Shown one piece after another: positions 1 to 40,883 of a stretch of DNA of 40,883 nucleotides (positions are counted from its first letter, which is position 1; each line of letters starts with the position of its first letter). The position numbers were made by a program, and so were the translations under genes. The notes below the pieces were generated by a model that saw only the letters and a list, made by a program, of their open reading frames with translations, did not search any database and was not told the DNA's origin. Origin of the DNA: Bigelowiella natans CCMP2755 (lineage: Eukaryota > Protista > Cercozoa). The stretch is taken from NCBI GenBank assembly GCA_000320545.1, contig ADNK01001031.1, forward strand, positions 1 to 40,883, given 5' to 3'.

Positions 1-153
1 GATCTAGCGACGCGGCCAGTTGGGTCGAACAGAAGTCTCCTCAACCGGTGCTATTATCGCTGGGGACTCAGCGAAAGCCGCCATCGTTGTTGTTGTTATT
101 GTCGTTACATCATGGATACTTCGCCGTTGTATTTGAAATAGAATCTTCAGTTA

Positions 154-610
154 CCGAATTCCTTGCTTGAGAAAGGCAATCGTTCTCCAGAAAAACCCTA
201 TCAGATGAGACGTCTCCTGGAAGGAGCGAGGGCGTGGAAAGCGACGTGTGTTCGACAAGATGGCGGCGACGAAAGGCGAGAAGACACGATGAAGAACGTG
301 GTACACGATAGATAGTGAAGGGTGCAGACGTATGAGTATCTTATTTAGTCTTGGGAGAAGAGAAAGCGAAATGCGTGCATGCTGAGTCAGTGCATGGGGG
401 GGGGGGGATGGTTTTATTTTTTTAGCTATATCATTCTTATAGTCTGTTGTGACACTTATCATCCACCTCTCCCGAATCACTGGCTAGACTACTGGTGAAG
501 CTAATATCATAAAAAATAACATCATTCCGGAAGGTGTCTGTACCATGAAGTAGCTCATATGGCATCTATGCTCATCATAAGACTACGATCACATGTATTT
601 TAGTTTATTG

Positions 611-646
<36 letters not shown>

Positions 647-1308
647 ATCTTTGTAGGGCGTGTGCATGTATGTATAGCCCATATTTTTCATCATCGTTCT
701 AACATTTCAAAGCAGGCTGATTCACAAAATACCCAAAAGGTACTACTTCGTGACCTACCCTTGGTTGCCGCCCTTTGCTCGTATTGCAATGAGAAATTGA
801 TACAAGCACATGCTGGCATCTATCGCAACCCGTTTTCCCTTAAGAGATGATTATCATATCACATTCATGGACGGCACGATGGCTGCGGATGGAGGAGGTG
901 TAACACGCGTGCAATGGGCAACATTGGGATTTATCAGATTAAGAGATTAACACCTGGAGCGATTCGAGGCTGACTTCCGACACAGCCTGCGGAGCCTCCT
1001 TCGTGATCAACGGTCCTAGCCCCTTGATTCCACCCCCCCTCAGCGTCCAGAGTCGCATCACCTGGCGGGTCCTTCTCGATTGTGTTTTTCGGTTTGTGGT
1101 CTATGGTATATTGAGTAGGAGCTTTAAATCCGCGACAGACTTGCATCCTCTCCCGCCCTCTCCCTCTCTTTCTCCCATATCTCACCTGAAGGAGGGAAGG
1201 CACCGGGCATGTGGAGAGCAAGGACATCGCGATGAAACCGAGTAGTGTTGCTGTTAATCTCAAGAGGCTCGGGCGAAGCTGCAGCGCCCGGTGTGCGCTG
1301 GCAGCCAT
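154..1308 (-). CDS. FEN1: Flap endonuclease 1 (XPG/Rad2 family), 5' part, with N-terminal signal peptide + basic transit-like extension; continues beyond window start
   Basis: Spliced exons 1308-1186, 1100-954, 838-~759, ~500-467 and ~217-156 give [41 protein letters not shown]|[49 protein letters not shown]|[27 protein letters not shown]|[11 protein letters not shown]|[21 protein letters not shown]. This matches the FEN1 N-domain motifs MGIKGL, AIDASMxxYQFL and TSHLxGxFxRT. Introns are GT-AG and keep frame. Confidence 0.9.
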
Positions 1309-1516
1309 GACTGCCTTCGGAAGGGGAGGAGACAGATAGATTAAATGCCTTTCGTTTTTTACCATAAATCCGATACATGTATTGTCGCATAATAAAAACC
1401 ACACAGTTTTTTGTCGTTTACCTAGAATCTAAATTGTATCAAATTCATTACGAATTATATCCTGCGACAAGGATTTCATCTCGGATCAGAACAGATCCGC
1501 CCGGCCCCCTTTCCAG

Positions 1517-3499
1517 ATGGCGTCCGCACGCCCTCCCCTCACTGGGGACGATGGTAGTGTGATGAAGCGCGAGGTGATTGAGACGAAGGGCCATGATCCG
1601 AAGAGGCCCCAAGGCATATCGGTGAAGGATTTCTTCGAAATTGCGGAAACTGTCAAGTTCCTCAAGTCACATAAAGCCTCTAGGGTCGCACTGCAGTTTT
1701 CGGACGTCCTGTTACCAGACTCCCATTCCGTGTATCAGCTTCTGCGGGAGGGCATGCCGGAGGTGGCCTTCTTCATCCTGGCCGATACATCGTACGGCAG
1801 TTGTTGCGTTGATGAGGTGGCGAGTTCCCATGTCGACGCGGACGCCATTGTGCACTATGGAGACGCCTGCCTCACCAAGACTGGCGCCGTTCCGGTGAAG
1901 TACGTCTTTGGCCGCGCCGAGCTCGACCTGGGGAAGACTTTAGAGGGGATTCGTTCGATACTAACCCCGACAGGGAAGGATGGAAAGGAAGAGATAGAGC
2001 TCAAGCGACCTTCGAACCTCTTCGTTTTCCTTCAGACGAGGTACCAGCACGCCCAGCAATCCCTTCAGGAGCGCCTCTCCAGCAGCAAAGGTGGTTTCAC
2101 GGACATAGCGACGAGGGTACATATCGCAGAAATAGACACGAGCAGGGAAGCACCGGCTGAGGGTCCAGGGGGTGCCTCTTCTTCGAACGAAGCCTCCTCG
2201 GCCCCCACAGCGACTGGCGGCGCCACTAAGTCTTCCCTGGACAACCAGAGTGGTTGCGGTGAAAGCGCGACTACAGATAAAAAAAGCAACGGCAGCAGTA
2301 GCAGCAGCAGCAGCAGCTTGATCCCATCAACCTACCGGTTTGGGGGTGGCAAATCCCCGCAGGCAGGCGATGCGGTGCTGTTCATTGGGCCTGAGGAATG
2401 CGCGTTTCTAACCATGATCCGCCTCTCTTTGAACACATTTCCTATTTATCGTATCGACGTAGACACTCACTATCAGGCCGTGTTGCAATCGACGGCGGGG
2501 CGTCTCCTCGCACGGCGTTTCTACCTGATGAGCAAGATAAAGGAGGCCGAGATCATCGGGATCGTCGTCGGAACCATGAGCGTCGGCAGCTACCTGCACA
2601 TCATCCGCCACCTCCAGCGCGTGATTCGAGACGCAAACAAGAAATCATACCTGATCCTCGTCGGGAAGATCAATGTGCCCAAGCTTGCAAACTACGCCGA
2701 GATCGACATATTTGTGTTCGTTGCCTGCCCGTTCCAGAGCATCGTGGACTCAAGCGACTACTTCGCAGGTATTGTAACCCCCTTCGAGGTGGAGATCGCC
2801 CTCGTCAGAGGCCGCGAGTGGACGGGGGAATACTCGCCAGATTTCCAGGAGGTTTTACCGGAGGGGGGAGGGGGCACCGGCCGGCTACAGACGACAGATG
2901 AGCACCGCCAGAAGGACATGAGCGAAGACGAGGCTGCCGGCGTGCGCTTCTCGCTGATAACAGGGAAGGTAGAGCGCTCCGTCGGGCTCAGAGAGGGGGA
3001 AAGCATGAGCGACTCCAAGGCGCTCGTCAAGGCATCCAAGGCGCTTTCAAAAGTCCCAACAGCCCGGGATCACATGCTCACGCGCACTTTCAAGGGACTC
3101 GATGCCTCCACGCGCCCCGACGAGGCCCCGGCAGCGTCTGTCACCACCGGCCTCTCAGGAATCGCTTCTTCGTACGCATTCGAGCGTAGTGATGGGGGTG
3201 CGGATGACACGAAAGATAAGGAAGTATCAGGTAACAAGCAGCAAGCGGTCCGCAAAACCGACAACGAATATTCACCACCCATCGATCGGTACCCCCGACG
3301 GGCGGTGAGAAGGCTTGCTCCTGGTGAGCAACGAAAGCGTGCAGCAAATGGCGACGACGAGGACGAGGACGAGGACGAAGATGAAGATGAAGATGAGGAT
3401 GAAGATGAGGATGAGGAGGAGCTCGACGAAGAGAAGAGAAGAGAGAAGAACTTAGACTCAATATTGGCACTTATGAGCCGGAAGTCTGACACCTCGTAG
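1517..3499 (+). CDS. DPH2: Diphthamide biosynthesis protein 2 (DPH1/DPH2 family), intronless, with acidic C-terminal tail
   Basis: 660-aa ORF with RVALQFSD, ILADTSYGSCCVDEV, IVHYGDAC, GIVVGT, GKINVPKLANYAEIDIFVFVACP and IVTPFE. The late TFKGL and TGLSGIASSY motifs are typical of DPH2. Confidence 0.93.
   Translation: MASARPPLTGDDGSVMKREVIETKGHDPKRPQGISVKDFFEIAETVKFLKSHKASRVALQFSDVLLPDSHSVYQLLREGMPEVAFFILADTSYGSCCVDEVASSHVDADAIVHYGDACLTKTGAVPVKYVFGRAELDLGKTLEGIRSILTPTGKDGKEEIELKRPSNLFVFLQTRYQHAQQSLQERLSSSKGGFTDIATRVHIAEIDTSREAPAEGPGGASSSNEASSAPTATGGATKSSLDNQSGCGESATTDKKSNGSSSSSSSSLIPSTYRFGGGKSPQAGDAVLFIGPEECAFLTMIRLSLNTFPIYRIDVDTHYQAVLQSTAGRLLARRFYLMSKIKEAEIIGIVVGTMSVGSYLHIIRHLQRVIRDANKKSYLILVGKINVPKLANYAEIDIFVFVACPFQSIVDSSDYFAGIVTPFEVEIALVRGREWTGEYSPDFQEVLPEGGGGTGRLQTTDEHRQKDMSEDEAAGVRFSLITGKVERSVGLREGESMSDSKALVKASKALSKVPTARDHMLTRTFKGLDASTRPDEAPAASVTTGLSGIASSYAFERSDGGADDTKDKEVSGNKQQAVRKTDNEYSPPIDRYPRRAVRRLAPGEQRKRAANGDDEDEDEDEDEDEDEDEDEDEEELDEEKRREKNLDSILALMSRKSDTS
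3352..3430 (+). repeat. Coding (GAY-GAR)n repeat encoding a poly-DE tract in DPH2
   Basis: gacgacgaggacgaggacgaggacgaagatgaagat... translates to DDEDEDEDEDEDEDEDEDEDEEELDEE. Confidence 0.9.
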
Positions 3500-3531
3500 C
3501 ACCAGTGATATTAGTATAATTTTTATTTTTA

Positions 3532-3564
<33 letters not shown>

Positions 3565-4723
3565 GCAGCAGCAGTAGTAGTAGCAGCAACGATTCCAGTG
3601 GTGCTTCCAGTTATTGTGTAGGTACGCATTATGAGGTGAGGAGAAAGATCGCCTCGTGCATGCTACGTCAGTCTCAATCACTGTTGTTTAAGCACATTCC
3701 AAAATGAAGTGGACATTTCGTTATTGTGCATGATTGAGGGTTAGCAAAAAATATCAAGTTCTAGCTCTAGCATCTGAATGCACTGACAATATGTTGCGCA
3801 TTTGATGCATGAGTGCTACGTCTCTAGACGTGCATGCACTGCGCGTGAGGCCAATGTACCAAGCTGTACAAACGAGCCAGCAGGCATGTGCGATCCATTT
3901 TGTTTATTAGCTTTTGTGCTTGTTGCATCACACGCCCATCTAGCCATGTATGCATGTGTGAGCTTGCGTGTGAAGATGTTGCACCTGCTAGCTTGTTCGC
4001 AATGGTCGTTGTTGCCTACGACCGCTTGCATTGCACATGCATGCATGCTCAAGCTGTCGTGTACATACGTATACTGCTAGACTGCAGCAGTGTGTGCCAT
4101 GATAAAGCGCTCGATCATCGCATGCGTGTGCACAGCATATCAAGTGGAAGCCACCATCGTCGCTTACGATACGTGTGCATGACGACATCGTTGCACAGCA
4201 TGCCTTATTAATTAGATAGCGGATTATAGGATCGGATGGCTGCTAGCTAGCCACGTACCCAATTATAAACATCTTTACAGTCTAGCAGTGGTATCATTGC
4301 GCAAGGTTGGCTAGTTGGGCACTCATAATAATTCAAAGCCCTCATCAAAGCTGGTAGCTCATCATAGCTACATCATCAAATGCTTTGACGAGGCATGCAC
4401 GATGCAATATGCCGCTCAAATGATTTAATTATTGTGATCACATTAAGCAATAAAGTAGTAGGTAGTACATCCCAATTAATAGACTCAAACGAGTGACAAG
4501 CTTGCTAGCTGTCTTCGTCGTGCCTCGTAGATTGAGATACGCGTCATCATCTCCTTCGCGTGGCAGAGAGAGATCTTAGTGTAATGATGGTGATGATGAT
4601 GACGATGGTGATGAAATGACAAGACATAATAGAGGTGGTAATAGTGGAAGACAATGACATCGCTAGGTCAGAAAAGTGCCCGCGTCGTCGTCGTCGTCGT
4701 CGTCGTCGCTATATCTATCCTCC

Positions 4724-7700
4724 TCAGAGCTTGGATCGCACAGAGAGCGCTGCCGTCTCAGTCACAATCGTGCCGTACTTGAGCGCTGCGTGTGCAGCAG
4801 CCATACGAGCAACGGGCACGCGGTACGGCGAGCAGGAGACGTTGTCCAGGCCGATGCGGTGGCAGAACTCCACCGAAGTTGGGTCGCCGCCATGCTCCCC
4901 GCACACGCCGATGTCGATGTGGGGGTTCTGTCCGCGCGCGAGGCCGACGCAAACCTTCATGAGCTTGCCCACACCCTTCTGGTCAATAGACTGGAACGGG
5001 TCGCGGATGTAGATCTTCTTCGCGGTGTAGTGCTTCAGGAAGGAGCCCGAGTCGTCGCGGGAGAAGCCGCACGTCATCTGCGTGAGGTCGTTGGTTCCGA
5101 ACGACATGAACTCGCACTCCTTGGCCAGGTTGTCGGCGTTGAGCGCGGCGCGGGGGATCTCGATCATGGTGCCGACCTTGTAGTTGACGACGCCCTCGGC
5201 CCCGGTGTCCTTTGCGAGCTTCTTCACGAGCGTCTTGAGCGGCATGTACTCCTTCAGGTTCCCGACGAAGGGGATCTCGATGTGGGGGTGCGGCGACTTG
5301 CCCGCCCGCTGCAGCTTCACGGCGGCCTCGAAGATGGCGCGGATCTGCATGGCGTTGATTTCGGGGTAGACGACGCCGAGGCGGCACCCACGGAACCCAA
5401 GCATAGGGTTGAACTCCTTGAGGGCCTCTACCTTGGCCTCAATCTGCGACACGTTGCGGCCGAGGGAGGAAGCGAGCTGCTGGCACTCGGCCTTGGTGTG
5501 AGGCAGGAACTCATGGAGGGGTGGATCGAGGAGCCTGACGACGACAGGAAGCCCGTCCATAGCGCCGAGAATGCCCTCGAAGTCGCTGCGCTGGTAGGGG
5601 AGCAGCTTGGCGAGGGCCCTCTCGCGGCCGGCCTTGTCGAAGGCGAGGATCATCTCGCGCACGGCCTGGATGCGCGCCTTCTCGAAGAACATGTGCTCCG
5701 TGCGCGTGAGGCCGATGCCCTCTGCGCCGAGGGAGCGGGCGACCCGTGCGTCCTTTGGAGTGTCGGCGTTCGCCAGCACGCCGAGCTTGCGGAAGGAGTC
5801 GGCGTACGCGAGGAGGGTGCCGACGCCGCCCTTCACATCAGGCTTCACGACTGGGAGCTTCTCCAGGTACACCTTACCGGTTGCGCCGTCGAGAGAGATC
5901 CAGTCTCCGTACCGGATGGTCTTTCCGTTGATGACCGCGCTCTTGGTTGCGCCGTGCTTGATCTCGAGGTCAGAGCAGCCGGACACGCAGCACTTGTTCA
6001 TGCCCCTCGCCACCACAGCGGCGTGGGAAGTCATACCCCCGCGAGCGGTTAGGGTTCCTGTGTGACGACGATGTGTTAAAAAAAAAAAAAAAAACGTTAT
6101 TTTATTTATCGAACGGAATGACTCCGGCATCATCATCGTAAGAATCCGTGATAAAAAAGGAAAGAACTCATCTCGTGAATCATGCGGTGGTACCTTCGGA
6201 GGCCTCCATACCGCCGATGTCCTCAGGAGAGGTCTCGAGGCGCACGAGCACGCACGCCTTGCCCTCGGCCTTCCACTTGGCGGCGTCCTCGGAGGTGAAG
6301 ACAATTTGTCCGACGGCAGCTCCGGGGGAGGCGGGCAGCCCCTTCGCAACGTGCCGGGCGGTCTTAATGGCCTTGGGGTCGAGCTGGTCGTGGAGCAGCT
6401 TCTCAATCTGGTCGGGGCTGACGCGGAGGACCGCTGTTTTCTTGTCGATCAGGCCCTCCTGCACCATCTCAACGGCCATGCGAACCGCGGCGTTGGCCGT
6501 GCGCTTCCCGTTTCGGGTCTGCAGGATCCAGAGCTTGTTGTTTTGGATGGTGAATTCGATGTCCTGCATGTCGTGGTAGTGGTTCTCGAGGAGCTCGAAG
6601 ATGTCCATGAGCTCCTTGTGGATCGAAGGGAGCGCCTTCTGTAGCTGGGTCAGCTTCTGCGGTGTGCGGATTCCTGCTACGACGTCCTCTCCCTGAGCGT
6701 TCATGAGGTACTCTCCATAGCGGATGTTCTCCCCGGTGGAGGGATCACGTGTGAAGCCGACACCAGTACCGCAGTCATCTCCCATATTTCCGAAAACCAT
6801 AGCCTGCACGTTCACAGCGGTTCCTAGGGGGGGGGGGGGACAGAACACGTCGGTCAGGTTTACAGGATGAGCAACAGCAGCAGTGGAGGACGAGGATCCA
6901 GGACGTACAAACCACTAGTACTACATTCAATTGTCGTCTTTATTTGCCCCCTGTCTGTCTTGTCTCATATTACCGAGATCATCTGGGATGTAGTTCATCT
7001 GGCGATACTTTTGAGCGCGGGGGTTGTTCCAGGACTGGAACACAGCGTTGATGGCGATGGCGAGCTGCTTGCGGGCGTCCGAGGGGAACGGCATCTTGGC
7101 CATCTTCTCGAAGAGCGCCAGGAACTCTCCGCACACCTCCTTCATTGCTGAGGCATCGAGGTCCGTGTCAAGCTTCACGCCACGGGAGGCCTTCACCTTG
7201 TCGAGAAGTGCCTCGAACTTGGAGCGCTCGAGACCGAGGCAGACGTCGGCGAACATCTGGATGAAGCGGCGAAATGAGTCGTATGCCCACCTAGAACAGA
7301 TACGGGAAGGAGGAGGGGCGGAATTTTTAGGCAGTGTCAATTTTGTCGATACCAGCCTATCTTGCCCATTCTATATATTTGTATCCACCTCAGACAATCT
7401 CAATGAACCGACCTTGGTTTTCCAGAGGCCTTTCCAATACTCTCAACGTTAACAGCATTGAGACCCAAGTTTAGTACGGTGTCCTGAGGTGGGAAGGGGA
7501 TAGATCGCGAGGGGGAGGGGGGGGGGGGAGATTAGGCAAACTGTATATCTATCGATAAAATAGTGTCTGCTACCATCATTCCAGGCATCGAGATGACAGC
7601 TCCCGAGCGGACGGAGAGGAGAACGGGATCCTCAGGCGCCCCTAATTTCTTTCCTAGCTGCTTCTCCAACTGCGAAACGCACTTCTCCACCTGTCCCTCG

Positions 7701-7882
7701 AGGCCTGCAGGCCACTTGCCGGTTTTGGTGAACGAAATGCACGCAGTGGTAGTGATGGTGAAGCCAGGAGGAACCGGGAGACCTAGATTTGTCATCTCGC
7801 TCAAGTTAGCCCCCTTTCCTCCAAGGAGAGCCTTGTCCTTCTTGCTCCCCTCTCCGAAGTAGTAAACCCATTTGCTCGACAT
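4724..7882 (-). CDS. PPDK: Pyruvate, phosphate dikinase; 5 exons (7882-7574, 7483-7413, 7290-6974, 6823-6194, 6057-4724), ~886 aa, ends in -RSKL
   Basis: Motifs [59 protein letters not shown], the catalytic [34 protein letters not shown] and GVCGEHGG. All four introns are GT-AG and keep frame. Confidence 0.97.
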
Positions 7883-8547
7883 TTTGAGTTGAGTTCGAAA
7901 GTCTGTAAGCAGGTTTCCAAATGAGGTACAAAACGGCGGTCAGCAAGCGTGTTTTGGGAGGGGGTGAGACGGAGGTACCTACGATTTGTGTGGAGTGCGT
8001 GTAGTTAGTTCCTTCGAACGCTACGCACCCACGTGCTAAAAAAACGAAAGTAGCGGATATTCAACGGGTATTTAGGAAAACTAACCTGTTGTATGTATGC
8101 GACGTGATTTTTTTTCAAGATAGATTGAAAGCATTTTCGCCGAGAAACACACCCAGTTTAACGACTTATTGCGAAGTTCGGCACTTTTTGTAAGGATTTC
8201 AACCTTCATTACGTCTTTTTTAGAAACCTGAGAGAACCCGCAAGCGTCTGTATTACGGGCATCTCTTCTTTGGCCTTCTTAGTGCCAAATATCTGCAATT
8301 GTGCTACGTAACACAAAAATAGCTCATGCTATCCCTTTTCAGAAGAAAGCGGCGATTGTAGGCAATATCTCTCCGAGATGCCCTGGTATTAATGAAACTA
8401 AGACAACCCTCTGAATTGGTTTTAGGAGACTTCGCGACACGGGGAAACTTCCCTGGCATGTTGGCGGGGGTATATTTGGTCCAGAAGAACCAGCAGCCCT
8501 CCAAGACATCTGGAGCCCTTCCTCCGTGGTTATTTCCGGGGGAGAAA

Positions 8548-8879
8548 ATGGACCAAAATTCAGCGTGGAAGAATCCGATCGTGTTGAACTACCGTCATGA
8601 TCTCGCTATATGTATATGGGAATATACGGGAAATATGCACTGGTTTCTGGATTTGGAAGGCCTTTCTCCGCTCCGAGCACATCTCTCGGATATCAGAAGG
8701 CCAGCTGTGTCTCTTCTGCTATGAACACACAAGCACGCGTCGGCGTGGCCTCTCTCACTCCTGCCAATAGGAGCGACCGGCACTAAGAACCTAAAAATAC
8801 CGGGCTTTCGAAATTTGACCTTCCTCTCCGCTCATCAAATAGCTCTCTTACCTCTCCCTCGGTGGTGGTGGTGGTGTTG

Positions 8880-8919
<40 letters not shown>

Positions 8920-9321
8920 TGCAGAGAGCGTGAAGCGAAAGAGTCGCGACGTTACAAACTTGGTGCACACAACGTTCGACTCGAGCATAATCATGGTAAT
9001 TTATGCACGAGACTCTGGCTATACTGCAGCCTTAAACTCTTTCGAATGATCACTGTAGGGGATGAGCTATGGCGCCCGAGGCCAAATTATCTACGTCTCG
9101 GACGGCTCTCAGGTTGTTTAGCGATTCGATATTTTAAGAAGATCAAGTTGTCATGAGGGGAGGGGGGGGGGGGGGATGAGGGACAACTCAAATTCTTCAA
9201 AAGGTTAGTGTTTGTGTAACAATGATGATCTTTACCCTGAAGGCCGAACAACAAGGAGTGCAACCCGGTTGGATAATCATAGAGGTCCCTTGCTTCTGCA
9301 GTCTCTTTTTCTTTCTTTCTT

Positions 9322-9373
<52 letters not shown>

Positions 9374-9775
9374 TCTTTCTCTTTATCTGTGCAATGTGTG
9401 CACCTGTGTACATTTCCAGATCCAGTCTCAGAATACACCAACAACACACATAGATTTACAATGACCATCTTTCGATACTTGGGTTGTACACGTTACGCTC
9501 ACTCACTCGTCTCATTACGACTTTACTCTCAGATTAACGGAGAGCAGGTTTTCGGGATGAACGATATCACGTTTCGCCTGCGCAAGCTGAAGAGCCAAAG
9601 TTGTAAGCGGGGGGAGGGGGGGAGAGAAACACGAAGAAAGCTGGATAATAGATAACGCGATATCGAAAATGCTATATTGATGATGATGATGATGTTGTCA
9701 ATGATTGCTGTGATAATGATGATAATGCTTAATGGCGAGAATAAATTCGAACAGAAGAAATTTAGCAGAAAGCAA

Positions 9776-9849
<74 letters not shown>

Positions 9850-10658
9850 ATATCGATATGTACGTCTTCAACCTCCAAACCTGCCACCAGCCTCATATAC
9901 ATACATACGGATGGGAATATATCTAATCCAATAGGACGGCGAGTCCAGATTGCTTTTAGAATGGGAGCTGACGCTAATCACGATGGAGAAGGAGGACGAG
10001 GAAGAGGAGGCGATGTTACCTCTAGGCCGCCTCTATCTCCCCCCCTTAGCCCCCCAATGAGTCCGATGCCGCCGGCTGAGCAAGGGAGGGGCATTTCCAT
10101 CGATGTGACAACGCAGCAACGGGGGGATGAGTCGCTCTCCGTACTGAGCGTGAATTCGAATCAAGCTGCTATTGCAGACGGACTGTCCGGTGAGTAGGAG
10201 GAGTAGAAGCAGTAGCAGTAGTCGTAGTAGTAGTAGTAGTAGTAATAGCAATGGAATAGATGTTGTTGTTGTTGTAGTAGTAGTAGTAGTAGTAGTAATG
10301 GTGGTACTAGAGAGAGCGTGAAATTTTGCTTCTTGCTATAAACCTCATCCTCTCCTACACCCCCCCCCCTTTCCTTCGCCCACCCTTCGATCAAATAGAT
10401 GCTCAGTCGCTGACATCGGATCTAGGGGGAGAGGGCCTGGGGCGGTACAGCCTCAAGTGCGAGATTTGCGGGCAGTGGTTCAAGAGCAGGAAGGACTTTC
10501 GTAATACCTTGAGATTATAACCTAGATGTATAAGATGGTATGTATAAAGCTCCTCTTCTACTGCTGCCGCTGCTGCCAATGGTAGCCCATCTATGCCGTG
10601 TGTGTTATCATACCATCTGTCAAGGAGGAGAGGGGGAGGGGGAGGGCGACAAAAGAAA

Positions 10659-10689
<31 letters not shown>

Positions 10690-11713
10690 CTTCTGCTTCT
10701 TCTTCTGCTTCTTCTTCTGCTTCTCCCTCCTTCCCCTCCTCGTAGGCACGCACACAATGCTGCATAACAGAGGCCCGCAGCAGTGGCGCTCCCTATGCAG
10801 CAAATGCCACATGTAGGGACCCATGCATGCCCCCCCCCCCCTCCCGCTCCCCAACGCCGTCTCACTTGAAAAGCATTGATTTCGTCCTCGTTACATCGAC
10901 ATTCACCACCACGGGCGGCGGCATGCACATTCTCTCAGCAAGAGCTGTTGTCCCTCCTCGCATGATCGTCAGCGCCGCGGTCGTCCAAATCGTCGCCCCT
11001 CATCGTTGACGATGGTGTTGCTGCTGCTGCTGCGGCGTAGGTGGTTCGAGTCGGAAACCCTGTACTTCTCTCACAAATGCTTGACCGAGGCGCATAGGAC
11101 GTGCACGCATTGTAACCTAAGGTACCCATGGCAGGGGGGGGGGTATGATGATGATAATGATGATGATAACGATAGTGATGTTGATGATGATAATGATAAT
11201 GATAGTAATCATGTTGGTGATGGTGGTGATGGTATTTATGTCGATGTGGATTTATATGACAACCAGGTTTTCGAGCGAGATGGAGCTCCTCCTGTGCGTA
11301 CCACAACACACCCCTAGCTTATACTAGTTATTTATTGGCAATGAGAGGAGGAGAAGAGGGAGGAGGAAGGGAGGGAGGGAGGAGGGGGCCATTAGTTTGG
11401 CGGAGTCGATGAAAATGTCAATGACGATGAAATAGGCACTACGACATCCGTGATCGACGCAACGGGACATGCCCAAAGGTGAGAGCATATCAGAGAGTAG
11501 CTAGCAAAGAAAGAAAGCTTCCAAACTTGGGGGGCAGGGAGCTACACATACATAGCTAGCGAGAGAGATTGGGAGGGTTGGAGAAGAAGGAGGCAACGAC
11601 TTCTGCGTAGATATATACCTTTAGAGATGTCCTGTGAGCGTCTTAGAGCCACAAACTCGCACACACGTACCCGTGCACCAAACTTAGCGGGCGGGAGAAC
11701 ACTAACACGCATC

Positions 11714-11796
<83 letters not shown>

Positions 11797-12211
11797 TCGC
11801 ACTGAAAAAACGACGGCATTTTAACTTCGGAAAAAGGAGGTTGATCTCATCACCGAGCCTGAAATCGAGGAGTACCCTTCAGTGTAAGGAGAACAGTAAC
11901 AAATTAGTAGTGAGAATTGAAGCCTTACCACGTAAATGCACCATCGTTACCATCGAATGGTTACTTGAACGAATCCATCTTTGAGCCCCCCCCCTCCCGC
12001 CTCATTTCTTCCTCGTTCTTTTCCTTTTTATCTGCGTGTACACATACTCCCTGCCGCACACTTTCACATCGTCTCGTATACCGCAGTCTCTTCAGAAACG
12101 ACTCCCAGGGCCAGAATCTCCGAAAGTTTCGGTATCAAATGTTTCTATCCTGTGTATACATGCATGCATGTGCGCCATGTTGGCTATCACGCAACACAAC
12201 ACAACGCTCAC

Positions 12212-12244
<33 letters not shown>

Positions 12245-13715
12245 AATATATTTAATACTTTGGCACAACCGCAGATCACGATATCAGCGGCTGCTAAAGC
12301 GCGCGCAAGTCGTGGAAGACGATAGGACAAAGTGCGTGCGGAGGCGCCATGCGCATTAAACTGCTTTCATTCCCATATCCTAGGAAGATATTAAATATAA
12401 CGTATATCAATGCATTGGTAGTAGCAAATATGCGTTGTGAGTGAGCGGCATGTTATCATCGGAATATTGGCGAGGGGGTGTTATGAGATGGTTCAATGAC
12501 ATTGATGTTCCTTCCTTGTGCAGGCTATACAACGAGGACAGTCCCGCAGATTCGGGTAGTAGCTCTGACTCCATCTACACGTTTGCTTATGTCGATATGT
12601 ATGTGTGCGCTTTCGGGGGAGTAGGAGCGATGCCCGCGCACGGACGCGTGTACGCGTGTACGCGTGTACGCATGTAGGCACATTCGAAGAGAAAGGTGCT
12701 CGATGACCTCATCTTTGGCCTCTTCTTGCCTCCTTTATCACCCACACACAGTTGAGATCTGGCCATGCGTGCACTGTGTGAAGGTCTTCGATTCCCAGGA
12801 TGATTACAAAAGGTGGTGGGTGCTTGTGCGTGTGCGTGTACGTGCAGCAGCGATGATCAACCCTGTGTGCATCATCGAATCATATAATCAGCCACGTGGA
12901 CGAGTGCAAGAGGAGGGCGGAGCTCCGAGAGGAGCAGAGTAATGATGAGAGAAGATGGAGAGCTGGCCTCGACGCCTTTGTCATCTGCAACTTTCATATG
13001 TTCAGAAATATGCACCAAGTTGAAGTATAAAGCATCTCGCCCACATGACACGACTCCCTCTCTTGACCCCCCCCCCCTCCCCCCCCCACACCCATCCTTG
13101 CTTCGCCCCCATCCAGGGGAGGAAGCCGAAAAGGCCGCGGAGGAGGAGCGAGCGGCGGTGAAATACAGGTGTACTCGGTGTCCGCACGACGAGAAGCGAT
13201 ACGATAATTTGAAAGACCTCGCGGCACACCAGGCCAAGGTCATGCTGCATCATATGTATATGGTTAATTGTGTGTGTGCGCACACGTCGCTCTCCCTCTC
13301 TCTCTCTCTCTCTGTATGTGTGTGTGTGTGTGTAATTTTTGTTACATTGTGCCAATCTACCATCAGATGCACCGCGCGGAGATTGCCGAGGAGCGGGAGC
13401 GCTCGCTCAACGAGAAGCGTTATCTGGAAGAGGCGCAGCTGCGCATTGCGATCCAGGTGAATATGAATGCAAAACAAATTAAGGGGTGGACAGATCTCGG
13501 GGGCATGATGCTAATAATTTAACGTGTTTGCATGGTTATCGTGCGGGACCGATCGGGGCTTCCTTACAAGGGAAAAGGGAAAAAGCACACTACTTTTTCC
13601 ATCGCTTGATTATTGTTGTTACATATACGGAAAATAAAGAATATGATCACTATTCGCACCAATTCATCAGGAGGAGAGACGGGCTGAAGAGCAGTTTCCA
13701 GGGCTTTACACGTAG
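8548..13715 (+). CDS. Multi-exon protein with an N-terminal PDZ-like domain and several C2H2/C2HC-type zinc fingers (start approximate)
   Basis: Exons at ~8925-9600 splice to IM|GMSYGARGQIIYVSDGSQ|AEQQGVQPGWIIIE|INGEQVFGMNDITFRLRKL..VQIAFR (PDZ-like). Later exons give CEICGQWFKSRKDF|RTHTMLH, CTHCNLR, CVHCVKVFDSQDDYKR|HVDEC and CTRCPHDEKRYDNLKDLAAHQAK|MH. The last exon reads EERRAEEQFPGLYT* (13671-13715). Could be two genes. Confidence 0.65.
9309..9370. repeat. (CTTT)n(CT)n intronic microsatellite, representative of dozens in the window
   Basis: Directly visible. Similar (CA)n, (TA)n, (GA)n, (CAT)n and (CCT)n tracts occur in most introns. Confidence 0.95.
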
Positions 13716-13770
13716 CACTTGTCGCGGCCACGTTGCATTCTAATGATGATTTACGTTACTTCTTGTATTA

Positions 13771-14862
13771 AAGCTCAAAACAATGAATGATCATCCATCA
13801 TTGCACCACACAGCATGCACGACACCATTTCTTGTTTCTTGAGTGAAACACGGCGGCGCGCGAAAGAATCACGTCCATGCCTGTGAATGTTCAGGAATTG
13901 GAGTCATGATGAGAATGAACCAATCGACTGCGCTTGTGGCAAGCTTCCAGCGCTCATTCGGTCATTGTTGATCATGCCACGTCTAGTGCTTTGCTGCAGA
14001 TGGACAATGATGCGACGATGTGCAAACAACGATCGACGGCGACTGAATGAATTGGAAGCGTGCTAGCGCGCAATGATGCGCGTGCTTCACGCCACACGTG
14101 CCGCCACAGACGCACCAACGCATGCACGTCTGCGCCGCCGTGTTGGCACCACACATGCATGCCCCACGTTTCATTTCCCTGCCATCGGCAGGGGCCAAAA
14201 TTGCGAAAATGCGCAAGGCTCATGATCAATGGCTCCACTGAATGAATGAACAAATGAACATGATGATGGACCACATGCATCTCCAAAATGTTGTGAGACA
14301 TTTGCAAAGTGCAAAACGCAGTGCACTGAACAAACCGCAAGACAGCTCGCTCTGTTGTGGCCTTTCAAGAACAAGAACAATGATGATGAACTTCATTTCC
14401 AAAAGCGTTGCAAGACGTTTGCAGTGTGCGAAATGCAGTGCCTCGATCGAACTGGCTTCAGTGAGGACTGCAACTAGCAAACTGGCTTCAGTGGGAACTT
14501 GACTAGCAAACTAGCAGGTGTTTTCAGGAGCTTGGGATGATCTAGCCATGTGGTTGTGAGACAAAACCGCTAGCAGCAATGTGACGATGGCGCAAGGCAT
14601 CCACTCTGAGCAGGAACTTCCTGAACGCAATGTCCACACGACGATCCACGTTTGGATCATCCGTCAAAGGAGCACCCAGCAAAACTTTGGTTTTGATGGA
14701 GTCTGGAGCCTCAAAGAATGAAGAACAGGCAGGAGAGGCTGGGCCCAGAGCTGCTCTCATGCGCGAGAACAGTTTGTTTCTCGCAGCATTCAAGTGAGTG
14801 CAATGATGGATGATTTCCATGACGGGCCAATTCCATGACGGCCTTTCCGGTCTTTCCTTGCA
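13771..14862. other. TpA-erased block: TA occurs only within CTAG
   Basis: Manual scan of 1092 bp found 7 TA dinucleotides, all in CTAG (starts near 13983, 14063, 14474, 14503, 14511, 14542, 14570). Confidence 0.9.
14451..14843 (-). mobile_element. Probable 5'-truncated, degenerate non-LTR retrotransposon (LINE) 3' end
   Basis: ORF 14542-14820 (EIIHHCTHLNAARNKLF...KTKVLLG...VDIAFRKFL) resembles the post-CCHC C-terminus of LINE ORF2 (H..hhC..Y...R...LLG). A ~30-bp tandem duplication (ACTGGCTTCAGTG..ACTAGCAA x2, 14451-14510) lies downstream, and a TTCCATGACGG direct repeat (14815-14825, 14831-14841) sits at the 5' junction. No RT domain is present. Confidence 0.5.
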
Positions 14863-15046
14863 TATTGCAGGGCATTTCTGTAGAATATTTATCGAAATAC
14901 CCTTTCACATACAAGCAACGGCGTGATGTCGTTACATCATAAACCGCCTTTATTTTGGTCTGATTTCACTCGTAAAAGCCCCCTTCCAAACTCCGGTCTG
15001 CGCTGGGACGTTGAATGGCCGTACACCTCCTCCTCCTCTGCAAACG

Positions 15047-15694
15047 ATGAGCCACAAGCTAAGATCTGTCGTGCCGAGGGCAAAGAGGATTAGGGATCGC
15101 ATCCACAGCCGTATTCCACGAGCCTGGCACCTTTTTAATGCGGACAAGAAAACTGTAGGGCGTTTGGCTGGCGCGGTTGCTCACCTGCTTCAAGGAAAGC
15201 ACAAGCCTGTGTACACGGGGTCGAGGGACGTTGGCGATTTCGTCGTCATCGTCAACGCCGAGCACGTGGAATTCAAGGGCAAGAGCAAATGGAAGAAGAA
15301 GGTTTATCGCCACCACACTGGCTACCCTGGCGGGCTGAAAGAGTACCCCGCCAAGCTCATCAGGGCCACCAAACCTGAGCGCATTCTGGAGCGAGCTGTA
15401 GCAGGGATGCTACCGAAGACACAGCTCCGCAAGAAGCAGATGTCCAGGCTAAAAGTATACGCGGGTGACATCCACCCGCACGATCGCCAAATCCAGCAGA
15501 TCCCGGAAGAGGATTTCCACCAGGAAGATTTCATGTCTCATATGCAGGCCACAGTGGTCGACACGTACTGGGAGAACTTCCCTAACTTTGATGAGCTGTT
15601 GTACAAAAATGATGAGGATTCCCCCGAGGGACCACAATATCAGCAAGCGGACCTCGAGGACGCTGAGGAGATTATCACAGGGAAGAATAAATAG
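15047..15694 (+). CDS. MRPL13: Bacterial-type ribosomal protein uL13 (probably mitochondrial), intronless, acidic C-terminal extension
   Basis: WHLFNADKKTVGRLA, LQGKHKPVY, DVGDFVVIVNAE, YRHHTGYPGGLKE, ILERAVAGMLPK and RLKVYAGDIHPH. The N-terminus is short and basic with no signal peptide. The first ATG is at 15047. Confidence 0.92.
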   Translation: MSHKLRSVVPRAKRIRDRIHSRIPRAWHLFNADKKTVGRLAGAVAHLLQGKHKPVYTGSRDVGDFVVIVNAEHVEFKGKSKWKKKVYRHHTGYPGGLKEYPAKLIRATKPERILERAVAGMLPKTQLRKKQMSRLKVYAGDIHPHDRQIQQIPEEDFHQEDFMSHMQATVVDTYWENFPNFDELLYKNDEDSPEGPQYQQADLEDAEEIITGKNK

Positions 15695-15948
15695 AGTAGT
15701 TGAAGGGCCAGTGCTGGCCTTCTGTGTCGATTGCCTTTACCTTTTTCCTCCACAGAAAAACGGTACAGCATGGTGTGCTCCCCAACTACTAAGTTCCACC
15801 AATTCATTACATGTTCCCTTGCAATCGATGTTGCTGTTTATCTATCGCACGTCTATGACATATGGCCACGTGAAAATAAATTTAATCATGCTATGCGTTG
15901 TAAATCCGCTTTAAGCTCCTTCTAAAAGTTACGCATTCAGCTATTCTT

Positions 15949-15997
<49 letters not shown>

Positions 15998-16493
15998 AAT
16001 ACAAATAGTAATTTGCCAAGCAGCTTTGCTGTGCAGAAGGTATACAGGTACGACATTATCAAGACTTTGTACTAATACGTAACTAGGTAAGCGTGGCAAT
16101 GCTAGAATGCATCCAATGATGGGCTGACTCATATCGTGTCACTAAGTCGCTAGCTAGCACAATCTACTACTGTATGCAATACATGTATCGTTGCCTTCCA
16201 AATCTAACGCTTGCATCTCGTCTAGACATGCACACTAGCACAGATGCGCGCGCGCGTGCATTGTTGTGTACGCGTGCTAGCTGTGCATGGCATGCGATGC
16301 GATGTGAACGCTGCGGATGTCGACGTTGCGCACTGCGATGCTAGCTAGTAGATCAATGACCATTGATCGGACTTTGTACTGGTGCAAATACAGAAGTCAC
16401 TTCGCAAACGAGTCGATCACTTGAAAGATCGCACGGCGCAACAAGCAGCTCAGCCACGGTATCTCTAGATCTGCCTTATGATGTCGATTCTGC

Positions 16494-17213
16494 TCATTCT
16501 TCTTTGTCCTTTGATCGCCGTAGAGTGGAACAATATCGGAAGTAAACTATTCCTAGTATTAAGATGTTGTCATATTAGTACGCACGACTACGCACGATGC
16601 ACATCTCTCAAAATTTCGATACAAACACACACACACACACACACACACACATCGTACTGCTTTCCTTTTTGGGTGTACGAGGTTGATGATACCCGCAACG
16701 AGCAAGACCACAGCGCCCACCAAAGCAACCACAACAACAAACGTCGCCAGGTCCATCCCCAGCCTGCGATTTGCGATGACGTTCCAGCGTGAGGAATTCG
16801 TGGTAATAATAATTATTACTATCATAATTAAAAATATTATGATACTGCTGCGTAATATCTGCATCGAGAGTATTCGTCTTCATTCACGTGCTAATTAGCT
16901 TCACATTTTGGAAAAGAAAGGTGAACATCTCCTGGTCGATAAGGCCCTGCGGATACGCCGCTGGGGTCATCGAGTGACCGGGCATGATATCATCGTTGCA
17001 GTGGTAGTTGACGATTCTTCAGACCTTCGTTGGCGATGCAAGGCTAGCCAGTCAGTTTCTGACACACTTGAGCAAGTCGTCGAGGAAAGAACCTAGGAAT
17101 GTTTTCCAGATGAGTGGGCGGTCGATTCCTCTTTCTCGGAAAGCTCGCAGGCGGACGCGAATCCATTGCATAGAGTTCAGGTGTATTGCGTCGATATAGG
17201 TATGATGAAAAGG

Positions 17214-17257
<44 letters not shown>

Positions 17258-18549
17258 CCTCCCTTCCCCCCCTCCCCCAAAACAGCCGAATTTGGGATGC
17301 GCCCCGCCGACGAAAATACTGATGTTTTTAGTCCCGCGACACTGGCAAATAGCCGCGTTGCGGAAGCTGAAATCGTCGGCCGGTGAAATTTATTTCCCGC
17401 AATGCTTTGCTGCTCCGCTTGGAGAGGAAACGATAGTGATGGTAGTACCACTGAGGCGTTTTGATCATAAACTCGGAGCGACACACTTGCGAGGTGCTCG
17501 CCACAGGAACTTGATGACGCGAGAGCACGCAGCGACTGAAGGACGTGGTTTTGCGTTTGGTTGAGACATCGTTGCAATGATACATCGTGGAAACAGGGAT
17601 ATGCATTGCATCGTGTGCACTTGCTAAGTACAGTCTTGTTGTTTTTGAGAACGAGCAAGCTACGTATACACATAGATACACTTTTTTATAAAGCAATATC
17701 TACAATATCTGTCACCGTTTCAGCGTCGTCGTCGTCGTCGTCACCACCCCCTTCTTCATTCGCATCACCACTCTCCTCCCGGCCGTCACCACCCTTCGGC
17801 CAGTAGAATTCCATCGCTCCAAAATTGAGCCCCGTAGAGAAATTATCCTTGCAGCACATCATACCATCCCACAGCCCACACATTCATACGTCATGTGTGG
17901 AAGATTCCATACGCACACACACACACCCGGGGGGGGGGGGGGGGTTGTAATAATACCGTGGCGTTGGGACGGTGAGAATGAAAACGCTTGATCACCTGAC
18001 CGATTGCCCATCCTTGACGATTACAAGTAACAAGCGTCAGAAGAAGAAGAAGAAATAGAAGGAGAACAGGATATTGATTAAGACAAAGAATGAGCCGAGA
18101 AACAGTGCGAAGGCAACCCAACGCAAGCAGGAGCGCAGCTATCTCGACGGTCACGACTTGCCAACAACAGCAGCAGCAGCAGCAACAACAACAACAACTA
18201 GCAGAAAAAGAAGAAGAAGGAGGTCAATTCACCTATAAACGGAGTCTTGCGCGCGAAGTGAGTCATTCCGCTGCTTGTCACCTGCCAATGAACAGGTCAC
18301 CACGGGATCTCATTATAAAAATAGCACAACAACAACCGCAACAACGACGACGCCGCGGTGATAGTAGCAGTAGTATTAGTAGCAGCAGTAGTAGTTTTAT
18401 CCTGAGAAAAATGCACCTAAGAAACTACACGAACCTACTACCTCGACTACGTCCTGTGGCGATGTTCCTGAGAGGCGGAGAAACCCATCATTTCCACCGA
18501 ACAGCAGAGGCAGCAGCACAAGGAGAGGAATCAGCGTCACGACGGCGCC

Positions 18550-18591
<42 letters not shown>

Positions 18592-19535
18592 CAGAGAGGG
18601 GGAGAGAGAGAGAGATAAAGCCCTTGTGATGTGTGTGTGCTCTCATATGGCCATCGTTTGTCCAGAAACTCAACCCCCTCCAACCCCCCCTTTAATTTGT
18701 TCTCGGCGCGTGTTGCATGAAGATAGAGACGTTATGAAGCAGGGGAGGGGTGGTGGAGAAGAAGAAGCTAGCACGTGCATCATATATGACGAGGGATGTA
18801 AACTCTCAAGCATGCTAATACACAGTATATATGCGAGAGAGCCACCGAAGAAAGGGCAGGAGCAGCATATTCACGACCTGCAATAAGTTCCGCAAAGTGC
18901 ACGTCTCCGGATATGAACACCACGCCTGTTGTGCAAATACATGATGGGAGGGAGGGTCTTATGAGACAATGCCATTTAATCACCGTCGCTCGTGTATATA
19001 TATATATATATATATATATAAATACATTAAAAATACATATATCTCACATCCTATGGAATCGTCCAGCCCGATTCCTCCCCCCCCCCCCCCCCCCAAAACA
19101 AGTCTCTTGATTCACCACAAACAACTTATCTAACATCCCACATGTCACAACACACACCTACACACCTATACACACACATACACACACTCTGTTTTACCTT
19201 TTGGCTTGCTTTGCTGCAGAAGCGTAGCAAGCCGTTTCCTGAGGGGAGGAGAAGGGGGAGGAGAAAGAGGAGGAAGAGGAGGAGGAGGAGGAGCATACGC
19301 ACAGCACAAGAGGGATGGCGATTGGATGGAGATGCGTAAGCTAGCATTTGGGGCCGCAATGACCGCCATTTTCTTCTTCCCGAACGAGCGGTGAATCGTT
19401 GGAAATGATGATGGTGATGATGATGATGACGACGACGACGATGGTGGTGGTGGTGGTGATGATGATGATGATGGTTGCTACCTAGCTGATGGGAAGTGCC
19501 CCCATGACTCGACGAAAGGATTTGAAGTCCAAACC

Positions 19536-19567
<32 letters not shown>

Positions 19568-20501
19568 GTGGTGGTGGCGATTATGAATGATGCAGCGACT
19601 TGCCTGGATACTGGACACGATGATATGGAAGGACGCCTACCAGATATGAAATGATGACGATAATGATGCACGATGATGATAAGAACGAGAATATAAAGCA
19701 AAGCTGTCCGTCATAAAGCAACATCGATCTATGGGTGCGAACAAAAGGAATGGCTTGAATGAGCTGGACCTTTAGTCTCAAACACATTGCTATCATCATT
19801 CATCATATTGCTAGCATAAACTTCCTCCCCCAAACACCCTACATCGGAATGTTCCAGCTGGTTCTCAAGCCAGCGCCATTGCTCCTCCCCAAGAATATCT
19901 TTGCCTTCCTAGGGGGGGGGGGCGGATAAAATTAGCTGCCTGGGGTCGGTAGGAGTCACTCGCGCATGCTGTTATTGCAGCAATACAAGTCGGTGACTGT
20001 TGCGTCTCATCATCGGCGTCACAGGCAGCAGGACGTGTATATTCGCCTTCTTGGAATATATCGACGTCATTGGTGTGCACATCTTGCGGCGTCTCCCCCT
20101 CTTCCTCCTCCTCCTCCTCCTCCATTGCCTTCGAGTTCCGCTCACCTGGGGGATCGCTCCGAAGACCTTGGCGAAAACCGCACTGCCGCTCGCGGAGAGT
20201 AGGCGGAGAAGCGTGTTGATCGGGCCGAACCTGGAAGGCATCAAGCATAGCGCGTATGGGCCCATGCATGCATGTTGTCGGAGACGCGATGTTCGCGATG
20301 ACATGGTTGAATCGCCGACCGCTGCGGCAATGGAAAATGGGAAAATACGCATCCGTGCAAGCGGTAGAGCGAGAGGTATACACCGAGAGACTCGGTCTTC
20401 ATACAATCAAGGTGCAAACGTATTCGCAAATGATTACACATACCAACGCACACAACACACGCACACACAACACACGTACACACACACACACACGCATACA
20501 C

Positions 20502-20543
<42 letters not shown>

Positions 20544-20739
20544 GCACGCCACACAAAAATGTCATCACGTACAGTGGAAAGCGGAAGGGTAGGCGCAGAA
20601 TCCATGATGGGAGAGTAAAAGCAAATCTGGGAGGGAGGGAGGAGGGGGGGGAGAAGAGTAACCGCATTCCGCAAATGAGAAATGCGACTCTATTAAAGAC
20701 GCTTCCTAGTCGTGCTGTCGATCTGCGTTCTATCTCGCT

Positions 20740-20775
<36 letters not shown>

Positions 20776-21297
20776 AATTACTATCGTTATGATCTCTATC
20801 ACCACCACCAGAAGGGTTGATGGTACAAACAAAACCATCATAAAATCAATCGCGTGAATCTCCTCCTCTTACTTACTCGTCTCTGTGCGTCCTGGTGTCT
20901 AGCAAGATGATCTTCACCTGCTTGCGTGTGTGAGTGTGGTGAGGGCTTGTTTGCTATACGCTCGTTCACTCTCCCCAGATCAGGACGATGTACAGTTGCA
21001 GGATTTTCAGCAAGAAGGGAGGGGCACATGACACGATATTTTTCTCAAACACGATATTTCCTACTAGCACGGGATGGCATTGGTGATGACGAGGACAATG
21101 GCGCGACGATGATGACGACGACGATGATGATGATGATAATGATGATGATCACGTGGGAGAGATGATAGTTGTGTTGTATGGATGGTAGAAGGCTGAAAAA
21201 TGGCGTTGATATATCGTGCGACCCTTTTGCTAGGGTGCTTTCCGTATGTATGTGCAGAGTAAAGCCCATCACGATGGCTGTCGAATACAAAATATAG

Positions 21298-21337
<40 letters not shown>

Positions 21338-21462
21338 TTATGCTATATTCTTTTATTTAGTGATGAGAAGGATGATGATGATGAAGGTTGTGACTATTAT
21401 TTGGGATCACTAGCGATTTCAACGTTATGCTAAAACAGAGTCGAGCGACGAGCCTTGACATC

Positions 21463-21494
<32 letters not shown>

Positions 21495-22062
21495 GTGTAA
21501 TCCTATCAGCAACCACCTGTCATTGCCCCCCCCCCTGCTCTCTCTCTCCTGCCGGAGAAAGTCATTCGCGTTCTCGATGAATTTCACAAAGGCCTGAAGG
21601 GGGAGGGGGAGGGGGGGGGGGGGGAGGAAGCTTCTTCGTTAATCGGAGAACTCGGCCAGGAAAGCCATCATCGCAACGTGGAAGGCGCTCTCTAGTGAGC
21701 GTGCAATGTATAGCCGTCCGCAGCCGGGTTCAAACCCCTCATCAGCTTTCGATCGTGACACCACTACTACCACGAGAATAACCACCTTCATGCGCTCCTC
21801 CCGGTCGGGCACATCCTGATAATAGCACACATTCTCATTTTATATGTCATCGCCATTGCCCGCCATCATCATCATCATCATCATCATTATCATCATTATC
21901 ACTATCATCATCGTCATCACCAACGTTCCCACCAAGCAACACCGCCACTACCACACCTTTCCGCCATCATTCACTCCGTAATCATGGTCGTCAATGGCCG
22001 CAATAATGGGGATTCTGATCATGAAGATTGTGAAAGAACATTTATGTATCGATTGCTATCTA

Positions 22063-22103
<41 letters not shown>

Positions 22104-22507
22104 TGTAGGTGAAAGCTCTACCCATATTGTTTACTTACTAATGTTTGATGAATTTAGCAGCAGCAGCAGTACCACCACCACCACCACCACCACCACCACT
22201 TACTACTTCTTCTCAAGGAATTTCTGGTAGTCTTCGTGGGCGTTCTGGATAGCGATAGCTTCGTGGAGCGCCTCCACATTGGATCTGTCAAACATGGAAG
22301 ATGTGAGAACAATGGGGATGGTGAGTGCTAGCATATGTATATGTGTGTGTATATATGTTATATAAAGAAGTATAAGTTTCGATTAGTAGCGTCGGCATCT
22401 CTACTGTTCTCCTCCTCCTCCTCCTCCTCCTCCTCCTCCTCCTCCTCCTACTCCTCCTCCTCCTACTCCTCCTTCTACTCCTCCTCCTCCTTGTCGTAAC
22501 ACATAGT

Positions 22508-22547
<40 letters not shown>

Positions 22548-23346
22548 CGCGAGTGTAGACGGCGTCCCCCGTCCACATGAAAAGGTCCGGCTGGTCAATT
22601 TGACAAATGTAACAGAAAGCATGCGATCATACGCGCGCGCGTGTGGGCACGCACGTGTGCGTGTGTGTGCATTTATACCATCATCGTCATCAGCATCACC
22701 ACCATCATCATCATCATCATCGTCGTCGTCGTCACCCTCCCCCCCTTACGTGCACACACCTGCATGTCCGCAATGACTTCCCACAGAGGCTGCGGCCTTT
22801 CATACCAAGCCAATTAACATGATGAGATAATAGCAGATAGTCACATTGTCACCGATGATCAATAACAAAGCACGTAACGCAAGAGAGCAGCATCATTACC
22901 TTCGAGGTTTATTGCAGGAGCCGAAAGCGACTAATCTCAGTGCCTCCCCTGAAGCTCTCCCATCACTCTCCTTTCCTTGTACAGACGAATAGTCGACGTC
23001 GATAGTCGATGCCTTCACCTGTGATTGGGAGGGGGCAGATGAGAGGGCCGAGCTGCTCTTTGTTAAATGATTGTATCTTGCCGTGTCCCCCTCCATCGCA
23101 ATTCGTGAATTAAAAAAAACCGCATTAAACATTATTTAGACATACTGCGCGCCCTTATTAATATGTCTGCGTGAAGTATTCGTGCTCCTTGATGCGCTTC
23201 CTCACCGATACGTCGCCCGTTCGAATCAGGAGGAGGAGGACGCAGAGGACCATCGTTTGGCATGGCATGAGTTTACTGCTCGCCCTTCCCAACGAAGCAT
23301 ACAACCCGTTACAACCTACAACGCGACCCAAACCCCTCCAAACCAT
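16494..23346 (-). CDS. phoD: PhoD-family alkaline phosphatase/phosphodiesterase, ~20 small exons, N-terminal hydrophobic segment and C-terminal TM helix
   Basis: Exon peptides in order: VAFGSCNKPR (~22910), PQPLWEVIADMQ, PDLFMWTGDAVY (~22570), IAAIDDHDYGVNDGGK (~21990), HRDGLYSAHTYG, VKIILLDTRTHRD (~20900), DILGEEQWRWLENQL (~19880), FHIIVSSIQ|VWTSNPFVESWGHFP, VVFISGDVHFAEL (~18900), EVTSSGMTH (~18270), GLNFGAMEF (~17820), TM LATFVVVVALVGAVVLLVA, and last exon YFRYCSTLRRSKDKEE*. The start could be 23346 or 23268. Confidence 0.88.
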
Positions 23347-23765
23347 TGCAGCGTCCCTCGACCGCGAGAGAGTCGTTCACGAAATGGCAAGGGGAGGGGG
23401 GAGCGAGATCGGGCTGAAGACGACGTCCTCTGGCGCCTCGGAAGATGAATCGAACGAAGAAGAAAGAACAGCGAGGAGAAAACAGGAAAAGGTTACGAAG
23501 ACAGAGGCCATTTCGAAGTTGCATCGATGAATTTAGCTTGTCGTCGTATCGAAAAAAGGGAAAACTCTGCTTACTCAGCGGCGAGTGCTCCCGAGGATGC
23601 GCCCGATTGGGGACGATTTTTACCCCGAAAACCTCGGGGACCGCCTGCAATTTGTCCTGACTCTGATTTAAGAGAGAAAATCAGTGGATTTTTTCTCGGC
23701 GACAAGGGATTCTGTTGTCGCGAATTAGCGGTGGATATGCGCGTCTCCCTGGCCATTCACGAACG

Positions 23766-24605
23766 ATGATCTACGTCTCCCCCAGCCGCTTCGGCGCGCT
23801 CTCCTTGGGGACCATGGCGATATCCATGCTCCTTCTCGTCGGAACAACATGGAGCAATCGAGCAGATCTAGGCCGTGGAGGATCCATCGCCGCCAACCCT
23901 GCAACCAGGAGGGGGTGTTCCGCAGCTATGACTTCCGTCGCTTCCATGCACCGCCCACAGCGCCTCGGCAGCCTTCAGCCGCAGCGAGGGCCTCTCCCGG
24001 TGCGTGCGATGGCGGGTGGAGCGGGGTCGGATACGTATAGAAAGCTGCAAGGGCAGCAAGTTCTCCGAGCAACTGACGGGCAGCCGGTCGACATCACCAG
24101 CCTTTGGGGTGAGAACGACAGAGCAGTTGTTGTGTTCTTCCGCTCGTTCGGGTGATTTTTCTGCCAGGAGCTAGCGGGACAGCTAGCTCGAGATGTGCTT
24201 CCCCAGCTTAACTCGGCTGGGGTGAAGCTCATCGCTGTGGGGATCGGGACGGGGGAGCGCGCCAAGGAGTTCTGCGCGCACGTGCCGTTTCCGGAGGAGA
24301 ACCTCTTCGCTGACCCGGACAACGTCTGCTACGACTCTCTCGGGCTGAAGAAGGGCTTCGCCACCACCTTTCTCAGGCCTGAGACTCCTTACTCCATCCT
24401 GGAGCGGCAGCAGAAGGACGGTGCGAAGGATATGCTGGACGCGCTGAAGAGGTGGAAGATGTGGATTCCGCCTAAGCTGGAGCAGGGGCTGCAGCAGGGG
24501 GGCACGTTCGTGTTTGACGGCCCCAACGAAGTCTTCCAGCACTTCGATCCTTCTACAGGAGCCCACGCTGATCTCTCGCAGGTTCTATCTGCGGCGCTCG
24601 CGTAA
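23766..24605 (+). CDS. AhpC/TSA-2 (peroxiredoxin-like PRXL2/SelU/AAED1 family) selenoprotein, 279 aa, Sec130 encoded by in-frame TGA; bipartite plastid-type presequence
   Basis: ORFs 23715-24155 and 24195-24605 share a frame and are separated by one TGA (24153-24155) in AVVVFFRSFG-U-FFCQE, the family's CxxC position. Family motifs continue downstream (VKLIAVGIG, LFADPD, QQGGTFVF, HFDPSTGAHAD). A SECIS-like hairpin lies in the 3' UTR. Confidence 0.9.
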
Positions 24606-24750
24606 AGTTTGAAAGTTTGCGATTGAGAATCGGAACTATATGCATCATGCATATGATGCGACAGTCTGCCGTGAATGGGCGTTGCTGGGGCATCGTCTTT
24701 CGGTATAATTGTGTCTTTGCTGGAAAGAAGCTAGTGATGATATGTGTGTG

Positions 24751-24822
24751 GCCAATAATTGAAGTCTCTGCGAGAAAAGCTCTTTTCAATATGTGTTCGC
24801 AGAAACTGATCAAAGGAGTTGA
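24751..24822 (+). promoter_or_regulatory. SECIS element (selenocysteine insertion sequence), non-canonical UUGA core
   Basis: TGAA (24760-63), then GTCTCTGCGAG (24764-74), AAAA (24775-78), loop, TTCGCAGAAAC (24796-806) and TGAT (24807-10). Helix II pairs 10 of 11 positions, with a GA/GA kink-turn quartet and unpaired apical As. Helix I is not clearly resolved. Confidence 0.75.
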
Positions 24823-25300
24823 GTTGCTCCACGAAGGCCGCGCACTCGTCTAACTTGACAGCAATTTTCATTTGAATAACACGATTTTATTAGTCGACGT
24901 GTATGCACGCATGCAGGATGCAATAAGTGAAAGCAGATGCTAGTCATGGTTGCTACTGCCGGCGCGCAATGGCACTAGCGTAGATATAGCAAATGTAAGT
25001 GTATATCGTAGCGATCAAATCATATCGCAGTAATTCCAGCTGCGAGCACAGCCGATGGCTTCATCTAATTCACAGATTGAAACGTTGCCTATACATTCCA
25101 AGTCATATCGAATGCGTGCATGTGGACGAAGTTTACATTTACACGCTCTCGGTGAGTTCGGCGACTACACTACGCTGCTATTAGATACTTGCTTGCTCTG
25201 CCGAAATGAAAATGACGGTCACTGCCTACTATGCTGTCGATACACAGCGTTGCATCCTTTTTTTACTTGAGCTTATTCTCAATAGTAGGGCATCTAGCTC

Positions 25301-25409
25301 CTATAGAGATTCTATGTATTTTCGGAACTCAGGGTCTTTCTGGTACTGCTCGGAGTTGCGAATATCGTACTGCTTGATCCTAAAGTCAGAACAGTAAATG
25401 ACACACACA

Positions 25410-25463
<54 letters not shown>

Positions 25464-27560
25464 AGATCAGTAGCTACAAACATACATATTATTTAAATAT
25501 ATGCATATTGATACCGCGAAACATTCTTGTACGTGCTATCCTTGGAATATCTCCCCTCCCCCCCCCCTCTTCCTCAAAAAATTTTCCCATGCATGGCTAT
25601 CACGTATATTATATCAGCATCGTAAAAGAACGCGTGTGCGCGACTGGAGTGGTGTGCTGGCTGTGCTAAATCGACCCACCACTCTGCATTGTACATCGAG
25701 TCCGAAAAGGCCGATTCGTCGTCCGTTCCGTGAGGAGACCAGCACTCAAATCGCTCTCTTTCCTCTGTGTCGAGGTCACTCTCCGCCGGCGTCAGTTCTT
25801 TGAACGTCCGCAGCTTCACGTCGGCTGCCAGTCCTTCTGATCGTTGCTTTTCCAGAACAAGCTGCAACCCCCCCCCGGCAACCGTACCCCATACAAACAC
25901 ACGCCCGCAAAAGCAATGATGTGAGGACGGACGAAGAGGAGGGCATCTGTGCCTTCAAAACTGTATGCCGATGATTCCGTACTACGACGAAGATATATCG
26001 CTCCTCTGCCCCGCCATCGTTGTTGAGTATCACCATCATCATCATCATCATCATCTTCTTCTTCTTCTTCTACTTCACCATTATCATCATCATCACCATC
26101 ATAGCATTCGAGCCATCTAGAGCAACCGACCTTATAGCATCGCCTCGGGAGATTCTTGCTTCGTTTCTTCCGATAGAAGAGCTCTTTCGCTTGAGCGGCG
26201 GGGGGGAGATCCGTGTTCTCCAGGTCCTTCTGCCGCCGTCCGAAGAAGTACAGCTCAAACGCTGCTTTCAAGCCGAACTTCCTCACCATCCTCGCATAGT
26301 CCTGGCTGGATTTTCGGTCCAGCACGAACACGTTTGCGACGAGCTCTTTTGTCGCGACGCCGCGGAATTTGAGGGCGGCGGATGCAAGCGCTGCTGAGGC
26401 TGGCGAGCTGACCCTTTGTTCTACTCCTCGGATGATGAGTGCCTCGCCCTCTTCCCCCCCCCCCCTCTCTTTCCCCTTTGTAACGTCGTCGTGTGACGAC
26501 AGCAGCCGCACCCTCTTACTGGTGGGCTCACCCCCCCCGCAACTTCCTCCTCCACGATATCCTGAGGAGGAGGAGGATGATGATGATGATGATGATGACG
26601 ACGCCAATGCTGCCTGGAGGAATGGATCCGTTGTAACCGTGCAGTTGACAATTCGGTCTAAAACTAGAGTCGTTGAAGCAACACGCTGTGGAGGGAGGGA
26701 GGGAGGGAGGGAGGGAGAGAAGGAGGGAGAGAGTGTAGGGAGGGGGGTGGCGGGCGTCCCGAGTTAGAAGAGTAATCAGGTGCCTTGCAATCCAAATGCA
26801 CGCACACAATAAACAGCCACGCACAAATAATCATTATGATGTACATCATGATACAGATTTATATATGTATATATGGTTTTGGTATCGAGGGACTTCGTGC
26901 TGGAATGTTGAAAATCCCTTTTATCTTTCCACGTGGCAAACACGCAGCAGATGGGGCAGCACCTTCCTATTGAGCAGCGAAACAGCATTCTGTGCGTCCA
27001 TGTATGCCTCGCTCCCAAAGCGAAGGCCCCCCTTCGAGTTAGTTGCATACAATTGGGTTTTTCGGGATGGTCAGGCTTATGTTTTATGAGAATGGTGCTT
27101 AGACTACGACTACTTCTTGTTGTGCGACAACGCTACCGCTCCGAACGCTTTCCCCTTCAGTGTTTCTTCAATGTACATTCTGCTACAAACGCTAACTACC
27201 GAAGAAGGGACACGTACTTTTGTGAGGAGGCGCGTTCTGCCCGCGTCTTCCCCGCCCCCTTGCCAGCTGGTTGATTCCCGCTCCCATGGAAAATCGGGGT
27301 GCTTGATCTGCATTTATGGAAAAGTTGCGGTTTAATCCTCTACGCTATGACTTTTCCTGTGGACATGTTACGCGTGTGTATGTGTCAGGATGACGATGAT
27401 ACCATGATCGTTTCGTATCGGTTTCGCGGTTGCTTTGTCCGCGGGTCGATGCCTGGATGGTTTCTGTACCTGCATCCACGGAGAGGAGGACAGACAGCAG
27501 CTTTATGACGTGCAAACACATACGACGCCCATACACACAGAATTACATAAATACAGGAAT

Positions 27561-27631
<71 letters not shown>

Positions 27632-28342
27632 GATAGATGAATACATCTCTCGCACACGTACGCATATACATTAATGGATGTGAGTGACAAGTGCATGGTC
27701 CGCAAGGCGAAGTTGCCATCCTCAGTGAGAGCGCTACCGTGTGTAAACTGGGTCGCCCCACTCGTTCAAGATACCCTTATTAACCCTCAGCCACCGGTCG
27801 ATCAGCTATATGTTCGTTTGCGTACACACACACACACACGCACACAAGTAATAGGAGCATCAACAATGTCCACAAACGCACACACTCGCACGCACATGAA
27901 TATATATCATACACATTGCAATTTCATTAACGATAGAGAGATTACCTCAAATATAAATATAAACCCTCAATTATCACCACCAAGCTGCAACGGGGTTTTC
28001 ACGATGTGTACAGCAAAAGGCAAATTGATATTATTTCCTACCCGTCGTTGCGCTGGAGTAACGAAATTGAGACCACGCCCATCGTCTTCCTCACTACCTG
28101 CTCGAAGATTTCGTATCCCTAACATAGATCCTCGGTGCAACGACATACTGGCTATCTTTGCGCTGGGAAGAGATACCCTGAGCAGGAGAAAAAGACAATA
28201 CTTACATCTGCCATTTGCCTGCAGGGAGGGAAGGAGTTATGCTTTACCTGAGAATCAACACCAGCAATACCAGTCTCATGTGCGACACTTCTCCTCAGAT
28301 TCGTTCTCGCACGACGCCGCACTACCCCCCCCCCTCGGCCAT
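25301..28342 (-). CDS. Multi-exon hypothetical protein (family not recognised; boundaries approximate)
   Basis: Coding-like segments bounded by GT/AG: RYRNHPGIDPRTKQPRNRYETIM (~27440), IKHPDFPWERES, GGLRFGSEAYMDAQNAVSLLNRK (~27000), LKFRGVATKELVANVFVLDRKSSQDYARMVRKFGLKAAFELYFFGRRQK (26230-26375), LQLVLEKQRSEGLAADVKLRTFKEL, and terminal DFRIKQYDIRNSEQYQKDPEFRKYIESL*. Confidence 0.5.
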
Positions 28343-28914
28343 CGGGTCGTTTTGGCTGGCTCGGCTGGGGAAGGACCGGCGATCTATTGCCGATCAAGCC
28401 GGAGATGAAGCCGAGGTCCTCAAAGCGGCGCGAAAAGTCTCTGAAAATCTCTGTACGTGAAAATCCCGGACATTTCTGAATTTCCCCGTTACTTTTGACG
28501 AAAAATTAAATCATCCTTTTTGAAATTTCATTTGAAAAATTTGCAGGACAGTTTCGGCGTGGGCTGTGAAGGTGATATGACAACCGGAAGTATCCCGAAA
28601 ATATCCAAAATAAAATTGCTAGTTTATACTCCTTCATGGCTTAGGATCTTGTGCTGGCAAGATCTGTGTTCGTTGCATTCATTTGATCTATTTTTAACCA
28701 GTAATATTTCCAATTAAAGCAGGTCCTCATTGGCGGACGGACTTAAAGCGTGTATTGATCCGGCAGCAACAATTCTCCACGATTGTGCAAAACCTTGGTT
28801 ATTTTGATCGTCGTCAACCAATAATCATTGTCGCAGTATATATTTCTCCTACATTCCGTTCATCAAAGCGGAGAAGCTAATTCTTAAAACTCTCCTTTTC
28901 AGTGGGGGGCGAGA

Positions 28915-29680
28915 ATGGAGAGGTGGCTGATCCTGAGCAAGGCTCCCAGCCTCTTCCGCATCTACTGCATTGAGTTCGCTGGGACACTCGCTTTCTGCTA
29001 CTTACAGGTAAACGTATTCGTCTCGAGAACACTTGCCTCTTCTGCGGAATTCCTTGAAGTAGATGGTATGTTCTCTATGGTAACGTGAATCGTCTCCTCT
29101 CGTACGCAGACGTTGATCGTTGTCGTGAGCGGGGATTTGCTGGATGAAGCGATGAGTCTTAATAGGGTCATTGTCGTTGCGCTTGGCGGGTAGCTATTAA
29201 TACCTTTGATTCACAGATGTGGAATGTAAGCTCCTCATCGCTATTTTTGATCAAATGCTTCTCGAAGAGATAACTGGAAATCAAGATGATAGTATTCTCA
29301 TTGATACTGAAAAAGCTCCTTTTAACTTTCCCTCTCCCTTATAAACTTCCATTCATAACGTTTTTCTTCTTCGCCATTTTTATGCCATATCGCGCTTGGA
29401 TTGATGAACAACGAATCTACAGCGGTTTCATTTATTACGGGGCATTGTACCTCTCGATGATGTACACTCAAGGCTACGGTAGCGACAAGCAATTGCGCTT
29501 GTGCAAGAGAAAGGAGCATATGTTGCGTGAATATGTATTTGTTCCTGTTTTCTCGTGTTCATGAGATAGTGTTTGTTCTGTGGTGCGCGGCAGAAATAAA
29601 GCATAATTTTCATTTTTTTCAAGAAATTCGCTAATTCTTAGATATCGTAATGACAATCTTTGCCCTCCTCTAAATTGTGG

Positions 29681-29717
<37 letters not shown>

Positions 29718-30404
29718 TATCACATTATTATTATTATTATTATCATCATCATCATCATCATCAGGAGCGTACTTGAACCCTGCGATTACGATTGGCCTTG
29801 TAGTGGTGGATTTGTTTCTTCAGGTTGCTGTTGTAGACGCAGCAGCTTCGATGACGATGACGACGACGATGATGATGATGCTAATGTTTGACTCAATATA
29901 AAGCACAGATCAAGCAGATGGAATTTGTGTGTGCAGTGTTGTGGGTGGGTGTGCGTGCGTGTCACGAGTGTAGGGAGTGTAGGGAGGCATGGCACATATA
30001 CGCAGATAAACACTTATCATTATTATCACTATCATCATCATCATCATCATCATCATCATAGGTGAGGGCGGGGATGGAGGCATGCGCAGGATTATTGTGT
30101 GTAGTGCTGCAAGTTCTTGGTGGGTATTGTCCCATGAAACAGCTGAATAAATCAACAACAGTAGCAGTAGCAAGCAGCAGCAGCGCTCGTATGAAACATC
30201 CGTAACACGCACACATTGTCCATATACAGAGCATATGATATGATGCTTCTATATATCTTCCATATAATATAAATATATATATATATATATGTATATATAT
30301 ATTCTATGAAACAAAGGTGCCTACCTCGGCTCTGTCCTCGCGTACTACAGCGTCCCCGAACCAGGTGGTGATGATGGAAATGCATAGTGGGGCTATGTAA
30401 GAAT

Positions 30405-30478
<74 letters not shown>

Positions 30479-31032
30479 TGTCGTATCAGACTCCGGAGCC
30501 GAAGGGCTAGGTGTTGCGCAGCCGAATCTAGGTATGCTACACAGGAGGAGGAAGAAGAAGAGGAGGAAGAAGAGAAGGAAGAAGAGTGGGGTGGTGTAGC
30601 ATGTGTGTTGTGCAAACCTCATGAAGGAGGAGGGGAGGAGAAGAGACATGATCGGAGATGAATCATGATGATGATATGGTCAGCGTGTTTGAACTGCGAA
30701 CGCACGTGCACATAAATAACAACGACACATCTGGATAGGGATGACCACGATGCAGATTTGGTGCTTGGAGGTCGCTCTGTGCTCCATCCTTGCTTTGATT
30801 GTGCTGTCCGTGCGGCTGAATGAAGGGAAAAGGTGGACTGATGATCGCTTTAGCCGTTCGCGCGGCGGTTAGATGACACAGTAGAAACGCAAAGAGCGGC
30901 GCGTCGCCATTCCTCTTGAAAGCACTCTTCTTCTTCTTCTTCCTTTTAAAAGATGCTCTGAGACGGCATCGATCGATTGTAGCACAACGATACGGGTTCC
31001 ATTCTCATCGAGGAATCCACGTTCGCTCACTG

Positions 31033-31065
<33 letters not shown>

Positions 31066-31563
31066 CGGTCGTCGTCGTCGTTACTGTTGTCGACATCTCG
31101 CCCGCTCTTTCGGATCAGGTCGTCCATCCTGATAGCTCTGGCCTACGTAACGATGTCGCTCCTCTCATTCCCTCTGGCGTTCAGGTGATACGCTTCGAGT
31201 TTTACGCTTCGGAGTTGTGATGAAGATGACGATGACGACGATGATGATGATGATGATGATGATGACGACGACGACGATGGTGATGTAGAGGGCGTGATGG
31301 TGACCTCCATACTCATCCACAGCACCCTCAATCCTGCTCGGTCGTTTGGCCCGGTACTTGCGAACGGCTTCAGCGACGGGGCTGGTAGGCTATTCTTCCT
31401 CCGCAGCAGCATAATTTAGCACTGGATGCAATGGCGCTAGTAGGAGCGGCGCATGGATGGATTTCACTGCATCATCGATGTTTTTGGCAACATTTCGCCA
31501 ACCTCGCCCCCTTTTCTCTATGAGTGCAGCCCTCACTCAGCTCCTCCTCTTATGACTTGCGCC

Positions 31564-31606
<43 letters not shown>

Positions 31607-31917
31607 CGCTATCGCCTTTTTTCGGTGGCGATTTGTGTGTGCGACAGATTACTTATGGGTCGAAGTAACAGCGCCGGTGCTAGGCTCCATCGTAGGGGCA
31701 ATCGGTAGGTGGTGGCGGTGGTGGTGGTGCTGTCCCTTCAGACTACTTTTTGCCTCCTCCCGACTCTGTTTTGAAACACATGATGATGCGTCCTGGAAAG
31801 CCTCCTGTTCGCCGATGCTTTATGATCCCCCCGTTGACCGCCCCCTTCGTCCATCAAAGTTTGATGCTCTTGGCAGGAGATACTCATCAACCATCCATCA
31901 TTAGCAGCCTGACATAA
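28915..31917 (+). CDS. Aquaporin / major intrinsic protein (multi-exon; 3' end approximate)
   Basis: IEFAGTLAFCYLQ (TM1, 28915 exon), GAYLNPAITIG (~29765, NPA1), LEVALCSILALIVL (~30765), TLNPARSFGPVL (~31325, NPA2) and YLWVEVTAPVLGSIVGA (~31650). Confidence 0.85.
30409..30474. repeat. Compound (CA)n(TA)n microsatellite in an aquaporin intron
   Basis: Directly visible. A similar compound tract lies at 9779-9844. Confidence 0.95.
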
Positions 31918-33049
31918 CCGTTGCTTTCCGTGCTTATTAGCGTTTTACTTCGTCAACTTCGACGGATTTTCTGTGGTAAGCTCGCACCAGGCTGTGGACG
32001 CTGGCGGGATGCGAGATAACTACTATTTCAGTAAGCAACAGCGGTTGATGAGGTCATCGCCCGCATGAGCGCCGGGATCCAGCGTAGCGGCCGTTGCCAA
32101 GCTGGCAACGCAGAATGAAAATTGTGATCAAATTCACGATATTACTTATTAGCACTGTAAAGAATCACCCAATGCTGCGGTCTACTGATAAAATATGCAC
32201 GCTGTTATATTGGCGCTTGCAAGCTTGTACGCGCGCAATAATAAGCTGAAACATGCTCAGCTCCTAGCACTCGTAACATTTCGCTTTGGCATTGTATTCT
32301 CAGCGCAGAGTATGCTTTAGTCGTCGAGCTTATCAGCTTCCCACGTGTATCAGAACCGCATGCCGAGCTGTAGTATACCAAGCTGCTGTCACTGTGCGCG
32401 TAAGAAAGCATGAACATCTACCTAGGCAGCCCACGGATGTCACGTACGTACATACATTCAGCCAATGTTGCCGTGGTAGTAGTGCGTACAATTACAGCAT
32501 GCGGATGGCATGTGTGTGTGACCAGCTCTAGCAGCTGGGAGCTAAATAGTACCACAGATTGTGTATTTATAATATGCAAAACACGACATGCATGGCCGCA
32601 TCTCGTTCATCGCTACACCATAATGGCTCTTTGTTGGTACGAGTAGCTTTAGACTTCGGGTTGCAACTTTTTCGTAGCACGTGTATGTACATTCCAGCCA
32701 TTGCCTATTGATCCTCATTCTACTCGAGAGAAGCACCGAAGATGGTAATTCGTGTAGGGAACACCGATGAAACGGGGCCATCTTTATCATTGCATGCCGA
32801 CCGCACAGCTAACCGTCGCTAAATGATTCTTTGACTTTCCTTTGCTGTGATGGCTTTGTCGTCCTATGGCGCGGCCATGTGACGAGAATTGCTACCTACC
32901 CCCTGCAAGCGTAGTCGAGATCAGCACGAACAATCCGGATGGGAGGGGATGTTGAGTCGTCTTTTTCTCCCACCCCCACCCCTCCCCCGCTCTCTTTCAC
33001 ACGCACACGCACACGCACACGCGCGCGCGCGCGCGCGTAAAGAACACGT

Positions 33050-33357
33050 TTGTGCGTTGGCAAGCCGCGGACCGTGGGCTTCTTGGAGACGTGAAGCGAT
33101 AGGTCACGACGAATTTTGAAGCCAAGTCCGATATAACTGTCGTAGTCGTCTGCATTACTCCCCAGCCAGGGATGATACGCAGCTTGAGCCGGACGCGAGA
33201 CAAGGGCACACACCAGAAGAGAAGAAGTTCTTTACGCGCACATAGTGGTTCATACCTCCAGCACATGTACACATGTCAACATCAAACATCAAACCGACCT
33301 GCATACACACACACACACGCACACACACACACACACACACAAACGCAAATCGATATT

Positions 33358-33403
<46 letters not shown>

Positions 33404-34008
33404 TTTACTCTCACTTTTACACGTATGGGCATTGCGCGTGCGTGTTGCATGTGGAAGAGCAGGTGAGTGAACCTGCTGCCAGCGATGACTGCAGACCCAA
33501 GCTGTCCTTCCTCAATGGCGAAGGCTCGCGTGCGCTATCTCTAAAAGCAGCCCTCCCCACACTGCGGACATGTCTTTTCCTTCAATTCAGTGCGGGGAGA
33601 GAGAACCTAAACGTACCCGGGCCTGCACGAGTTCCTTTGCTATAGTAGTCTCACGTGCTCTTTGATGATTCGGCGACCATAGCAATGACGCCCTTCCCGT
33701 GAACCCGCCTTCGATTACACGATGTATGCACGCATATTATATCCTGGATTAGAAAGAGCGGCGGCTGCTCGCTTGGCTCGCTGGCTGCTGTGGTAGTGAG
33801 CTCCTCGGACACCCACGCACATACATACACGCGCACACGCACGTGAGCAGCATACGCACAGCATATCTTTACCTCAGGTGGTTGTCGATGTGCCCTTTCT
33901 GTCGGAACCCCTGCCAAGTAATGTTTGATTGATTCGTATTTCTATCATGCGATATTGGGGACAAGCATTGCTTGCCTGTGTGTGTACTCCCCCCCCTCCC
34001 CCCCTCCC

Positions 34009-34058
<50 letters not shown>

Positions 34059-34064
34059 TCTCTT

Positions 34065-34095
<31 letters not shown>

Positions 34096-35291
34096 TTGTG
34101 CGTTCGTCCTTCGCAAGCAAACCGCGAGAGGTAGTACCTTCCCGCAGGAGGAGCACTTGTGGGGACGCTCTCCGTTGTGTATCAGCCTGCACAATCATGG
34201 TATATCCATCAGTGCGCACATGTGCAACAATATTCGACTATCTTTTCTTCGTATATACTATCATCATCCTCCCTCCTCCTCCTTCTCTTCTCACATGTGG
34301 CGATTCAGATCAACGCTCCTCTTGAATGCCTTCTCGCATGATTTGCATGCGAAATGGCGCTCAGTCCTGCGAATGAATGAAAAATAGAGATGAGCGGTTA
34401 GATAAGACGTGTACGTGTAAACCATTTGTGCTTTAGATTTTCAACTTCTGGGAGAGGGCAAGACCGGCAGAGCAAGAGCATCACAACTTCCTGTTATTTC
34501 TCATCACTCACTTTCGCATGGTTCTCTGCCTCTCTCTCCCCCCCCCTTCCTCCGCCCTCGCCATTTCTCTCTCAAATTACGTTTTTGGGAGCCTGCAATC
34601 AACTCGCTTATCACCCTCATTCCTCTCCTCCCCTCCCCTCCCCTCCCCTGCTGCTACTGCTACTGCTACTGGTTCGTTCACACTTATGCACTTGTCGATG
34701 CATCTTCAGGTTCGATATTCTATCAGTGGCGTAGCCGCAGTGATCGCAAGTGTACTCCTGACAATTCCATAACAGAAATAGAGCATGCTGGATGACCAAC
34801 TCTCTCTCTTTCTCTCTTTTTCTCTCTCTGTGTGTCTCGCCCTTTCTCTCCATTCCAAAAAATACTCGCAAACAAAAGTTTTGAATCACAAAAGCCTATT
34901 TCCATGCTATACATCGTTCCATCATTGCTTCCGCAAAGGAGCACTTGAATTTAAGAGAGAACAACATCGTAGCAATGTTTATTTTGGCCAAATTGGCGAG
35001 TGCATACACACGCACAAAAACACACACGCGCGCGCACATGCACACATATAAATGTATAACCACAAAGTAATTTGAATCAGTATTATTCTCTATCAGGAAA
35101 CCTTCCTTCCACTGTGCTTGGCTAGATGCGATATCAGAGAGCAACGAAGTCTGAACGATCTGTGATGATGGAGGCGACGATGATGATGACAATGATGGTA
35201 TTGTGATGGATTGAATGATGGAAATCGTCCCATTCATGAAACAATTGTGTTTGGAACCTGCATATTTAAGACACCATGCTTACATACACAA

Positions 35292-35334
<43 letters not shown>

Positions 35335-36100
35335 CAGTCTCACACACACTCGTGGAAATAAAGTGGCATGTCTATACTTTTCGCAGTAGAGGCAGAGGTG
35401 CCTTTCCTTCTGAAACGCGTACTCCTGTGATCACGATTGTAATATGAATAATCTTGTTTTTCGTGGATCTTCCTTCATTTCACGCCAAACAGCAAACGTA
35501 CTGATCAAGTGCTTATTTTGATGATGAATCATCGAGTTCGGTACTATCATTCAAGAGTGTTTGGTGAATGAAAGGCCTTCTGAATCTCTAGGTACATACC
35601 ACATTCTCAATGAACTGCATGGTCTCTTCGGCGACCGTCTGGAGATGATGGTGAGATAGCCAATAGTCATAAATCAGGCATGGACGTCTCCGTGGATATT
35701 TACATGCCATGCACACATAACTTCGCTGATCTACTACCTTGAACGAGACTTCGAAAGCATTGGTCTGTCCTCCTAAGCAAAAGCAAAACTTTGCGTCATC
35801 GCCGTCAACGGTGAGGATGGCAATGATCATGAAGGGAACATTGGGGTTGAAAGCCGACAATCCCCCCAGAACTACAACAATGACTCGTCATATTCGAAAG
35901 TGCCAATTCATCATGGAGATTGCAGGCAATAGTTGTTAAATGCAGGCCGAGGGGAGGAGGGGCCGTTCGAGGCATCCGTTTGAATCAGGAAATTTTGGAC
36001 ATAGAACTCCAGCAAATCCAATGCAGAACGCCATATATTTTATCTCAAAACAAGCTTACTTTCCATGTCGCATCCGCAAAATGAAAGACCATTTCGACAT
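33050..36100 (-). CDS. C2H2 zinc-finger protein (tandem fingers with TGERP-like linkers; ends approximate)
   Basis: Exons YTCDHCGYATDRISNLKMHRQVH (~34685-34755), TERHFACKSCEKAFKRSVDLNRHM (~34295-34365), LIHNGERPHKCSSCGK (~34140-34186) and GFRQKGHIDNHLR (~33873-33910). Upstream exon YVCMACKYPRRRPCLIYDYWLSHHHL (~35640-35720). Confidence 0.75.
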
Positions 36101-36526
36101 CGTAGAAAGGTCGGGAGGGGAGCAACGGGAAATCCGAGCTCTCAAGAGATTGCATTTTTCCACGTGCGACTTGAAAATCGTTGCAGTTTTATTTGTCGCC
36201 GCCTGGGAAATCGGAGCAGTTTTCTTTGTCGCAGGCATTGAAACACGCTGCATCCCGTGGCGAAGGCGAGGCAAGCACCACACCCCAAAAAGACCAACCT
36301 GCAGGCTTCCTCCGCTCCCCTTGCGTATCGTAGATTCGCTTTGTGATTGCAATCCCCTCTTCGACGGTGGTATCTTCGTGATGATATATTCTGTGTGTAA
36401 TTTGACAATATCATTCGCTTTCCGCGGTGTGGTGGTGCTTCTAATAGCTTCCGAAATAGCACACAAATCTAGAGTCGAGCGCAAACTGACTTGTCGTACG
36501 TGTTCCTATGCTCGTCCTCAGGTACA

Positions 36527-38652
36527 ATGGGGGACCTGAGTGCCTACTTCGAGAACTTCCCTCTCACAGCCTCTCTACGTCCAAAGCTCGCGGAGGGAGA
36601 GATTGAGTACTGCTTCGGAAATCATGGTCCACACACACCACAACGCCACCAGCATTCTAGCAAACACAACTGATATCGCGATGATATGCAATCCAGTGCG
36701 GGTATACTACCGCGACGAACTGGCGCATGAGAATGGGTCATGCTACCTAACAAGTCACAAGGTTGCATGGCTCAGCAACAAACGGAAGCAAGGCTCGAAG
36801 CTCCCCGTTCACATGTTCGCGGTGAGACTACCGCATGTGAAGTCCGTGGAAGGCCGCCGCAACCTCTTCAGCAGGTTCTAACTGTTTCCTTTGCAATGAC
36901 GGCAAAAAAATGTCGTTGTTTATGATTTGAGCCCCGCTCGAAGGCATGAATATTTGTATTCGTGAAAACAAATCACTACTTTGTAATTTATCAGTCCGAA
37001 GATTGTTCTCCACTTCAACCCGCAAAGCTCCTCCTCCTCTTCTTCCTCTTCTTCTTCGGATCCGTACATAAAGCTGTCGTTTCGCGATGGAATGCGCGAC
37101 AACTTTCTCGGGCATCTCAAGTCCGCGCTCGCTGACAAGGCCTGGGTGGCGGACAAAGGGACTAGTAGTGCGAAGAAGAGGGGGGCGGCAGCGGAGTTTA
37201 AGACAACGAGCGCTGGAATCCAAGGGCTGATCAAGATGCAAAAGGACCAAGCGCAGAGAGCAGAGAAGAACGTCGACGAAGCTTTCCATGACCTCGATGC
37301 GCTCATGGGCAAGGTAACAAGATGCGTCAAAATACCTTCAAAATACATCCCCCCCCCCCCTTCCTTCCTGCATATCACAAATCCCTGGTCGCTCTTAGGC
37401 AAGCGTGATGGTGGATCTAGCAAAGAGATGCTCGGAGGGAATGCGCGTTCGATCAGACACGAAGAAGGAGGAGCACGATCGCTTCTCTCTCATGCTCACC
37501 GACATGGGGATCCCCAACCCCGTCACCCGAAGCTCTGCTGGGAGCAAGTATCATGAGCAACTTGCTCGCCAGCTGGCAGATTTCTTCATGCAACGGCGCG
37601 GCGCCTCTCAAGAGGTGCGTACTGTTGGGAAATCTAATCGTTCTTTGTGTCATGACGCAGCGCCGGTAGCAGGGGGTAGTAGCAGGATTCGCGGGGCAGG
37701 GATGATTGTAAGTTGTGAGTTATGGGGGGGGGGGGCGATTTTCCCAATCTCTCAGCAACGACACGCAACTTAGTGAAAAAAAACCTTCTATTGCCAGACG
37801 CGATTGGCTGAGATCGGCGGCATCATAACACTCCCGGATGCGTACTGCCTCTTCAACCGCGCGCGGGGAACTGAGATGGTAGTAGCAGTACATTGAAAAA
37901 AAGTCCAGCCAACGCCGAGAAGTACACGACCGATGATAAGCACTAATGGAGGTTTTCAGCTTTGAAAGCTTCATGGCATTTTAAGCCAGAAGGAGACAAT
38001 AGCGCAACGCAGATAGCCTCCTCTTCTTCTCTTGAGGCATTGTTCTTTACAGGTCTCACCGAACGATCTGTTGGATGCCTGTCAGCTGCTAGAGCGTCTA
38101 CATCTCCCACTAGCCTGCCGCAAGTTTGACTCGAACGTTCTCGTGATCCAAGCCAAAGATCACTCCGACGAAAAGGTCGGTGTGATATATCCCAAACGCA
38201 AGGAAACCTCTGCCTTACGATGTCGTAGTAAATCCGGCAGCGATTTCTAAAGATATATTCGTTAGAAAAAAATTCGTTGGGAGCAGGATGGGATGATAGG
38301 AAGTAATTGATATATGCATAGATGACGTTCTTGCCTATGGTTTGGTCTCCTTTGTTGTTCGTAGATGATGGAGAAGGTTGTCGCCCACATAAAGTCGTCC
38401 GGAGCAGTGAGCGCAATAGATCTCAGCCGAGACCTCCGTAAGTTTACATCCCTATCTCGTATATTCGGGTCAGATTTTTTTTTGGGTATGGATTTAAGTC
38501 TGGGGTTTTGTGATACAGGGTTGTCGTTAGTGCTGGCGAAACATCATCTGTCCGAAGCTGAGAGGAGTCGTTTGCTGTGCCGAGATCAATCTTTAGACGG
38601 GATTCGATTTCATATCAACATGTTCGAAGAAGTTGCATTGGATACATTATGA
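36527..38652 (+). CDS. VPS36: ESCRT-II subunit VPS36/EAP45 (GLUE + EAP30 domains), multi-exon
   Basis: GSCYLTSHKVAW and KLSFRDG (GLUE), AGIQGL, EAFHDLDALMGK, DMGIPNPVT, YHEQLARQLADF, GGIITLPDAYCLFNRARGTEM|VSPNDLLDAC, RKFDSNVLVIQ and LCRDQSLDGIRFHINMF. Confidence 0.93.
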
Positions 38653-38669
38653 TGATATTTGGGAGTAAC

Positions 38670-39584
38670 CACATCACACAAATGTTGGATTGTGATGATG
38701 CAAATAATCGATGCTTCCTGGACGTGAGGGGCGTGAAATTGAATCGAACATGCACAGCATCGCAGCATGTGAATTCCTATCTGCTGTCGGGCGGCAATTT
38801 TGTGCAACAAGAGCATGAGTGTGTGCTAGGATCATCAAGTGCACCATGTCGCAGCAGACACCATTTCGTCCACACACTGTGTGCACCAGTATTGCACTGG
38901 CTAGCTGGTGGAGCAGCGCAGCGTCGTTGTCATGTTGTCATCGGCACCGCATCACGGACGGCAGCATGCCAGCATGCCTGGACGCGCTGCATCCCGTCGA
39001 CCTTGCATTGATGACTCCTTTTGTCATCGAGGAACACACCAGCAAAAAAGCAGCAAACTGTGTGGGAGACGCAAATAATAAATGATTGCATCGCAGCACT
39101 GCAGCAAGCACGATCGAAAGTTGGAAACGGGACACGCACAGACGCGCGTGTGTGTGCCAACTGTCTGGCTGCATGATCTGTCATTGTCAAATTGCAGACT
39201 GAAGAGCCACCGGTGGCCGTCCAGCCCGTCGTCGATTCCGTCGATCAGAACAGGCAATGGGACTGCGCATTGAGAATTCACGTGCTGAATCACCTCTGGC
39301 GAGGTGTGCAGAGCTAGAGAGTCAGAGTTGACAGCAGGCCACCATCCTGTCTGTTGGTCAGGAAAAGTCCCCATTGAAACACAAAAGAAAAATTGCTGAT
39401 CGACTGCACTTCCGAATTGGTGCATGGCACTTGCAAAGTGCGAAGAGGAAAGAAAGAATTCAACTTTGTTGTTCGATCTCCTTTCCAAAGTGTTGCATGA
39501 CACTCAAAAAACATTGAATTGATGAGGATCGATCCCCGCTAGCCTGTCGGGTCTTGATCCTTCCAGATTTCAGCGTCTCTAGAC
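38670..39584. other. Second TpA-depleted intergenic block
   Basis: 39082-39584 contains TA only as CTAG (3 sites). 38670-39081 has 5 non-CTAG TA and 2 CTAG. Confidence 0.85.
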
Positions 39585-39858
39585 TATTTTTCCAAGCAGG
39601 AACATCTTAAGCAGCCTTCCCCAACCCAAATGAATAAAAATTCCCTACATTCATCAAGGAGCGACTAAGAAATAATCCCAAAATTAACCGTAAAACATCC
39701 TTTGCTTTCCGTACGACAGCGACAAAGCTGTGGACGATCTGGCTGTTGTCTGCTTGCGCTGCCCGTCCAGTCCGCGCCGCCCTCCTGACCGGCGCCTATG
39801 ATTACCGTGTAAGAGGACGGACGCTATTCCCCTGAGGGGTGGTGGGGAGCGAGCGACG

Positions 39859-40575
39859 ATGGCAAGGACACGGATATTCCGACGTTGTGTTATCTTGCTG
39901 ACATTGCTAGCGCTTGCGGGACTCGACCACCTGCGCCGCTGCTTTGTGCCGCTGCATGGAGCTCCAGAAAGCAGGTTTGCGATTTCCATGTCCACAAATG
40001 CTAGACTTAATTTCACCTTCTCTTCCACTTTCCTTGTGCATCATCACTCCTCTCTCCCTCGGAATGATGCAAATCCGGCCTCCTCTTTCATAGTAATCAG
40101 CAGAACCCTGCTCTCTCCCTGGGCCTGATTTCTCTCGTCTCAATATCAAATTAGCGTATTGATGCAATTAACCATCTACATTGACAGGCCTTCTCCAACT
40201 CTCGTCGAGGAGGTCCACGGACGCGTGGTGCGCCGGGGCAGCATGAGGAGCAGTTTCGGGCATTTTGCGAGGAGGCGCCGGGGAGCCGTTTGGCTCCAGA
40301 ATCTGCGGCGATTGAGGGGGGGGGCGGATGGACCAGAGCAGATTATTTCCGGATTTAACAACGGCTTTGCCGACTACGATCGCAGCGCCGAGCCTCAAGG
40401 GCAAGAAGACGATGGTAGCAGGCCGAAGTTTGATGAGGGGGGCGAGCGCGGCGAGGGCGCTGAAGGAGGCCCAAGTAACGCAGATTATTGCGAGGAGGGC
40501 GATAGGGACGGGGAAGCCGGTGGGGGGGGGACAACGTGTACGCAAATGGATCTGGACTATGACGACGAGAGTAGA
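39859..40575 (+). CDS. 5' exons of a gene with signal peptide + Arg-rich transit-like peptide ending RLRGG, then an acidic region; product unknown, continues downstream
   Basis: Exon 39859-39974 reads MARTRIFRRCVILLTLLALAGLDHLRRCFVPLHGAPES. A phase-2 GT-AG intron leads to exon 40188-~40575, RPSPT...FARRRRGAVWLQNLRRLRGG-ADGPEQ...DLDYDDESR. Confidence 0.65.
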
Positions 40576-40883
40576 GTAAGGTGTGTGATGAGTGGAAGCT
40601 TGTGTCATCTCAGTGTGCGTGGGTGCGTGCGTGCAAGCGTGCGTGTACATATGCATGTGCGTTTGTTTTAAAGAGCTAGAAGAGAGAGAGAGAGGAGAGA
40701 GAGAGTTTCGGGGGAGGGTACCAGAGACATATCCGCGAAGTTAAATGGAAACTAGCAGCGTTGCAGAGTTTCCGCAATTTGTTGGGGATTGCGCGCTGTG
40801 TAAATCGTGTCGTTTTACTCCCCCCCTCCATAATACACCCCCTCCACACTAATTGTACTTTGTTGTCAGCTGCTGTTCGTCGT

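Follow-up and report, generated by a model that had tools for sequence, protein, structure and literature searches.

The window is the whole stretch of Bigelowiella natans DNA that was analysed (40,883 nucleotides). On its forward strand, a reading frame that starts at ATG 23766 runs for 129 codons, meets a TGA at 24153-24155, continues for another 149 codons and ends at a TAA at 24603-24605. The local translation around the TGA is FFRSFG-TGA-FFCQELA. The first-pass annotation had proposed that this TGA splits one frame, which on read-through gives RSFG-U-FFC. We found the same split and the same read-through product: the list of open reading frames breaks the frame exactly at the TGA and gives two separate entries, 23715..24155 and 24195..24605. 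We conclude that this mid-gene TGA almost certainly codes for selenocysteine (Sec, U) in an intron-free, expressed gene of the SelU/PRXL2 type. The features of the locus are summarized in Table 1.

Table 1. Features assigned to the locus, with positions in the window and the evidence for each.
Feature	Position	Strand	Evidence or remark
Transcribed region (mRNA), unspliced	23755..24895	+	Transcript contig L014 100% identical, no gap; L015-L018 98-100%
Coding sequence, 279 codons including one probable Sec codon, then TAA	23766..24605	+	Transcripts have their first ATG at 23766
Putative signal peptide, aa 1-30, hydrophobic core around aa 9-27	23766..23855	+	Kyte-Doolittle 11-residue means 1.65-2.16; possible cleavage site with small residues at -3/-1
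Putative transit-peptide-like region, aa 31-82	23856..24011	+	8 Arg/Lys vs. 1 Asp/Glu; 40% Ser/Thr/Ala/Gly
Predicted mature thioredoxin-fold domain, N-terminal part up to the active site	24012..24152	+	Homologues from eukaryotes and bacteria align here, upstream of the TGA/Cys column
False 39-nt "intron" (GT..AG) of JGI model 57608, encoding VVFFRSFG-U-FFCQ	24129..24167	+	Retained in all transcripts
TGA, almost certainly selenocysteine, which opens the U-x-x-C redox centre	24153..24155	+	TGA/Cys column in homologues; kept in 5/5 transcripts
TGC, putative resolving Cys of U-x-x-C (+3)	24162..24164	+	+3 column is Cys in 17/18 aligned sequences
AhpC-TSA_2 (PF13911) domain match	24180..24551	+	77.4 bits, E 1.4e-21, cut-off 27, profile positions 1-113 of 114
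3' UTR, 290 nt	24606..24895	+	From the stop codon 24603-24605 to poly(A) addition after 24895
SECIS-like hairpin	24759..24810	+	5' core UUGA 24759-62; helix II 11/12 paired; AAAA 24775-78; 3' core UGAU 24807-10
Small conserved hairpin 3' of the SECIS-like element (GGAG...CUCC)	24815..24830	+	Formed in both MFE folds, window and L003; one substitution in the loop

Transcripts and the Public Gene Model

We compared the window with five independent transcript contigs (L014-L018) from B. natans or near-identical strains. Their 5' ends lie within about 11 nt of ATG 23766, and three of them (L014-L016) carry non-templated A runs right after position 24895, which mark the poly(A) site. It had been suggested in the first-pass annotation that no intron lies around the TGA and that the UGA stays unspliced. 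All five contigs are gapless across it, and each retains the UGA together with the 39 nt at 24129-24167. Because the transcripts are gapless and three of them poly(A)-tailed, the gene is expressed and free of introns, and the UGA is part of the mature mRNA.

The nearest named homologues come from the chlorarachniophytes Amorphochlora and Lotharella. The TGA is likewise retained in an Amorphochlora transcript (L005), from which introns of the genomic locus (L004) have been removed. This protein is encoded over 5.3 kb in L004 but without interruption in L005, which shows that contigs of this JGI series are transcripts.

The public gene model tells another story. JGI model Bigna1|57608 is found in the 90%-identity cluster of the closest match, and it is identical to the window wherever the two overlap. 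It is 185 aa long. The expectation that standard annotation would truncate or mis-splice this gene came true: the model starts at Met82 and joins ...DRAV to ELAGQ..., which removes 24129-24167. It therefore has neither the U-x-x-C centre nor the leader.

It could be argued from this model that the TGA lies inside a short intron, or else that it is a sequencing error or the nonsense mutation of a pseudogene, and that no Sec is involved. The JGI pipeline did pick the intron model, and the segment at 24129-24167 has GT..AG ends, a length of 39 nt and a removal that preserves the frame. However, the intron reading is refuted, because the transcripts retain the 39 nt in every contig. Moreover, splicing would delete the motif FFRSFG-U-FFC, which is found in every homologue. 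The conservation of the TGA itself also bears on this explanation.

Conservation of the TGA Column

Homologous loci were read at the DNA level in 11 eukaryotic contigs (L003, L005, L006/L007, L008-L010, L011, L012, L013, L029, L030/L031, L032, L044) and in two bacterial MAGs (L033, Rokuibacteriota; L034, Acidobacteriota). L003 belongs to a sister Bigelowiella with 89% nucleotide identity, L005 to Amorphochlora and L044 to another chlorarachniophyte; the bacterial relatives were taken from GTDB genomes. TGA occupies the same column in 13/13 of these other loci, and TAA or TAG never does. In these loci the TGA is the codon just before the annotated start, and the frame upstream of it is open and homologous (...VLR.TDG...W...ER....F.RSFG). 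More than 100 public homologues, eukaryotic and bacterial, are stored in the same way, as fragments of 133-160 residues that start immediately downstream of the Sec codon. Starting from the acidobacterial piece, a word search retrieved many fragments of 133-138 residues, together with full-length proteins of 176-197 residues.

The first-pass annotation had predicted that homologues would show Cys or Sec at this column. Beside the TGA loci, six full-length bacterial homologues were found to have Cys there (G-C-x-F-C; FxRHFG-C-xFC). We then made a joint alignment with X at each TGA, in which 12 TGA forms and the six Cys forms fell into one column, and the +3 position was Cys in 17 of the 18 sequences. 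The recurrence of TGA at one column between conserved flanks is far beyond chance. Bacteria have no spliceosomal introns, and the presence of the TGA in all 13 loci, bacterial ones included, speaks against a short intron or a sequencing error in B. natans.

The substitutions between B. natans and L003 were also counted. Upstream of the TGA, 25 codons differ and eight of these differences are non-synonymous, mostly in the leader. Downstream, 39 sense codons differ with only five non-synonymous changes, and the stop codon is TAA in one species and TAG in the other. This mostly synonymous change indicates that translation continues past the UGA under purifying selection. The dN/dS near 1 that a pseudogene would show downstream of the TGA was not seen in this comparison. 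An intron, an error or a pseudogene is thus extremely improbable as the explanation of the TGA, and we keep the reading that it encodes Sec.

Protein Family and Fold

The locus had been described as a UxxC peroxiredoxin-like protein (AhpC-TSA_2/PRXL2/SelU) whose conserved sequence continues for 149 codons past the TGA. Both statements agree with our results. The downstream part matches PF13911 (Table 1), conservation is found on both sides of the TGA, and the Sec codon is aligned with the first Cys of the Cys forms. A profile scan of the genome found no other PF13911 match. The upstream piece alone matched no Pfam family, and the N-terminal piece (open frame 23667-24152, region 116-162), when used in a word search, retrieved nothing but the protein of the window. 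A PDB sequence search with the downstream piece gave only noise (E about 1), and the matches from the ESM Atlas were all PF13911 clusters, truncated to the same length.

The fold was examined by way of a bacterial Cys homologue that is only 30-34% identical to the B. natans protein. In its AlphaFold model (pLDDT 92), the first Cys (Cys41) stands just before helix 42-53, a long helix preceded by a beta strand. The best PDB match of the model is human prostamide/prostaglandin F synthase PRXL2B (9usa, E 1.9e-11, TM 0.88), and the title of this entry names a C44S/C47S double mutant. By analogy, the B. natans protein would be a thioredoxin-fold reductase or peroxidase.

SelU has been reported with Sec in fish, birds, Ostreococcus and Thalassiosira and with Cys in mammals (PMC2375036), and SELENOU1, SELENOU2 and SELENOU3 correspond to PRXL2A, PRXL2C and PRXL2B, respectively (bioRxiv 10.1101/2025.05.29.656587). 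The protein described here shares with SELENOU/PRXL2 the same Pfam domain and a Sec or Cys as the first residue of U/C-x-x-C at the predicted start of helix alpha-1, and human PRXL2B is the nearest solved structure to its bacterial Cys homologue. It differs in that it has a leader of about 82 residues, and in that its close eukaryotic relatives, wherever their DNA was read, are all Sec forms.

The bacterial peroxiredoxin-like or AhpC/TSA proteins of Acidobacteriota and Rokuibacteriota resemble it at 30-34% identity over the domain, in the G-U/C-x-x-C column and in the conserved strand that precedes it, and they exist in both Sec (TGA) and Cys forms. Unlike the B. natans protein, they lack a leader, and they also match PF00578 and PF08534. 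In bacteria, Sec insertion is directed by a hairpin within the coding sequence just after the UGA; such a hairpin is predicted at this place.

A further comparison is with AhpC_b of the diatom Thalassiosira oceanica. As described by Jiang et al. (2020), it likewise has UxxC in an AhpC/TSA-type thioredoxin fold and prokaryotic Cys homologues. The same description sets it apart from the B. natans family: AhpC_b has an AhpC_TSA domain, is known from one diatom only and has prokaryotic homologues only, whereas the B. natans family is PF13911 and widespread in eukaryotes.

Sec Machinery and Other Selenoprotein Genes

If the UGA is decoded as Sec, the genome should hold the Sec machinery. The tRNA-Sec and eEFSec named in the first-pass annotation were both detected, and so were SepSecS and SPS. 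The tRNA-Sec gene scored 68.5 bits with Rfam and was called by ARAGORN as tRNA-SeC with anticodon TCA; domain IV of eEFSec scored 100 bits; the SepSecS gene is multi-exon, and exons of selenophosphate synthetase (SelD/SPS) are present. In-frame TGA codons also occur in the GPx and Sep15/SelM genes of B. natans.

Jiang et al. (2020, PMC7539508) report 23 selenoprotein genes in the same B. natans assembly, detected by homology around Sec-TGA codons, and place SELENOU among the most widespread Sec families of algae. The locus was called a hidden selenoprotein in the first-pass annotation. That description holds for the public gene model only; in this survey the present locus is very probably among the 23 genes. 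Selenoprotein genes of this kind are already familiar from marine algae; the public model is in error, and the one unusual feature is a U at one position of the SECIS-like element.

SECIS-Like Element in the 3' UTR

Sec insertion in eukaryotes had been stated to need a SECIS in the 3' UTR, and a SECIS-like element was found there, at 24759-24810. We used a custom scan that asks for N-UGA, for 12 helix II positions paired with the bases before a downstream GA, and for AA at the expected distance. The element is the sole match of this core and helix scan on both strands of the 40.9-kb window (81.8 kb). Only 0.7% (0.007) of dinucleotide shuffles of the 290-nt UTR reach its score, and the MFE fold of the 60-nt segment contains its helix II. 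The UGA is 604 nt and the stop codon 154 nt upstream of the hairpin, and the poly(A) site follows it by 85 nt.

Related elements were found in orthologous genes. L003 has a homologous element at the same place, with a canonical AUGA; its stem differs by a single A-to-G change, through which a U-A pair becomes U-G. The element of L044, at the same place, also has a canonical AUGA core. Textbook type-2 hairpins of the form AUGA..AAA..GA (AA in L030) occur in the orthologous 3' UTRs of L006, L008, L012, L029 and L030, and the MFE folds of L006, L008 and L012 have the type-2 SECIS architecture of two stems separated by an internal loop. Four chlorarachniophyte orthologues have the motif UGAAGUC at the 5' core in common. 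Among chlorarachniophytes, double changes in helix II were counted in 7/12 columns, a count that is partly circular because the SECIS candidates were chosen by a pairing filter. The candidate of Amorphochlora is weak, with 8/12 positions paired.

The B. natans element resembles the canonical eukaryotic type-2 SECIS in its UGAN/KGAW quartet (UGAA/UGAU), its 12-position helix II, the A run at the expected distance and its location in the 3' UTR. It differs in three respects: a U stands 5' of the quartet, no helix I stands out, and beyond the 3' core comes a small conserved hairpin. The first reading of the locus needs a qualification here: the core of this 3' UTR hairpin is non-canonical (UUGA). 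The base just 5' of the quartet has been described as a conserved unpaired A (or R), and only UGA/GA as invariable (PMC2647825; PMC3753652). At 24759 the conserved A (or G) is replaced by U, in the B. natans genome as well as in its five transcripts, where the remaining three chlorarachniophyte orthologues show A, A and G.

We also searched with the Rfam model SECIS_1 (RF00031). It gave no match at E <= 10 in the flank of the gene and almost nothing genome-wide, and no usable match in 15 related loci, where it missed every textbook orthologous SECIS. Its silence carries little weight, because the same model misses these canonical elements. A weak covariance model (R1), built from two sequences with the B. 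natans element included, ranked the SECIS candidate in the 3' flank of the B. natans GPx gene first; among known elements it recovered only this candidate and that of L030. Under a strict filter, almost no SECIS cores were found in the flanks of the GPx, Rdx and Sep15/SelM genes. A MAFFT alignment of six SECIS elements was rejected because the 3' strands were out of register, and no family-wide covariance model was obtained.

The U at 24759 might suggest that the gene is a selenoprotein gene by descent whose capacity for Sec insertion was weakened or lost when A changed to U in the SECIS core, such that the UGA mostly terminates translation and the gene is decaying or poorly productive. The UUGA of the genome and of 5/5 transcript assemblies, against AUGA, AUGA and GUGA in other chlorarachniophytes, would fit such a change at a position described as a conserved A/R (PMC2647825), and by our reading the B. 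natans lineage has slightly more amino-acid changes of its own than the L003 lineage. However, this is the sole PF13911 copy in the genome and it is expressed in all sampled strains; substitutions relative to L003 are overwhelmingly synonymous downstream of the TGA; and of the quartet only UGA/GA is reported as invariable (PMC2647825). All 18 invariant columns of the family alignment are kept as well, although this holds by construction, the gene being one row of the alignment. We consider a weakened element improbable, and continue with the reading that the hairpin serves Sec insertion.

Leader and Localisation

The leader was judged by its composition. The first-pass annotation had noted an N-terminal hydrophobic signal followed by an R/S/A-rich stretch, and this layout was recovered: aa 9-27 are hydrophobic, and aa 31-82, a stretch of 52 residues, are basic and rich in Ser, Thr, Ala and Gly (Table 1). 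The transit-like region is absent from bacterial homologues, compared with which the B. natans N-terminus is about 90 residues longer, and it is poorly conserved in L003. The same layout with a different sequence is found in Amorphochlora (L005; nine Arg/Lys and no acidic residue) and in L044, so that three chlorarachniophyte genera have it in common.

A bipartite signal is needed for entry into the chlorarachniophyte plastid complex (PMC3542566), and from its sequence the import of this protein into the plastid complex is plausible. Proteins of the plastid and of the periplastidial compartment (PPC) both have a signal peptide and a transit-like region, and no residue that tells them apart is known at the transit peptide's first position (PMC6105332). 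Because both classes carry such signals, stroma and PPC are not separable from the leader.

The protein may thus be a selenoprotein that its leader directs outside the stroma, to the PPC, to the ER or secretory pathway, or partly to the cytosol by way of a variant transcript. The likeness of plastid and PPC leaders (PMC6105332) is in keeping with this. So is transcript L016, which lacks 17 nt of the leader (23843-23859), so that the signal peptide is out of frame with, and uncoupled from, the enzyme; the deletion may be an allele, an isoform or an assembly error. In addition, the plastid proteome paper makes no mention of protein 57608 in its main text. On the other side, the transit-like region is strongly basic (8 vs. 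1), and this type is kept in Amorphochlora (9 vs. 0) and L044. A plant PF13911 protein is annotated as chloroplastic. Proteomic and in-silico screens based on the public model are also handicapped, because the model is without the leader and the active-site peptide. A destination other than the stroma is a serious possibility, though one we would sooner bet against, and it leaves the reading of the gene as a selenoprotein gene unaffected.

Proposed Mechanism and Implications

We put the probability at roughly 90% that this is the single-copy SelU/PRXL2-type selenoprotein gene of B. natans, with Sec insertion at UGA 24153 and a leader that looks like the plastid-complex type. The actual insertion of Sec, the chemistry, the substrate and the localisation are the parts of the account that we infer.

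In the proposed mechanism, the unspliced mRNA (23755-24895) would be translated from ATG 23766, and the ribosome would insert Sec at UGA 24153. Insertion would be directed by the 3' UTR element at 24759-24810 with tRNA-Sec, SepSecS, SPS, eEFSec and presumably SBP2, and translation would then continue to TAA 24603. The resulting protein would have a thioredoxin fold, and helix alpha-1 would begin at its U-x-x-C centre. If it works as other members of the family do, Sec would attack the substrate and form a selenenylsulfide with the Cys at +3, which would be re-reduced by a thiol system.

The general picture of selenoproteins in marine algae is unchanged by this locus. With it, a model alga that has a secondary green plastid gains a probable selenoenzyme with organelle targeting. 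For annotation, it means that proteomic, phylogenetic and localisation screens that use the post-Sec fragments misjudge the family.

The locus also provides a natural U variant at a SECIS position that is usually treated as a conserved purine. A more far-reaching proposal is that B. natans makes a functional selenoprotein, imported into the plastid complex, by means of a SECIS with U in place of the conserved purine, this U being fixed in every sampled strain. We advance it tentatively, at slightly short of even odds. If it is true, a Sec protein crosses the four membranes of the plastid, and the gene would offer evidence from nature that the pre-quartet purine is dispensable or that the SECIS-binding protein of this lineage has a relaxed specificity.

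3' UTR and leader of the gene

Besides the SECIS-like hairpin, the 3' UTR of the SelU/PRXL2-type gene holds a second strongly conserved block, which lacks a UGA/GA-type fold, and a small hairpin that is kept in the orthologous locus of a sister Bigelowiella (L003). A long-range helix enclosing both the SECIS-like hairpin and this small hairpin is possible. At the other end of the gene, one of the five B. natans transcript assemblies (L016) lacks 17 nt, a segment without GT..AG borders, whose absence places the signal peptide and the enzyme in different frames. The difference may reflect allelic variation between strains, an alternative isoform or faulty assembly. Another assembly, L015, carries A>G at 23843. 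Elsewhere in the window, GAT/GAA-type triplet repeats present on both strands give rise to weak Rfam snoRNA and sRNA matches, which are spurious.

Features discussed in this part (unprefixed positions are those of the window)
Feature	Location	Strand	Remark
Segment absent from L016	23843-23859		17 nt
Possible long-range helix	24746-24755 with ~24839-24848
Conserved 3' UTR block	24661-24705		upstream of SECIS; ~93% identity to L003
GGAG...CUCC hairpin	24815-24830		immediately 3' of SECIS core
Triplet repeat run	25989-26194
GPx (4 exons) and Sep15/SelM (1 exon)	C2359, C1529, C3163, C3223, C3304		in-frame TGA
SECIS-like AUGA element	L038 2971-3029	minus	downstream of C1529 GPx
Rokuibacteriota MAG homologue	L033:1486-1890		TGA at SelU active-site column
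Acidobacteriota MAG homologue	L034:1498-1902		TGA at SelU active-site column

Selenoprotein genes and SECIS detection in the genome

The B. natans assembly (G000) also contains four glutathione peroxidase exons and one Sep15/SelM exon, each with a single in-frame TGA, and 23 selenoprotein genes are reported for the genome in PMC7539508. The curated Rfam SECIS_1 model (RF00031) has little power in these algal lineages, since a scan of the whole 91 Mb returned only one match, which was sub-threshold, and textbook SECIS elements of algal orthologues go undetected by it.

Bacterial homologues and truncated public entries

In both TGA-bearing bacterial homologues the homologous open frame continues upstream of the TGA, and a hairpin is predicted immediately 3' of it. 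Dozens of public entries of 133-138 aa, annotated as 'AhpC/TSA family protein' or as 'peroxiredoxin-like family protein', look like fragments cut at the SelU-family Sec codon. In public protein sets, the majority of the homologues from eukaryotes (P0002-P0050) are calls of ~150 aa that start with MFCQELA, directly after the Sec codon, the NCBI model of Amorphochlora amoebiformis among them. The truncation of the SelU-like family in these sets is systematic.
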